From the NCBI GenBank assembly GCA_041697335.1, contig JBGUGD010000014.1, positions 32,001 through 96,000 of the forward strand: a stretch of 64,000 nucleotides of DNA. The letters run 5' to 3'. Shown here in pieces: positions 1 through 64,000 of this stretch. The position numbers and the translations under genes are program-made. The DNA comes from Vampirovibrionaceae bacterium NZW_1234. Its GTDB lineage: Bacteria; Cyanobacteriota; Vampirovibrionia; Vampirovibrionales; JAGQHJ01. The first letter of the stretch is position 1; each line of letters begins with the position of its first letter. The notes under the pieces were generated by a model, which was not told the origin of the DNA, ran no database searches, and worked only from the letters and a program-made list of their open reading frames with translations.

Positions 1-1
1 G

Positions 2-853
2 TTTCTCGCTCTGAACACATCCTGTATTACCCTATTGCCAACAACTGTTATTGCCCTGCGAGCCGAAACTGGCTCTCAAAACCCTGCAGGCATTGTGGTC
101 ACCACTATTTTTGCCACTGTGGTTGCAACCATCTGCTCCATTACCGCCAGCAAGTTTCTGCAACGGTTTTGGCCCGGCGGCGAATCCAGATTGTCAGAAA
201 ATACAGACGCTGCTGCTGAAACCAGTGCTCAGAACGTTTCGGTTAAAGCATACCCACTATGGGTTTCCGCTCTTGCCTTTTTAGGGATTATTGCAACAAT
301 CCCCCTCATGCTCTTGTACGGCAAGCTGATTACCCCTTGGATTATTCCTGCCTTAATCGTAGCCATGCTGGGATTTGGTCTGGCTCGCAAAGTCCCTGTC
401 TATGAGACATTCATTACCGGCGCCAAGGAAGGCTTTGATATTGCGATTCGTATTATGCCCTATTTGATTGGGATTCTGGTGGCTATTGGCATGTTTCGAA
501 AAAGCGGCGCCATGGACACGCTAATTGCGCCCTTAGGACACTTTACAGCGCCATTGGGTCTGCCGGCAGAAGGCCTCACCATGGCCTTTTTACGGACGCT
601 TTCCGGCTCAGGCTCCTTTGGACTTCTGGCTGACTTTCTTAAAAACCCAGCGATTGGCCCTGACAGTTACACCGGTTATTTGACCAGCACAATGTATGGT
701 TCTTCTGAAACCACATTTTATGTTCTTGCCGTCTATTTCGGGGCAGTTCAGATTCAGCGCATTCGCCATGCACTGGTCATTGGCCTATTAGCGGACGTTG
801 CCGCCACCATTGCCGCCATTGTGATCTGTACTTTTCTCTACGGTCGAAGCTAA
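2..853 (+). CDS. SpmA/SpmB-like fused membrane protein (nucleoside recognition/gate domain), 5'-truncated by the window edge
   Basis: Frame is open from base 2 (FLALNTSCITLLPTTVIALR, SpmA-like). C-terminal half has SpmB-like motifs VYETFITGAKEGF, LRTLSGSGS, GSSETTFYVLAVYFGAV. Confidence 0.85.
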   Translation, partial: FLALNTSCITLLPTTVIALRAETGSQNPAGIVVTTIFATVVATICSITASKFLQRFWPGGESRLSENTDAAAETSAQNVSVKAYPLWVSALAFLGIIATIPLMLLYGKLITPWIIPALIVAMLGFGLARKVPVYETFITGAKEGFDIAIRIMPYLIGILVAIGMFRKSGAMDTLIAPLGHFTAPLGLPAEGLTMAFLRTLSGSGSFGLLADFLKNPAIGPDSYTGYLTSTMYGSSETTFYVLAVYFGAVQIQRIRHALVIGLLADVAATIAAIVICTFLYGRS

Positions 854-1057
854 TAATACTGGCATTACCGATACACTATTGAAACCAGCTCCAAATTGTA
901 ACAATTCTGAAACAAACTAGCATCAACTTGGATTGATGACTTTTAGTGCGGGAAATTCAGCTCGACTGAGTTGGATGATTTATTGAGAGCTAGCCTGATC
1001 GTACACAGAGCTAAGAACAGTTGCAGCTTAACAAATTGCAGAAAGTGAAGCGGGATT

Positions 1058-2272
1058 ATGAAGGTACATTCGGTTTCGGGAGTGACACCCTTATTTGGAG
1101 CCCATTCCTTACAAGCCTCCAAGTCTGCGGAGGAGATAAACGGTAAGGCCTCCATCCATCATCAAAACCCTACTTCTTCTGGGAAGGTAGTCTCTATTCG
1201 TTTTGGCAGTAGCGGTTATCCGGCAAATACGTTGAAGCTTATGACCTACAACGTGGATGGCGCAGGCTCGCCAGAAGCTTGCAAATGGTTTGGCTACGGC
1301 AAGTCCAATAACTTTAAATTGGAAAAACTGGCCGAAATCATCAAGGACAAGTCTCCCCATGACCTACCCGATGTGATTGCCTTGCAAGAAGTCATTATCA
1401 AAAAAGCACTGAAAAACTATGGGGGCTCTGAGCCCTTGATTCCACGGAAATATGACCAGACAGGTTTTGACGCATGGTTAACTCAGGAGGATGGCCCGGA
1501 ATGGATTGAAAACTGGGTTAAAAAGCATCTGGGCGATGCTTATGGGGTTATCTGCTCGGAAGGAACCAATGATCCCTCCGGAAAAGCATTGGCCATCTTG
1601 TACAAAAAGGATATGATCCCCGTGGCTAAAAAATCACATTATGGCCTCAAGAACCAATTCAGCGACAATATTTTCACCCGAGACTTGCAGGAAGTGCATT
1701 TTCAGATCCGCAGTCAGCGGGACCCCAGTAAGGTTGAGAATCTGGTTGTCCTAAACTCCCATTTCTATGCGAACTTAAAACATAATCGTTATGGAGAACA
1801 ACGCCAAAAGCGGGAATATTTGCAAACGGCAGATATTATCCAAGAGATCCTCAAGGCCGATCCGAATACCCACATTGCGGCGATGGGTGATTTTAACCTG
1901 CCAACCGATCACCGACAGCGCAAAGATCTCTTGAACATCCTGACCGATGACGGCAATGCCATGGTTGACAGTTTTATGAAACACCACATGGCTGTTCCAA
2001 CCTGCCGGTCCAAAATGGAGGGCTCAACCTTCCGCTCGGATTGTATTCTGCTGACACCCACGTTGGATGCCAACGTACAAGATTTAGGAGTCATCGGCAA
2101 CTTTGACACTGAGGACAAATACCAAAAATCGTCTCCACACTTGCCGGTCTTTGTCGCCACAAACACGTCTATACCCCGGAACGAGTGGCTCCAATTCAAG
2201 CGGGTCACCCCTGCCGCTGCAACAACGAACAAGGCCACTCCCATTGGGAAAAAGCTTGTCGTTAATGGATAA
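1058..2272 (+). CDS. Endonuclease/exonuclease/phosphatase (EEP) family protein with N-terminal extension
   Basis: EEP motifs LMTYNV, DVIALQEV, VLNSHF, MGDFN, RSDCIL, SPHLPV. Confidence 0.85.
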   Translation: MKVHSVSGVTPLFGAHSLQASKSAEEINGKASIHHQNPTSSGKVVSIRFGSSGYPANTLKLMTYNVDGAGSPEACKWFGYGKSNNFKLEKLAEIIKDKSPHDLPDVIALQEVIIKKALKNYGGSEPLIPRKYDQTGFDAWLTQEDGPEWIENWVKKHLGDAYGVICSEGTNDPSGKALAILYKKDMIPVAKKSHYGLKNQFSDNIFTRDLQEVHFQIRSQRDPSKVENLVVLNSHFYANLKHNRYGEQRQKREYLQTADIIQEILKADPNTHIAAMGDFNLPTDHRQRKDLLNILTDDGNAMVDSFMKHHMAVPTCRSKMEGSTFRSDCILLTPTLDANVQDLGVIGNFDTEDKYQKSSPHLPVFVATNTSIPRNEWLQFKRVTPAAATTNKATPIGKKLVVNG

Positions 2273-2459
2273 AACATCCAGGCCCTGCACTATGAGGCTA
2301 TTTCTTCTTTAACCTGATCATCCCGCGATCAGAGCTTTCACTTTAGCTTCAGATCTTGATTTTTTTCAAAATCGCCTTTGTGGTTTAGTGGTCACATACC
2401 GTCCTATCGGTTCTGTATGGAAGTGATCTAGTCGTTAGACGTGAGGAGAAAATAAGCCC

Positions 2460-3242
2460 ATGAATTTAGTGAGTTTGCGTCCTGCAATTTCGCCGCAGGC
2501 CAAGAAGCCCATCCTTAACTCCAGCCAGTCTCGGTTTTCAGGTCAAAAGCCCTCTGTCCTCACCGTGCAAGGTGTTGGAACCGTTTATAAAGTGCCTGAT
2601 ACTGTAAGTGTGACAATGCAAATCCACGATCAGGCCAAGACTCGACGCGAAGTGGCTTCATCCCTGGATGACCGCTCTCGGCGAATGATTGAAATGATTA
2701 AAGATATTAGTCCCAACTTACGGATTAAAACCGATACCCACATCGGACAGCATCATGAATACAACCACCAAACCCATAAAAACGAAAAAGTCGGTTACGC
2801 AGGTCGTTATATTGTTACCGTGACAGAGCAAGGTGACAATCTGGACGAATTAAAAAAACATGCCTCCCGAATCTCCGAGATTGCCGATGAAACCGAAGCC
2901 AATTTTAATGGGCCACAATTTGCATACAGCAAAACCCAGCAGGCTGTTTTAGAAGCTATTCCTGAAGCGGTTAAAAACCTTAAAGAAACTGCATTGACGC
3001 TCGCCAAAGCCCTCAATGTCAAACTTGCTAAAAAACCGGTGTCTGTCTCAACAGGTGGAGAGACACCCTCGGTTGCTCATGCCCAGCTTGAAACAGTTGC
3101 TCTTGCAGGCGCTGCCCGTCAGGCGGATGCCCCCGTCGGTGTGAGTCCAGAAACCATGCAAAGTGGCCTGATCCCCATCCAATCTCCAACCGTCCAGGCC
3201 GTGTTTCGGATTTTGCCCAAACAAGCTGACTCCTTAAAGTAG
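2460..3242 (+). CDS. SIMPL/DUF541 domain protein
   Basis: LTVQGVGTVYKVPDTVSV start motif, GPQF, A..LAKALNVKL. SD GAGGAG upstream. Confidence 0.7.
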   Translation: MNLVSLRPAISPQAKKPILNSSQSRFSGQKPSVLTVQGVGTVYKVPDTVSVTMQIHDQAKTRREVASSLDDRSRRMIEMIKDISPNLRIKTDTHIGQHHEYNHQTHKNEKVGYAGRYIVTVTEQGDNLDELKKHASRISEIADETEANFNGPQFAYSKTQQAVLEAIPEAVKNLKETALTLAKALNVKLAKKPVSVSTGGETPSVAHAQLETVALAGAARQADAPVGVSPETMQSGLIPIQSPTVQAVFRILPKQADSLK

Positions 3243-3265
3243 ACGACTTAAAAATTCTCACTTTT

Positions 3266-3301
3266 AAGCAGCCGTCGGAGATGCTCCGGCGGCTGCTTTT
3301 T
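3266..3301. terminator. Intrinsic terminator between convergent genes
   Basis: AAGCAGCCGTCGGAG-atg-CTCCGGCGGCTGCTT followed by a T run. Confidence 0.8.
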
Positions 3302-3330
3302 GTAATTCATAAGTAAGATAAATACACTCG

Positions 3331-3660
3331 CTAATAGCGATTTCGAGGAGCAAATCCACCGCGGCTCTGACCACCGGAGCGACCATAGCCCCCTCCGGCA
3401 TTGGCCGGTTTCGGCTCAGCAAATTTGACAACAATATTTCGACCCTTGAGCTCCCATTCATTAAGAGCATCAACGGCGGATTGAGCTTGTGTATTATCCG
3501 CCATGGCAATAAAGGCAAAGCCCCGTTTCCGCCCCGTCATTTTATCAACGGGAATGCGAACGGAAACCACCTCCCCATATTGTGCAAACAAATCTCCTAG
3601 CTCATTTTCAGTGACAGACCAATCCAACTGAGCCACAAACAGTTCATTTTGCATGTTCAT
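3331..3660 (-). CDS. RRM-domain RNA-binding protein (Rbp type) with Gly-rich tail
   Basis: RNP2 LFVAQL, RNP1 RGFAFIAM, GRNIVVKFA, Gly/Arg tail. Confidence 0.95.
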   Translation of the reverse strand: MNMQNELFVAQLDWSVTENELGDLFAQYGEVVSVRIPVDKMTGRKRGFAFIAMADNTQAQSAVDALNEWELKGRNIVVKFAEPKPANAGGGYGRSGGQSRGGFAPRNRY

Positions 3661-3759
3661 TATCCTCTTGCATTCAATAACACATTAAAAAACCGAATTT
3701 ACTGATAAAAATTCAATGGATACGGAGCCTCCTCTCGCTGTCTATCGTGAGTGCAACGA

Positions 3760-4050
3760 TTATGCCGTTGCTCCTTCTTCCGGCCCAGCCCAATCCGACG
3801 AACGAGACATGTCCGCTTCGAAATGACAGTCGATAGTCAGCTCTCTGGGTAAAGGTAAAACCAAGGCAACGGTTAGTACATCCGAAAAATGAAATTGCCA
3901 GAGCATCCCGTTGCAACACCCATTGTGGAACAACGTAAACGTATCTTGTTCAATACTACGTACCGTGCCCCGAAAGACATCCTGAATCCCTCGGATGTAG
4001 ACAACAATATCGCTACCAGCATCATATGCCGATTGAATCATGGTTTTCAT
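3760..4050 (-). CDS. Small hypothetical protein, possible Sm/Hfq-like fold
   Basis: ATG at 4050 with SD AAGGAG. Helix followed by beta pattern IVVYIRG..FRGTVRSIEQDTFTL..FHFSDVLTV. Confidence 0.55.
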   Translation of the reverse strand: MKTMIQSAYDAGSDIVVYIRGIQDVFRGTVRSIEQDTFTLFHNGCCNGMLWQFHFSDVLTVALVLPLPRELTIDCHFEADMSRSSDWAGPEEGATA

Positions 4051-4355
4051 AGGCCTCAAAGCTCCTTTTTCATGGAATGTGGTTATCATTGTGACGCATG
4101 TTTTGCATTATTGCAACATTGTTGCATTAATACAATTTAATCGTATGATAGTGCTGTTCCGCAAACAGAATCGCTTGGAGATACTCCGATGAGACAACCT
4201 GTTGAAGCTGTTCTCACAGCACTTTTAGGGTTAAACCCGATTGAAACACCCAGCACCTGTCATCGCTGGACCAGGGGTTTTTATGACTTGCCTATTGTCC
4301 GACCGTATCGGACTTGGATACACTAAAGACGCTTTAGGACATTGGGAGCCTATCC

Positions 4356-5159
4356 GTGTTTATCTCCATGCCTGTCAGGCCATACAAACCCATCAACGGT
4401 TTTCCAAAACCGGTTTCTTATGAAGACGTGAAGGGGAAACCTTACCAAACTACTGAGGTCAATATTCCTCAAAATTCGCAGATTCCCCCCACATTGTGCC
4501 AAGTCTATTTTGGGGTGTCAGAACCCGATAAGGCCCTTGGCAATTTAAAACAACGTATTCAAACTCTCGTTCACACCTATCGCACCCAAGTCGAAGCTAT
4601 CCCGACATTAATGCGTGACAACCGCATCAATCACCGCGTTCATCTACGCATCATCGGCACCCTGCTTGGGTATTTACCACCCACCGCCTCACCCAAGGAA
4701 TCCTACCATCAGTACCAGCTAATCTTTAATGCCGTCCAGCGGGCTGTCGCACCGGGTAAAAAAGACTATCGCATGGTGTGCTATACAAAATCCAAGCCCG
4801 TTTCCGACGACACCTATTGGATACAACAGTACGGCTATCATGTGCTCGTGTTTGCACCCAACGGTGCTGTCGAGTCGTACCGACGGATAACCCCGCCTGA
4901 TGTTGAAATTGATGGCGTCACACCTACAAACTTTCAAAAACGCTTGCAGCTTTTTAGCAAAACTGAAGAAGATGTCAAAGCGGTTTTAAAGCAACTGAAT
5001 ACTGAGAACCCAATGCCACACAGCCCACCCGAACCGCTTTCAGATCCAAACCACTACTCCCGCACCCTGTTTAAACTTAGTGCCAACGGCCTGGATGCTT
5101 GGTCTCAGCCAGCCACCCTCACCTTGCCGTCCCTTTCTCTGGATGAGCCTGTGGGTTAA
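4356..5159 (+). CDS. Hypothetical protein with N-terminal polar leader (QVYFG)
   Basis: 267-aa ORF; GTG start preceded by GGGAG. Confidence 0.65.
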   Translation: MFISMPVRPYKPINGFPKPVSYEDVKGKPYQTTEVNIPQNSQIPPTLCQVYFGVSEPDKALGNLKQRIQTLVHTYRTQVEAIPTLMRDNRINHRVHLRIIGTLLGYLPPTASPKESYHQYQLIFNAVQRAVAPGKKDYRMVCYTKSKPVSDDTYWIQQYGYHVLVFAPNGAVESYRRITPPDVEIDGVTPTNFQKRLQLFSKTEEDVKAVLKQLNTENPMPHSPPEPLSDPNHYSRTLFKLSANGLDAWSQPATLTLPSLSLDEPVG

Positions 5160-5251
5160 GCACCTTCCATGTTCCACCCCTGGGCAATGTGAATATGCAC
5201 AACTCCCCCCATAATACCCAAGGAGATGGAGTCAACCGGGAGGTGAGAAGA

Positions 5252-5740
5252 ATGACAGCATCCGCACTCGAAGCCATTTTTTCAGAGATTAAACATTTTT
5301 CCAACGCCATGCTGGTAACGTATGGTACCAATGGCATGATGCATGCACGGCCGATGGTCATCACCGACATTGAGACACCTTCTTGCGTCTGGTTTATTAC
5401 AGCCAGCGAAACGGCCAAGACCTATGAGATAGCAAAAGATAATCGAGTTCTCGTAACCTGCCAGGATGACGATTACTGCTACCTGACCCTCAGTGGCATA
5501 GCAAATGTGGTCTACAACCGGCAAAAAGTTGCATCGCTGTGGAAAGACTTTTATTCCCAATGGTTCCCCCAAGGCCCCTCGGATCCAGATATTGCTTTGA
5601 TTCGGGTAGACGTGGACGCCGCAGAATACTGGGATCATAGCGGTTTTCAAAAAGCCCAGGAACCGGTGTCTACCCAACAAAGCAAAGCCAAACAAAATCA
5701 GGGCTCTTCTACCAACAAGATTGAAACCGGTGCGAGCTAA
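5252..5740 (+). CDS. Pyridoxamine 5'-phosphate oxidase-like / general stress protein 26 (YdaG-type) flavin-binding protein
   Basis: MLVT...MHARPM, VWFIT, LW...WFPQGPSDPDIALIRV...AEYWD. SD GGAGGT before ATG 5252. Confidence 0.9.
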   Translation: MTASALEAIFSEIKHFSNAMLVTYGTNGMMHARPMVITDIETPSCVWFITASETAKTYEIAKDNRVLVTCQDDDYCYLTLSGIANVVYNRQKVASLWKDFYSQWFPQGPSDPDIALIRVDVDAAEYWDHSGFQKAQEPVSTQQSKAKQNQGSSTNKIETGAS

Positions 5741-5766
5741 ACACGGGATCGGAATACACAACATAG

Positions 5767-5794
5767 AGGCCGTCTTGGTTATTCAGACGGCCTC
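5767..5794. terminator. Hairpin/terminator
   Basis: GAGGCCGTCT...AGACGGCCTC inverted repeat after the stop codon. Confidence 0.6.
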
Positions 5795-5991
5795 TTGAAG
5801 CTATGAAGCGATTTGCTTGAAATTAATCAAACAATCTACCAAAAAATCCGCCGACAGCCCGGCCCGCATCCGCAATCCCTTCACCAACAGCACAAACCAG
5901 CACTAAACTCCTGGCCTAATACGGTGGCACCAGCCTAGGCCGACTTACAGCCGCCCCTAATTTATACCCTGTCACAATGAAAAGTGACGTT

Positions 5992-7644
5992 TTAAGGTGT
6001 GGTTACCTGCTGGCCTTGAATGGCTTGATAGGCTTCCAGAATCTTGGCAGGAATGGCTCGAACCACTTCCGCATCAATAAAAGGGGACATCATATAGGAC
6101 TTCAAGGCCACAATGGGCTTATCATAGCTGCTGGAGCGATAGTTCTCCGTCAAAGAGAATGCAACACCACGGCCCTCCAGAGATTCTTTATAGAGATAAT
6201 CAAAAATCGCCCGGTTAAGTTCGTTATGCCGCTCCAACGACTCCGCATAGGCCGGATCGCGCATTTCATTTAAAAACATCGCCGAGGCATCAATGTCGTC
6301 AGGATAAATGCGGAACAACGTCACAGAACCATAATTATAGGTGTTCACGCAGGTGATATTGGGGAAAACCTCCAGGGATTCCCGCAACAATTCAGCCATT
6401 TCCACCAGATGGCCCAGTAAGGACTGATAGCCCTCCTTGCCAAAAAGCAACATATTCGCCATAGCAGCCAGCGGTGCCGCCCCACCTCGAGACGCTTCTA
6501 GAGTGTATACGCCAGGACAATATTCATCGGCTTGGCGAATATAGGGGATCGTCTCTTTTGAACGGTTCAGCAACTCTAACTCCGAGCGATTTTTCAATAA
6601 GAACAGGCTGGATGTATAAGGAGCAAAGCCGGTTTTATGGAAGTCAATCCCCATAGAGTCAGCCAGATGCAAGTGCCGAATTTTTCGCATCGAATCAGAC
6701 AGGCGCCGTAAGGTTCGGACAGAGAAATTCAATTCATTGCGAGAGAAGTCATAGTCGTTAAAGACACTCCAAATCCATCCGATGACGGAATCTGCGTGCA
6801 CATGGGGCACGTAATCAAGCTGGTACTCCTCCACACAGCGATCCCGAATCTCAACCATTTCCTTGAGAGGGTCAATTCCAAAGGAATCGGTTGTCCCCAT
6901 CGTCGCCACAATACAAGCCACCCGGGTGCCTTCAGCCAATACTTCACGTAATTTGGCTTCAAAACACTTGATATCCATATCGTTGTTTTCTGTGGTGGGA
7001 ATTAAAATTACGTTATCCATACCAATTCCAAGCCACGCTGCAATACTCAGCTTGCAATAGTGGGCTGTACCCGAAGCAAAGACCACGGTCTTCTGTGTAA
7101 TTCCGGTCTTTAATGTATTGGGGCAAGCTTTTTCCAAACCAATTTTGGTGCCGTAGAAATTGGTTCCGGTCCCCCCAAAGGTGAAAAGTCCCACTGATTC
7201 CTCCGGATCATAGCCGATTAAATCGGCACACATCCGTGAAACTTCCAATTCGGCCATAGCAACCTGGTTGCTGTATTCAATCCCCACCATGTTGGGGTTA
7301 TAAATCGCCCCAATCAGATTTCCCACAATCGAGGGGATGGTCGTCGGTGGGACCACATTGGTCTGAGCATTGGGGTGTCCCCAAATTGTCATGCCACTTA
7401 AGTAACGAATAATCTGATGAATAGACCATTCAACATTGGAGAAGTTTTCGGGAATCCGATCATGGGACTCGGTATCTGCAGGCTCTTTGGCATAGCCTAA
7501 GATGGGAGCACTACTTTTGAGTGTATCCACTTGGTCCAAGGCCCGCAAAATGGTATGAATAAAATAAGCATCATGCACTTTATCCGAAGTGGGCTTTGGA
7601 AAGGCAAGGCGGATCTTATCTAAAATTGTTTTGTAATCGCTCAT
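5992..7644 (-). CDS. Group II PLP-dependent decarboxylase (substrate unknown)
   Basis: FTFGGTGTN, AHYC, ATMGTTDSFGID, HVHAD, PLP-lysine motif DSMGIDFHKTGF. Confidence 0.9.
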   Translation of the reverse strand: MSDYKTILDKIRLAFPKPTSDKVHDAYFIHTILRALDQVDTLKSSAPILGYAKEPADTESHDRIPENFSNVEWSIHQIIRYLSGMTIWGHPNAQTNVVPPTTIPSIVGNLIGAIYNPNMVGIEYSNQVAMAELEVSRMCADLIGYDPEESVGLFTFGGTGTNFYGTKIGLEKACPNTLKTGITQKTVVFASGTAHYCKLSIAAWLGIGMDNVILIPTTENNDMDIKCFEAKLREVLAEGTRVACIVATMGTTDSFGIDPLKEMVEIRDRCVEEYQLDYVPHVHADSVIGWIWSVFNDYDFSRNELNFSVRTLRRLSDSMRKIRHLHLADSMGIDFHKTGFAPYTSSLFLLKNRSELELLNRSKETIPYIRQADEYCPGVYTLEASRGGAAPLAAMANMLLFGKEGYQSLLGHLVEMAELLRESLEVFPNITCVNTYNYGSVTLFRIYPDDIDASAMFLNEMRDPAYAESLERHNELNRAIFDYLYKESLEGRGVAFSLTENYRSSSYDKPIVALKSYMMSPFIDAEVVRAIPAKILEAYQAIQGQQVTTP

Positions 7645-7665
7645 ACGGGTAACTCTCCAAGGGTT

Positions 7666-7692
7666 TTATCGGTGAGGGGCGAGGGGACTCTA
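7666..7692 (-). promoter_or_regulatory. Sigma-28-like promoter for the decarboxylase
   Basis: Minus strand TAGA-N15-ACCGATAA versus consensus TAAA-N15-GCCGATAA. Confidence 0.5.
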
Positions 7693-7880
7693 TCAACAAT
7701 AGCACGAGACAGTCACTAAAAAAGCAGCCAGGACTCTATGGAAAATCAAACCGGTGCAGGCCTTAAAATTGCGCGTCGGTCTTCGCATCCGTCAACACAA
7801 TCACTCTTTATTTTTCTTTGCACAGGCCACTCAAAGGACTACAATAACGATAGCCTCAATAGAAAATAATTTGTATCGTC

Positions 7881-8327
7881 ATGAATTTTACCTACGCACA
7901 TTTGCTCGTAAATCACATCCCCATTATTGGCGTGATGATTGTTCTCTTCTATATGGCCATGGGTTTTTTGCTAAAAAGCGATAAGCTCTTTCTCGCCAGT
8001 TGGATAGCCCTACTCGGCCTAACCATCGTTACCGCCTTTGCCTACTGGACAGGCACCCAAGCATTCGGTGGCCTGGCTAAATTCCAGGAAATTAATGTTC
8101 AAGCCATCGGTCATCACGCCCAATGGGCTGGCTATACACTCTGGGGAATGGGAATCAACGCCATCGCGTCGCTGCTAAGTCTATTCTCAGCTTGGAGCAA
8201 TCAAGGCCAGACACGGCCTCTTTGTCGCTGGGGCCTATTGATCTACAATCTGCTCCTCTTAGCCGTACTCCTCCAAACAGCCATGCTTGGCGGAAGCATC
8301 CGCCATATTGAAGTGCACAGTCATTGA
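7881..8327 (+). CDS. DUF2231-like small membrane protein
   Basis: HLLVNHIPI motif, about 4 TM segments, GHH..WA, TAMLGGSIRH.E. Confidence 0.7.
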   Translation: MNFTYAHLLVNHIPIIGVMIVLFYMAMGFLLKSDKLFLASWIALLGLTIVTAFAYWTGTQAFGGLAKFQEINVQAIGHHAQWAGYTLWGMGINAIASLLSLFSAWSNQGQTRPLCRWGLLIYNLLLLAVLLQTAMLGGSIRHIEVHSH

Positions 8328-8365
8328 GCAGTACCTACGTTTACTTCAATTCAGTCTAAGCAGGA

Positions 8366-9880
8366 TTAATCAAAAAGGGCGTCAAACATATCCGAAATTT
8401 CGGAGAAAAACCCGCCCATTGCTGAACTACTTTTCTTATCGTCAAGCATATCCATCAACATGACTGTGGTCATCATATCGTTCCCACTTCTGCTCGAACT
8501 CTGAGGCCGGTATTGAGGACGTGGTTGTGGACGGGCCCCCTGGGCTGATGCTGGCCGTGCCCGTCTTGGACGAGATGGAGCAGAAGCCGGCTGGCTCGGG
8601 GTATTCATCAACATCATCAACAACAACAATTCAGTGTCGTCATCACCTTTTTTCTTGCTGGTACCGCTTGCACCCGTGGTGCCTACCGGGCCGGATGCGC
8701 CACTGGTACCAGTAGTGCCCGTCGTCCCGCCGGGACCCGATGTACCTGTTGCACCTGTGGTTCCCCCAGGGCCGGATGTGCCCGTAGCTCCAGTCGTTCC
8801 CCCTGGCCCCGATGTGCCTGTTGCACCCGTGGTTCCCCCAGGGCCGGATGCGCCACTGGTACCAGTAGTGCCCGTCGTCCCACCGGGGCCAGACGTTCCA
8901 CTAGAGCCGCTTGTCCCCGTGGGACCCGTGGTTCCGCTGGGACCGGTTACCCCATCAATGACGGCTGTGGGGTCATTCACCAATGGCAAGCCAGCTCTGG
9001 CTCTTAAATCGTTAATGGTCTCATGCGTCGGGGTATCATCCATGTACCATATGGTCAGATTGACGCCATTTTTCACAGTGACTTCATCACCACTGGACCG
9101 ATCGGTGAGAATACAGTCCCCGTTGGCATCAAAGCGGACATCAATATCGGTGTCCATATAGATAACGTCGGCATTATCGGCACTATTAATAACCAGCCTG
9201 TTCTGCAGCCCCTGACTACTGGCTCCAGACTCCGTCATATCGATGCGATCAATATTATTGCCATTTAAATTCAGGTTAAATACGTTGTTTGCTGCGGTGG
9301 CCCCCAATCGAGTGAAAGTGTCCCGCTTCGACGCAGACGTATCGATATTTACCTGATTCTGGTTACCCAGGATGGACCAGCTGGGTGGGGACTGAAACAC
9401 AGTGGTATCCATGGTGGCATCTGCCTTTAAATTCAATGTATTCTGGTTACCCAGGACATCGATATACATCATGCCACTGCCATCCGTATTTAAAGTGTTT
9501 CCAGTACCGGATAGCGAAACAGAACTGCCAAAATTCCCGAGATTCGAAAAGGTCAACGTATTGTTATTGCTGTTCTCCCGCAGGTCAATTCCCTTAAACG
9601 TGCCCGATACGTTAAACCTATTATTCTGCACACTGGCAAAATGAAAGTAGGCATAGGTAGAATCACCGGAAATATTAACCTGATTATTATTGAACTGATA
9701 GTTGAGGGTTGAAAACGGAAATTCCTGAGATTGGCTGCTGCCAAAGTACATGGCACCTAGTTGCTGTTCCTGGATGGATGTCAAATCAAAGGTCTGCCCA
9801 ACAGCATCCATAAACTGCCTGCCATGGGCTACAGGTAAATTATTGCTCAAGAAAAACCGGATAAAATCTGAATTCGACAT
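8366..9880 (-). CDS. Collagen-like repeat protein with Asn-rich N-terminal (beta-solenoid-like) region
   Basis: 33 consecutive Gly-X-Y triplets. ATG at 9880 follows a purine-rich SD region. Confidence 0.8.
8657..8953 (-). repeat. Coding (Gly-X-Y)33 repeat ([12 protein letters not shown] units)
   Basis: 297 nt encode GVT-GPS-GTT...GAS-GTS, with a recurring 36-nt unit. Confidence 0.95.
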
Positions 9881-9919
9881 CTCTTCGCTTCTCTTTACTC
9901 TCCGTTTTCCAGCCGAGTA

Positions 9920-9946
9920 ACATCGGCATGCAGATCCCAAAAATAA
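9920..9946 (-). promoter_or_regulatory. Sigma-28-like promoter for the collagen-like gene
   Basis: Minus strand TTAT-N15-GCCGATGT, about 40 nt upstream of ATG 9880. Confidence 0.5.
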
Positions 9947-10063
9947 CGACCTACATGAATAAAAACCAGAGATATCAAAAAATTGCCTTATTATATCATT
10001 CAGATTTACAAATTTTCAAAACCGCCCCTTCATTGGCAGACATTCGCACTCATCTCGGGATGA

Positions 10064-11161
10064 TTAATCCCGAATCGGTGTTTTGGGAATGATCACTTTG
10101 GGCATCAAAGCGCTGCCACGAACCACCTGGTTCTTGCCTTGTTTTTTCGCTTCATACAAGGCCTTATCTGCCAGCTCTACCAACTCGAATGCGGTATGAT
10201 GCCGAGGATCCAGTTGGGCAACCCCAACACTAATGGTGATGGTTAAAGGGTTTTCAGGCAGGCAAAACACGGTCTGAGACACCAAGAGACGGATCCGCTC
10301 CAGTAATTCATAGGCTTCGGTTTCACGCGTCTCGGGCAAAATCAGGGCAAATTCTTCCCCGCCATAGCGAGCCGCCAAGTCGGACTCACGGATATTGTTA
10401 CGAATCAGGCGCCCCAACTCTCTCAGGATTCTATCACCTACCGGATGGCCATAGAAGTCATTGAGCCGCTTAAAGTCATCCAGGTCAAACAACGCCAAGG
10501 TTAAAGGTGCTTCATGGCGCCGGGCACGGGCAATTTCCTCATGAAGACGACTGTTAAACTGCCGCCGGTTGGTTAACCCTGTCAAGGCATCGGTTGCAGC
10601 CATCGATTGAAGCTTACCCACTTGTGTCGAGTGGGAGCGCAACAACGACGAGAGCATCAATCCATAAGCATACAGGCAGGCGCCCCAAGCCACCGCTGTC
10701 ACAATCATCTCGGCTAGCCCCAAGGTAAAAGACCTCGGGTAAGACAATGGAATACTGCCCAGCAACAGGACCCCGTGCCAGGCCATCAGTATCTTACTGA
10801 GCTTGGTCTGGCCTAAAAACTGGGCCTGCAGCACCGCAAAAAGCCCAAAGGAATAGACCAAAAAACTGCCTGTTAACAGGTAATTGATGGTTGTATAAAG
10901 CGCCAAAACAACGGGAATAAAGACACTTAAATGCAAAACAGTCTGAAGTTCAGCATCTCGAAGGCGCTTGACAACTTTGAGTAAAAATTCATTGCCCATT
11001 AAAAAGCCAAAATGGACCACCGCCAAACTCATTAAAATGGCTTTCCCACCCCAACCCGGATGATGCCACATCTGCGCAACAGTCAGCCCCACCAGAGTCA
11101 ACACCAATAGGCGATTAAAGCGGAAAATCGACTTAAATTGTGTTTCCACCATGGCAAGCAT
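10064..11161 (-). CDS. Membrane-bound diguanylate cyclase (GGDEF)
   Basis: About 6 TM segments; DALTGLTNRR, DLDDFKRLND, I-site RESD, RYGGEEF. Confidence 0.95.
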   Translation of the reverse strand: MLAMVETQFKSIFRFNRLLVLTLVGLTVAQMWHHPGWGGKAILMSLAVVHFGFLMGNEFLLKVVKRLRDAELQTVLHLSVFIPVVLALYTTINYLLTGSFLVYSFGLFAVLQAQFLGQTKLSKILMAWHGVLLLGSIPLSYPRSFTLGLAEMIVTAVAWGACLYAYGLMLSSLLRSHSTQVGKLQSMAATDALTGLTNRRQFNSRLHEEIARARRHEAPLTLALFDLDDFKRLNDFYGHPVGDRILRELGRLIRNNIRESDLAARYGGEEFALILPETRETEAYELLERIRLLVSQTVFCLPENPLTITISVGVAQLDPRHHTAFELVELADKALYEAKKQGKNQVVRGSALMPKVIIPKTPIRD

Positions 11162-11194
11162 CACCCCAGGTTGTTGGTCTTGGCATCCAGGAAA

Positions 11195-12523
11195 TTATAC
11201 TACGTCTTCCCAGCCGTCACCACCGGCCAGCATTTCACGGTTCAATTCGCCTTCACTGGCGGCAACAACGGTGGCAACCACACAATCATCCATCACATTC
11301 ACCGTCGTCCGGCACATATCCATAATCCGATCGACGGCCCAAAGCAAGGACAAGCCCTCCATCACCTGATCCGGACGAAAACCACCGATGCCATTCAGAA
11401 TGACGGCCATGGTAATCATCCCGGCTGCGGGTACCCCGGCCGCTCCAATGGAGGCAATAATCGAGAGAATAATGATGGCCACAATGGTGGTGAAATCCAG
11501 GGGAATATGATAGAGCTGCGCCAAAAACATAACAGAGATCACTTCGAACATCGTGGTCCCGTTCATATTCATACTAACCCCGGCCGGAAGCACAAAACTG
11601 GCAATGCGATTTGAGACCCCGGCTCGCCGTTCGATACAGGCCAGGGTAACCGGCAACGTGGCCGAACTGGAGGCTGTTCCAAAAGCCACCAGGATGGCTT
11701 CGGAAATGGCCCGGTACAGATCCATAAAATTCACCCGGGCCAGGACATACAGCAGCACCGGGTAGACAAGCACAATCTGCAACATCAGGGCCAGCAACAA
11801 TGCCCCCATGTAGGGCATCATCTCGGTAAACAACTTGGTTCCACCGTGAGAGACGGCTGTAAACGTCAGTGCGAAGACCCCTGGGACAGCAAAAATCATA
11901 ACCCAGTCGACAATTTTCATGGTGGCCGCAAAGACCCCTTCAAAAAAGGCAATGAAGGGACGAGCCGTGTCGCCAATGAAGGACATGGCCGAGCCAAACA
12001 GCAGAGTGAACACGATAACCGGAACCAGGTCCCGTTTGGCCAGAGATTCAAAAGGGTTCTGCGGAATCAGGTTGAGCAAGACATCCTTTAATGAGCGAAT
12101 ATGCCCGGCATCCGTCGGCATAAAAGGATTAATGCCGGTGACAATATGAAATTCCTTGGGGAAATTTGCCCCGGGTGCCACATAATAAGCAATCAAGGCA
12201 GCAACAGATGCTGAAATGGTCATGGTCAAGGCAAACAGGGCGATGGTTTTAAAACCAATTTTGCCAAGCTGCCGTCCATCTCCCAGAGAGCTCATCCCAA
12301 TAATCAGAGAGCTGATAATCAGCGGAATGGCCAACATCGCCACAAGACGAATAAACATCTGCCCGACCAGTTCAAAGGCCTGATGGGCAAATGTGGGATG
12401 CTCGGGATTATAAGGTAACCATGCGCCCAGCACGACACCCAATAAAATGGCAATGAAAATATGCCAATGACGCTTGGTGCCAAGCCCCAGCGCAACGAGA
12501 ATCATCAATAAATTCCGCATCAA
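11195..12523 (-). CDS. Dicarboxylate/amino acid:cation symporter (DAACS)
   Basis: AFGTASSSATLP, MNMNGT, GAAGVP, DRIMDMCRTTVNV. Confidence 0.95.
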   Translation of the reverse strand: MMRNLLMILVALGLGTKRHWHIFIAILLGVVLGAWLPYNPEHPTFAHQAFELVGQMFIRLVAMLAIPLIISSLIIGMSSLGDGRQLGKIGFKTIALFALTMTISASVAALIAYYVAPGANFPKEFHIVTGINPFMPTDAGHIRSLKDVLLNLIPQNPFESLAKRDLVPVIVFTLLFGSAMSFIGDTARPFIAFFEGVFAATMKIVDWVMIFAVPGVFALTFTAVSHGGTKLFTEMMPYMGALLLALMLQIVLVYPVLLYVLARVNFMDLYRAISEAILVAFGTASSSATLPVTLACIERRAGVSNRIASFVLPAGVSMNMNGTTMFEVISVMFLAQLYHIPLDFTTIVAIIILSIIASIGAAGVPAAGMITMAVILNGIGGFRPDQVMEGLSLLWAVDRIMDMCRTTVNVMDDCVVATVVAASEGELNREMLAGGDGWEDVV

Positions 12524-12624
12524 CTCGTCCGATTTTCCACTACATCAACTGCTTTCCATTATAAGAAGGTTTGAGGCAATGGGGAATCCGTCGATGCGGA
12601 ATTTACTCTTTTAGAATGACAAAC

Positions 12625-12843
12625 TTATTGCCAAGCGTCTTTGCGGCGAACCCCCTTCATTTGCTTAGCACGCTTGTGTGTTTTGTTGTACAGCTTCGAC
12701 AAAGCTTCATGGGCGTCTTCTAAGAATTCAGTATTGACGGGGGCATCATCCATCTCCACCAAATCAGACATATGACCCATCCGGGGGTTATTCGACACTT
12801 CATATGCCTGATCGTCCCAAATATTGCGCCGTCGCTTAGTCAC
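12625..12843 (-). CDS. Small hypothetical protein
   Basis: 72-aa ORF with SD AGGAGA and its own sigma-28-like promoter. Confidence 0.6.
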   Translation of the reverse strand: MTKRRRNIWDDQAYEVSNNPRMGHMSDLVEMDDAPVNTEFLEDAHEALSKLYNKTHKRAKQMKGVRRKDAWQ

Positions 12844-12908
12844 GGGTACTATCTCCTATTCATTCGATTGTTTGACTTCGAGGAATCACTCACAGTGATC
12901 TACCCCCC

Positions 12909-12936
12909 ATATCGTCGAAACAGGGACCAAACTTTA
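12909..12936 (-). promoter_or_regulatory. Sigma-28-like promoter
   Basis: Minus strand TAAAGTTT-N12-GACGATAT (E. coli FliA consensus TAAAGTTT-N11-GCCGATAA; B. subtilis SigD -10 GCCGATAT). Confidence 0.6.
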
Positions 12937-12954
12937 GGGTTTTGCATATAAAAT

Positions 12955-13980
12955 TTATAGACAATTGATCTCTTTGGTCAGGTGACAGTGGGCCGAATGT
13001 CCCGGGAGGTAGTCTGTCATCTGGGGAATATCGTGAGAACATATTTCAATCTTATATGGACACCGCGTGTGGAAGCGACATCCGGATGGAGGATTTGCCG
13101 GGGACGGTAGGTCACCTTCCAACAGCAAGCGTTTTGAGTAGTCGTAATTGGGATCGGGTACGGCTACGGCGCTTAACAAAGCCTTTGTATACGGATGCAG
13201 TGGCCGATCGTACAATTCACCAGCCTTAGCCACTTCCACCACTTCACCCAGGTACATCACCGCCACCCGATCGCTAATATACTCAACCACACTCAAATTA
13301 TGAGCAATGAACAAGTAGGTCAGGCCGAATTCTTTTTTCAAATCCATCATCAGATTCAGAATTTGAGCTTGAACACTAACGTCCAAAGCACTGACAGGCT
13401 CATCAGCGACAATAAATTTGGGTTTCAAAGCCAATGCCCGGGCAATGCCCACGCGTTGTCGCTGCCCACCTGACAATTCATGAGGGTAACGACCATAGGC
13501 ATCCTTGGGCAAGCCTACCAAGTCTAACAAACGACGAACTTCATTTTGCAGGGCAACCCCACGGAAGACCCGATGAATGCGAAAGGGTTCGGCAATGGAA
13601 TCCCCGATAGACATCCGGGGGTCCAGGCTGGAATAGGGATTTTGAAAGACAATCTGCATATCCCGACGCCAGGCACGAAGCTCCCTGGGACTCAATTGGG
13701 TTAAATCCTGCCCTTCAAACAAAACCCGTCCAGACGTGGGGCGAAGCAACTGAAGGATGCATCGGCCCAAAGTCGACTTTCCACAACCGGACTCACCCAC
13801 CACACCCAACGTTTCCCCTTTATAGATGTCCAAAGAGACGTTGGTCACCGCCTGAATCTGCCCTACCGTCCGGTTAAAAAATCCTTTTCGTATGGGAAAT
13901 TCCTTGGTCACATTCTCCAGCCGGATCAGGGTCTCCTGCTGAGCACGGGATTGATTCTCGGTCGCCGCCTGTGTGGCCAT
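12955..13980 (-). CDS. Oligopeptide/dipeptide ABC transporter ATP-binding protein (OppF/DppF type)
   Basis: GESGCGKST, LSGGQRQR, ADEPVSALD, HPYTKALL, PSGCRFHTRCP. Confidence 0.95.
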   Translation of the reverse strand: MATQAATENQSRAQQETLIRLENVTKEFPIRKGFFNRTVGQIQAVTNVSLDIYKGETLGVVGESGCGKSTLGRCILQLLRPTSGRVLFEGQDLTQLSPRELRAWRRDMQIVFQNPYSSLDPRMSIGDSIAEPFRIHRVFRGVALQNEVRRLLDLVGLPKDAYGRYPHELSGGQRQRVGIARALALKPKFIVADEPVSALDVSVQAQILNLMMDLKKEFGLTYLFIAHNLSVVEYISDRVAVMYLGEVVEVAKAGELYDRPLHPYTKALLSAVAVPDPNYDYSKRLLLEGDLPSPANPPSGCRFHTRCPYKIEICSHDIPQMTDYLPGHSAHCHLTKEINCL

Positions 13981-14123
13981 CTTACCTCACTGATATAAGG
14001 GATGTCGCATCCTGCCTCGAACATCCCTATTGTATCGTATTTAGTCCGGTTGGCATAATAAACGACAAGGGCTAAGCCGACTTATATGTGCCTATCCCTA
14101 ACAGACTCCCGAGCCAGACACGC

Positions 14124-14465
14124 TTACCGATGAAAAGCAAAATACACGGCGCCAACCAGGCACAGGAACGACCACAGATGATTCCACCCCAGCTGTTCCT
14201 TAAAATACCAGGTTGTAAACCCGGCAAAAACCACCAAGGTAATACACTCTTGCAGCACTTTTAACTGGGACGGGCTCATCACACCATAACCAATGCGATT
14301 TGCCGGGACCTGGAAGCAGTACTCAAAAAAGGCCAGCCCCCAGCTCATTAGAATGGCCACTAACAGGGACCACTTGGGAAACTTTAAATGACTGTACCAG
14401 GCAAAGGTCATAAAAATATTCGCAATAATCAATAGAATCAGGGTCCAAAGTGGGATGCCAAACAT
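14124..14465 (-). CDS. DMT family (DUF486-type) membrane protein
   Basis: ANIFMTFAWYSHLK, SWGLAFFEYCFQVPANRIG, QLKVLQE. Confidence 0.9.
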   Translation of the reverse strand: MFGIPLWTLILLIIANIFMTFAWYSHLKFPKWSLLVAILMSWGLAFFEYCFQVPANRIGYGVMSPSQLKVLQECITLVVFAGFTTWYFKEQLGWNHLWSFLCLVGAVYFAFHR

Positions 14466-14605
14466 AAACTACCCAAGCCACAATCCTAATGTTGATCATT
14501 TAATTATAAAGGACATTCAATAGGGGCAACACACTTGCCTTGCAGATGCCACATGTTTTTGGGATAGTGTCCTCCAAATAGCATCGGTTTTGGGAGTGAG
14601 ACATT

Positions 14606-15574
14606 ATGCCTTGGGATGTCACGGCATTACATTCTGCCAATAATAGTTGTTTTTATAGCCCTAAAACTCAAAATTTCACTCATAGCGTTCCCAGGATCGC
14701 TTCTAAACACGATGGGATTTATTTTGGAAAGGCAATAACCCTGATCCCCATCACACGCCTGGTCATTGATGGCAAGCCAACTCCCCAATCAGCGGAACAA
14801 AGCTTGCTTCTGGCTTTAAAACAGTGGCCCAAAGGAACACGTTCTACCTTTTTGATGACTCCAGGCGGTTTCCTAACCGTCCAGGCAGCCACAAATGTCT
14901 TTCGAAAAACCGGATGGGAAAGCCAACCCGTAGACTTGGCACGGGCCAAAAACCTGGCAGAGGAGGCTATTAAGACAACCCTGACACAGGAATTCTACCG
15001 CGCAGCTCAGTCCAAGATTCGTTACCTGACCCTGGGCGTGGATGTTGTGACAGATACGACCTTCAAGACACCTCATGCGGAACTGGTCGCCGTTGTTGAC
15101 ATTCAACAGCGAAAAATCGTCCACTGGACAGGGAAGTCTTATCCCCACAGTAAGCAGGAACACACGCTGGTCCACGAAACCAATCTCAACAGTCATCTCT
15201 TTACCACAGATACCCAAGACAAAGTGTTGATTTTGGGCTGCCACGACCTCAATCTGTTTAGCCCTCGCGCATTTCATAACCAAAGTCCCGGCAGCATGCG
15301 GCGTCGCAGGACCGAAGCTATGGAAACCACTGTGGCACCTCACCCGGATATCCGGTTCATTCTCCAACACCCACACGGCACAGATACCCCCAATATCTGG
15401 CGTGGTGCCTGGAGTGCCATCCAGCGTAAATTTCCCCATCTTACCGCCTGGGCCAGCGCCGTTGGCTATTTCAACTTCAATGGCGGCAAGCCAAGGCAGC
15501 CTCTGGCACGTGTTCTCACCCAAACCCGAGACAGCGCCCAGCACGTTCAGGACATCGTGGTGAAGCTCCCTTGA
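14606..15574 (+). CDS. Hypothetical protein, carbon-nitrogen hydrolase-like
   Basis: WTGKSYP (Lys) and ILGCHDL (Cys) motifs; TPGGF where PE is normally found. Confidence 0.5.
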   Translation: MPWDVTALHSANNSCFYSPKTQNFTHSVPRIASKHDGIYFGKAITLIPITRLVIDGKPTPQSAEQSLLLALKQWPKGTRSTFLMTPGGFLTVQAATNVFRKTGWESQPVDLARAKNLAEEAIKTTLTQEFYRAAQSKIRYLTLGVDVVTDTTFKTPHAELVAVVDIQQRKIVHWTGKSYPHSKQEHTLVHETNLNSHLFTTDTQDKVLILGCHDLNLFSPRAFHNQSPGSMRRRRTEAMETTVAPHPDIRFILQHPHGTDTPNIWRGAWSAIQRKFPHLTAWASAVGYFNFNGGKPRQPLARVLTQTRDSAQHVQDIVVKLP

Positions 15575-15639
15575 GGTTTCCAGCGTCTTATGGGATAGTC
15601 TAAACAAAGCGTTCACCCCAACCTCTGGAAAATGCCTCA

Positions 15640-16368
15640 ATGCCCTCAACTGTCCCAAAAGCTCAGACAATAGCCCCCTCCAAGTCACCGGACGTTATTT
15701 CAGGGATGTTCAACCGCATCGCCAAGACCTATGACTTGTTGAATGATTGCATGACCGGCGGCATGCACCGGATTTGGAAGCAACAAGCCTGCCAGGCTCT
15801 CCAACTAAAGCCAGGCCAGCGTGTTTTGGATGTGTGCACAGGCACCGGGGATTTGGCCTCCTATCTCAGCACCCTGGTTGGCCCTCAAGGCCAGGTGACC
15901 GGCATCGATTTTTCTGCCCAAATGCTGCATGTGGCCCGCAAACGCTTTGGACACATTCCCCAGATCGATTGGATCCAGGGCGACGCTCTGGCCTTGCCCT
16001 TTGAAGACAACTGTTTTGATGGATGCATCATTAGTTTTGGTTTACGCAATGTATCTTCCGTGGAACAAGCCTTGTCTGAAATGGCTCGTGTGACGCGCCC
16101 CGGCGGCTGGGTGATCAACCTGGATACCGCTTCGGACTGTAAAAATCCGTTATTTTGGCTTTATTTTTCAACCATCATGCCTCTTTTAGGCAAACTCCTT
16201 GCCCGGGATCAACAGGCCTACCAATACTTATGCCGATCGACCCAAAGTTTTGCCCCGCCGCCTCAGTTGGCCCAAACCCTCTCTGGCCTTGGGCTTCAGG
16301 ATGTCGAAATCGTTTACATGGGATTCGGTTCGGTATCCTATCAACGAGGCCAAAAGCCTTTAGCTTAA
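15640..16368 (+). CDS. menG: Demethylmenaquinone methyltransferase (MenG/UbiE)
   Basis: MFNRIAKTYDLLND, VLDVCTGTGD, GDALALPF, FGLRNV, AYQYL. Confidence 0.9.
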   Translation: MPSTVPKAQTIAPSKSPDVISGMFNRIAKTYDLLNDCMTGGMHRIWKQQACQALQLKPGQRVLDVCTGTGDLASYLSTLVGPQGQVTGIDFSAQMLHVARKRFGHIPQIDWIQGDALALPFEDNCFDGCIISFGLRNVSSVEQALSEMARVTRPGGWVINLDTASDCKNPLFWLYFSTIMPLLGKLLARDQQAYQYLCRSTQSFAPPPQLAQTLSGLGLQDVEIVYMGFGSVSYQRGQKPLA

Positions 16369-16620
16369 AGCCTGATTTCTATAATGAATCACATTCACAA
16401 AGTATTTACCTGGACTTACAGGTTTAAAAAGCGGGCTTTTTTGGAATAATAGTAAAAACGACATTTACCTTCAACAAAAAGGACATCCCACAACCCATGA
16501 CAACAAAAGCACTGCCCTGAGGCCCAACTCAATCTGGATAGATATGGACAAAACGCGTCGAATTTCTCCAGCTTCTACAGCTAAAACCCGAAAAACCTCA
16601 CAGAGAAATGATTTCGCCAG

Positions 16621-16702
16621 ATCGACGCAAGCAAAAACGACGCGAACTCGACGCGATTTCAACGCTGTTTTGTCGATCAACCATCGATCAAACGTCGATC
16701 AA
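16621..16702. repeat. 11-bp phased direct repeat array in a convergent intergenic region
   Basis: CGACGCGA at 16638 and 16649, CAACGC at 16660, TCGATCAA at 16673, 16684 and 16695. Confidence 0.75.
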
Positions 16703-16735
16703 TCCCACGCTTCCTCTCTGCCGGGTCCACGTTTT

Positions 16736-17050
16736 TCAGGAGGAAACCTCGTTAAACTGATGAGGCTTTATCTGGTGCAGCCAACGACCAAACTGCCACC
16801 GCTCATAGCTTTCGCAATAAAAATACAGGGTCTTCAACAGCGTGTCACCGGTCGAAGACTTACCAATAAACACCGGATGCCCTGCCAATTCAAATAATTC
16901 GATTTCCGTATGGATCACCTTGCTCACCTGGGTAGAGGGTGTTGGCTCAGCAAGGACGTTTAACAGCCAGGCATGAAGTATTTCGACAGCCGAGCTGTCC
17001 ATGTCTTCAAACTGGTCTTTTAAAACATCGCTAAAGGCTTCTAAAATCAT
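16736..17050 (-). CDS. Hypothetical protein
   Basis: 104-aa ORF with SD GGAG, downstream of and co-oriented with the rpe operon. Confidence 0.65.
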   Translation of the reverse strand: MILEAFSDVLKDQFEDMDSSAVEILHAWLLNVLAEPTPSTQVSKVIHTEIELFELAGHPVFIGKSSTGDTLLKTLYFYCESYERWQFGRWLHQIKPHQFNEVSS

Positions 17051-17100
17051 ACCGTTCTCTTACGCTCCCCCACCATCCAGGGGTCCATACGAATTAGACT

Positions 17101-17820
17101 CTATTGTACCAGACCGGGTTCCATAGGGACTGAATGATAGCAAACCCCACGGACACAATACTTCAGATGCACGACTTGCGGATGCACCGGATCTCCGGGC
17201 TCAACAACCAACTCCACAGTCGACTCCCCTTTTTTCAACTTCTTGAGTGGGGCCGACGAAGATTTGACAGGCAAAACCACCTCAATACTTCCCTTTTGTT
17301 TGACCACTAAGCAAACTTGGGCGCCTGCTCCGTCGTCTCGCCCTGAATCCTCTTGGGAGCCGATTTCCGGATACTGCTTTCGTTTCTTCGGCTTATCGCC
17401 ATCATCAGCGTGGGGTGTTCGAAAATGCTCTTTACCCGCTTCAAAACTTCGCACCGGAACTTCCGGCCGGGTTTTCTGCAAGTGCTTATTAATGGTTTCG
17501 TCAATAATATCCAACTTAACGTGGTGGTAGCCTGTCGGCAAGGTAATTTCTCCAACCTGAAGGGGTTGGTAAACCAAGAGCAAGGCATAGGGAGAATAAT
17601 GTTGCCGATAGTAATCCTGAAATTCTTTGAAGTCGGTATTTTCATATGGCGGGACCGGCAGCGGGTAAAACTCCCTTGGCGTCTTAACGGTTGATTTTCC
17701 CACAGTGCTTCGGGGATCAATAATATAGCTACTCTCATATTCAGCCCAGGCGGCCCATCCTGAGTTCAGGATCAGCACCAAGAATACAACCAAAGAAATT
17801 GGGCGAACTAGCCAGGGCAT
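17101..17820 (-). CDS. Hypothetical exported protein (Sec-type signal peptide)
   Basis: Hydrophobic N-terminus ending AWA; start overlaps the 3' end of rpe. Confidence 0.65.
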
Positions 17821-18500
17821 GGAGCAGGGTTTCCTTGCGGCCAACGCAATTGATCGATCACTGTTTTCATATCGACCGATGCGTTAAAAACTGCAGACCC
17901 CGCAACTAAAACCTGGGCTCCCGCGTCGCGGATGGCTTGGGCATTTTTGGGCGACACCCCGCCATCGACTTCGATAAAAATATTCCGCCCAGCCACCATG
18001 GCCTTTAAACGCCGGAGCTTGTCCAGGGTGGAGGGAATAAAAGATTGCCCGCCAAACCCGGGACTGACCGACATAATCAAGACCAGATCCACAATGTCGA
18101 GAACTTCTTCCAGGACCACCAAGGGCGTCGACGGGTTCAAAGAGACACCTGCCAGGGCCCCCAATTCTTTAATCTGATGCAAGGTCCGATTCAAATGGGG
18201 GCAAGCTTCGGCATGGACCGTAATCACGTCGGCTCCCGCTGCCTTGAAGTCCGCCAAATAGCGCTCAGGTTTCTCAATCATCAAATGCACATCAAAGGGA
18301 AGCTTGCTGTAATGGCGAAGGCTTTCAATGACCGGGGGTCCAATGGTCAGATTGGGCACAAAATGCCCATCCATCACATCCACATGAATCCAATCCGCCT
18401 GGGCGTCTTCGAGATCCCGCAAGGCCTCAGCCAGGCGAGCAAAATCTGCTGAAAGTATGGATGGTGAAACCAGCGGACGGTCCGTATAGGTCAGCGCCAT
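17808..18500 (-). CDS. rpe: Ribulose-phosphate 3-epimerase
   Basis: [50 protein letters not shown]. Confidence 0.97.
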
Positions 18501-18569
18501 GGAAAGCCCCTCGTCTTGTTGCCAATGCTCTTCGATTGTACCACTTGAAGGGTTTGATTCACACCTGAA

Positions 18570-18600
18570 CAAAAGCGCCCCCAAATAGGCAGGCGCTTTT
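18570..18600. terminator. Intrinsic terminator
   Basis: AAAAGCGCC...GGCGCTTTT downstream of the small minus-strand ORF. Confidence 0.6.
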
Positions 18601-18632
18601 CCAAATCTCCACAGTAAACCGTGTACCCAAAT

Positions 18633-18851
18633 CTAGCCCATACCTAGCGTCCGTTTTTCTTGATCAGGATTCTGGTTCATCATGCCAAAGTTATCCGGCT
18701 TCTTATCGGACCAGCCAGCCACATAAGCCATTTGATCCTTGAAGCCCTTTTGACCCGGTAAATTTACATTCTCGGAATTTTGCGTCGATTGCGTATTATT
18801 TAAAAACGGATTTCCCGATACTGCCTTAGTCGGATCGAATCCCATTCTCAT
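18633..18851 (-). CDS. Small hypothetical low-complexity protein
   Basis: SD GGAGG before ATG 18851; followed by a terminator. Confidence 0.55.
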   Translation of the reverse strand: MRMGFDPTKAVSGNPFLNNTQSTQNSENVNLPGQKGFKDQMAYVAGWSDKKPDNFGMMNQNPDQEKRTLGMG

Positions 18852-19263
18852 ATGCCTTGCGTCCTCCATCTGCTAAAAAGTGTCTTAACGCTGACGTCTC
18901 TCAACCAATACCAGGAGCATCGTCTTGAATACGATTTTGGCCGATGTCCACTTGGTATTTGTATAAAAACAGATCACGCCAACCTTCGTGATACTCCAAG
19001 GCCCAATTTAATAGACTCTTTAGAATGATTAGGGCTCTAAAAAAGCCCCTTATTAAGGCAGTATCACTTCATCCGCTGATTTCTGCATCTCACCTCTTAA
19101 TAAAATGTCTCAACAGCGTCCAAAAAGTGCCTTTCAATTGACATCCTGGTTGATATCACAACCAATATCACAGCGTACACAATAATATATCTATTTTCCT
19201 CAAAGCTCAATATAGGTACTTTTTAGCAGATCATCAATGCTCTGCTGGGCCCGTGTAAAAATC

Positions 19264-19291
19264 AAAACGAGGTGCCTTGGACACCTCGTTT
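19264..19291. terminator. Intrinsic terminator
   Basis: AAAACGAGGTG...CACCTCGTTTT. Confidence 0.7.
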
Positions 19292-19333
19292 TGTTTACTT
19301 GGATTCATGTGATTTAATGGATACCCGAATTTG

Positions 19334-20005
19334 TTATCGCACCCAGGGTACAATGACCCCACGTTTGGCCATCTCACAGGCAAACAAAATGCCATTGGCA
19401 CTGTAAATCCAGCGATTCCGAGGAATTTGCTCAGAAAGCGGCCGGAAGTATTGCTGTAAAGACGGATCCTGCAACCAAGCCGGGTTAAACCCTTCCGGTA
19501 AACCATAGGGATTATTGGCCGGAAGTCCACCGCCCATTCCAAAGCCAGGCGTTCCAGTAATCCCAGGCGTTACCACCCCAGGAACACCAATGGCAGGCAT
19601 GCCTGTAATTCCCACGGTGGGTGCCGCCCCAAAGCCAACTCCTGGTGTCACGCCATAAGAGTATCCAGGTATAACACCTGTCGCTCCATAAGGAGCATAG
19701 CCACCTGCGACACCGGGCATCACAGTCGCCCCGTAAGGTGCATAACCTGAAACGACGCCAGGCATCGTTGGAACGCTACCCCCAGCAGACATGGCTCCAA
19801 GAGGCAACGTAAAGGTTATGCTTGTGGGAGCACCGGCTCCAGCCGAAATCATTGGGAAAGTTGTCCCTGCGGGAACACCACCTGTGGATCCACTGAATAG
19901 AATAGGTGCACCGACACCCGGACTGCCACCAATTGCTCCCCCAGTGGGATTAGACCCAACGCTGCAGTTAAAATTAAACGTGCAGCTCATTTGCATATAA
20001 CTCAT
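19334..20005 (-). CDS. Gly/Pro/Tyr-rich low-complexity protein with small C-terminal domain
   Basis: SD GGAGG; repeated MPGV..GYAPYGAT units; terminator downstream. Confidence 0.7.
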   Translation of the reverse strand: MSYMQMSCTFNFNCSVGSNPTGGAIGGSPGVGAPILFSGSTGGVPAGTTFPMISAGAGAPTSITFTLPLGAMSAGGSVPTMPGVVSGYAPYGATVMPGVAGGYAPYGATGVIPGYSYGVTPGVGFGAAPTVGITGMPAIGVPGVVTPGITGTPGFGMGGGLPANNPYGLPEGFNPAWLQDPSLQQYFRPLSEQIPRNRWIYSANGILFACEMAKRGVIVPWVR

Positions 20006-20310
20006 GCTGTCCTCCAAAAGTCCCTGCGTGATTAACCCCTTGTATCATCCGAAATGAGAAAAATGATTTTCTATATGTACAAAAACAAATTTTTTATTAA
20101 TACTGACCATTTGTTAATATTTTTTTTAAACTTGTTACAATCCGCTAAAAAACCGAACCACGCATATTTCAACCATATTTTTATATAAACAATAATTAAA
20201 AATCTTTAGCCTTCACTCACCTCTGATTCAAGCGGGGCACTAATTATTACAACCAAAAGCCCTTGCTTTGTACTCAGAGCAAGGGCTTGAAACTTTTGAT
20301 AAGGTTGCCT

Positions 20311-20952
20311 CTAGTAGGTATACACCAGCTTTTCTTGAGCTTCCCGGATACGGGCATACTCAGGATCCTTGAAAAAGGCCGAGGCAGCGGTAGACATCTT
20401 CCGGCTGTACTTGGTCAATTTCTTTTGACCATAGGGCAGGCGGGTTTCAACACTTTGGAAGAAACACAATTGCCCAATTCGAACCCCAGGATAAAGCTGA
20501 ATCGGAACAGTACTCACGTTCGACAACTCAAAGGTCAACGCGCCCGAAAACCCGGGATCGACAAAACCCGCCGTGGCATGAATCTGTAACCCCAGTCTAC
20601 CCCAGGTGCTGCGACCTTCCAAACGAGCCGCCAAATCCAGGGGGATGGAAAGGTATTCCAACGTTGACGCCAATGCAAACTCACCCGGGTGCAACACAAA
20701 GGGTTGGGTCGGATTGACCTTTACCGCCGACATGTATTTACCCATATCCCGAGCCACCTGGTCCGGCGCATTTACCAAATCCAGGTGCGTAATGTTGGAC
20801 CGGTGGAGGACCTGAAAGTCCGTCCCCAGACGAACATCCACCGAGGTTGGGCCAAATTGCTCTTCAGGATAAATCATCGGTGTAATAATAATCCGCCGTT
20901 CCGGATCCGGATCGAGCAAGCGTTCTAAAATCTGGATTTCGTTAAGAATCAT
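20311..20952 (-). CDS. dcd: dCTP deaminase (trimeric dUTPase-fold Dcd)
   Basis: SVDVRLG, FVLHPGEFALAST, EGRSTWGRLGL, AGFVDPGFSG.LTFEL.N, RIGQL, KY. Confidence 0.93.
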   Translation of the reverse strand: MILNEIQILERLLDPDPERRIIITPMIYPEEQFGPTSVDVRLGTDFQVLHRSNITHLDLVNAPDQVARDMGKYMSAVKVNPTQPFVLHPGEFALASTLEYLSIPLDLAARLEGRSTWGRLGLQIHATAGFVDPGFSGALTFELSNVSTVPIQLYPGVRIGQLCFFQSVETRLPYGQKKLTKYSRKMSTAASAFFKDPEYARIREAQEKLVYTY

Positions 20953-20972
20953 CGGGACGAAAACTCCTTTCT

Positions 20973-22259
20973 CTACACCGGCATTAAGGCATCACTTTCC
21001 TCAAAGGAAAGCACGCGATGCACTTCGGCAATCTCGATACTCTTGAGCAGAATGTTATCCAACTCCGCGATACGAGTGCGAAAGACACTCCATTCATCCT
21101 GTGGCGCCATTAACACCGCTTGCAACCAGGCAGGAGACTGATCCAGTTTATGCAGCCACCCGGCATTAATAATCTCTCTGGGTGATGCTGGCGTTTCCTG
21201 AATTTGATGCAAGATACCATAGACATCAATACCTTCCTGCTCCAGCTTCTGAAGATCCTCACGCAACTGAGCAGGGCTGCCTAGCATCGGCACAGCGCTA
21301 ATGAGCATCCCGCGTTCAAGGCGTTCTTCCAGCAATTGACTCTTAAGCAAGGCTTTTTCTGTATACGCCAAGCGTTCCGGAATCACTTTTTCAATGGCTT
21401 TCAGGATGCGATCGGCCACATCTTCTTTACCAAACAGTTGCACAACACTATGGGCTTCTTCGGATACCGGCAAAGACTGCCGCAGACGCTCCAAGGACTG
21501 ATGAAGAATGACCAGATCCTTATTCACCAGACCGAAGCGGTTTAAAGCTTGAAATAAGACCGGCTCCACAGCCTGTAAAACACTAAACTGCTTCAATTCC
21601 AAGCTCTTCAAGACAAAGTAGGCATAATAACCGGGCCCTAACAAACGCAGATTGAGGACCGGGGTAATATACTTTGCTTCTGACTGAGGCACCCCAATTT
21701 CCTCAAACAACGAGGCCATTTGAATCGACTGAACGGAAAAATACTCGGTAAAACGATCAGCCAGTCCAAACCACGGCAACGGGCTTTGGGCGTCCAAGAT
21801 GGGGAGGCTTGACACGATTAAGGACTCAAACGTAGGCAAGTCAGCCTGCTGAGCCTGAGACTCCACGGGAATCACAACCACACCAGGCGCATCCGGCACA
21901 AGCTTGGTTAGCCCAAGGCTGTTGAGATAGAGTTCGGTCTCGGGCAAGACTTCACGCTTCTTCAATTGATACAACGCTTTTCTTACCGGCGCCAAGGAAC
22001 TGCGGATTTCAGGAAAAATACTGTTAATACAGTCGTGGATAAACGCCTCGTCCAGCGTGGCTTCCTGGAATGCCAGCAAAAACTGCTCCCGCTGAGCAAA
22101 AACACGCTCTTTAACCCCTTCCATATGGCGCACCAATTGGGTGACATAGGGCAAAATGTTGGCCTCTGCCTGATTTTCCAATTCGTTGAGTTGAAGCTCT
22201 AAGCGGCCAATTTCCTCTAACAACTCATATAGCAGGCGTTTTAGCAATATTTTATTCAT
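20973..22259 (-). CDS. Hypothetical helical protein, probably co-transcribed with dcd
   Basis: 428-aa ORF; the 20-nt gap to dcd contains SD AAGGAG. Confidence 0.8.
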   Translation of the reverse strand: MNKILLKRLLYELLEEIGRLELQLNELENQAEANILPYVTQLVRHMEGVKERVFAQREQFLLAFQEATLDEAFIHDCINSIFPEIRSSLAPVRKALYQLKKREVLPETELYLNSLGLTKLVPDAPGVVVIPVESQAQQADLPTFESLIVSSLPILDAQSPLPWFGLADRFTEYFSVQSIQMASLFEEIGVPQSEAKYITPVLNLRLLGPGYYAYFVLKSLELKQFSVLQAVEPVLFQALNRFGLVNKDLVILHQSLERLRQSLPVSEEAHSVVQLFGKEDVADRILKAIEKVIPERLAYTEKALLKSQLLEERLERGMLISAVPMLGSPAQLREDLQKLEQEGIDVYGILHQIQETPASPREIINAGWLHKLDQSPAWLQAVLMAPQDEWSVFRTRIAELDNILLKSIEIAEVHRVLSFEESDALMPV

Positions 22260-22444
22260 GGGTGGATTAGCCTATCTTTGTCTTGTGACGCTATGATCTC
22301 AGTGACAGTGTGTATTACCGGCCCCGGATGAAGCCCGTCCGCTACGGACATCACCGACTGCTTTATACATCCCCTGAACTGTTCTTTTTTATACATCACC
22401 GGGTAATGCCACGGAGTCAACCTGAGTGGGGGGATACCACTTGC
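22260..22444 (-). ncRNA. Candidate ~185-nt structured leader/ncRNA
   Basis: Lies between a sigma-70 promoter and ATG 22259. Long imperfect stem 22298-22426, internal GTCCG/CGGAC hairpin, repeated GAUGU(AUAAA) units. Confidence 0.5.
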
Positions 22445-22450
22445 ACCCTA

Positions 22451-22479
22451 AGTATAGGGAGGACTCCCCCCTGCGACAA
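22451..22479 (-). promoter_or_regulatory. Sigma-70 promoter
   Basis: Minus strand TTGTCG-N17-TATACT. Confidence 0.7.
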
Positions 22480-22496
22480 GCAAAAGCATGCGTTTG

Positions 22497-23831
22497 TTAA
22501 GTAAAGCTTTGATAAGTGCCCATGGCATCGTAGCACGCACCGCCAGTATACAAGGATCCGGTCACCACTTTCAGCTTGCCTCTTGGGCAGGGTTCTTCTA
22601 GGAACTGGGCAATACTCTGGAGATCAAGATTCACACCGGATGGCAACCTCGGTTCCAAAGCCTTGCTCAAGTTCTCAGGCGAATGGTAGCGATGCACATC
22701 CACATCCGCCAGCACAGTAACCCGACTTGTGGCAGGATAAGCAAGTAGCGGAGCCAAAAGCCCTGGGTCGCGATTTTTCAGCAAACTGATCCCCCAGTGA
22801 ACCGAGATGCCGGAAAAATCAGCCGAAAGCGTTTCCAAAAGGGTCTCGATACCCGCTGCATTATGAGAACCATCAATTATAAGCCGCTTTTCCGGATCAT
22901 ACTGGAAGCGTGCGGGCCAGGTAACATGAGCCAACCCAGCATCCCGTTGTGAAGCAGACCATGGCAAGACAGAGGCCAAGGCTTCCAGAACAGAAAGAAC
23001 CACAGCCAGGTTCATGGCCTGATAACGCCCCAGCAACGACAAGTAGAACTCCTCCCCTGTGGGCAGATATTTAACTTGACGCAAAAATCGCCCCTCTTTG
23101 AAAACCAGCGGGCCCAATTCCACTTGATTCGGCTGTACCCATTGTAATCGGGCCTCAATCCGGCGGGCCTGAGCTTCAATCACAACCGCCGCATCGTGTG
23201 ACTGCAACGGACTAAACACCAAGCCCCCGGGCTTCATTACCGCCGCTTTCTCCGAGGCAATCTGTCCCAGGGTCTGCCCCAATCGCTCCATATGATCGAA
23301 GGACACCGAAGTCACAATCACAGCGTCGGGGGCAGCCAGCACATTGGTGGAATCCAGTCGTCCCCCCAAGCCCGCCTCGATAACAGCAATATCGACTTGC
23401 TGTTCTTGAAACAGCCAGAAAGCCATTACGGTTAAAAACTCGAAATAGGTCAGCCAGTCTTGTGGCTCGGGCAGAGCAACCAGCATCGCTTCCTGACAAA
23501 CTTGAGCCGCTTGCACAAACAAGGCCTCCGACACGGGCAAAGCGTTTAGCCGGATACGTTCTTTCACATCCTGCAAATGGGGACTGGTGAACAACCCCAC
23601 CCGATAGCCAGCATGGGTATACACGGACGACAGCATGGCACTCACCGATCCTTTGCCATTGGTCCCAACCACATGAATACTTCGGACCCTGTCCTGGGGG
23701 GTATTCAATTCAGCCAAAACCCTGGCCACGCGCTCGGTGCCCAGCTTCATTACAGAAACATCCAATTGGTTCAGGTAAGCCTCTACCTGCCCTTGGGACT
23801 CAAATGGCACTCTTGTATCAGTCAACACCAT
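22497..23831 (-). CDS. folC: Folylpolyglutamate synthase/dihydrofolate synthase
   Basis: HVVGTNGKGS, FTSPHL, TYFE, EAGLGGRLDSTN, WPARF, DGSHN, TGSLY. Confidence 0.97.
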   Translation of the reverse strand: MVLTDTRVPFESQGQVEAYLNQLDVSVMKLGTERVARVLAELNTPQDRVRSIHVVGTNGKGSVSAMLSSVYTHAGYRVGLFTSPHLQDVKERIRLNALPVSEALFVQAAQVCQEAMLVALPEPQDWLTYFEFLTVMAFWLFQEQQVDIAVIEAGLGGRLDSTNVLAAPDAVIVTSVSFDHMERLGQTLGQIASEKAAVMKPGGLVFSPLQSHDAAVVIEAQARRIEARLQWVQPNQVELGPLVFKEGRFLRQVKYLPTGEEFYLSLLGRYQAMNLAVVLSVLEALASVLPWSASQRDAGLAHVTWPARFQYDPEKRLIIDGSHNAAGIETLLETLSADFSGISVHWGISLLKNRDPGLLAPLLAYPATSRVTVLADVDVHRYHSPENLSKALEPRLPSGVNLDLQSIAQFLEEPCPRGKLKVVTGSLYTGGACYDAMGTYQSFT

Positions 23832-23927
23832 CACTGCGCTTGAGATACATTCTCTGGAAACAATCCAACTCAGCTCTCATCATGGCATAAAGACAATCGC
23901 TCTGAACACATCGGTCCAAAGAGAGAC

Positions 23928-25037
23928 TTAAACCAATTCCCGAGACTTTCCAGTCTGCTCTAAGCGCTGTACCTTGGTTTCTACTAAGGACGCCAGTCGC
24001 TTGGCATCATGTACAGGAACCGTTTGTACCTCCGGAGCTTGATTTAGCCGCAACCAAGTTCCATTAGGCAAGCCTACGGTCTGATATAAGTTTGCTCTTC
24101 GCCCCGAAGCATCTAACCAGCTACGCGGGTGTAACGATAAACGAGCCCCATTAGGCAGGCTCAAGGCATCCTGATCCACCCTCAGGCCCAATATCGGAGC
24201 AACAAATCGGGCAAAACCACGAATGGCCAAACCTTGCAACGGATGTTCCATGGGAACGAAACCCGCCTGTTGAGGATTCTCTTGAGACAGTACGCGAAGC
24301 ACATCGCCGGCTTGATGAACCCATCGTGGTGTAGCCCGTTCCCAGCCGGCTGTTGCATAAGCCATATCGAGTTGATGGAAGAACTGGGGCTTAATCATTT
24401 GGCCGGTAAGATGATGCAAATCAACCTGAGTCAGGCGGGGAGCAGACTCTTTCAACGGTGCTGAATTTTTTGATGTTAACGAACGACCAAAGACAGGCCA
24501 ACTGGATGTATACAGACGGGTCTTACCGGAAAACGGGTTTGAGACAGGGGTTGCAAATCGCTTAGCTTTCTTGGCAGACGGTTGTTTCTCTAACGCATCC
24601 GGTGACACAACACGCTGTGGCGCCATCGCCTCGTTTAAGGCCGATTCAAACGGGTTGGATGTCTGTGACACCGTTCCCTTGGAAACCCTGGGCTTAGAAA
24701 CGAACCCTTGTTTTTGCGCTTCCTTGGGCTTGTCATCCGAAGCCCCAGAAACCCCATGAGGGTCTCGGGCCTGATCCATCTGTGGCTTTAAAAGCAGCAC
24801 ATCACGTTGACTGGGGGGCAATACTTTGTCCCAAATCGGGGCGTGGTCATGATTGACGAACGTGAACATGAGCGGTTGCGGAGCCTTCTGAGCAAAAAGG
24901 GACATCACTTTTGCCCGGACCGAGTCGCCAGAAAAGAAGACATCTTTATGTTGTAAAAATTCCAAGCTCCGGCTTGGTTGCGACGCCTTCGGTTGGGTAA
25001 AAAAGGGAGCCGCATGTACACGAGACACAGGTCTCAT
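23928..25037 (-). CDS. Hypothetical protein with polar N-terminal leader (DVFFSG)
   Basis: 369-aa ORF with SD AGGAGA. Confidence 0.65.
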   Translation of the reverse strand: MRPVSRVHAAPFFTQPKASQPSRSLEFLQHKDVFFSGDSVRAKVMSLFAQKAPQPLMFTFVNHDHAPIWDKVLPPSQRDVLLLKPQMDQARDPHGVSGASDDKPKEAQKQGFVSKPRVSKGTVSQTSNPFESALNEAMAPQRVVSPDALEKQPSAKKAKRFATPVSNPFSGKTRLYTSSWPVFGRSLTSKNSAPLKESAPRLTQVDLHHLTGQMIKPQFFHQLDMAYATAGWERATPRWVHQAGDVLRVLSQENPQQAGFVPMEHPLQGLAIRGFARFVAPILGLRVDQDALSLPNGARLSLHPRSWLDASGRRANLYQTVGLPNGTWLRLNQAPEVQTVPVHDAKRLASLVETKVQRLEQTGKSRELV

Positions 25038-25154
25038 GGTAATCTCCTAACTCTCCGCTGAAGACACCCGTTGGGTATCGTTCCTACAATATACCGTAAA
25101 TGATGATGATTGTTTAGCAAAAGTTCATGAGAACCATGAGGGATTAACAATTCT

Positions 25155-25697
25155 TTACAAGGATTTCTCAATCACATACATATCCAACCGAACGACACCC
25201 AGCAGCATAGAGCCTTTATCCTCTTTGATTGTGGGGTCTTTTGCGGGCAATGAGCCCAGATTCTTCAGCTCTACCATTTGTACCACCACATTGGGAAAGT
25301 GCTGAATAACCTGGGACAGAAATTTCTGGATGGAAAAATAGGGTCCACTCAACTGCACCGTAATAGGAATTCGCTTCACCATAGACGGAAACCGGGGATC
25401 AGAAACCGCCTTGGAAGGATCGCCTGCGATTTCAGTGAGATAAATCCCTGCTTCCACACTCTGGTTAAACAACGGAGATACAATACGAGACTGCCAGGCC
25501 TCTGTATGTTTTAAGCGAAGCTCCGGCAACGTCGCCAGTGGCTTGGGGATGTAATTAACCGGGTCATTCAACTCCACTTGATAACGTCCATGGGCTTCAA
25601 TGGCCGGCTTGAGCACCAGCACCGAAATCACCGAGGAAGCAGCCAGCATGGCCAACAACAGAAACCATTGACGAAGCGTCAATCCGGATGTGCTCAT
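25155..25697 (-). CDS. PilO/GspM-like type IV pilus alignment protein
   Basis: Single N-terminal TM; IPITVQLSGPYFSIQKFL..V PilO-like motif; ATGA overlap with the upstream gene. Confidence 0.65.
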   Translation of the reverse strand: MSTSGLTLRQWFLLLAMLAASSVISVLVLKPAIEAHGRYQVELNDPVNYIPKPLATLPELRLKHTEAWQSRIVSPLFNQSVEAGIYLTEIAGDPSKAVSDPRFPSMVKRIPITVQLSGPYFSIQKFLSQVIQHFPNVVVQMVELKNLGSLPAKDPTIKEDKGSMLLGVVRLDMYVIEKSL

Positions 25698-27148
25698 GGT
25701 TTTTTAGTCTCCTGCTTAGCTTGAGCCTGACCCGAGCCTGTTGCATCTTGAAGAATTTTCCCCGTAAAGCTGAATTGGCTTAAAATCTTCTCCCCATCCG
25801 AAGGCATCACAAATCGTTTTTGGGCTTTGATTTGAAACGGCTTGAGCTCAGAGGCGGAAACAAGTGCGTCGATAAAGGCATTTGCCTTTTGGGCTTGCGC
25901 CGCCTTTCCGGAAATGTTCACCCGCTCAGGCATCTCAACCCGCAAGTAATCAATCTGGACTTGAGCCGCATTTTTATTAATCACGTCCATCAGTTTTTGA
26001 TAAAACCCATTCTGCTGGTGTAAAGCTGAAATGGTAGATGACAGTGCTTCATCACGTTGGCGGAGCTGAGCATCCAGCTGTGTATTTTGAAAAATATAAT
26101 ACCCGCTCGTCCCTAAAACCCCGAGCATCACAAAAAACGAGATTATCAATAAAAAGCGCAATACCGTTGCTTTGGCACGCACCGCTGTTCGATGAGAAAC
26201 ATGATGCTTGGCTGAAGCCCCACGTCTGGATGCTAAAAAATCCCAGGCCAAAGGGAAAGGCACTTCCTGCTTTAATGCAGCCCCTAGAGCCGCTGCCGAT
26301 GGCTGATTGGGGTAACTTCCATACAAGGGCCCTAAAACCGCCTGACGAACAGGAGCGCCCAACTTCAGCTGAAGCAGATCCATCGGCTGCTTGACACCCT
26401 GCTCGGACCAGGCAAACCAGAGATTCGGCTGACTGATGCCCATTCCTAACATGGGTTCCATGAGTCGCTCCTGCATACTCGCCATATCCGCGGGTATGGT
26501 AAACGTGCCAATGTAGATCAGGTTGGTCCCCTGCCAAATGGTCTGCCACGTTTGAGAACCGACCACACCAAAGCAACCCCACACCGCATCGGAACCTAGG
26601 CGCCGCAGCAATGCGTCCAACACGCCTGAGGCCGCCATGCCCCGCAAGACCGCCAAGGGCAAAATATCCACTCCCTGCAAGGGATAGCCTGCCTCTTCAA
26701 AGACTTGAAAAAAGTGTTTAAGCTCATTATCACCATAAAACGCATACGCAATGGCCGCATGGTCCCCATGTTGCCAAAGCATAGAGTATTGCACAATGGG
26801 CGTATCTCCGGCCAAAACCCCTTCTTCAGAAATTAATTGGGGTAAGCCCTCTCTCAAGGCATGCACATCGCCCACCGAAAAGGCACGGGTGGCTAAAAAA
26901 GGTGTGTAAAATGTTAAATACACGGGATAGGCAACATCGGGCTGTCCTAAAGCAGCAAAAAGCCCACGAATCGCTGCCACCAACGTGGGTGTATCCAGAA
27001 TCCGTTTGCCGTCGTGCGCCATCGTCGCTGGGGGCAATGGCTGGTGTTCATAGGCTTGGAGAGAAAAATCCTCAGCCGAAACTTTGACCCCACTAATATG
27101 GGTGGGCGAGATGGAAATACCGATTAAACTGGATGACGACTTGCTCAC
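25694..27148 (-). CDS. PilM-PilN-like fusion (GspL-like architecture)
   Basis: N-terminal LIGISISP..LPP..G.RI.D (PilM-like), VDILPLAVLR, AAALGAALK, then TM, coiled coil and VNISGKA..ANAFIDAL (PilN-like). Confidence 0.65.
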   Translation of the reverse strand: MSKSSSSLIGISISPTHISGVKVSAEDFSLQAYEHQPLPPATMAHDGKRILDTPTLVAAIRGLFAALGQPDVAYPVYLTFYTPFLATRAFSVGDVHALREGLPQLISEEGVLAGDTPIVQYSMLWQHGDHAAIAYAFYGDNELKHFFQVFEEAGYPLQGVDILPLAVLRGMAASGVLDALLRRLGSDAVWGCFGVVGSQTWQTIWQGTNLIYIGTFTIPADMASMQERLMEPMLGMGISQPNLWFAWSEQGVKQPMDLLQLKLGAPVRQAVLGPLYGSYPNQPSAAALGAALKQEVPFPLAWDFLASRRGASAKHHVSHRTAVRAKATVLRFLLIISFFVMLGVLGTSGYYIFQNTQLDAQLRQRDEALSSTISALHQQNGFYQKLMDVINKNAAQVQIDYLRVEMPERVNISGKAAQAQKANAFIDALVSASELKPFQIKAQKRFVMPSDGEKILSQFSFTGKILQDATGSGQAQAKQETKKP

Positions 27149-27162
27149 AAACGACGCAGCAC

Positions 27163-27813
27163 CTATCGACGACGTCCTGCGGCCATAAACCGCAATACCA
27201 TCAGAAACAGATTGATAATGCTGAGATAAAGCCCCAGTGTTGCAGCAACCACGCTGTTATTATCATAGCGGTTCACCATGTCACTGGTCTGCAGCAAAAT
27301 ATAGCCTGAAAAAATGACAATTCCGACACCGGAATAAACCAAATCAGAGATGGGCAACGTAAAAAACAAGCCAAGAACCCCAACCAACACCAGGGCCAAT
27401 AAGCCAATGAATAAAAAGCCTCTCAAGAAGGAGAAGTCCTTTTTCGTCACATTCACAAAGAGACTCAGCCCACCAAAGGTAACCGCGGTGGTTCCTGCCG
27501 CTACAGGTATCAGATCACCCATTCCCATCCGCACATAGGCATTTAATACCGGCCCCAAGATAACGCCGGAAAAGATTGTGAACAAGAACAACAGCATGAT
27601 GTTCAAGGGATAGGTTCTTTGGCACAGGGTCGCTGCAAAATAAGTCACAAAGTACACGACGATCATAGGCAAATACAAACTCGGTGGCATGGAGAGACCC
27701 AAGTAGCTGCCAGCCGAGCAAAACAACAGGGACACACCCAAAAGCGTATAAACCCGGCTCACAAACTCCGATCGATCTTGAACAGCGGTTTTATCCAGAC
27801 GGACCAGGCTCAT
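27163..27813 (-). CDS. Bax inhibitor-1/YccA family membrane protein
   Basis: FVSRVY, KKDFSFL, SGYIL, ATLGLYLSIINLF; about 7 TM segments. Confidence 0.92.
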   Translation of the reverse strand: MSLVRLDKTAVQDRSEFVSRVYTLLGVSLLFCSAGSYLGLSMPPSLYLPMIVVYFVTYFAATLCQRTYPLNIMLLFLFTIFSGVILGPVLNAYVRMGMGDLIPVAAGTTAVTFGGLSLFVNVTKKDFSFLRGFLFIGLLALVLVGVLGLFFTLPISDLVYSGVGIVIFSGYILLQTSDMVNRYDNNSVVAATLGLYLSIINLFLMVLRFMAAGRRR

Positions 27814-28111
27814 TTTCGAGACCTCGCTTTCTCCAGTAGCCACAATCATCTATTTTTAGAATATCAGGTTTTTCCAAGAGGGCAATGTACAGCCCGCACC
27901 TAAGCCTCTGATAGACAACAGCGTTCCCCCCGACCACGGTTGCTTCAACACTAAGACCCGCAAACCGCCCTTCCAATGCGGCTTTTTACATTCACATCAT
28001 GACCCTGGAACACAGGTCCATGGAAACAAAACTTAATATAGTAGCAACGGATTTTCTTGAGGATGCTTTATACCGACACAAAGACACGAAGAGCACGGGG
28101 GAAAGTTACGG

Positions 28112-28720
28112 ATGCTACCAGGATTACAAGGCAATAACGTCGGTGGAAATCACGCCACGTTTAAAACAGGGGCCTCAAGACATGGCCAAGCCTGTTTATG
28201 CGGCGGATGCTCCAATGGCAGCCTGCAACCCCGGTTCTCCAGCAACACTCCTACAAGCAAGCCCATTGACCTACCCAGAACAAATGCAACCCTCGGGTAT
28301 GCACTCAGTGGGGGACAAAATCAGTTCCAGGCTCTGAATGACACCTTCCCCGGAGGCCAAAGAGCGACGGAGGAATTCCATCATAAAGTCCATCATGGTC
28401 TTGATGGCTACGGTGTTACCCCGGGCACGGCTGCTCTTGGCGAAACCCCAGAGAACTTGGCCCATATCGGATCTCCCGGACTGTTTGAAAGTTCGGTGCG
28501 ATTAACGGAACTCCATAAACAGGCTCGCCAGGATTACGCCAATGCCCTTGCTGCCAGCGTGTCGTCCGGCCAAATGACTCCTGATCGAGCCAAATCAGAA
28601 CTGGATCTCTTTGACAGTGAATGGGATCACACGTTCACCTTAGGCCAATATGCCCATAAAAAAGGAATTGAAGAAATTGCAGGAGCCCGATCTGATATCC
28701 ATACCTTGGCTCAAGCTTAA
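28112..28720 (+). CDS. Hypothetical protein with N-terminal HxxxCxCxxC cluster and LQPRFS leader motif
   Basis: 202-aa ORF with purine-rich SD GGGGGA. Confidence 0.6.
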   Translation: MLPGLQGNNVGGNHATFKTGASRHGQACLCGGCSNGSLQPRFSSNTPTSKPIDLPRTNATLGYALSGGQNQFQALNDTFPGGQRATEEFHHKVHHGLDGYGVTPGTAALGETPENLAHIGSPGLFESSVRLTELHKQARQDYANALAASVSSGQMTPDRAKSELDLFDSEWDHTFTLGQYAHKKGIEEIAGARSDIHTLAQA

Positions 28721-28739
28721 ACCCCGCAAACAAAAGTTT

Positions 28740-28838
28740 TCTCTGCTACATACTACCTCACCACACACATACACTTACTTTCTCCTCTGAAACAAATGAC
28801 ACTTGCGCTCACTACCCCCCCTAGAGCGCATTTTTTTT
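28740..28838 (+). ncRNA. Candidate small RNA 1 (G-poor, C-rich-loop terminator; possibly 3'UTR-derived)
   Basis: TGCGCTC-ACTACCCCCCCTA-GAGCGCA-T8; 26/31 identity to the copy at 29191. Confidence 0.6.
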
Positions 28839-28949
28839 GCGCATTTTTACCCTCCTCGAATTCAGATTTACAAAACTTAAGCAAGTAGCATCCAAAAATC
28901 TTGAGAGGGCTTTATGTAGGCACAACGAGAGATGGTCGGGCGAACACCA

Positions 28950-29022
28950 GATTTTCCACACACACTATCTCTGCTACCTACACTCACTCTTCTGAATGTT
29001 ACCCCCTCGCCCCCCCTCATTC
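28950..29022 (+). ncRNA. Candidate small RNA 2 (related to copy 1)
   Basis: Shares CCACACACA, TCTCTGCTAC and TACACT.ACT with copy 1; GAATG/CATTC stem with C-rich loop; no clear U-tract. Confidence 0.4.
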
Positions 29023-29151
29023 GTATACGCAGGAGGATGTGAACCGAGATGATGACTTCATTGGATACGCTTTACAGCTATGTTTTTGACAATCTGCTAA
29101 TCCGTGCCGGTCTTGCGACTGTTGATTCCATTGCAAACCTGCCGGATCCGC

Positions 29152-29179
29152 TTATTTTGGCCCCACAACAGGCCGATAG
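29152..29179 (+). promoter_or_regulatory. Sigma-28-like promoter for sRNA 3
   Basis: TTAT-N16-GCCGATAG; the TTATTTT -35 region matches the promoter at 9920-9946. Confidence 0.55.
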
Positions 29180-29185
29180 GATTTC

Positions 29186-29253
29186 TTAGCTCTCCTCCTA
29201 AAACTAATGACGCTGGCGCTCTCTCCCCCTATACTGAGCGCCTTTTTCTTTTT
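29186..29253 (+). ncRNA. Candidate small RNA 3 (~65 nt, anti-SD motif)
   Basis: Promoter upstream; TCTCCTCCT; GGCGCTC-TCTCCCCCTATACT-GAGCGCC followed by a T run. Confidence 0.65.
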
Positions 29254-29522
29254 GTCGGATTCACAGCCTACTATTCCCGCCAAGCAGCTGACGTGGAGAC
29301 TCTTGCGGTTGAGCGCAACATCAGTCATAATACAATCAGATATTCAAATTTGAATGCTCATAAAAGCATGAAGCCATAAAACATCTACAATTTGTTGATT
29401 AATTAATTTAATGAGGCAATTTCTTGTTGAAGCTTCCCGGCGAGTCATGGTAGGCTAGACCATGGAAGTGGGGATGTTTCCACCGACCTTGAATCACACA
29501 AAACGGATAGGGATTTATAGGG

Positions 29523-30329
29523 ATGCCGCAAACGCTTACTGCAGAAATACTTTTTGAACTTCGCCATATCCTTGCCCAAGATAGTCGTGAGGATGTTCCT
29601 GCGGTCAAAATGGTGTCCCTGGAATTCTGGGAACATGTGAAACAGTGGGTGCATCTTATCTGCGAAGTTCCTAAGCCCTTCACTATTGGTCTCACCGGCG
29701 GATCCGGCTCCGGAAAATCCATGGTTCGCGAGGTCTTGGTCAATGCCTTAAGCGACGTGGCCCAAGTGTCTTCATTTACCCAGGATAACTATTATCGAGA
29801 CTTCGAAAAAGACTTTCCACACCTTCCTCTGGAACGCTTTTATGACGAAATTGACTTCGATGATCCGGCCCACATCCAGTTTGAACAACTGGTTCAGGAT
29901 TTAACCCACTTAAAAACCTTGCAATTTGGGCAAACCTTACATATTCCCAAGCTGGTCTACGGAACTCCCTCCTCAATGCCGACCAGTATTCCCCAGGGTC
30001 TTGCCGTACCGATTCGACCCTTTATCGTAACCGAGGGAATCCACGCGTTTTACAACCCCTCTTTGCGGGCCTTATATGATTTCAAGATTTATGTCGATGT
30101 TGATGAAACCGAACGTCGGGAACGCTGGCTGGCCCGAAATCGCCAGGAAAACCGAGGCACCACCGATAACATGTGGCAAACGACGGTGGATTGTCTCCAT
30201 CAGCATATTCTGCCGAACCGGGCCCATGCCGACTTGGTGCTGAATAACGCCGCACCTCAGGATCAGATTGAGCACTTCATCTACCAGGTGATTCAACTCC
30301 TGCAACAGGCCGCTCAGCGGGCTGCCTGA
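29523..30329 (+). CDS. Uridine kinase/phosphoribulokinase family P-loop kinase
   Basis: IGLTGGSGSGKS, QDNYY, DFDDP, IVTEGIH, DFKIYVD, ILPNRAHADLV. Confidence 0.85.
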   Translation: MPQTLTAEILFELRHILAQDSREDVPAVKMVSLEFWEHVKQWVHLICEVPKPFTIGLTGGSGSGKSMVREVLVNALSDVAQVSSFTQDNYYRDFEKDFPHLPLERFYDEIDFDDPAHIQFEQLVQDLTHLKTLQFGQTLHIPKLVYGTPSSMPTSIPQGLAVPIRPFIVTEGIHAFYNPSLRALYDFKIYVDVDETERRERWLARNRQENRGTTDNMWQTTVDCLHQHILPNRAHADLVLNNAAPQDQIEHFIYQVIQLLQQAAQRAA

Positions 30330-30395
30330 TTCTTGCTCCCTCAGATCATTATCACCAATATAAATTTATAGCCTCTCAGCCACATCGTCTTGAAA

Positions 30396-30420
30396 AGGAA
30401 CGGCAGAATCTGCCGTTCCT
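30396..30420. repeat. REP-like palindrome, copy 1
   Basis: AGGAACGGCAGA-A-TCTGCCGTTCCT. Confidence 0.55.
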
Positions 30421-30581
30421 CTGGTTTTGTTGGTGTATCCTCGCTACGGGTCGGATGGACCCGGTACCATGACGAGTCCTCGACCTTGCCTTCTTGGATT
30501 ACCGCTGCAATCACGCAGATACGCCCCTCACAGGAGAGACATCATCGGCGACTACTAACACAAAACGGTGTTCAGGCGATT

Positions 30582-30608
30582 TAAAAGACTAGTGATTTGT
30601 GACGAGAG
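30582..30608 (+). promoter_or_regulatory. Sigma-28-like promoter
   Basis: TAAA-N15-GACGAGAG, 14 nt before ATG 30623. Confidence 0.4.
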
Positions 30609-30622
30609 AGATTACTGCCTGA

Positions 30623-31948
30623 ATGAGTTCTCCCATAACATTACCACCTGTTCAGCTTCCTGTTGTGACACCCTACAATGCGGCACAAGCCATTTATGGG
30701 CTGAACAAACAATTCAGCCCCTACCGGAAATGGGCCATAGAACCTCTGGCAACCTCACAAAAGCTGATTGAAGAAGCCTATGATCTATTTAAACCCCAGA
30801 TTGAAAGCGTTTTGGAAGACCTCCCTGAAGGAGACTCACGAAAAATGGGCTTTATCGATGCCATTTCGTCCCAAAACCAAGCTCGATTGAGTAAACTGCC
30901 TTCGCCACTAAAACCCTTAATCGATAAACTCGTCGCACTCCGGGCAGCAGCCTTCCCCGAAAGCCAACGCCGGGAAAAGGTTGTCACGAATCAGGTTCGG
31001 CCTTATCTCCCCTTTGTCAAAAATCATATTCGCGATGTTCAATTTAACCAGGCGTTACTCCAAATGGACCCGGATTCCGTGGCCTTGGCTCATCCCAAAA
31101 ACGTTCGCGTGGTGGCCCCGGTCGGCCAGAATTATGGCTCTACAGGCCCTCATGGTATGACTGGCCCCCACGATCTGACCTTGGGCAACAAAGCTTGGCA
31201 ACGAGCCCTTCAAAAAACCGCCAGTATGGATGAGGCCGTCTCCCACTATCTTAACTGGTCAGTCATTCCTGCGGATGCCGACCCGGCTGTTCCCGATTCC
31301 GGTCTCCAAGTGGTCGCTCCGGTAGCCACACGCCGCAGCAACCCCTATGCTTGGCGAAAGGCTGACAACACTAACCCTAACGTCCGTCGGATTGCGGTCT
31401 TCATAGATGACGCCGAAGAAAACATGAAAGACCAAACCGATGGCTTGATGAAGAACTTTATTAAACAGCCCTGGAATGCCTTTAACGCTCAAAGCGGATT
31501 CTCGGGGTATCGGGTGGATGAGATCCTGATTGTACGGCCCCCAACGGCTGAAGAATCGAAGCGAGGGATTACCGTTTATGACAAATTGACACATGCCTTT
31601 GCACAAATGCATGCCTTCACCGAGGACCAAAGAAAACAGGCTAGAGCGCAAGGCCAGGACCCCAAGGCCTTATCGTTTGAAAGTTATATCTCCTGGGCGG
31701 TTCATGGGTCTTCAGAGCTGCCTAAGCACTTGGAACTTCAAGAAAAACAGACTGGGCAAACGTGTCCAGAAAGATTCCGCGAGGGCAGCATGGAATTCCG
31801 GGCCTTGTTTAAACCCCTGGTCCCTGAAAACCACAAGGAAAATGTATCTGAAACGACCCTCAAACACCTGGAACATCAGTATCTCAGCAACTTCCGCTAC
31901 GTTGTCCAGCATCTGACCTCGTGCACCTCGGGAAGCTTTACCGCCTAA
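30623..31948 (+). CDS. Hypothetical protein with C-terminal clan CD (caspase/legumain-like) peptidase motifs
   Basis: RRIAVFID strand, YISWAVHG (His-Gly), VVQHLTSCTSG (Cys) at the extreme C-terminus. Confidence 0.55.
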   Translation: MSSPITLPPVQLPVVTPYNAAQAIYGLNKQFSPYRKWAIEPLATSQKLIEEAYDLFKPQIESVLEDLPEGDSRKMGFIDAISSQNQARLSKLPSPLKPLIDKLVALRAAAFPESQRREKVVTNQVRPYLPFVKNHIRDVQFNQALLQMDPDSVALAHPKNVRVVAPVGQNYGSTGPHGMTGPHDLTLGNKAWQRALQKTASMDEAVSHYLNWSVIPADADPAVPDSGLQVVAPVATRRSNPYAWRKADNTNPNVRRIAVFIDDAEENMKDQTDGLMKNFIKQPWNAFNAQSGFSGYRVDEILIVRPPTAEESKRGITVYDKLTHAFAQMHAFTEDQRKQARAQGQDPKALSFESYISWAVHGSSELPKHLELQEKQTGQTCPERFREGSMEFRALFKPLVPENHKENVSETTLKHLEHQYLSNFRYVVQHLTSCTSGSFTA

Positions 31949-31952
31949 TACG

Positions 31953-31988
31953 ACACCAGGCCTTGCTGAACAGCAAGGCCTGGTGTTT
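31953..31988. terminator. Intrinsic terminator between convergent genes
   Basis: ACACCAGGCCTTGCTG-aa-CAGCAAGGCCTGGTGT followed by TT. Confidence 0.8.
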
Positions 31989-32009
31989 GTATTTATGCCG
32001 GATTGAAGA

Positions 32010-34493
32010 CTATTCTTCTTCAATGGGCACAATTTTAGTGACCGAGGCAATCGAATCGTCATCATCCAGGTTCTGGAGTCGGACGCCCGTTGCCGGACGA
32101 CCTTGACGGGAAATATCCTTGGCTGTCAGACGAACCACGATGCCTTTAGCAGTAACCAGCATCAGCTCATCGTCTTCCTGCACCACCATAATGTTGGTGA
32201 GGCGGCTGAGTTCGTTCTTGAACTTGGTAGCAATCAACCCGATGCCACCACGATTCTGGGCACGAAACTCGGTGAGGCTGGTCCGCTTACCAAAGCCATC
32301 GGTAGTGACCACCAAGAGGTCGACGTTATTGAGGTCGCAGGGAACAATGCTAAAGTCAACCATATGGTCGCCTTGGCGTAGCTTCATTGCCGTCACCCCT
32401 CGGGCTGTCCGCCCCAGTGGCCGCAAATCGGAGCAGGGGAAACGAATGGCCATCCCCATCGCCGTACCAATAATGACATTGTCATTCTCGGTGCTGGACA
32501 GAGCAACCCAGTTGAGCTTGTCCCCTTCTTCAAGGTGAATGGCAATCAGACCATTGCGACGGATATTGTCGAAGTTTTCCAACAGAATCCGCTTAATCCA
32601 GCCCTTGCGGGTCAACATGACCAGGGATTTTCCATTGTTGTCCTGCTTGGACGGAATGGGGATAATCGCCGTGATCTTTTCGTCCTGGTTGAGCGGCAAG
32701 AGGTTTATCATCGGCAAGCCCCGTGCTGTACGCCCGCCTTCAGGGAAATCATAGACGTTGAGCTTGTAGGCCACGCCCCGATCGCTGAAGAAAAGTACCG
32801 AGTCGTGCATGCCCGCCATAAAGATGTTGACGACATCGTCTTCATCCTTGGTCTTCATGCCACCTTTGCCTCGGGTCGCCCGATTCTGACGCTCGAAGGT
32901 ATCCAGGGGAATCCGCTTGATGTAACCCATCCGAGTCACAAAGATAGCCATGGCTTCGTTGGGGGTTAAATCTTCAATGCGGAACTCGCCTTCTTCGGGC
33001 AGGATCTGGGTTTTGCGCCGGTCGCCATATTTTTCCTTCAGCTCCAGCAATTCGCCTTTAATGATGCCAAGGACTTTCTGACGGTCAGCCAGAATGGCCC
33101 GGTATTCCGCAATTTTGCGAGTCAACTCGTCGTGCTCGGCCGCGATTTTCTCACGCTCCAAGCCGGTCAAGCGGCGTAATTGCATTTCCAAAATGGCGTT
33201 AGCCTGCTCCAAATCCAAGCCGTAATTGCTCATCAACTGCTGACGCGCATTTTCCGTGGACTCGGCTTCCCGGATCATCTGAATCACCCGATCCAGGTCA
33301 CCAATGGCGATAATCAAGCCTGCCAGAATGTGAGCCCGTGCTTCGGCTTTGTTCAACTCAAAGCGGGTGCGGCGAACCACCACATCCACCCGGTGTTCCA
33401 CGAACTCCGTCAGGATATCGGGAAGGCTCAGCAAGCGAGGCTGCTTGTTCACCAGGGCCAGCATGTTGATACCAAAGGAGGTTTGAAGCTGGGTTTGTTT
33501 GTACAGGTTATTCAAGACAACATCGGGCTTGGCATCACGTTTCAGCTCGATGACAACTCGCATCCCTTCACGGTCGGATTCGTTTCGGAGGTCACTGATG
33601 CCCTCAATTTTCTTCTCACGAACCAGTTCAGCAATTTTCTCGATGAGGGTGGTGAGGTTAACCTGATACGGAATCTCCGTGATGACAATGGCCGTACGCT
33701 CTTGACGGCCACCACCGCCAGGAATTTGCTCGATGGTCGTTACGCCCCGCATTAGGACACTGCCTCGGCCCGTACGGAAAGCTTCACGGATACCGCCACT
33801 GCCGACAATGGTTGCCGCTGTTGGGAAGTCAGGACCTTTGACATATTGCATCAGGTCATCGGCTTCCAAGGTGGGGTTGTCAATCATGGCAACCACCCCA
33901 TCAATGACCTCGCCGGCATTAAAGGGTGGAATATTGGTGGCCATCCCCACGGCAATCCCGCTGGAGCCGTTCAGCAACAGCATGGGCAAGCGACAGGGAA
34001 GGACAGAAGGCTCTTCCAAAGAACCGTCAAAGTTCGGAACAAAGTCAACGGTGTCCTGATCGATGTCTTGCAGCATCGTCAGGGCAATCGGGGTTAAGCG
34101 GCTTTCGGTATAACGCATGGCTGCTGCGTTATCCCCTTCAATACTGCCAAAGTTCCCGTGGCCGTCAATCAGGGGGTAGCGACTTGCAAAGTCCTGAGCC
34201 AGACGAACCAGGGCATCATATACCGCCGTATCGCCGTGTGGGTGGTACTTACCCAGCACTTCCCCGACGATTCTGGCGCATTTCTTATAGGGCTTGTCCG
34301 GGGTCATCCCCAGCTCGTTCATGGCGTATAAAATGCGTCGGTGAACCGGCTTTAAACCGTCCCGAACATCCGGTAACGCCCGCCCCACAATGACGCTCAT
34401 CGCATAGTCGATATACGAGCGCCGCATCTCTTCCCGAATACTGATGGGCTGAATGTTCCCATCACCGAATAAAGTGGGTTGTTTGGTACTCAA
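32010..34493 (-). CDS. gyrA: DNA gyrase subunit A
   Basis: [38 protein letters not shown], GyrA-box-like QNRATRG, C-terminal pinwheel repeats. Confidence 0.97.
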
Positions 34494-34629
34494 GGGTCAT
34501 GATCCTCTTCTATCTAGGTCCTGGGCTATTATACTGCAAGGACGGACGAATGCCTAATCTCTGGTTACGGTTCAGGACGAATAGATACAAATTGTCACCA
34601 AAGAGCTCTAAAATTTGCTATTTCCAGCC

Positions 34630-35127
34630 TTATACCCGCTCTTGGCCGATAGCTGGCTCATCGGATTCGACCACATGATGCTCTGATGCAGGCTGTTTCC
34701 AGAATTTTTGCATTTCGATATACACAAAAGAGGTAGACCAGCCCAGCATCATCAGCCCGGTCAATGTCTCCATTGAGGTGGTGAAGCGAATGGGTCCATT
34801 GGGAATGATATCGCCAAAGCCAAGTGACGTGTAAACCACTGCCGAATAATAAACATAATCCAGAAGGCGAAACAGGCCGATACCCTCAAGATGGCCAATA
34901 TGGAGCACATCCGTAACAAACATCAGGTTAAAGGCAAAAAGCCAAATTTCGATCAAGTGAACGGTTAACAAGCCAAAGATGAGAAACACCAACCTTAAGC
35001 GGGAGGGAACTTTGAGCCTGGGCAATGCCGCTGTCATCAATTGCAGGCATTCAAAATGGGTCATAACGGCCAGCACCACGGCAAAACCCGTCATGAGAAA
35101 GACAATAAATACCTCCATCCCGTCCAT
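34630..35127 (-). CDS. Ion_trans_2 (potassium-channel-like) membrane protein
   Basis: HLIEIWLFA, YYSAVVYTSLGFGDI, E.LTGL.MLGWSTSF. Confidence 0.85.
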   Translation of the reverse strand: MDGMEVFIVFLMTGFAVVLAVMTHFECLQLMTAALPRLKVPSRLRLVFLIFGLLTVHLIEIWLFAFNLMFVTDVLHIGHLEGIGLFRLLDYVYYSAVVYTSLGFGDIIPNGPIRFTTSMETLTGLMMLGWSTSFVYIEMQKFWKQPASEHHVVESDEPAIGQERV

Positions 35128-35345
35128 GAACAACAGCACTCTTTCTTAGAACTTATCGAATGACATTGGGCTTCATCATTAACACCCTACATGCCCGCTT
35201 TTGAAAAAGCAAGGTTATCCATGAGAACAAGCACCTTCCCCAAACGGCTAATAACACAATGTTGGTGTTTGCTGAGCCTGTGCTTGGCTACAGTGTAAAT
35301 AATGCTGTAACCCTTAATAACGCATTCAGAAAGGAAATCTTAGCA

Positions 35346-35738
35346 ATGTCACAATATCATGCCGCCGTTTGGATCGATCATGCCGAAGCCCGGGTATTTC
35401 AGTTTGACGTGGACCATGTGGAAAAAACCATCGTGCATCCGGATCAACCGCATAAGAAACTGCATCACAAAGCAGGGGCCGTAGGCTCAGGCAACACAGC
35501 TGAAGACAGGCACTTTTATCAAAGCGTTGTAGAAGCCCTTGAGGGTGCCCATGAAATTTTAATTCTCGGCCCTGGTCAAGCGAAACTCCAATTGGTGAAA
35601 TACGTACACAAATTCCAGCCGAAACTGGAGGAATTTATTGTGGGCGTTGAATCGTCGGATCATCCCACCGACGGTCAGATTGTTGCGTATGCTCGAAAAT
35701 ACTTCAAAAAAGCAGATATGATGTTGTCGCAGATGTAG
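35346..35738 (+). CDS. eRF1-domain-2-like 'translational machinery' protein
   Basis: HAAVWIDH.EA, ILILGPGQAK, VGVE..DHPTDGQIVAYARKYF. Confidence 0.75.
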   Translation: MSQYHAAVWIDHAEARVFQFDVDHVEKTIVHPDQPHKKLHHKAGAVGSGNTAEDRHFYQSVVEALEGAHEILILGPGQAKLQLVKYVHKFQPKLEEFIVGVESSDHPTDGQIVAYARKYFKKADMMLSQM

Positions 35739-36278
35739 CTACCTTGAGCCGGAACCCAATTATTCGAAGTGACCATCCGGTGAATTCACGCATTGATATT
35801 TACCGCAAGCCAAATGGTGATGATTGGCATTCCTGGATGAGTTACCTGCTTGGGAACTCCGGCGGACACCGACTCTGATTTTTCGGCAAACCAACCTCAT
35901 ATTTGGGGTAGTACGTAGTACAAGAATTATTTTTTGAATGCCTTGGGTTGTCCAGCGCCCAAGGCATCACATTGGTTATCTGTGTTGCGAAAAACACCCG
36001 TCTGGTTTAGCAAGATAGTTATTATTCACACCTTGAATTTTTTTACTTTAAATTCTATAGAGCTTTGTTTTGAAAACAGGTTCCTCGCAAAATGCAATCT
36101 GAGAGGCAACTATTCCTTGTTTTGAAATCAAATTTTTGAAATCAAACTGGGATACAAAACGTGTCTTCAGGAGACGCGATATCCACTATAACGTCAAAGC
36201 CATCAAGCTCAATTTCTGTCAACGTTTAAGCTCAGCAACCGCACTTATGGCGACATCAACCTGAATCTGATCAAAAGA

Positions 36279-39200
36279 CTAAGTTGAGTAGTACTTGGCC
36301 TCGGGATGGTGGACCACCATAGCGGAGGTGGATTGCTCGGGCTCGATTTGGTAGGCCTCGGTAAGGCGGATGCCTGTGTATTTACTGACTTCCATCAGTT
36401 CGAACTGTTTCGCCTGATCAGCGAGATCGGGGCAGGCAGGGTAGCCGAAGCTGTAGCGCTTGCCTTGGCCAATGGGGAGACCCAGCTCCGTAAGAATCAT
36501 CCGGTGAGACCATTCAGCCAGGGCCTCGGCCATCTGAACAGCCAATCCATGAAGGTAATAACTGCGGGAGTATTCACCCTGACGATCCAGAGCATTACCC
36601 ACTTCACCCACCCGATGGCCCATAGTGACCAATTGCAAGGGCAGCACATCCACCTGGCCTTGATCCAGAAAGTAATCGGATAAGCACAGCAAATCTCTAT
36701 CGGTCTGACGAGGGAAGCTAAAGCGCATGCGCTCAGTTTTTTGGTCCTCGTGCAAAACAACTAAATCATTGTTGTCCCGGTGGCAAGGAAAGTAGCCATA
36801 CAAGACCTGGGGCTGCAAGATGGCATCATCCTTGCACTCGTTGAGCAAATTCACCAACAAGGGGTAAAACTCCTCCTGCACCAGTTTGTCATACTCTTCC
36901 TTGGGCTTGTTTTTAAGGCCCCAGGACAGACGAAACAGCGAGGGGAAATCCATCAGTTTGAAAATCTCGTCTAAATCCAGATCCGTCGGATTTAACAAAC
37001 GCATGCCCCAGAACGGAGGCGCCGGAATGGAGGGCGCAGGCTTGACCTGCCGTTCGGTGGTAATCACCGGAACCGGGGCGTTGGCCTTGTAACGTTCGGA
37101 CTTCTCGCGCCGGGCAGTCAAATCGGCCTGGTACTCCGCCATCAGGCCCTCTTTCTGAGCCGGATCCATCAGGCGGTTCATAATTCCAAGCCCCTCAAAG
37201 GCGTCCTTGGAGTAAAACACCCCGCCAGGATAGGTCAGCTCCTCACCCAGGCAGGAAATCCGAAACCCGAAATCCCGGTTAATCGCCGCCCCACCAATAA
37301 TAATGGGGTAATGCAAATCCTGTTTGTTGCACTCTTCCACACAATAGGCCATTTGCTTGGATGTGGTCACCAGCAGTGCACTTAAGCCAATCGCATCGGC
37401 ATTCACCTCTTTGGCCTTGGCCAAAATCGTCGGCAAGGGCACTTGTTTTCCCAAATCGTGAACAACGTAGCCATTGTTACTGAAAATGGTTTTCACCAGG
37501 TTCTTGCCAATATCGTGAACGTCGCCATAGACCGTGGCCAGGACCAACGTCCCTTTGGCCACCTGGTCGGATTTATCCAGAAACTGCTCCAAATAGGCCA
37601 CCGATTTTTTCATGACTTCCGCCGATTGAAGAACAAAGGGCAAAATCAACTCACCGGTTGCCATCTTGTCACCGACTTCTTTCATTGCCGGTAACAAAAT
37701 TGTGTTAATAATTTCAGCCGGAGCATATGTCTCCAGTGCCTTGGCAAGAACATCTTCGATGCCTTCTTTCCGGCGGTTCAAGATTTGGTAGTGAATTTGC
37801 TCTTCAATGGTACGCTCAACGTTGTCTTCTTCCACAGCCTGTTTGGCGTTGAAGGAACCTCCATGGGTTTCAAAGTAGGCAATAAAATCGGCAAGTGCCT
37901 GTTCATTTTCGTTTAACACAAGAGCATCCGCGAGTTTTCGTTCCTGTTCAGTCAGCATAGGGTAGGGAATAATCTCCTTGGCATTCACAATTGCCAAATC
38001 AAGGCCGGCTTTTGTGGCGTGATAAAGGTACACACTATTTAACACTCTTCTGGCCTGCGGCGTCAAACCGAAAGATGCGTTACTAACCCCTAAGACCGTA
38101 TACGTCCCCGGCAGATTGGCTTTAATCCAGCGAATGGCATTGAAAGTTTCAATGGCAGAATTGCGAAATTCTTCGTCTCCGGTGGCCAACGTGAAGGTCA
38201 AAGGGTCATAAATCAAGGTATGCGGAGGCAAGCCGTAGTCCCCGGTAACAATGTCATACAGTTTCTGGGCCACTTCGATTTTCCGATCTGTGGTTTTAGC
38301 CATGCCGTCAGCATCAATGAGCATCGCGACAGCCGAGCCGCCATAGGTTTTCAGCAACGGAACTATCTTATGAACCCGTTCGCCGTCGCCTTCCAAGTGG
38401 ATTGAATTGACAATGGGACGCCCGGGAACCAATTTCAAGGCTTCTTCAATGACCGGGTACTCGGTGGAATCAATCACCAGAGGTGCCTCAACCATTTGAG
38501 ACAGATCTTTCACCAGTCGGCACATCTGAACCGATTCATCATCTCGCTCGTTCAGGGCCACACACACATCAAGCAAGTGAGCCCCCTCTTCCACCTGGGT
38601 GCGCCCCATCAGGGCCATGGTTTCGTAGTCATCTTCCATCAACAGGGTCTTGAATTTGCGGCTGCCCTGGGAGTTCAGGCGTTCGCCCACAATTATAGGC
38701 CGATTGGGCATATCCAAACTTACGGCCTTAATGGGACTGCTCACAGCCCGAACCTCTTCTATGTTACGGGTCTTTGGTTGACGCTCTCCCAAGGCCTTTA
38801 CTACCGCCCCCACATGGTCTGGCGTCGTGCCACAACAGCCCCCCACAATGTTCACACCAAAGGTATCCACAAACTCCACCAGGGCCTTGGCAAAGGGATC
38901 CGGCGCCAGGTTATACCGAGCCTGACCTTCAATATTTTCCGGCAAACCGGCATTGGGAATCACGGAAATGGGAATCGGAGAAAAGTCGGACAAATAGCGA
39001 ACCGGCTCACGCATTTCATCAGGACCTGTGCTGCAATTCAAGCCGAAAACATCCACTTTCAGGTCCATAAACAACGGCAGTGCCGCCGCCACATCGGTTC
39101 CCAAAAGCATCCGCCCTGAAGTATCCAGCGTCGGCTGGGCAATTAACAAAATGTCTTTGCCACTGGCCGCAATGGCTTCTTTTGCCCCGATGACGGCATG

Positions 39201-39773
39201 TTTCATTTCCAAAATATCTTGGCCCGTTTCAATAATGAGGCCATGCACCCCTGCCTCAATCAAAATCTGAGCTTGCTCCCGGTAAACGGCCCGCAGGGTA
39301 TCGACACTCATATTGCCCAACGTCGGATCACTGGAAGAAGGAAGGTATCCCGTGGGTCCCAGCGAACCAATAATATAGCGGGGTGTTTCCGAATCAGGCA
39401 TGCTCAAGATAGCTTCTTGCGCAACGCGCACAGCAGCGGTGTTGATCTCGACAATTTGGTCCTCAAGGCCATATTCTTCAAGCTTGATTCGATTAGAGCC
39501 AAAGGTATTGGTCTCCAGACAGTCGCACCCAACCTTAAGATAGCTGGCATGAATTTCCCGGATGATTTCGGGCCGAATCAGCGCCAAGTAATCATTACAC
39601 CCATCTTTTCCCAAAAAATCCTCGGCCGTCAGATTATAGGTTTGAATACTGGTTCCCATGGCGCCATCAAAGACCAAAACCTTCTGATGTAAGCGCTCTC
39701 GAAGGGGAATGGAAACCGGAGGACATGCGAGAGAGGGAGGGGCTTCTGACACGGCGATGCTCTTCGTAACCAC
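36279..39773 (-). CDS. metH: B12-dependent methionine synthase
   Basis: DGAMGT, GLNC, GGCCGTTP, IVGER.N, GDVHDIGKN, RYSFGYPACP, PEQST. Confidence 0.97.
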   Translation of the reverse strand: MVTKSIAVSEAPPSLACPPVSIPLRERLHQKVLVFDGAMGTSIQTYNLTAEDFLGKDGCNDYLALIRPEIIREIHASYLKVGCDCLETNTFGSNRIKLEEYGLEDQIVEINTAAVRVAQEAILSMPDSETPRYIIGSLGPTGYLPSSSDPTLGNMSVDTLRAVYREQAQILIEAGVHGLIIETGQDILEMKHAVIGAKEAIAASGKDILLIAQPTLDTSGRMLLGTDVAAALPLFMDLKVDVFGLNCSTGPDEMREPVRYLSDFSPIPISVIPNAGLPENIEGQARYNLAPDPFAKALVEFVDTFGVNIVGGCCGTTPDHVGAVVKALGERQPKTRNIEEVRAVSSPIKAVSLDMPNRPIIVGERLNSQGSRKFKTLLMEDDYETMALMGRTQVEEGAHLLDVCVALNERDDESVQMCRLVKDLSQMVEAPLVIDSTEYPVIEEALKLVPGRPIVNSIHLEGDGERVHKIVPLLKTYGGSAVAMLIDADGMAKTTDRKIEVAQKLYDIVTGDYGLPPHTLIYDPLTFTLATGDEEFRNSAIETFNAIRWIKANLPGTYTVLGVSNASFGLTPQARRVLNSVYLYHATKAGLDLAIVNAKEIIPYPMLTEQERKLADALVLNENEQALADFIAYFETHGGSFNAKQAVEEDNVERTIEEQIHYQILNRRKEGIEDVLAKALETYAPAEIINTILLPAMKEVGDKMATGELILPFVLQSAEVMKKSVAYLEQFLDKSDQVAKGTLVLATVYGDVHDIGKNLVKTIFSNNGYVVHDLGKQVPLPTILAKAKEVNADAIGLSALLVTTSKQMAYCVEECNKQDLHYPIIIGGAAINRDFGFRISCLGEELTYPGGVFYSKDAFEGLGIMNRLMDPAQKEGLMAEYQADLTARREKSERYKANAPVPVITTERQVKPAPSIPAPPFWGMRLLNPTDLDLDEIFKLMDFPSLFRLSWGLKNKPKEEYDKLVQEEFYPLLVNLLNECKDDAILQPQVLYGYFPCHRDNNDLVVLHEDQKTERMRFSFPRQTDRDLLCLSDYFLDQGQVDVLPLQLVTMGHRVGEVGNALDRQGEYSRSYYLHGLAVQMAEALAEWSHRMILTELGLPIGQGKRYSFGYPACPDLADQAKQFELMEVSKYTGIRLTEAYQIEPEQSTSAMVVHHPEAKYYST

Positions 39774-40014
39774 TTGTGACCTGTGCCCTCTTATTATACT
39801 CGCTGATAGAGAAAGCTACTCGCTTGGCTCAAAGAATCGTCTGAATTCTCAAGTATTTCAGGCTATTTCATAGACCATGTAAAGATAAGATACATAACAA
39901 TAAATAAAAAACAAACAAAACCAAATTCCCAAATCCGGGGTGATACGATGAATTATGAAAGCACCACATTTTTATGGTCAGTAGTTTCGAGTAAGCAATC
40001 ACATTGGGGTGTAT

Positions 40015-40890
40015 ATGAGGAAGCAGCAACCAGTCCCGGTAGGTGACGGCTTTGACGCGACCTTGGCCTATCTTTTTTATGGCCTGGATCCGGCACATGA
40101 CGTCTTAAACGAATCGACCTACATTTTTGATATCCTGAACTCCGAGTCCAAAACCAAAGGCCTTTCAATGACGCGTGTCTTAGGCGATGACATTCAATTC
40201 GTCAGCCGTTGGCCTGAAAACAAATTCCCCCTCAAAATATTTATTAGCCCGGATTATGGGGTCCTCTTCTCTCCGGGAGAATTAAAACAACTGCGTACCA
40301 TTATTGGCGAGGTTGTCGGTGAGATTGAAGCCATTAACCCGGACCAGTTTCGCTTTACGTATGTGTCCCAGCGTCACCAAGCCGATATTGTGATGCTTTG
40401 CCGTCGGGATGATAAAAAATTACTTCATCACACGTTTCCCGCACTTGGTGCCGAAAAAGAACTCACATACGCCGAAATCACATTGACGATTACCACCCAA
40501 GTCAGTCATGACAGTGTGCGGTATCAAGTGATGCACCAACTCCTTCACGCCTTAGGCATGTTGGGACACAGTGATAATCCCTTTGACTCGGGCTACATCA
40601 CCTGGAATCCTCAACAGGCACTCCTGACGCCTCGGGATATTGCCACCCTGAGGTTACTGTATCGCTGTCCCATTGGTATGAGTGAGTCCGATTTAAAGTT
40701 ACTTTGGGATCAATATCAGGCTCGCTACCCTGGGCTCAAGCTCAATGCCCAAGTACAGGCTGTCCTTGGGAACCCGAATCAGGTTCCAACGCCAATGCCT
40801 GCCATGTTTGGTACTGCAACACTGTCCGCCCAAGAACGCCAGCTGCAAGAGTCAGTGCGCCATAGCCTTCGCCACGTTAAAACCGCCTGA
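40015..40890 (+). CDS. Matrixin/M10-like metallopeptidase homologue with catalytic Glu replaced (HQLLHALGMLGH)
   Basis: RW...FPLKIFI, ADIV, HxxxHxxGxxGHS..P.D, LTPRDIATLRLLY. Confidence 0.7.
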   Translation: MRKQQPVPVGDGFDATLAYLFYGLDPAHDVLNESTYIFDILNSESKTKGLSMTRVLGDDIQFVSRWPENKFPLKIFISPDYGVLFSPGELKQLRTIIGEVVGEIEAINPDQFRFTYVSQRHQADIVMLCRRDDKKLLHHTFPALGAEKELTYAEITLTITTQVSHDSVRYQVMHQLLHALGMLGHSDNPFDSGYITWNPQQALLTPRDIATLRLLYRCPIGMSESDLKLLWDQYQARYPGLKLNAQVQAVLGNPNQVPTPMPAMFGTATLSAQERQLQESVRHSLRHVKTA

Positions 40891-40902
40891 TTTAATTGCA
40901 AA

Positions 40903-41946
40903 TCACTCTCTTAACGCATCGTCAACGAATTGGCGTAATTTGGAAGCAGTCACACAATAGCCAATACTGCTTCCCGGGCTCAAAAGTGCCGTATTCATCC
41001 CGAGAACCTTTCCATCCGTTGTCACCAAAGGCCCTCCGGAATTGCCGGGGTTAATTGCAGCATCGGTCTGAATCATATTGGGATTGGCTGGGCCATCCAG
41101 CCCCTGCAAGGGAATCGTTCGCCCGGTGGCAGACACCAAGCCCATGGTCACGGTCCAACCATGAGAATGGGGGTGCCCGACCGCGAGAACAATTTCCCCA
41201 ACGATGTCCTCTTCTGACTCTGCCAGGGACAAGGTGGGCAAATCAACCGGGGCTGCAACTTTCACCAGGGCAATATCCTGATCCTTGTCGCGTTTTACCA
41301 CGACGGCATCGTATTGACGGCCGTCCAGCAACTTCACCGTTACCCGAGGCCTGTCTTGAACCACATGGGCATTGGTTAAAATCAACCCATCCCGGCGAAT
41401 CACGAACCCACTGCCTCGGAAGGATGAACGCCGTCCATAGACTTCCTCCGAAGGCAGTGGATAATCAATACCCACCACAGCCGGTTTTACTTTTTTTGCC
41501 AGGGTCTTCAATTCCCGTGACATTGCGTTCAGCACATTTGGAGAGCGTGTTACCTGTGCCTGAAAAGCCTCATCGACTTCTCGAAGGCGCTTGGGATCCA
41601 AAGCGTGCGGCTCAATACCGTCGGTTTTTGTCTTTTCGGCCAGAGCCACTTCCATCCGATGCAGTTTTTGTTCGGCTCGATACAACATAATGCCCTGAGC
41701 CAAAATAAGCGCGGAGGGTGGAAATAGCAAAGCCCCTAAAAATATCGCTTTTCTAACCCACCGAGGCCTGGAACGCTGATAATTATTTTCCCGAGGCACA
41801 GCCTCATCGCCAGGGAGCGCTTCTGGTGGCATCTTCAAAGGCTGATCTTCGTCCTGAACATGCCCAAAACGCACTTGAGCCTGGTAATTTAAATTGCGCC
41901 CCAAGCACACATTCTGTGAGGCGTTAATAACCCTCAGCCCAGTCAT
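40903..41946 (-). CDS. HtrA/DegP-like trypsin serine protease, TM-anchored, no PDZ domain
   Basis: GSGFV, LTNAHVV, DIALVKV, IQTDAAINPGNSGGPL. SD AGGAG before ATG 41946. Confidence 0.92.
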   Translation of the reverse strand: MTGLRVINASQNVCLGRNLNYQAQVRFGHVQDEDQPLKMPPEALPGDEAVPRENNYQRSRPRWVRKAIFLGALLFPPSALILAQGIMLYRAEQKLHRMEVALAEKTKTDGIEPHALDPKRLREVDEAFQAQVTRSPNVLNAMSRELKTLAKKVKPAVVGIDYPLPSEEVYGRRSSFRGSGFVIRRDGLILTNAHVVQDRPRVTVKLLDGRQYDAVVVKRDKDQDIALVKVAAPVDLPTLSLAESEEDIVGEIVLAVGHPHSHGWTVTMGLVSATGRTIPLQGLDGPANPNMIQTDAAINPGNSGGPLVTTDGKVLGMNTALLSPGSSIGYCVTASKLRQFVDDALRE

Positions 41947-42181
41947 AAAATCGTCTCCTGACGAAATTCCAGCATGTCGAAACGAATATCCATTACACTC
42001 CCCTGTGTCCTTCTTCGTGATGTTACCGGGAAGGCAGAGTCCATGCAAGGCTTCATGATGGTAATAGCCGCCCCCGTGGTATGAAGAATTGTTACAAGGC
42101 GGCCAGACTTTGGCATCTCCATACATTTAGAGGAATTTATATTCAAAAGGCCCAATGGGCAAATGTTACCGGTATTCCTGA

Positions 42182-43261
42182 ATGTTACACTTGCACATCT
42201 CTCCCCGACGGACTGATTATCCCTATTCCACACAATTGCAGCCGAAGTTTGCCTCCAGCACACCTCGGCATAAACACTTGCGAGACAATGCCCTGGGGAC
42301 CGATCAGCGTCCGGTCCTTGGGGCCGAAACCACGCGTAAATCATTTCTCAGTTCTGTCATTGATGGGATTCACCGATTTTTTCAAAACGTTTTATTTCTG
42401 GGAGCCATTGTTCTTGCCTCCTGGATTCCGAGCCAACGCCTGCGGAACTACATAGAGACCCGTGCACTGTACGAACCTTCCAAAGGTGTTGCTTTGGATC
42501 ATTTGGGAGATAAGGCGTTAGAGAAAAAAATTCGGATTCAGCATTTTAAAGCCCCAGATGGTACAGCATTAGAAGGCTGGTATATTCCAGCGAAGAAAGG
42601 TAAACCGACCATTTTATATGCCCATGGACGTTCCAGTAACATGGCTGACACAAAGCCGGTTATTCTTGCCTTTAGCCAGCGCGGGTATGGGATTATGGTG
42701 GTTGATTATCGAGGCTTCGGCAACAGCGCAGGCACCCCCACAGAGCAAGGCGTCAGCATGGATTTGGAAGCTGCCAGCACTCATCTGGCTAAAAAACTGG
42801 GTGTTCCATCCTCTCAGCAAGTTCTCGTCGGGAACTCCCTGGGCGGCGCTATTGCGGCGGATGTTGCCACTCGAAAGCCCTTTAAAGCCGTTATGCTGAC
42901 GTCCACCTTTACGAGCCTGAAAGAGACGTTGAAATACCACCGGGAAAAATGTAACTGGCTATTACGCCATCTGGTCGCCGAGAACATTGTGAAAGCCCAG
43001 TTCGACACGCTGAAGAAAATCCCGCTCATCCAATCCCCGCTTCTCATTGCCCAAGGGGAAGCAGACGATGTAACGCCCCCCAGTATGGGGGAACGCCTAA
43101 TCCGCCATGCGAGAGGGACCCGGCTTAAGCATTTATTCAGGATAAAAGCCTGTGATCATTACCAAGTCTTTCGCTCTGCTGCAAACAAGGTCATCGATCG
43201 TCTGGAATGGCTTCTCAAAAAAATTGATGACATCCATGGTTCAGCCCCAGTAACCCAGTAA
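42182..43261 (+). CDS. Alpha/beta hydrolase (ABHD12/13-like)
   Basis: LEGWYIP, YAHG, DYRGFGNS.G.PTE.G, GNSLGG, G..DD.TP, DH. Confidence 0.92.
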   Translation: MLHLHISPRRTDYPYSTQLQPKFASSTPRHKHLRDNALGTDQRPVLGAETTRKSFLSSVIDGIHRFFQNVLFLGAIVLASWIPSQRLRNYIETRALYEPSKGVALDHLGDKALEKKIRIQHFKAPDGTALEGWYIPAKKGKPTILYAHGRSSNMADTKPVILAFSQRGYGIMVVDYRGFGNSAGTPTEQGVSMDLEAASTHLAKKLGVPSSQQVLVGNSLGGAIAADVATRKPFKAVMLTSTFTSLKETLKYHREKCNWLLRHLVAENIVKAQFDTLKKIPLIQSPLLIAQGEADDVTPPSMGERLIRHARGTRLKHLFRIKACDHYQVFRSAANKVIDRLEWLLKKIDDIHGSAPVTQ

Positions 43262-43408
43262 CCCTCCAGCTGAACCTTCCTATCCAACAGAACAGGAACA
43301 ATTAGCGAGGGTCTATCGTCAACGGGCACAGCCCTCAGAAAACACTGGACGTGTCTGTTTGGGGCATTTAAAATCGTACCAAGCACGATGAAGGAGATTT
43401 TTTACATT

Positions 43409-44245
43409 ATGCCCGTCACTCGCTTTGCTCTGACCCTCTCGCTCGCTGGATTCTTCTTGCTGAATGCGCCCGCATTTACGGCAGACCCTACTCCAACACA
43501 AACGCCTCCTTCGAGTGCCCAGAAGACAGACACTTCAACCGCTGCAACTTCCGCAACAACGTCCAATTCAAATAACACAGGCAAGACTAAGAAAGTGTTT
43601 GCCATGACCGCCTCTCAGGATGCGCTTAAGATCACCGACGACATTGCTTTAGCTGAAAAGCAAGCCCAGGAAAACCCGGATGACCCTGAGGCCCACTTTC
43701 TTTTGGCTGCGGCCTACAGCCGTAGTCCTCACCTCGACAAAGCTTTTTGGGAAATGAAAAAGACCAAAGAGCTTCTCAAAGCGAAACAGGATTTTGAATT
43801 CATCGATCGGACCATTACTGACTACGAAGCCGTGCGTCAAGAACAGCCAAATGACACTGTGGTGTTATATCGCCTGGCAATGGCTTATTTTTTCAAAGGC
43901 TACACCATTGAAAAGTACCCGCATCACTACAAAAACGCTCCAACCGGCGCTGCTATTGATTTTTACGACAAAGCCCAGACCATGATGCGTCAAGTTATTG
44001 CCCTCGACCCTCAAGACACCTGGGCAATGAACTATCTGGGCTATCTGGTCTCTGACAACGGAAAGCATTTGTCAAAAGGCATTGATCTGTGGCAGGAATC
44101 TCTTCGGATCAATGACCGAGACAATGCGGGGGCCTACCTGTTATTAAGCCAAGCCTACATGCAGAAAGGTGACATCCAAAAAGCTTTGGTGTATGGTGCC
44201 AAAGGCCTTGCTATTCAACAGTCTGTAGGACTTACCCTGCCATGA
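43409..44245 (+). CDS. Tetratricopeptide repeat protein with signal peptide
   Basis: Hydrophobic N-terminus; TPR units (NPDDPEAHFLLAAAY; DPQDTWAMNYLGY). Confidence 0.85.
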   Translation: MPVTRFALTLSLAGFFLLNAPAFTADPTPTQTPPSSAQKTDTSTAATSATTSNSNNTGKTKKVFAMTASQDALKITDDIALAEKQAQENPDDPEAHFLLAAAYSRSPHLDKAFWEMKKTKELLKAKQDFEFIDRTITDYEAVRQEQPNDTVVLYRLAMAYFFKGYTIEKYPHHYKNAPTGAAIDFYDKAQTMMRQVIALDPQDTWAMNYLGYLVSDNGKHLSKGIDLWQESLRINDRDNAGAYLLLSQAYMQKGDIQKALVYGAKGLAIQQSVGLTLP

Positions 44246-44838
44246 AACTCAAAAACCTTGGTGTTTTCCTCTTTATTGCCCTGCTGGTTCTGGCCGGTAG
44301 CAGCGCCATGCTCTACACACACTTTCGGCTAAAAGCTCAGCAAACCTCCGAATTTTCACCCGATATCAAAAAAATAGAGCGTGCCAAAGGGGAAACCATC
44401 ACCTTGACCGAAACCCAAAATGGGAATCGCAAGTGGGTGCTTAAGATGAATGAAGTGAAATACAGCAAGGACAACAATACGGCCCATATGTCCAAAGTGC
44501 AGGGCCTGGTCTATGGCGACAAAAAAGGAGACACGCAAGAGGTTCTCTTTACCTTTGAAGCTCCGGCCGGCACGTATTTTAAAGACAAAAATCATGTGTA
44601 TCTGACAGATGGCGCCAAAATGGTATCGCCCAGTGCCAAAATCATCATTATGGCTCCCAATATGGACTGGTCCTCCCAAACCAATACCGTCAATGCCTCT
44701 GGCGGTGTGAAGATGCGTAAAGAGCACTTTGGGGAGTCCTCCGCCAATAAAGCCGTTTTCGCCATGGACTTCTCTAAAATTCAATTTCTGGGCCAAGCAA
44801 CATCTGTCTTGGGAAGTCCTCCAAATACCCGAGATTAG
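44242..44838 (+). CDS. lptC: LPS export protein LptC
   Basis: N-terminal TM; ITLTET.NG.RKW.L; beta-jellyroll pattern (W.......A.GGV). Confidence 0.7.
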   Translation: MKLKNLGVFLFIALLVLAGSSAMLYTHFRLKAQQTSEFSPDIKKIERAKGETITLTETQNGNRKWVLKMNEVKYSKDNNTAHMSKVQGLVYGDKKGDTQEVLFTFEAPAGTYFKDKNHVYLTDGAKMVSPSAKIIIMAPNMDWSSQTNTVNASGGVKMRKEHFGESSANKAVFAMDFSKIQFLGQATSVLGSPPNTRD

Positions 44839-44962
44839 AAAAGCTCGAAGCCTTGTATACTTATGGATGTACCCCTATGCCTTTGTCCCGGCATGGCGGT
44901 TTCGGGTTGTGGGAAACCGGTTCCCCGCGATCGTAACACCGATACTGACATGACAGGCCTTT

Positions 44963-45886
44963 ATGTTTTCCAAACTCCTTGGACTGATTAAGCCCAAATC
45001 CCCGGAAACATTGTATAACCAATCCCTGGATCTTTACGATCGGGGACGTTATGACAAGGCCTTGAAAACCCTGAGAAAGGCCATCAAGCAAAAACCGGAT
45101 CTGGCCATCGTCCACTACACTCAAGGACTCTGTCATGAAAAGCTCGGAGATTTAGAAAGCGCTAAAAAAGCCTTTCAAACCTGCCTGCAATATGACCCTC
45201 AGGATCAGGACTGTCTTTACAATTTAGCTCGCATCCTCTACAACCAGCAGGAGCTGGAAACAGCCATGGCCTATGCCGAATATGCGGACAGCCTGGTCGA
45301 GGATCCGGGGGATGATCAAATTGCCTACTTGCTGGGGCTGATTTACGAAGAAATTGGTGATCACCCCCTGGCCATTGCGGCGTACAAAAAATCCCTTGCC
45401 ATTAATCCGGAGCAAATCATTGCCGGCCTGTTCCTGGGAAAGCTCTACCTCCAGCTTCAACAGGTAGACGAGGCGATTGACCTTTTGCGCCAATTGGCAG
45501 AATCTGATCCGGGACACCTGGAAGTGAATTATGAATTGGCCATGAGCTTGGCTAAGAAAAACCAGTGGGAAGAGGCGATTGGGTATTTTCAACGGGTCAT
45601 TGAAATCGATTCGACCTACATTACGGCCTACAACCAGTTAGGTTTATGCTTTTACTGTACTGACAGACTCCCGGAGGCTGTCGACTGCTATGAACGAGCC
45701 CTTTCCTTCCAGCCAGACTATGCCACTGTCATCAATAACCTGGCGTATACCTACGAAAAAATGAAGCAATACGACAAAGCCATCGAGAAGTTCAAAGCCT
45801 ACCGGCCCTTTGTGGAAGATCAGCCCGGCGAATTGGTTGAGTTGGACGAGCATATTTTACTCCTGGAACAAAAACTTAAAGAGTAA
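44963..45886 (+). CDS. Tetratricopeptide repeat protein
   Basis: About 8 canonical TPR repeats. Confidence 0.92.
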   Translation: MFSKLLGLIKPKSPETLYNQSLDLYDRGRYDKALKTLRKAIKQKPDLAIVHYTQGLCHEKLGDLESAKKAFQTCLQYDPQDQDCLYNLARILYNQQELETAMAYAEYADSLVEDPGDDQIAYLLGLIYEEIGDHPLAIAAYKKSLAINPEQIIAGLFLGKLYLQLQQVDEAIDLLRQLAESDPGHLEVNYELAMSLAKKNQWEEAIGYFQRVIEIDSTYITAYNQLGLCFYCTDRLPEAVDCYERALSFQPDYATVINNLAYTYEKMKQYDKAIEKFKAYRPFVEDQPGELVELDEHILLLEQKLKE

Positions 45887-45893
45887 AACCCCG

Positions 45894-45927
45894 TCAACGC
45901 CAAGTGCTGGAAGCATCTTGGCGTTGA
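45894..45927. terminator. Hairpin/terminator between convergent genes
   Basis: TCAACGCCAAG-TGCT...AGCA-T-CTTGGCGTTGA. Confidence 0.65.
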
Positions 45928-45951
45928 TATAGCTGTTTCTGCGGTTTGAAT

Positions 45952-48021
45952 TTAGCCTTCCAATCCCTCATCCTGAGGAACGGTCAACCAGGGATAAATG
46001 AAATCCTGGGCATCAATGAAGCGATCAAAGGGACTGGAGTTAGCGGCCAGGGCAGTAAAAACGTTATTGGTTTCAGTACCCAGATCAATCATCCCATCGC
46101 CATCGGGATCCACCAGCGAAGCACTGGTCCCGAAGAGATCCTTCATCCATGAAGCCTGGTTCAATACATTTTCAATGGCTTGTGCAATCAAATATTGACT
46201 TACTTGGCCATTGTTGCCTGCAGCTTCACGTCCCAAGGCCAATTCTTCGGCACTGACTTTATTGTCGTTGTTAGTATCGTACTTTTTGAACCAACTGCGA
46301 ACCGTCGATGCCGTTTCTGGCATCCAATCAAACTGCACTGCTTTCGTATCTTCTATGGAAAGCCGGTCAGAATCACCGAATGCCGCTGCCAAGTGATTGG
46401 CTTCGCTATAGCGACGATTTTCACCACTGCAACCGCAGTCATAATTCAACTTACCATCACCGTTGATATCCAGAACTGGTGAGCCCATCTTGAGAAGATC
46501 TGCCAGATGGCGAGCTGCATTGGCAAAGTCATCCTGATTTTTGCTTGCAAAGAACTTGGCTGCTTCACTCAGTTCCCGAACACTCAAAGCGTTATCTTTA
46601 TTTTTGTCAAAATCATTGGCTTTGGTCATTGCGAAAATCAGGTTGTTAACATTGACTTCATCAAACTTGGGCAGGAAGGGCATGTAACTGCCAATTTTAC
46701 GTAATAACCCGGTTAAAGGCTGAGTTCTGGCATTGAAGGTTTCACCCAGAATACCTTCCGGCAAATCATCTGCTTTAACACCCTTGGCACCGGATTTGAC
46801 TTCAATACTCAGGCTGTTACCGTCCACTTCAGAGCCTTGATGAGACTTCACAATCGTAGTCATCCCATCCGGAGTTGTGATTTCAACCTGATCGGCTGCA
46901 ATCAACTTGTAAACAGTGCCATCTTCTGTGGTATGTGTTGCTTTCGCCGTTGTCAGCGTAATGGTCTTCAGAGCAAACGGTGCATCTTTGTCCGTAATCT
47001 TGAGTTGAGCGATATTGTCGGCATTCAACTCAACAACGTTGGCCCCGGATTTGATGGAAAGCGTTCTCGGCAATAAGGCAGATCCTTTTACTTCAGCCAG
47101 GGCTTGCTGATAGGCTTCATTATTAATGGCCGTGATGTCGACAGGATCCTCTTCACCGTCGATCTCTTCGCCCTCGTCAACCCCTTCGATGTCGCCGCCT
47201 TCTAAAATGGTTACCGGGGCACTATCTTTGAGAGGAGCAAGATTACGTTGATAACCAACGGAAATCATAATTTCTGCTAAACCATTGTCCTCATCATTAT
47301 GATAGACAATAAATTCCTGTAAGCCCGTGATTTGTTCTTCCGTCTCAACACTTGTATCTAAGGGCAGCGTGTATTTTTCACCCTTGGCACCGGTAATCTG
47401 GTTCCCGACCAGAGTTGCTGATTTATTGGCAGCCACCAGTGTTGAAGTCGGATTGTTGACAGGTGCAGGCGTAATATCATCGTCATCGTCATCATCCTCG
47501 TCGTCATCGACATCTTGGACGTTATCCGTTTTCTTGGGGCTGGCGGCCTTCAGTATGGCGCTCAAGATCAACATATTCACCAAATCATCGGTCAAACCGA
47601 ATAACGATCCTAAACCTTGATTGCTCTTCGGTAAGCCACTGATGCTGTTACCGGCAATGGCCGTGGCTGAACCGAAGAAATTGCGAAGTGCGCCTAAGCC
47701 ACTGCCTCGAGCCAGTGTGGAAGCAGGAAAGAAACCGCCCGGGGATGCAAGTGCAAGCTTGGCTCTCGGATCGGCATAGGCGTTGGGAAATCCTTGAGGG
47801 TTGCTAAACCAGGAGTTGATAGGTGTGTTAGGCATGCCATAAGCCATTTCAGGCAGCATGGTGAAATCCACCATGTCAAAGGGCATGGGTTCAATTCTCG
47901 GATCAGAATACCCTCCAGGATTCACAGGAGGAAAAGAAGCACCCGGATAATTTCCAGGAGCACCATAAAATGCGGCCCCAGGAAAGCCACCTGCTTGATA
48001 GGCTGATCTGACAAAATCCAT
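45952..48021 (-). CDS. Acidic EF-hand-containing protein with Gly/Pro-rich N-terminus
   Basis: DKNKDNALSVRE, DINGDGKLNY, DTNNDNKVSAEE and DPDGDGMID loops; poly-Asp tract; SD AAGGA. Confidence 0.75.
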   Translation of the reverse strand: MDFVRSAYQAGGFPGAAFYGAPGNYPGASFPPVNPGGYSDPRIEPMPFDMVDFTMLPEMAYGMPNTPINSWFSNPQGFPNAYADPRAKLALASPGGFFPASTLARGSGLGALRNFFGSATAIAGNSISGLPKSNQGLGSLFGLTDDLVNMLILSAILKAASPKKTDNVQDVDDDEDDDDDDDITPAPVNNPTSTLVAANKSATLVGNQITGAKGEKYTLPLDTSVETEEQITGLQEFIVYHNDEDNGLAEIMISVGYQRNLAPLKDSAPVTILEGGDIEGVDEGEEIDGEEDPVDITAINNEAYQQALAEVKGSALLPRTLSIKSGANVVELNADNIAQLKITDKDAPFALKTITLTTAKATHTTEDGTVYKLIAADQVEITTPDGMTTIVKSHQGSEVDGNSLSIEVKSGAKGVKADDLPEGILGETFNARTQPLTGLLRKIGSYMPFLPKFDEVNVNNLIFAMTKANDFDKNKDNALSVRELSEAAKFFASKNQDDFANAARHLADLLKMGSPVLDINGDGKLNYDCGCSGENRRYSEANHLAAAFGDSDRLSIEDTKAVQFDWMPETASTVRSWFKKYDTNNDNKVSAEELALGREAAGNNGQVSQYLIAQAIENVLNQASWMKDLFGTSASLVDPDGDGMIDLGTETNNVFTALAANSSPFDRFIDAQDFIYPWLTVPQDEGLEG

Positions 48022-48141
48022 CACACACAATCCTTTTGTTTACACACATCTCTGTATCAATAAAAAAACAGGGATGTAAAAGATTGCTCAAAAACAACGC
48101 CTTGTTAAATAATATTTACATATAAAATATATAACTAAGAC

Positions 48142-49800
48142 TTAGTGAGGCAGGGGTAGGGTTACCGTAAAGAGATACCCCAAGCCAGGGGTTGAGTCGA
48201 ATGTCAGATTGCCACCATGAAGTTCAATCAGTTGTTTTGCAAGAGCGACACCATGCCCCAAACCGTGACTCATCTGTGCTGACGTGTGGAAATCGAAGTC
48301 TTCAGACAAGGCATCCGGTATGTGTTCCGACACACGCTGGCCCGAATCCTTGATCGTCAAGACTAGAGCACTCTGCTGAGACTGCTTTTGAATAGTCACT
48401 TCCACACCCCCATGCGTTGGGCTTAATTGAATCCCATGTTTAATGAGTTGATACAGGATTTGACGCAACCGGATTGGATCAGCCAAGACCCTTGTTAAAT
48501 TGGGCTGAACATCAAACGTCAAGTTTATCTCACGGCTCTGAGCCAATTCTCTGAAAATTTTTTCAAGATTTGTAACCAGCGCCGGCAATTCAATCCACTC
48601 GTAAAACAAGGTCATCTCGCCAGATTCCAGCTTGGCCATATCCATAGTCGTATTCATCATGTCCAGTAAATAGCGACTACTGAGTCTCATATTTTCGACA
48701 AAGCGTGTCACTTTCGGGTCAGCATGCTGATGTAAAACGCTGTCCAGCAGGTCTGCATAACCAATTATCGCCGTCAAAGGGGTTCGACACTGATGTGACA
48801 GCATGGCCAAAAATTGTGTCTGACGCTGCTTTAACACCCAGAGTTCATGGCATTTTTCTTCCAACATCAGGCCCAATTGACTGAAGTCGGCCAGGCAAGA
48901 GACCTGGGATACCATGACTTTGAGCAATTCCAAAGCCTCTGGCGACCATGAAACATCTTCTCCCCGGCACCAAACCTGAAACAGACCCAGACATTGTCCC
49001 TGAACTCGAACCGGAACATTAATGACTTGAGTAACCTTCGCGTCCAACCACTCTGCTCGATCCACAGGGTGTCCCGCGGCCAAAAGGTCTTTGGCATGCC
49101 AGACTCCCCATTGGGATAGTACAGCAGTATGGCGCATCAGAGGCAAATTACCGGATTGAACAGATTCCTGGGTATTCGAAGATGCCGACGGAAAAAACGT
49201 ATAGGTTTCATTCGCTTCACCATCACAGGCGTACCACCAATAATGCACGGATTCGGTCTGACTCATCACGCGAATCTGGTTCAAAATCTGTTCGATCAGT
49301 TGCTGTGCGTCAGACCGCTTTGGTTTATCCTGAAAAAAATGACACACGTTAGCAAAAACCGCATTTTTTGCGTATGTTGCCATCGGCAGTGTCGTCAGAC
49401 AGGCGTCCTGATGCTCTGCCTCAGGTACCCACAGGATAATCTGGGGCGTCCCCCCGGCATGTTTATAGCAGACACATCGAACGTTTTGGGTATACCCTGC
49501 GGGGTGAAGGAACTGTAGTTCAATGTGGGCCAAATCGGCCTCTCCAATCTCATCGGCCAGGTAAGTATAAAAACTACCGATCTGTGCCAGCTCCGAAGCC
49601 AGTCGTGATTTTATGCTCTGTCCGAGAATCGGCTGCCCAGCAATGCCCAAAAAAGAGAGTGCGGCGGGGTTTAAATAAACAACCCGATCATGTTGATCGA
49701 TGCCCAACACGACATCCGATAATTGGTCCACGAGCTGCCGAAACGGATTGAATTCCTCAGGAATGGAGGAACACTGGGGTTCCTCGGAGTATGCCAACAT
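48142..49800 (-). CDS. PAS-GAF-HisKA-HATPase sensor histidine kinase with degenerate ATP-binding boxes
   Basis: PAS (VVYLNPAA), GAF (INVPVRVQGQCLG), SHQCRTPL, ADPIRLRQIL, LIELHGG. Confidence 0.85.
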   Translation of the reverse strand: MLAYSEEPQCSSIPEEFNPFRQLVDQLSDVVLGIDQHDRVVYLNPAALSFLGIAGQPILGQSIKSRLASELAQIGSFYTYLADEIGEADLAHIELQFLHPAGYTQNVRCVCYKHAGGTPQIILWVPEAEHQDACLTTLPMATYAKNAVFANVCHFFQDKPKRSDAQQLIEQILNQIRVMSQTESVHYWWYACDGEANETYTFFPSASSNTQESVQSGNLPLMRHTAVLSQWGVWHAKDLLAAGHPVDRAEWLDAKVTQVINVPVRVQGQCLGLFQVWCRGEDVSWSPEALELLKVMVSQVSCLADFSQLGLMLEEKCHELWVLKQRQTQFLAMLSHQCRTPLTAIIGYADLLDSVLHQHADPKVTRFVENMRLSSRYLLDMMNTTMDMAKLESGEMTLFYEWIELPALVTNLEKIFRELAQSREINLTFDVQPNLTRVLADPIRLRQILYQLIKHGIQLSPTHGGVEVTIQKQSQQSALVLTIKDSGQRVSEHIPDALSEDFDFHTSAQMSHGLGHGVALAKQLIELHGGNLTFDSTPGLGYLFTVTLPLPH

Positions 49801-50069
49801 GAATGACGTTAATTACCTACCAATACGCAACAAGCACAGGGTTATTATATTCTTGAGCCCGATATTGAACTATCGCCCTGGTGACTAATAGCCCAAAATG
49901 CAAATTTGTTTCTCATCGATTTTCGTTGCGCTCAGACAAGCACCTTGCGCCCAATGAAAGGATTGACTGATAGCTTTTTGCTATCGAGTGTCTCTAAAGA
50001 CGGGCCAGCACAAACCGTGCTATAGTATTCGCCTTTTAACACTACTCAGCCTGGAAAGAGTTGACCGCC

Positions 50070-50792
50070 ATGTTGGATATGACCGATAAACACTTGCTGA
50101 CCTTTGATTGCTACGGAACCCTGATCGATTGGGAAAACGGGATCCTGTCTGCACTAAAACCCGTATTCTCGTTACACAATATTGAGCTTGATGACAATGC
50201 CATACTGGAAGCGTACGGTCAGGCCGAAAGCACTTGCCAAGAAGGCGCTTTCAAACCCTATCGACTGATTTTATCCGACGTTATGGATGTACTTGGACAA
50301 CAGCTTGGCTTTACTCCAACCCCTCAGCAAAGCACTCTGCTGGCTGAATCCATTGCCCATTGGCAGCCCTTCCCCGATACGATCGCCGCACTGCAAGCAT
50401 TGAAAAGCAAATACAAGCTCGCCATTCTGTCCAATATTGATGATGATTTGTTTGAACACTCTGCCCGTCTTCTGGGTAATGAATTCGATTGGGTTGTGAC
50501 TGCTGAACAGGTGCAAAGCTACAAACCTGGGCACGCGCATTTTCACAAAATTCAGGAACTCAGTGGCATTGCCCCATCACACTGGGTCCACGTTGCGCAA
50601 AGCCTTCATCATGACATTATTCCGTCAAAAGCCCTGGGCATTCCCAACATCTGGATCAACCGCCGGGCCGACAATCCGGGTTTTGGAGCAACTAAGCCTG
50701 CACAAACCACGCCAGATATGACCTTTCCCTCTTTAGACGCGTTTGCGGCCTACGCCCTCAACACTGCAACAATGCCCTTATCAGCGCATTAG
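50070..50792 (+). CDS. HAD-superfamily haloacid dehalogenase type II
   Basis: LTFDCYGTLIDWE, LSNID, YKP, HVAQSLHHD. Confidence 0.93.
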   Translation: MLDMTDKHLLTFDCYGTLIDWENGILSALKPVFSLHNIELDDNAILEAYGQAESTCQEGAFKPYRLILSDVMDVLGQQLGFTPTPQQSTLLAESIAHWQPFPDTIAALQALKSKYKLAILSNIDDDLFEHSARLLGNEFDWVVTAEQVQSYKPGHAHFHKIQELSGIAPSHWVHVAQSLHHDIIPSKALGIPNIWINRRADNPGFGATKPAQTTPDMTFPSLDAFAAYALNTATMPLSAH

Positions 50793-50852
50793 CCTGTCAC
50801 GTCTAGCGGTTCCCCTTCGCAAAGAAATATTACGAACCCCAGTCTCCAAAAT

Positions 50853-50879
50853 TTAATTTTCAGACATCCTTTCCGATAT
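50853..50879 (+). promoter_or_regulatory. Sigma-28-like promoter
   Basis: TTAA-N15-TCCGATAT, about 40 nt upstream of the 50921 start. Confidence 0.45.
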
Positions 50880-50920
50880 ACCTTTATATATAATTATAGG
50901 TAATTTGGAGAAGATGGAGA

Positions 50921-51283
50921 TTGAATAAGCGTTGGTACGATTCTGAACCGTCCGTGTCGATGGCTATCAGTCTGCTGCAGAATACCTCACGAGAGAATCG
51001 GGACCATGCCACAACGTGGCTTGAATCTCGCGTGATGAAGCTAAACCCCCATGCAATTCCCACAGTGGCCACCCAACACCAGGGAAACTGGATGTTACGA
51101 CTGATTCAAAAGCGCAAGACATTGACCGAAAAGCTCTGGGTTGTCATTGAATCCTTACGCCATGTGCCGGAAACCGATCGCCGCAGTTTGGCATCAGACC
51201 TCATCAATTATATCGACTACCTCGAACATGAGGCTGATCCGGAGGACTTATTCTCAACGAATCAACTTGAGGCCGTCTTATAA
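50921..51283 (+). CDS. Hypothetical protein
   Basis: 120-aa ORF with SD GGAGA and a terminator downstream. Confidence 0.7.
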   Translation: MNKRWYDSEPSVSMAISLLQNTSRENRDHATTWLESRVMKLNPHAIPTVATQHQGNWMLRLIQKRKTLTEKLWVVIESLRHVPETDRRSLASDLINYIDYLEHEADPEDLFSTNQLEAVL

Positions 51284-51315
51284 CCGACCCTTGTGGTCGT
51301 AGATTCACGATTTCT

Positions 51316-51346
51316 AAAACCGCCTGGGCTTCCTGGCGGTTTTTTT
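51316..51346 (+). terminator. Intrinsic terminator
   Basis: AAAACCGCC-TGGGCTTCCT-GGCGG followed by a T run. Confidence 0.75.
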
Positions 51347-51584
51347 CACGCACGCAAGACCCAAGAACCCCCAGCTCCCATTGCGGTGACTTACCCCGAG
51401 AAGACCCAGTCTAAAGAGACATTAACCGATTTGTAAACGTTTTTTCCAAGTAAGGCAATTTTGGACTGAAATTTGTTTTTTTTTAAGTACATCTAAAGTA
51501 TGCCCTATTGGCTTGCGGGGCATTCAAAAATAAACGAACTGTAGGAAACAAGAGAGAGAGAAGAGAGAGAGGAACTTAGGCCGT

Positions 51585-51785
51585 ATGACAGAATTGGAAT
51601 TATTTGATAATCTCGGGATTCTGCTGGATCCAGAGCAGAATCGCGTCAGTGTCACACCTGCCATCCGAGAGAACATCAATATGCTGTCGAGTGTGTTCTC
51701 CGAGATGAATACGCAAAAAAGACGTTTTGGGACCTTAAACCCCGATATCTGGCTTGAGCTGATTCCCTGGCACAGCCTGAACTAA
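51585..51785 (+). CDS. Small hypothetical protein
   Basis: 66-aa ORF after an (AG)n purine tract; followed by hairpin GCAGCCACCCC/GGGGTGGCTGC. Confidence 0.55.
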   Translation: MTELELFDNLGILLDPEQNRVSVTPAIRENINMLSSVFSEMNTQKRRFGTLNPDIWLELIPWHSLN

Positions 51786-51888
51786 GACTCCGTCTGTATA
51801 AAAACCGCAGCCACCCCATATGGGGTGGCTGCGCTCATTTGTCTCATCATCCGGCCCCAGACATTATCCATATCCCGCCTAAAATACA

Positions 51889-52626
51889 GTGTTCGATAGA
51901 GGGTATCCCCTCTCAAGTCCTACGCCTAAACGATACGAGCAACAAGAATCCAACCCTATACTAACAGTAGCAAGTACGTTGATGGACGACAAACCGATGA
52001 TGTTGGGAACAAAAGACCAGATTCTCAGGCAAATTCGCCAAATCAATCAGAAAGTCCAGCTTAAATCGATTGTTACCTCGGCCCCTTTTATGGTGACCGT
52101 GGGGATGACCTCACTGATTCTGGGCGGCTTCGGGGGCAGCTATATGCTCCAGCAAGCGGAAGAAGGGGTCTATCCCCCGCTTTCAAAATCCGCGTTCGAG
52201 ATTTTCACAACACGGCCGGAAAGTGGTGTTAAGCCTCCGGCAAAGCCTAACGTTCATGCTGATGAACAGCCTGAGCCTAAAGACTTTTTATCCGAAGCAT
52301 CTGTTTCCTCCCAGAACGACCTCGAAAGCGACGGGTTCAGCCTGCTGGGCCTGGAAGCGGGCGCAACAAGCCCACCGAAATCAGCCCGAGTAGAGACGAT
52401 GCAATATGACCCCTTTGCCCCTCTGGAAGCCAAACGCCCCTATTTAATACCGCCTGAAGATCTCACTCAGAACCACGCACTGGATTCCACAGCGCAAGGA
52501 GACTTTCCATTTTTCCGGGATGTCATTGGCAGTGGCGCCAACGATTACTTGGCTCCAACGGAAGAAACCACCGAGCAGATTACGTCAGACCCAATCTTGC
52601 CTGACTTTGTCCCGGAGCGCTCGTAA
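51889..52626 (+). CDS. Hypothetical single-TM protein with acidic/Pro-rich C-terminus
   Basis: 245-aa ORF with one hydrophobic segment; start uncertain. Confidence 0.6.
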   Translation: MFDRGYPLSSPTPKRYEQQESNPILTVASTLMDDKPMMLGTKDQILRQIRQINQKVQLKSIVTSAPFMVTVGMTSLILGGFGGSYMLQQAEEGVYPPLSKSAFEIFTTRPESGVKPPAKPNVHADEQPEPKDFLSEASVSSQNDLESDGFSLLGLEAGATSPPKSARVETMQYDPFAPLEAKRPYLIPPEDLTQNHALDSTAQGDFPFFRDVIGSGANDYLAPTEETTEQITSDPILPDFVPERS

Positions 52627-52720
52627 GCGAAGTCCGCTTTATTGTCTTCACCCGCCATAAGGCCAAAGTTGCCCTTCTCCACATGGACGATTCCTCAGGG
52701 TTCAGGCATAATCACATGCC

Positions 52721-55204
52721 ATGAGTGCTGTTGAAACCCGATACGCATTTGCCCAAGTTCTGGTGGATTTGGATGCCAAGGCCCTGGATAGGCGAACGTT
52801 TTCCTACGCCATCCCGGAAGGTATGGCCGGGTCCCTGGATATCGGCACGCCAGTGTCGGTCCCCTTCGGCCGAATGAAACTCATCAACGGCTACGTGGTC
52901 GGGTTTACCAACTTTGTGGATCCGGGGATTCGGGTCAAGGAAATAGCCGATATTTTAGACGAAGAACCCCTGTTTGACTTGCCCTATCTGGAATTTCTGG
53001 ATTGGGTGGCGCAGTATTATGCGACTCCCCTGGTGACGGTTCTCTCAGCCGCCCTACCCAGCAGCATTACGCAGAAGACCCGGCGGGAAGTCTTTTTAGA
53101 GACGCATCAACTGGCACCCGAATACACCTACCTGTTGCCTCGTCCAGCGCAAAAGATATTGGCCTTTTTAAAGGAACGCCCTCCCGGCAAGGGGGTTCGC
53201 GTGCGCTTTGTGGCCAGCCAGACCGGCCTGCCGCTGAAACTGGTCAACCAGCTCCTCTATAAATTTAAAGAAGAGGGTATCGTTCGCATCCAAAGCCAAG
53301 CCACAGGCTCCATGCGAGAGAAACGGGTCAAATGGATTCGTCTGGCGACCCCTGAGCCCCAACAATCCTTGACACCGAAACAAGCCGAAGTACTAAACCG
53401 GTTACAGCAAGTGCTGACCTCGGAAATGCCCTTAAGCGATGCGGCCGATCAAGCGCAAACCAATACGTCCATGCTTCAGAAACTTGCCGCGGCAGGCGCC
53501 ATTGATATTTTTGAAGCCCCAAAACATCGGGACAGGGATCCCTTAGCCTATTATGACGCCGTTAAACCGGCCCTCGGTGAGTTGATTTTAAACGACGAGC
53601 AATCTCGAGCCGTTCAGCGGGTTCTTGACGCAGAAGCACACTCACAACATCTGCTGTACGGGGTTACGGGTTCCGGTAAAACCGAAGTATACCTGGCTCT
53701 CACCAAAGCCGTTCTGGATGCAGGCCAGTCCGTTATGATTATGGTGCCGGAGATCTCACTGACCTCCCATATTGCCAAGCGTTTTATCCAGCGCTTTGGT
53801 CTGGAGCACATGGCCATTTGGCATAGTCATTTATCGGCAGGCGAGAAAGTGGATGCCTGGCGCCGAATCCATCAAGGCGAACTTCGGATTGTGATTGGGG
53901 CCCGCTCGGCCATTTTCACCCCCATGCAGAATCTGGGCCTGATTATCATGGACGAAGAACATGAAGGCAGCTTCAAGCAGGACAGCCCCGCCCCCCGTTA
54001 TCATGCCAAGACCCTGGCCATGGAGCTCAGTCATCGTACCGGGGCCAAGCTGGTTTTGGGCAGTGCCACACCGGATGTTGAGACGTTTTACCACGCCAAG
54101 CAAGACGATCGCATTCTTCCCTTAACCCAACGCTACGCCGGGCGGTCACTGCCCGATGTTACCGTGGTGGACATGCACCACGAAAAGTCTCTAGGCCAAC
54201 AGGGCATCTTGTCCAACGCCCTTCGAGTGGCCCTTCAGGCTTCGGTGGAAGCCCAGGATCAGGCCATTATCCTTCTGAACCGCCGGGGCTTTTACACCAT
54301 GATCACCTGCAACAACTGTGACGAGGTGTTCCAATGCCCCCACTGCGCCGTGGCACTCACCTACCATCGCTACCGGGAAAAGGTACGCTGCCACTACTGT
54401 GGCCATGAAGCCGACAAGCCCCAGTTCTGCCCCCACTGCGCCAGCTTTGATCTGGCATTTGGAGGGACCGGAACCCAGCGCCTGGAAGAAGAAGTGGCCG
54501 ACTTTTTGCCGGACGCCCGTATTTTGCGCCTGGACAGCGATGTGATGCAGAAAAAGTTCGCCCATCGGGATATCCTGGAAGCTTTTAGTGCTCATCAGGC
54601 CGATATTTTGATCGGAACCCAGATGGTGGCCAAGGGGCTGGATATTGCCAATGTGACCTTGGTGGGTGTTGTTTCGGCCGATACGACGCTGGCCTTGCCG
54701 GACTACAAGGCATCCGAGCGGGGCTTTCAGCTTCTGACCCAGGTAGCCGGTCGCTCAGGACGAGGTGAAAAACCCGGACGAGTCATTATCCAGAGTTTCC
54801 AGCCCCAACATCCGGTCATTCTCAGGGCCCAGGATCAGGATTATCTGGGCTTCTATGAAGACGAATTGATACGGCGCCAGGAATTTGACTTTCCGCCCTT
54901 CAGCCAGCTCTTTCGCTTTATTGTCAGCTGCCCTGACGAGTTTCGAGCCCAAAACTTCATCAAGGCGGCTGCCATTAACCTGCAGCAGCTTTTGGAAGAA
55001 GCGGGTCTGAGCGGGCAAGTCAATATGCTGGGACCGGCTCCGTGCGTAATTGCCCGGATCCAGGGCCGGTTTCGGTATCATCTGATGGTTAAAAACAAGC
55101 GCGGCGAAGAGGCACATCGGCTGATCACCCGCTTTTATCAACACGTCCAGGCCCCCGAAGATCTGAACTTTTTGTTGGACGTCGATGCCCAGAGTTTCCT
55201 ATGA
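52721..55204 (+). CDS. priA: Primosomal protein N'
   Basis: GVTGSGKTEVY, DEEHE, LGSATP, LNRRG, Cys-rich Zn motifs, GTQMVAKGLD, QVAGRSGR. Confidence 0.97.
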   Translation: MSAVETRYAFAQVLVDLDAKALDRRTFSYAIPEGMAGSLDIGTPVSVPFGRMKLINGYVVGFTNFVDPGIRVKEIADILDEEPLFDLPYLEFLDWVAQYYATPLVTVLSAALPSSITQKTRREVFLETHQLAPEYTYLLPRPAQKILAFLKERPPGKGVRVRFVASQTGLPLKLVNQLLYKFKEEGIVRIQSQATGSMREKRVKWIRLATPEPQQSLTPKQAEVLNRLQQVLTSEMPLSDAADQAQTNTSMLQKLAAAGAIDIFEAPKHRDRDPLAYYDAVKPALGELILNDEQSRAVQRVLDAEAHSQHLLYGVTGSGKTEVYLALTKAVLDAGQSVMIMVPEISLTSHIAKRFIQRFGLEHMAIWHSHLSAGEKVDAWRRIHQGELRIVIGARSAIFTPMQNLGLIIMDEEHEGSFKQDSPAPRYHAKTLAMELSHRTGAKLVLGSATPDVETFYHAKQDDRILPLTQRYAGRSLPDVTVVDMHHEKSLGQQGILSNALRVALQASVEAQDQAIILLNRRGFYTMITCNNCDEVFQCPHCAVALTYHRYREKVRCHYCGHEADKPQFCPHCASFDLAFGGTGTQRLEEEVADFLPDARILRLDSDVMQKKFAHRDILEAFSAHQADILIGTQMVAKGLDIANVTLVGVVSADTTLALPDYKASERGFQLLTQVAGRSGRGEKPGRVIIQSFQPQHPVILRAQDQDYLGFYEDELIRRQEFDFPPFSQLFRFIVSCPDEFRAQNFIKAAAINLQQLLEEAGLSGQVNMLGPAPCVIARIQGRFRYHLMVKNKRGEEAHRLITRFYQHVQAPEDLNFLLDVDAQSFL

Positions 55205-55791
55205 TGCCTGACGATTCCCAATCCGCCCCGGTTAGCCGCAAAGACTTTATCGAGCAAGGCATGCGCTCCCTATTAGGCGCCCTTGCCGATAGCCTTCCAT
55301 CGTTTAGCCCGCAGGAGGAAACCCCGCCCCCCCAAAAGCCATTGCTGCGGCCTCCAGGAGCCCTTCCAGGAAGTGCCTTTACCGAGACCTGCCAACCCCA
55401 TTGCGAGGCTTGCCGGAATGTATGCCCTCGGCATGCCATTTTTGAAGACAGCCAGGGACTTCCCTATATTGACCCCCACACAGCCCCTTGCGTCATGTGT
55501 GTGGACGTCCCATGCACACAGATCTGCCCCACAGAGGCGCTACAACCCCTCAGCACGCCCAATGCCATTCGGATGGGAACCGCCGTCATTGAACTCACCG
55601 TATGCACAGCCTACCAAGGCTCGGGATGCACCCAGTGTTATGAGAGCTGCCCGATTCCCGAACAGGCCATCCGCCTGAACGAAGGGCTCCCTGAAATTTT
55701 GTCGCAAGAATGTACCGGTTGTGGTGTCTGTGTGTTTGACTGCCCCACCCTGGGCGCCATCACCATTCATCCCCCTGCACTGATTGCTTGA
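55201..55791 (+). CDS. 4Fe-4S dicluster ferredoxin, NapG/MauM family
   Basis: LRPPGAL, four CxxCxxxCP clusters, MGTAVI, CTGCGVCVFDCP. Confidence 0.88.
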   Translation: MMPDDSQSAPVSRKDFIEQGMRSLLGALADSLPSFSPQEETPPPQKPLLRPPGALPGSAFTETCQPHCEACRNVCPRHAIFEDSQGLPYIDPHTAPCVMCVDVPCTQICPTEALQPLSTPNAIRMGTAVIELTVCTAYQGSGCTQCYESCPIPEQAIRLNEGLPEILSQECTGCGVCVFDCPTLGAITIHPPALIA

Positions 55792-55838
55792 AACGGGTAC
55801 ATCGCTCCATTTAGACCGTATTCGGCCATTCCAGAACA

Positions 55839-55867
55839 AGAGGAACGGAAAAATTTTCCGTTCCTCT
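55839..55867. repeat. REP-like palindrome, copy 2
   Basis: AGAGGAACGGAAAA-A-TTTTCCGTTCCTCT. Confidence 0.55.
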
Positions 55868-55909
55868 CAGAGGAGCCTGTACACTTTCGACGTGAAACGA
55901 CTCAAAGGG

Positions 55910-57139
55910 CTACGCCTGGCTGGGATTCCGAAAATGCAGATACCCCATGCGCCACAGCTGGGTTAAAAACTCCCGGCCTTTGACCTGGCGCTTAGCCTCA
56001 CTCATGGCCATATCGGCACTATTGATGCAGTCACGGACGGTTTTGGTGCCGTCCACCTGGCGCAGCAAGGCCGCATAGGATTTCCCCAGGGTCATTCTTG
56101 GCGAATAGTTCCGTTGAATCACCAGGCCTTCCGGGGTGTCCGCCCCGACATCAAAGGCGTCTCCCATCCGGTTAACCGGCACGTAATTCCAAAACGCCTC
56201 GCTGGCCAGATCCAGATGATAGGTCTCTTTGGGCCTATCCGAGCGGCAGGCATAAAAGCGATGCTGGAACAGGCGCCCGTGAATGAGCTCCATGGCCTGC
56301 CAGAGCTGCTCGTCGGATAAATCGTTCAGCCGCTCGCGTAACTGTGGCATCTTGGCCATTTGCCCGTCGGGGTAGTAAAAATAATTCTCCTTCCAGCCCT
56401 GAAACGTAAACCCGCTGTCCTTCAACAGGTCCAGGCAATCCGTTACCGAATAGCCCTTATCATAGGCGTGGATAAAGGTATCCACCAGCCCGGCCCCAAA
56501 ATCCAGGCTCTCTCCTTCGCCCTGCATATACACGTTAACATAGTGGTCCGGTGAGACCCCTTGCAGGGTTTCCCGGATAATGGCCAAACTCTCGTCATCC
56601 TGCTTCAAGCCAATGGTCCGAAACAGGTCCTGCAACATATACACCCCGGTCCGGCCATACTTCCCGTACAGCATCAGAAAAATGCTGCCTTCCGGCCTTA
56701 ATACCGAGCGCAACGCCGACAGGGCTTCCACCGGCTCAGGAATGTGGTGCAGCACCCCGCAACAATCAATCAGATCAAAGTCCTTCCCCAGGCTGGCAAC
56801 CTCCTGAATGGGCAGGTGGTGCAGTGTCAGGTTATCCAACTGGTGCTTTTGTTTCAAATAACGCTGGTGTTCCAGACTGCTGGTACTGAGATCAATACCC
56901 ACCACACGGGCTTGAGGGTGGGTATAGGCATACCGGGCCGCCGAGTTGGTCCCGCATCCGGCCACTAAAATATCCAGTTCCGGCTGATAGGCCGGTGCCG
57001 TGGGCCAGTATGCCCAGCACATCTGTTGCGGATCGCTGGCATTTCGCACGCCTGGCGGCTCCTGAGACAGATCCATAACGGGCTCAGGGTACATCCACTT
57101 TTCATACTGAGCCTTAACGTGCGCTTGTGTGTCCAACAT
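55910..57139 (-). CDS. Class I SAM-dependent methyltransferase
   Basis: V..QYE..YP, ILVAGCGT, GIDLS, FDLIDCCGVLHH, LRPEG. Confidence 0.9.
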   Translation of the reverse strand: MLDTQAHVKAQYEKWMYPEPVMDLSQEPPGVRNASDPQQMCWAYWPTAPAYQPELDILVAGCGTNSAARYAYTHPQARVVGIDLSTSSLEHQRYLKQKHQLDNLTLHHLPIQEVASLGKDFDLIDCCGVLHHIPEPVEALSALRSVLRPEGSIFLMLYGKYGRTGVYMLQDLFRTIGLKQDDESLAIIRETLQGVSPDHYVNVYMQGEGESLDFGAGLVDTFIHAYDKGYSVTDCLDLLKDSGFTFQGWKENYFYYPDGQMAKMPQLRERLNDLSDEQLWQAMELIHGRLFQHRFYACRSDRPKETYHLDLASEAFWNYVPVNRMGDAFDVGADTPEGLVIQRNYSPRMTLGKSYAALLRQVDGTKTVRDCINSADMAMSEAKRQVKGREFLTQLWRMGYLHFRNPSQA

Positions 57140-57268
57140 ATCTGACTCCCATCCAGAACTGCTCTCTCGATACTTCCATTATAATCGGCCGCTGCCCTTG
57201 CCGACCCCACTTGATGGTGGGTTTTGCCGGGAGGGGACAAGCCCAGGAAAAGTTGATAAAATACGGCT

Positions 57269-57781
57269 ATGATCAAGTTCGTCAATAAACTGCGAGACTA
57301 TTTCGACCCGCCGCAATCGGGAACCATCGAGGGCGAATATTATATTCGCACCGGGGAATGTCATGGGTGTGGCCAGTGCTGTTCCGGCATTCACCTCATC
57401 CACGGGGACAAGGTGATTGATTCCATCGAAAAATGGAACAAGCTCAAAACCCGCTTTGAAGACTACAACTACTTCATTCCCGTGGAAGAAAACCACCTGG
57501 GCGTTGTCTTCAAGTGTCGTAACCTGCAGCCCGACAACTCCTGCGGCATTTATGACGATCGACCCATGTTCTGCAAAAAGTACCCCACCGAAGACACCCT
57601 GTTGTTTGGCGGAGCCTTATCTCCCCAGTGTGGGTACAGCTTTAAAGCCAAGTTCCAGTTTGATGACATTCTGAAGAAAGCCGCCGAAAAAAAGCATTTA
57701 AAGCCCGGCAAACTGTTGAACGACGTGGTTCCCAAACCCACCCCCAACGAATCCCCGGATAAAACCACGATTGCTGGCTAA
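57269..57781 (+). CDS. YkgJ/CxxCxxCC family Cys-cluster protein
   Basis: CHGCGQCC, C..L..D.SC.IYDDRPMFCKKYP, CG. Confidence 0.88.
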   Translation: MIKFVNKLRDYFDPPQSGTIEGEYYIRTGECHGCGQCCSGIHLIHGDKVIDSIEKWNKLKTRFEDYNYFIPVEENHLGVVFKCRNLQPDNSCGIYDDRPMFCKKYPTEDTLLFGGALSPQCGYSFKAKFQFDDILKKAAEKKHLKPGKLLNDVVPKPTPNESPDKTTIAG

Positions 57782-57922
57782 GAAGCTGTCTGCAAAGTCT
57801 CCCATTCTTGCATCTACTGCGTTACTCTGCTGCTCAGCTTCGTCACGTACTCAGGTACGCTCCTTGCCTCTGCTGTTCGCGCCTTGTAGCTGCTGCGCCT
57901 GGAAAACGTTTCAGACAGCTTC
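57782..57922. mobile_element. MITE-like element (141 bp) with terminal inverted repeats
   Basis: GAAGCTGTCTG...CAGACAGCTTC 11-bp perfect TIR; internal imperfect palindrome around CGTAC-tcag-GTACG; begins immediately after a stop codon. Confidence 0.6.
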
Positions 57923-58037
57923 GAATGGACTTTTTGTTTCGTTTTTTCGGGTTTCGAAGTTTTCATATCGACGCGCCCTGTCTTTTGAGTAAAATAGGGC
58001 CATATTCTGCGTTTTATTGACTGAGGAGAGGACCCCC

Positions 58038-58991
58038 ATGCCCACCATGACGATTCCCAATTTGTACGGCCGTGATTTTTTGACCATTGAAGACTACACC
58101 ACCGAAGAAGTCTTGGCCCTTCTCGATCTGGCCCAGGCGCTTAAAGAAGAGAAAAAGGCCGGCAAAGCCCACCCCCTGCTTCAGGGCAAAAGCATTGCCA
58201 TGTACTTTGAAAAGCCCAGCAACCGCACCCGGGTGAGCTTTGAAGTGGGTATTTATGACCTCGGCGCTCATCCCATCTATCTTCGTAAGGAGGAAATCAA
58301 CCTGGGCGTTCGCGAAACCATTGCCGACACGGCTCGCACCCTCAGCCGCTATGTCGATGGCATTATGATTCGTACCTTTGCCCAATCCGACGTGGATGAA
58401 TTGGCCCAATGGGCTTCAGTTCCGGTCATCAATGGGCTCACCGACGAACATCACCCCTGCCAGGTCATGGCCGACTTGTTGTCCGTGAAGGAAGCCTTTG
58501 GCAGTTTTCAAGGCAAAAAGCTGGCCTACATTGGCGACGGCAACAACATGGCCCACAGCCTATTGATTGGCTGCGCCACGGTGGGGATGGATGTGGCCAT
58601 TGCCACACCGGCAGGCTACGAGCCCCATAAGACCGTTGTCCAAAAAGCGGAAGAAATCGGCCAAAAAACCGGCGCCACCATCACCATCACCCACAGCATT
58701 ACCACGGCGGCTGAAGGCGCTCATGCTCTTTATACCGATGTCTGGGCCAGCATGGGTCAGGAAGCGGAGGCCGAAGAGCGTCGCCGCACCTTCCAAAGCT
58801 ACCAGATTGACGCCAAGCTGATGGAAGTGGCCGACCCCAAAGCCATTGTTCTGCACTGCCTGCCTGCGCACCGGGGTGAAGAGATCTCCCACGATGTCCT
58901 GGAAGCCCACGCAGAAACCATCTTCAACCAGGCCGAAAATCGCCTGCATGCCCAAAAAGCGATTCTGGTGGCCCTCATCAAAAAACCCTAA
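58038..58991 (+). CDS. argF: Ornithine carbamoyltransferase
   Basis: FEKPSNRTRVSFE, HPCQ, GDGNNM, YTDVWASMGQE, HCLPAHRG, AENRLH. Confidence 0.96.
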   Translation: MPTMTIPNLYGRDFLTIEDYTTEEVLALLDLAQALKEEKKAGKAHPLLQGKSIAMYFEKPSNRTRVSFEVGIYDLGAHPIYLRKEEINLGVRETIADTARTLSRYVDGIMIRTFAQSDVDELAQWASVPVINGLTDEHHPCQVMADLLSVKEAFGSFQGKKLAYIGDGNNMAHSLLIGCATVGMDVAIATPAGYEPHKTVVQKAEEIGQKTGATITITHSITTAAEGAHALYTDVWASMGQEAEAEERRRTFQSYQIDAKLMEVADPKAIVLHCLPAHRGEEISHDVLEAHAETIFNQAENRLHAQKAILVALIKKP

Positions 58992-59012
58992 AACCCTCTT
59001 GATTCGATCTGC

Positions 59013-59042
59013 TGCGGGCGAGAGAACACACTCTCGCCCGCA
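59013..59042. terminator. Hairpin between convergent genes
   Basis: TGCGGGCGAGAG-aacaca-CTCTCGCCCGCA. Confidence 0.65.
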
Positions 59043-59055
59043 ACGGTTTTAAACC

Positions 59056-59478
59056 TTATTGGCGAGCCTGCTTATCCAGGTACTGCTGTAAGATCAATGC
59101 GGCGGCCGTTTTATCCGTCAGATGCTTCTGCTTGGACGGCTGAACACCCTGCTCTCGCAGGCTTTGTTGGGCAATCACCGACGTAAAACGCTCATCCTCA
59201 TAAACCACCGTCACCCCAGTGGCCTCAATCAATTGCTGGGCAAAGGCCTCTACAGCTTCCGCCGACTCCCCTTTTTCGCCGGTGCTCCGAAGCGGCAGTC
59301 CCATCACCACCAACTCGACCTGGTACTCGTCCATAATCTCTTTTAAGGCTTGAATCAGCTTTTTGGCAGACTGATTGGGCAGGGTATCATAGCCTGAAGC
59401 AAACATACTCAAGGGATCGCTAATGGCGACACCCACACGTTTTTTGCCATAATCCAAGCCCAGCAGGCGTCCCATCAT
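59056..59478 (-). CDS. ruvX: Pre-16S rRNA nuclease / Holliday junction resolvase-like RuvX (YqgF)
   Basis: LGLDYGKKRVGVAISD, VMGLP, DERFTS, D..AAALILQ.YLD. Confidence 0.95.
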   Translation of the reverse strand: MMGRLLGLDYGKKRVGVAISDPLSMFASGYDTLPNQSAKKLIQALKEIMDEYQVELVVMGLPLRSTGEKGESAEAVEAFAQQLIEATGVTVVYEDERFTSVIAQQSLREQGVQPSKQKHLTDKTAAALILQQYLDKQARQ

Positions 59479-59495
59479 CGTCTTCCCAGTTGCAG

Positions 59496-61178
59496 CTATA
59501 TTTCCCAGTGAGCCAAAACCGCGTCCACCAGCTCGGACAGCCCCTCCACTTTCGCCGAACTGGCCCGAAGCCGCAAAAGCTCCTCCCCAACACAGCGGCG
59601 TCCAAAGGCACGAACAAACCCCGTGAGGGCTTTTTGGGGATCCGTCTCGCTTTGAAGCTTATAGGCTTCCGTGGCCGCAAGATTGCGAAAAGTATGGGTA
59701 TTCTGGCAATGCAGCAGATAGGCCGCCTCTGACAGGCGATACATCATAAGAGGCCGCCAGTCGGTGGTATACAACTCCAGCATCATCGCATCGGCCAGCT
59801 GCTCCAGGTCCTGAAAATAGCCAGCCTCCTCCTGATCACCATCCGCCGCCAAGTAAAGCTGGGTTTTGGTTACAACCTCTTGCAAGACTTTGGTCACCAC
59901 CGGATCATCGCCTTGTTCCAGGAACCAGCTGGTAAAGTCCGGATGCTGATACAAATTGTCGGTTTCTTCCAGCCAATCCTTGCGGACCCATTGGTCAAAC
60001 TGCTCCAGATCCTCTGGCGGCTGAGGCAGAATATCCGACATCATGGGTTGCCAACACCAGTATTCATAGGGCAGGCGAAAGGCATTGGCGAAATTTCGGG
60101 ACTCGGCCAGGCCCAGTTTATAGGCCGCGAATTCCGGGGAGACTTTGATTTTCGTCGCCCCTTCATGGAACTTATCCACGATCTTAAAGAAATCCCCGGT
60201 GCTGACCTGGTAAAACCCGAAGCAATCAATCAAGCCATGGACATCATTCAGGGCCACACACATCATGGTGATGTCCCCATTGGCTCGCTGACGACTAAAC
60301 AGCAGTCCCTGGTTCCCGATGCCATCGCTGATGGTGAGAAAACATTGAAAGGGTAAGGTTTCTTTCGCTAATGAGTGGGGTTCTTCCGCGGGGTGTTCCG
60401 CGTCTTCCTCGCCGGGTTGATACACTCCGGCAAGCTGGAGCTGCTTCAGTGCTTTGCTAATCAGCCGCTCAGGAATCGGCAGCCTGTCTTCAGACCAGAG
60501 CGACAGCCGTGACAGAATCTGAGCTGCTTTGGCCGACCGGGTTTCCCCCAGGTTTTGAACCAGCTGCTCCCACAATTCCGGAGACGGATCGGACAGCAGC
60601 AAGGGAATATAGATATTCACCAGGTATTCCGAGGGATAGTCATGTTGCAAGGTGCCCAACAATCGGGCTTGATCCGGGGCCTCGAGGGACAGAATAAAAT
60701 CGATAAAATCAATCAAGGCCTCGGGGTTTTCCGTGGAGACCTCCAGCATGCGGATGGTCTCACGGCCAATCAGGCCTTGGGGATCCTGGAGGTACTCCAG
60801 GTACAAATCAGGATCGGTGGTGTCACCCAGATGACGCAACACCAAATTTGAGGCATCTTTAATCTCATCGGGAACCTTAGGATCCTGAATAACGGCCCAG
60901 AGCTTGTCTTGCAAATACTCGATATTTCCCAACTCCATCAGAAGCTGCATCACCACCTGCATGGTCTGGGTCGACCCCGAGCGTTGCAGCTCCTTGACCA
61001 GTACATCCAGCACCGGCTCCTGGGGTTGAATATCTTGCAGGCGCTTGAGTTGCTTCAGACGCTCATTTTTCGGAGCATCCGCCATACTCACCAGATGCTG
61101 GACAACGGCCAGCACCTCGCTACGAATCACCAGCTTGCTGGGGTGACTTGACGATCCTGGTGTGTGAGGGGTATTCAT
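59496..61178 (-). CDS. Hypothetical protein (N-terminal HEAT-like helical region)
   Basis: 560-aa ORF, 17 nt upstream of ruvX; DG.G...L..SR motif. Confidence 0.75.
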   Translation of the reverse strand: MNTPHTPGSSSHPSKLVIRSEVLAVVQHLVSMADAPKNERLKQLKRLQDIQPQEPVLDVLVKELQRSGSTQTMQVVMQLLMELGNIEYLQDKLWAVIQDPKVPDEIKDASNLVLRHLGDTTDPDLYLEYLQDPQGLIGRETIRMLEVSTENPEALIDFIDFILSLEAPDQARLLGTLQHDYPSEYLVNIYIPLLLSDPSPELWEQLVQNLGETRSAKAAQILSRLSLWSEDRLPIPERLISKALKQLQLAGVYQPGEEDAEHPAEEPHSLAKETLPFQCFLTISDGIGNQGLLFSRQRANGDITMMCVALNDVHGLIDCFGFYQVSTGDFFKIVDKFHEGATKIKVSPEFAAYKLGLAESRNFANAFRLPYEYWCWQPMMSDILPQPPEDLEQFDQWVRKDWLEETDNLYQHPDFTSWFLEQGDDPVVTKVLQEVVTKTQLYLAADGDQEEAGYFQDLEQLADAMMLELYTTDWRPLMMYRLSEAAYLLHCQNTHTFRNLAATEAYKLQSETDPQKALTGFVRAFGRRCVGEELLRLRASSAKVEGLSELVDAVLAHWEI

Positions 61179-61216
61179 ATTAAGATTGTATTACACTTTC
61201 AGGGATCCGAATCCAT

Positions 61217-62557
61217 ATGGATGCACGAATTAAATCGGTTCAGACGGACAGCATTGCGTGGGAGCTGGGTATTAAACCCGGCGCAAAGCTCCTGGCTATT
61301 AATGGCCGACGCGATTTGGAAGATCTTTTCGACTATGAGTATGAATCGTCCCTGGAATCTGCGATTATCCTGGAAATTGAGCACCCCAACGGGGAACTGG
61401 AAGAATTTGAAATTGAAAAAGATCCGGAAGAGCCCTTGGGCCTGGAGTTTGAGTCGCCGATTTTCACCCCGATCAAGACCTGCAACAATGCGTGTCCCTT
61501 CTGCTTTATCGACCAACAACCCGAGGGCCTGCGCCCGACGTTGTATGTGAAAGACGACGATTATCGCCTGTCCTACTTCTGCAACACCTATATCACGCTA
61601 ACCAACCTCACCCGCCACGATCGAGAGCGCATTAGCCGGATTCGTCCAGGTCCGCTTTATGTCTCCGTTCACTCCACAGTCCCGGACATCCGCCAACAGC
61701 TTTTGGTCAACCCCAAGGCCGGAGAAATCATGAAAGAGCTGGAGTGGCTGGCCAGTCTCGGGGTTCCCTTTCACGCCCAGCTGGTGATCTGCCCCGGCAT
61801 CAACGACGGCGAGAGCTTGACTCAAACCCTCCAAGACCTGGCGACCCTCTACCCTCACTGCCTGTCGGTGGCCGTGGTGCCCGTGGGCCTGACCTCCTAC
61901 CGGGGCAACCTGCCCACGCTGACGGCGGTAGACAAAGCCACGGCCATTGATGTCATCAAGCGCCTGCGTGAGTTCCAGAAAACCTCCAAGATCAAGGAAT
62001 TCGCCTTTGCCTCCGACGAGTTTTACGTCAGAGCCGACATGCCCATTCCCGGCTACGAGGCTTACGGCGATTTTCCGCAATTGGATGACGGTGTCGGCAC
62101 GGCTCGCCTGTTGACGGAAGAATTCTTCAAGCTCGAACACACCCTTCCCAAGTCCATTTCCCCTGAACGTCGCCACATCGCCCTGACGGGCAAGCTGGGG
62201 GGCATGGTGCTTCAACCCATTGTCCAACGCCTGAACCAGGTTCAAGGACTCTATGTCGATCTGGTCATTATCGACAACAAGTTCTGGGGCGAAGCCGTCA
62301 CCGTATCCGGCCTGATTACCGGACAAGACATTCTGAACACACTGGAAGGACAAGACTTGTCCGGTTACCAAAGCATTTTAATTCCTGAAACCATGCTCAA
62401 ATCGGACGACACCTTGTTCCTGGACGGCTTCAGCCTGGCCGACCTCGAAGACCGGCTGAAATGTCCCATCGACGTGGTTGAAGACCCAAGCCGAGCGGAG
62501 TCCCTTCTGGAAGTGCTCTTTGAAGACGAATGGGATCCGGACGAAGCGCTGCTTTAA
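61217..62557 (+). CDS. TIGR03279/DUF512 family radical SAM protein with N-terminal PDZ-like domain
   Basis: SIAWELGI, CNNACPFCFIDQ, YVKDDDYRLS, VVPVGLT, ASDEFY, QLDDGVG, VSGLITG.D. Confidence 0.92.
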   Translation: MDARIKSVQTDSIAWELGIKPGAKLLAINGRRDLEDLFDYEYESSLESAIILEIEHPNGELEEFEIEKDPEEPLGLEFESPIFTPIKTCNNACPFCFIDQQPEGLRPTLYVKDDDYRLSYFCNTYITLTNLTRHDRERISRIRPGPLYVSVHSTVPDIRQQLLVNPKAGEIMKELEWLASLGVPFHAQLVICPGINDGESLTQTLQDLATLYPHCLSVAVVPVGLTSYRGNLPTLTAVDKATAIDVIKRLREFQKTSKIKEFAFASDEFYVRADMPIPGYEAYGDFPQLDDGVGTARLLTEEFFKLEHTLPKSISPERRHIALTGKLGGMVLQPIVQRLNQVQGLYVDLVIIDNKFWGEAVTVSGLITGQDILNTLEGQDLSGYQSILIPETMLKSDDTLFLDGFSLADLEDRLKCPIDVVEDPSRAESLLEVLFEDEWDPDEALL

Positions 62558-63999
62558 AACGATGATCGGGCTTTTTCGGCTTTGCTGTTGGGCCCAAAGC
62601 TGACTTGCCGCTTGGGCGGATTAAAAAACACGGGCTTTTTACGGGCCGGCATCCACAGCAAGGTGCCAAAGGTAATTAAAAGATACAGCATCAGGAACGT
62701 GGCCATGGCAATCATCACCATCACCTGGGTAACGGAATCCAGATGCGTCACAAAGAGCAGGCCCAAGGCCATGCCCATCACAATCAGCACCGTCTGTCCA
62801 AAGGCCAGGAGCAGAAATCCGGCTTTCACATAACGGGCCAGGGGCTTCCACTCGTCATAATACAAGCGCGTACGTTGGCTGCTACCGGCCACTGCCCGAT
62901 CTTTGCCCGGCAAACCGAGCAGTTGCAGCCCCTCTTTGATGAGGCTGGGGTAGTTCTTGGCGGCATCGGGGCCAAAGAGGCGATCCATCAGATAGGTGCG
63001 CTGCACAAAGTCCTTGGCATATTCCACGGCGATGCCCATAAACTGGATTTGCGGATACAGCGTGGTCGCCACCCCTTCCAGGGTAATCAGGGCCCGGAAC
63101 ATGAAGGTAAAGGACGCTGGCAGCCTGAACGGGTAGTAATACATCACTTCGGCCATCTCATCGGCCAAGTGTTCAAAATTCAGCTGATCGTGAGGGACGT
63201 TATAGTAATTTTCCAAGGCCCACTCGACCAAATGACGCAACTCATCCAAGTCCGCCCCGGGGACAATCATGCCCAGGTCCATCAGGTTTTTCAAAATGGC
63301 GTCCGGACGCTTGTTAACGATATTCAGGAAGGTATTGATCATCTGGACCCGGGTTTCATCCGGAATCCAACCGACCATCCCGAAGTCATAAAAAACGATT
63401 TGCCCCTCGGCGTTTACCACAATATTGCCGGGATGAGGGTCGGCATGAAAGAACCCATCCAACAGCAACTGTTGAAAGTACGACCGCACCAGATTGACAG
63501 AGATCTCATTTCGGGCAAAACCGGCTTCTTCCAGCGTGGCCAAGTCATTTACCTTGGTCCCGGGCAGGTATTCCATCACAATCACCCGACGGGAGGTGTA
63601 TTTCCAGTGAATTTCCGGAATACGAATATGGGGCATATGGGCAAAATTGCGGCGGAACTGATCCGCATTGCGCCCTTCCTGAATATAATCCACCTCTTCA
63701 AAGAGGGTCCGCCCGAATTCATCAATAATATCGACCCATTCCCGGCTCCGTCCCAGCTCGGTGTTGCGCTGCAGGATGCGGGCCACGCGTTTCAGAATGC
63801 TTAAATCCATCATGAACTGCCGGATGAGGTTGGGCCGCTGAACCTTAATCACAGCCAATTGGCCGCTTTTCAGGGTCACCCGGTGTACCTGCCCCAAACT
63901 GGCAGCGGCAATGGGATTCGCATGAAACGTCTCAAAGAGTTCCTCGGGCGCAGCACCCAATTCTTCCTCGATAATGCGCCTGGCCTGAGCCACCGGAAA
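62554..63999 (-). CDS. AarF/ABC1/UbiB family kinase, 5'-truncated by the window edge
   Basis: PIAAASLGQVH, VIKVQRP, DY..EG.N, GFFHADPHPGN, DFGMVG, C-terminal TMs; frame open to the window end. Confidence 0.95.
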   Translation of the reverse strand, partial: FPVAQARRIIEEELGAAPEELFETFHANPIAAASLGQVHRVTLKSGQLAVIKVQRPNLIRQFMMDLSILKRVARILQRNTELGRSREWVDIIDEFGRTLFEEVDYIQEGRNADQFRRNFAHMPHIRIPEIHWKYTSRRVIVMEYLPGTKVNDLATLEEAGFARNEISVNLVRSYFQQLLLDGFFHADPHPGNIVVNAEGQIVFYDFGMVGWIPDETRVQMINTFLNIVNKRPDAILKNLMDLGMIVPGADLDELRHLVEWALENYYNVPHDQLNFEHLADEMAEVMYYYPFRLPASFTFMFRALITLEGVATTLYPQIQFMGIAVEYAKDFVQRTYLMDRLFGPDAAKNYPSLIKEGLQLLGLPGKDRAVAGSSQRTRLYYDEWKPLARYVKAGFLLLAFGQTVLIVMGMALGLLFVTHLDSVTQVMVMIAMATFLMLYLLITFGTLLWMPARKKPVFFNPPKRQVSFGPNSKAEKARSSF

Positions 64000-64000
64000 C

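Follow-up and report, generated by a model that had tools for sequence, protein, structure and literature searches.

The 802-bp gap at this locus, which has a Bax1-I gene and a PRK/uridine kinase-family gene as neighbours and lies within a 64,000-nucleotide stretch analysed as a whole (the window), raises the question of what its C/A/U-rich repeats are. They had been described as three sibling small RNAs, possibly related to the cyanobacterial Yfr1 and driven in one case by a sigma-28-like promoter (hereafter, the original prediction). We found that the gap holds a conserved 46-codon ORF. The same promoter-like module stands before this ORF (ORF B) and before a 202-aa orphan (ORF A), and an RNA element follows each of them, copy 1 trailing ORF A and copy 3 trailing ORF B; the locus thus consists of two tandem promoter-ORF-terminator units with the RNA element at each 3′ end. 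The units are a duplication, promoter and terminator both being paralogous. The same two units occur in the related genomes G003 and G004, and a single unit occurs on the related metagenome contig L035; G000 denotes the window's own 3.7-Mb genome. The features of the locus are the following.

28020–28084, + strand: promoter-like module A (TTACA/AAACA..TAGCA..CTTGAG..GCTTTAT), a member of a genome-wide motif; 24 bits, at a site outside the final training set.
28112–28720, + strand: host ORF A, which encodes a 202-aa orphan protein with a Cys cluster at its N-terminus; its positional homologues are 16–21% identical, and the ORF is lost in G003.
28737–28780, + strand: upstream stretch of the 3′ UTR, poor in G and rich in C, A and U, with a Yfr1-like run; it is unaltered in a close relative, but other genera have not kept it.
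28775–28803, + strand: core of element copy 1, mostly single-stranded, with the anti-Shine-Dalgarno (anti-SD) heptamer UCUCCUC (28781–28787) and the A-rich AC-N-AAUGAC tract; predicted RNase E site before 28779.
28804–28838, + strand: terminator hairpin of copy 1, with 7 bp, a C7 loop and a U8 tract.
28864–28928, + strand: promoter-like module B, a paralogue of module A; 18 bits.
28950–29022, + strand: middle copy (copy 2), which forms the leader of ORF B and is rich in C and A; perhaps a decayed element, without a terminator.
29049–29189, + strand: host ORF B, 46 aa, with AGGAGG at 29031–29036; its N-terminal 20 residues are conserved in four members, and it has no Pfam match.
29186–29214, + strand: core of element copy 3, directly behind the stop codon of ORF B, with the anti-SD at 29191–29197.
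29215–29253, + strand: terminator hairpin of copy 3, with 7 bp, a C5 loop and a U-tract.

Two of the three predicted paralogues were borne out: TCTCCTC at 28781 and 29191, identity at 26 of 31 positions, C-rich loops, GAGCGC, U-tracts, and a basal stem pair that is U-A in one copy and G-C in the other. The alignment score of copies 1 and 3 (61) exceeded those of all 2000 dinucleotide shuffles (mean 16), and an nhmmer search over the 3.7-Mb genome returned each copy as the best non-self match of the other. The hairpin folds of the corresponding short RNAs had z-scores of -5.2 and -4.4. Altogether, seven copies were identified in four related genomes or contigs (G000, G003, G004 and L035). They are composed of UCUCCUC, which is invariant in all seven, the A-rich AC-N-AAUGAC tract, which is present in six (AAUGAC is lost in G003 copy 1), and a 7-bp covarying terminator, whose loop varies from 4 to 25 nt and contains a run of C in only five. 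In an alignment of eight sequences fitted to a covariance model (the seven copies and a divergent element, L086, described below), both partners have changed in four of the seven stem pairs, and 98% of the cells pair. No Rfam family matched the locus at E ≤ 10 or exceeded its gathering threshold in the window; a weak match of Hrs12 to one G004 copy (27 bits against a cut-off of 70; E 0.74) was discarded. These results establish a real, conserved 3′-terminal RNA element, unmatched in Rfam and present in two copies at the locus.

An AUG lies 8–9 nt behind the anti-SD heptamer in six of the seven copies (28796–28798 and 29207–29209 in the window), which is the geometry of a ribosome-binding site with its SD complemented. 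We rejected a peptide starting at this AUG, as its length ranges from 18 to more than 58 aa, its frame is shifted in G004 and it is absent from G003 copy 1. A ribosome-binding site on the minus strand was also rejected, since a well-spaced ATG follows it in only one copy, as judged by eye.

The middle copy did not stand as a third sibling. The three short motifs attributed to it are present, but their order differs from that in copy 1, and it has no stable hairpin (z 0.17), U-tract or AAUGAC; the covariance model did not match it at E ≤ 5. Its similarity to copy 1 gave P values of 0.13–0.17 with tight bounds and 0.001–0.009 with wider bounds. In the close relative used for comparison (run X11), it has at least three substitutions, a deletion and an alignment break. 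Because the similarity is weakly significant with the wider bounds, the middle copy may be a decayed element that lacks its terminator; at most it is this, or else the two share a C/U-rich composition.

We then asked how the element is distributed. A covariance model built from five copies gave 44.6 and 46.5 bits for the two G004 copies that had been kept out of it. Over 151 class genomes, with 36 candidates per genome scored under stricter filters, the model (R1) reached no more than 33.4 bits anywhere outside G000, as compared with 44.6–79.3 bits for true copies. When 14 weak loci were rescanned, the 10 alignments listed proved to be generic terminators, coding sequence or partial matches, with the exception of L086. 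Pattern searches gave 17 matches in 401 class genomes and 6 in 401 phylum genomes, and the outside matches viewed (five of five from the phylum, four of 14 from the class) had no terminator. One of the five metagenome matches was real (L035). Of six genome-scan stretches, three were viewed and judged to be chance matches, and the other three (L039, L041 and L042) were left out of the copy count because they may duplicate known loci. The distribution of the element is narrow: among the genomes searched, we did not find the family outside the window's own family, nor, within it, in G001 (87% complete) or G002 (56% complete).

L086 (1501–1600, minus strand; G004:C34) is a free-standing, G-poor element with a CUGAAAC-N-AAUG tract, a hairpin whose loop carries ACUCCUCA, and U8. 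It scored 26 bits, with the tract and hairpin kept and no UCUCCUC in front of the tract; no homologue was found in the other four genomes. We regard it as a candidate divergent member without the promoter class. A weaker, partial match to the AAUGAC tract (14.6 bits) occurs in the window at 49320–49369 (+ strand), with a small hairpin and a U-tract and no anti-SD.

Conservation is concentrated in the element. The 29-nt core before the hairpin has an identity of 0.76–0.81 among the seven copies, as compared with 0.36–0.42 for the flanks (before the core and after the U-tract) and 62–69% for the promoter. The element is also kept where its host ORF has been lost: in unit A of G003, some 220 nt separate the promoter from the element, and this interval contains no ORF of 60 aa. 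As judged from the aligned copies, selection on the 29 nt before the hairpin is stronger than on the host ORFs; this sample comprises four independent genomes or contigs and one close relative (X11). The element provides a clean case of a 3′ tail that outlives its host gene, and as such it bears on the origin of sRNA genes from mRNA ends.

Host A proteins have a protein identity of 16–21%, and a homologue search with ORF A returned only ORF A itself. The sole part common to the host A proteins (window 28112–28720; L003 340–810; L035 2549–2887, minus strand) is a cluster of Cys residues at the N-terminus and, behind it, an RF(G/S) motif, which also occurs in many orphan N-termini of G000. ORF B, whose stop lies one base upstream of the copy 3 anti-SD, has homologues at the same place in G003 and G004, and a fourth was found in the protein library (E 7e-6). 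Differences within this family fall mostly at third codon positions (13–17, against 3–4 at second positions). The conserved N-terminal 20 residues of this four-member family look amphipathic. A type I toxin-antitoxin reading of ORF B seems unlikely, as its hydrophobic stretch is broken by charged residues and no antisense partner was seen.

The sigma-28-like promoter assigned to copy 3 was not supported. A good -10 sequence, GCCGATAG, is present at 29172–29179, 12 nt before copy 3, but TATT stands at -35; moreover, the site lies inside the last codons of ORF B and is not found at that place in G003 or G004. The elements are not free-standing RNA genes but the 3′ ends of longer units under another promoter class. 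A weight matrix iterated from the six locus promoters, and then trained only on other sites, scored all seven unit promoters at 12.8–31.3 bits. In G000 it gave 142 matches above 15 bits, compared with 3 on the reversed sequence, and only 7 of the 185 matches above 10 bits lay inside genes. A gene start occurs within 160 nt of 91 sites, mostly that of a low-complexity, orphan-looking ORF. Strong intergenic occurrences of the genome-wide motif, TTACA..T[AG][GT]CA[CT]..TGTTTTTATA, number about 140 and precede orphan genes of low complexity, and the leaders behind it are enriched in GAGTTAGGAG and AGAGAG words. We infer that the motif is a sigma promoter; a reading of the module as a peptide was rejected owing to an in-frame stop in one G004 copy. 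The element is thereby tied to a large, unexplained promoter class before orphan genes.

G000 has 14 sigma region-4 matches over the cut-off, some of them in response regulators. Feedback of the element on a sigma-factor mRNA was considered and rejected: when the leaders of 16 genes encoding a sigma region-4-like domain were compared, none was conspicuous, the best, that of a response-regulator-like gene, being in the top 2%. Elsewhere in G000 (C7, near 126051, minus strand), a sigma-28-like promoter is followed by a C-rich CCUCCAACACCAC stretch.

What, then, might the conserved tails do? We give about even chances to the reading, based on comparative evidence, that the tails of the two units belong to a family of 3′UTR-derived anti-SD small RNAs acting in trans. 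Such a family would be new, but its class of mechanism is known. The conserved element of about 60–70 nt would be released from the mRNA 3′ end as a small RNA, probably by RNase E, and its unpaired UCUCCUC would pair with the Shine-Dalgarno regions of other mRNAs and so block their translation. The likeliest targets would be strong-SD mRNAs under the same promoter class, the host mRNAs included. In the weakest step of this scheme, the tails would form a feedback arm of the promoter-class regulon. We infer that the tails are transcribed, processed and active in trans from several features. The anti-SD is unpaired at 0.73–0.94 in the predicted short RNAs, and the words found most often ahead of start codons in G000 include AAGGAG, AGGAGA and GAGGAG, which are complementary to UCUCCUC. 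The RNase E-type cleavage word RN|WUU (as given in PMC5222698) occurs within 14 nt upstream of the anti-SD in all seven copies (background 0.21, a contrast inflated by the U-rich context) and exactly 2 nt upstream of it in three, and an RNase E/G family gene is present in five of five family genomes. Six of the seven copies lie between the stop codon of ORF A or ORF B and the terminator, and the seventh lies behind a lost ORF. Conservation beyond the terminator is presented in PMC9438474 as a hallmark of 3′UTR-derived sRNAs, and the element has such a conserved seed beyond its terminator, conserved above the level of its host gene.

Target prediction in G000, with crude gene calls, singled out no specific mRNA. 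The leaders of the regulon paired better than SD-matched controls, by 1.2 kcal/mol for copy 1 and 1.9 kcal/mol for copy 3. The advantage appears largely compositional, since copy 1 with shuffled flanks reproduced it; real copy 3 exceeded 12 of 12 shuffles. The Hfq domain of Pfam (PF17209) was found in none of the five family genomes, in a search whose control missed Synechococcus as well.

A further-reaching version, which we consider quite doubtful, is that the RNA tail rather than the protein is the conserved product, serving as a broad anti-SD brake on an orphan regulon of about 140 genes, with the ORFs as interchangeable or disposable passengers. If true, this brake would limit translation of the whole regulon, which is possibly linked to predation or development. 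Our literature searches on the lineage found no regulatory RNA of this group, and the element offers a short, testable RNA candidate from the non-photosynthetic sister lineage of the cyanobacteria.

The tail could instead act in cis. According to this explanation, the anti-SD folds back on the ribosome-binding site of its own message, as in icaR (PMC3868564 describes this precedent), so that the finished message would be silenced or degraded and translation confined to nascent transcripts. In whole-transcript folds, the anti-SD indeed often pairs with the SD of its host instead of remaining free: partition-function calculations gave this pairing a weight of 0.70–0.80, for at least one assumed start, in units A and B of the window, unit A of G003 and unit A of L035. 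Against its own leader, copy 1 makes 10 uninterrupted pairs, which places this pairing 65th of 3086; copy 3 comes 210th with its own leader, and the crossed pairs come 605th and 731st. However, the cis pairing is weak or absent in unit B of G003 and in both units of G004, its registers differ, and any anti-SD will pair with any SD. Moreover, the element is kept in unit A of G003 without a sizeable ORF, and over the seven units the element does not covary with the leaders. The core is nearly fixed while the host leaders differ, and permutation showed no preference for the cognate leader (P 0.17 and 0.73); this speaks for action in trans rather than for the fold-back, which we regard as unlikely.

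The AC-N-AAUGAC tract has no evident part in the predicted duplexes. The best 10 duplexes among approximately 3,090 crude gene calls of G000 were no better than those obtained after shuffling the core's 3′ half (copy 1, W1, -23.4 against -22.2 to -24.4; copy 3, W3, -24.9 against -24.1 to -27.0), and G000 contains no extended complement to the element. The retention of the tract in six of seven copies, although it improves no predicted duplex, would suit a core that binds a protein or confers stability, by way of an RNA chaperone, a nuclease or a localisation factor, with the SD complementarity being incidental. L086, at 26 bits, points the same way in having tract and hairpin and not UCUCCUC. 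On the other hand, it is UCUCCUC that is invariant in all seven copies and AAUGAC that is lost in one of them, G003 copy 1, and no candidate protein has emerged. We think a protein-binding or stability element improbable, and an anti-SD small RNA acting in trans is the reading that we prefer.

The units are clearly a duplication, which would suit an intrinsic terminator that was simply copied and does nothing more. The original prediction had named this outcome, a copied terminator with an unconserved TCTCCTC, as the finding that would speak against it; the core proved to be conserved across genera. The 29 unpaired nucleotides are as conserved as the stem, both across genera and between paralogues, while the flanks are at background. 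The CACAC segment fared worse, as the Yfr1-like run is kept only in the very close relative and not across genera. In that relative, X11, for which the comparison is of single contigs at a depth of 3–5, we counted no substitution in the 111 nt of copy 1 and the C/A-rich leader before it or in the 66 nt of copy 3, each of which has one inserted base. By comparison, the 97 nt that follow have 16 substitutions, and two pieces of ORF A, 322 nt in all, have 57 (Fisher P 2e-6, 2e-4 and 3e-12 for the contrasts). The conservation of the core before the stem, together with the X11 contrast, largely refutes the terminator-only explanation, to which we assign very little probability.

Three free-standing sibling sRNA genes, under sigma-28 control or related to Yfr1, are highly improbable: GCCGATAG before copy 3 and the Yfr1-like run before copy 1 would speak for them, but neither is conserved across genera, the middle copy fails, and the Yfr1 model of Rfam (RF01116) finds nothing in G000, G003 or G004 (E ≤ 1; cut-off 38 bits), although it passed the cut-off in only one of 14 control genomes.

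Yfr1 itself is described in PMC2190773 as an 11-nt motif between two stem-loops, encoded mostly between guaB and trxA. The element resembles it in phylum, in approximate size and in having an unpaired, CUCCUC-containing stretch before a GC-rich terminator. The ultraconserved ACUCCUCACAC undecamer reported there for the unpaired region is, however, absent from all copies of the element (G000 has it once, on a different contig). Whereas the two stem-loops of Yfr1 enclose an unpaired stretch of 16–20 nt in that description, the only stable conserved stem of the element is its terminator, and Bax1-I and PRK/uridine kinase-family genes take the place of guaB and trxA. A separate locus in the non-photosynthetic relatives (L113 1501–1548, + strand; G001:C139) gave a sub-threshold match to the Yfr1 model (22 bits), with a 5′ hairpin and then CCUCCUCACAC, and is possibly a Yfr1-like RNA.

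With LhrC1-5 of Listeria monocytogenes, as portrayed in PMC4132741, the element shares a multicopy, G-poor make-up and a CU-rich single strand and C-rich terminator loop that can cover an SD. In that account, each LhrC RNA comes from a gene of its own and has a 5′ stem-loop and three redundant UCCC sites, whereas the element has neither the 5′ stem nor loop A, and the C-rich loop is missing in two of seven copies. The icaR 3′UTR of Staphylococcus aureus also carries a pyrimidine motif complementary to an SD, that of the same mRNA (in the account of PMC3868564); the motif of the element, in contrast, occurs behind host genes that are unrelated to one another, and it shows no covariation with their leaders.

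A further comparison is with the 3′UTR-derived sRNAs CpxQ, OppZ and the cyanobacterial ApcZ, as far as PMC9438474 presents them. The element has no known sequence relation to these RNAs, and Hfq was not detected in its genomes; its hosts are orphan and dispensable, and two different host genes carry paralogous tails. What it has in common with them is a stretch of about 60 nt from stop codon to intrinsic terminator, conserved far above the 3′ region of the host gene, an RNase E-type word at its 5′ border, and possible feedback on the parent regulon.
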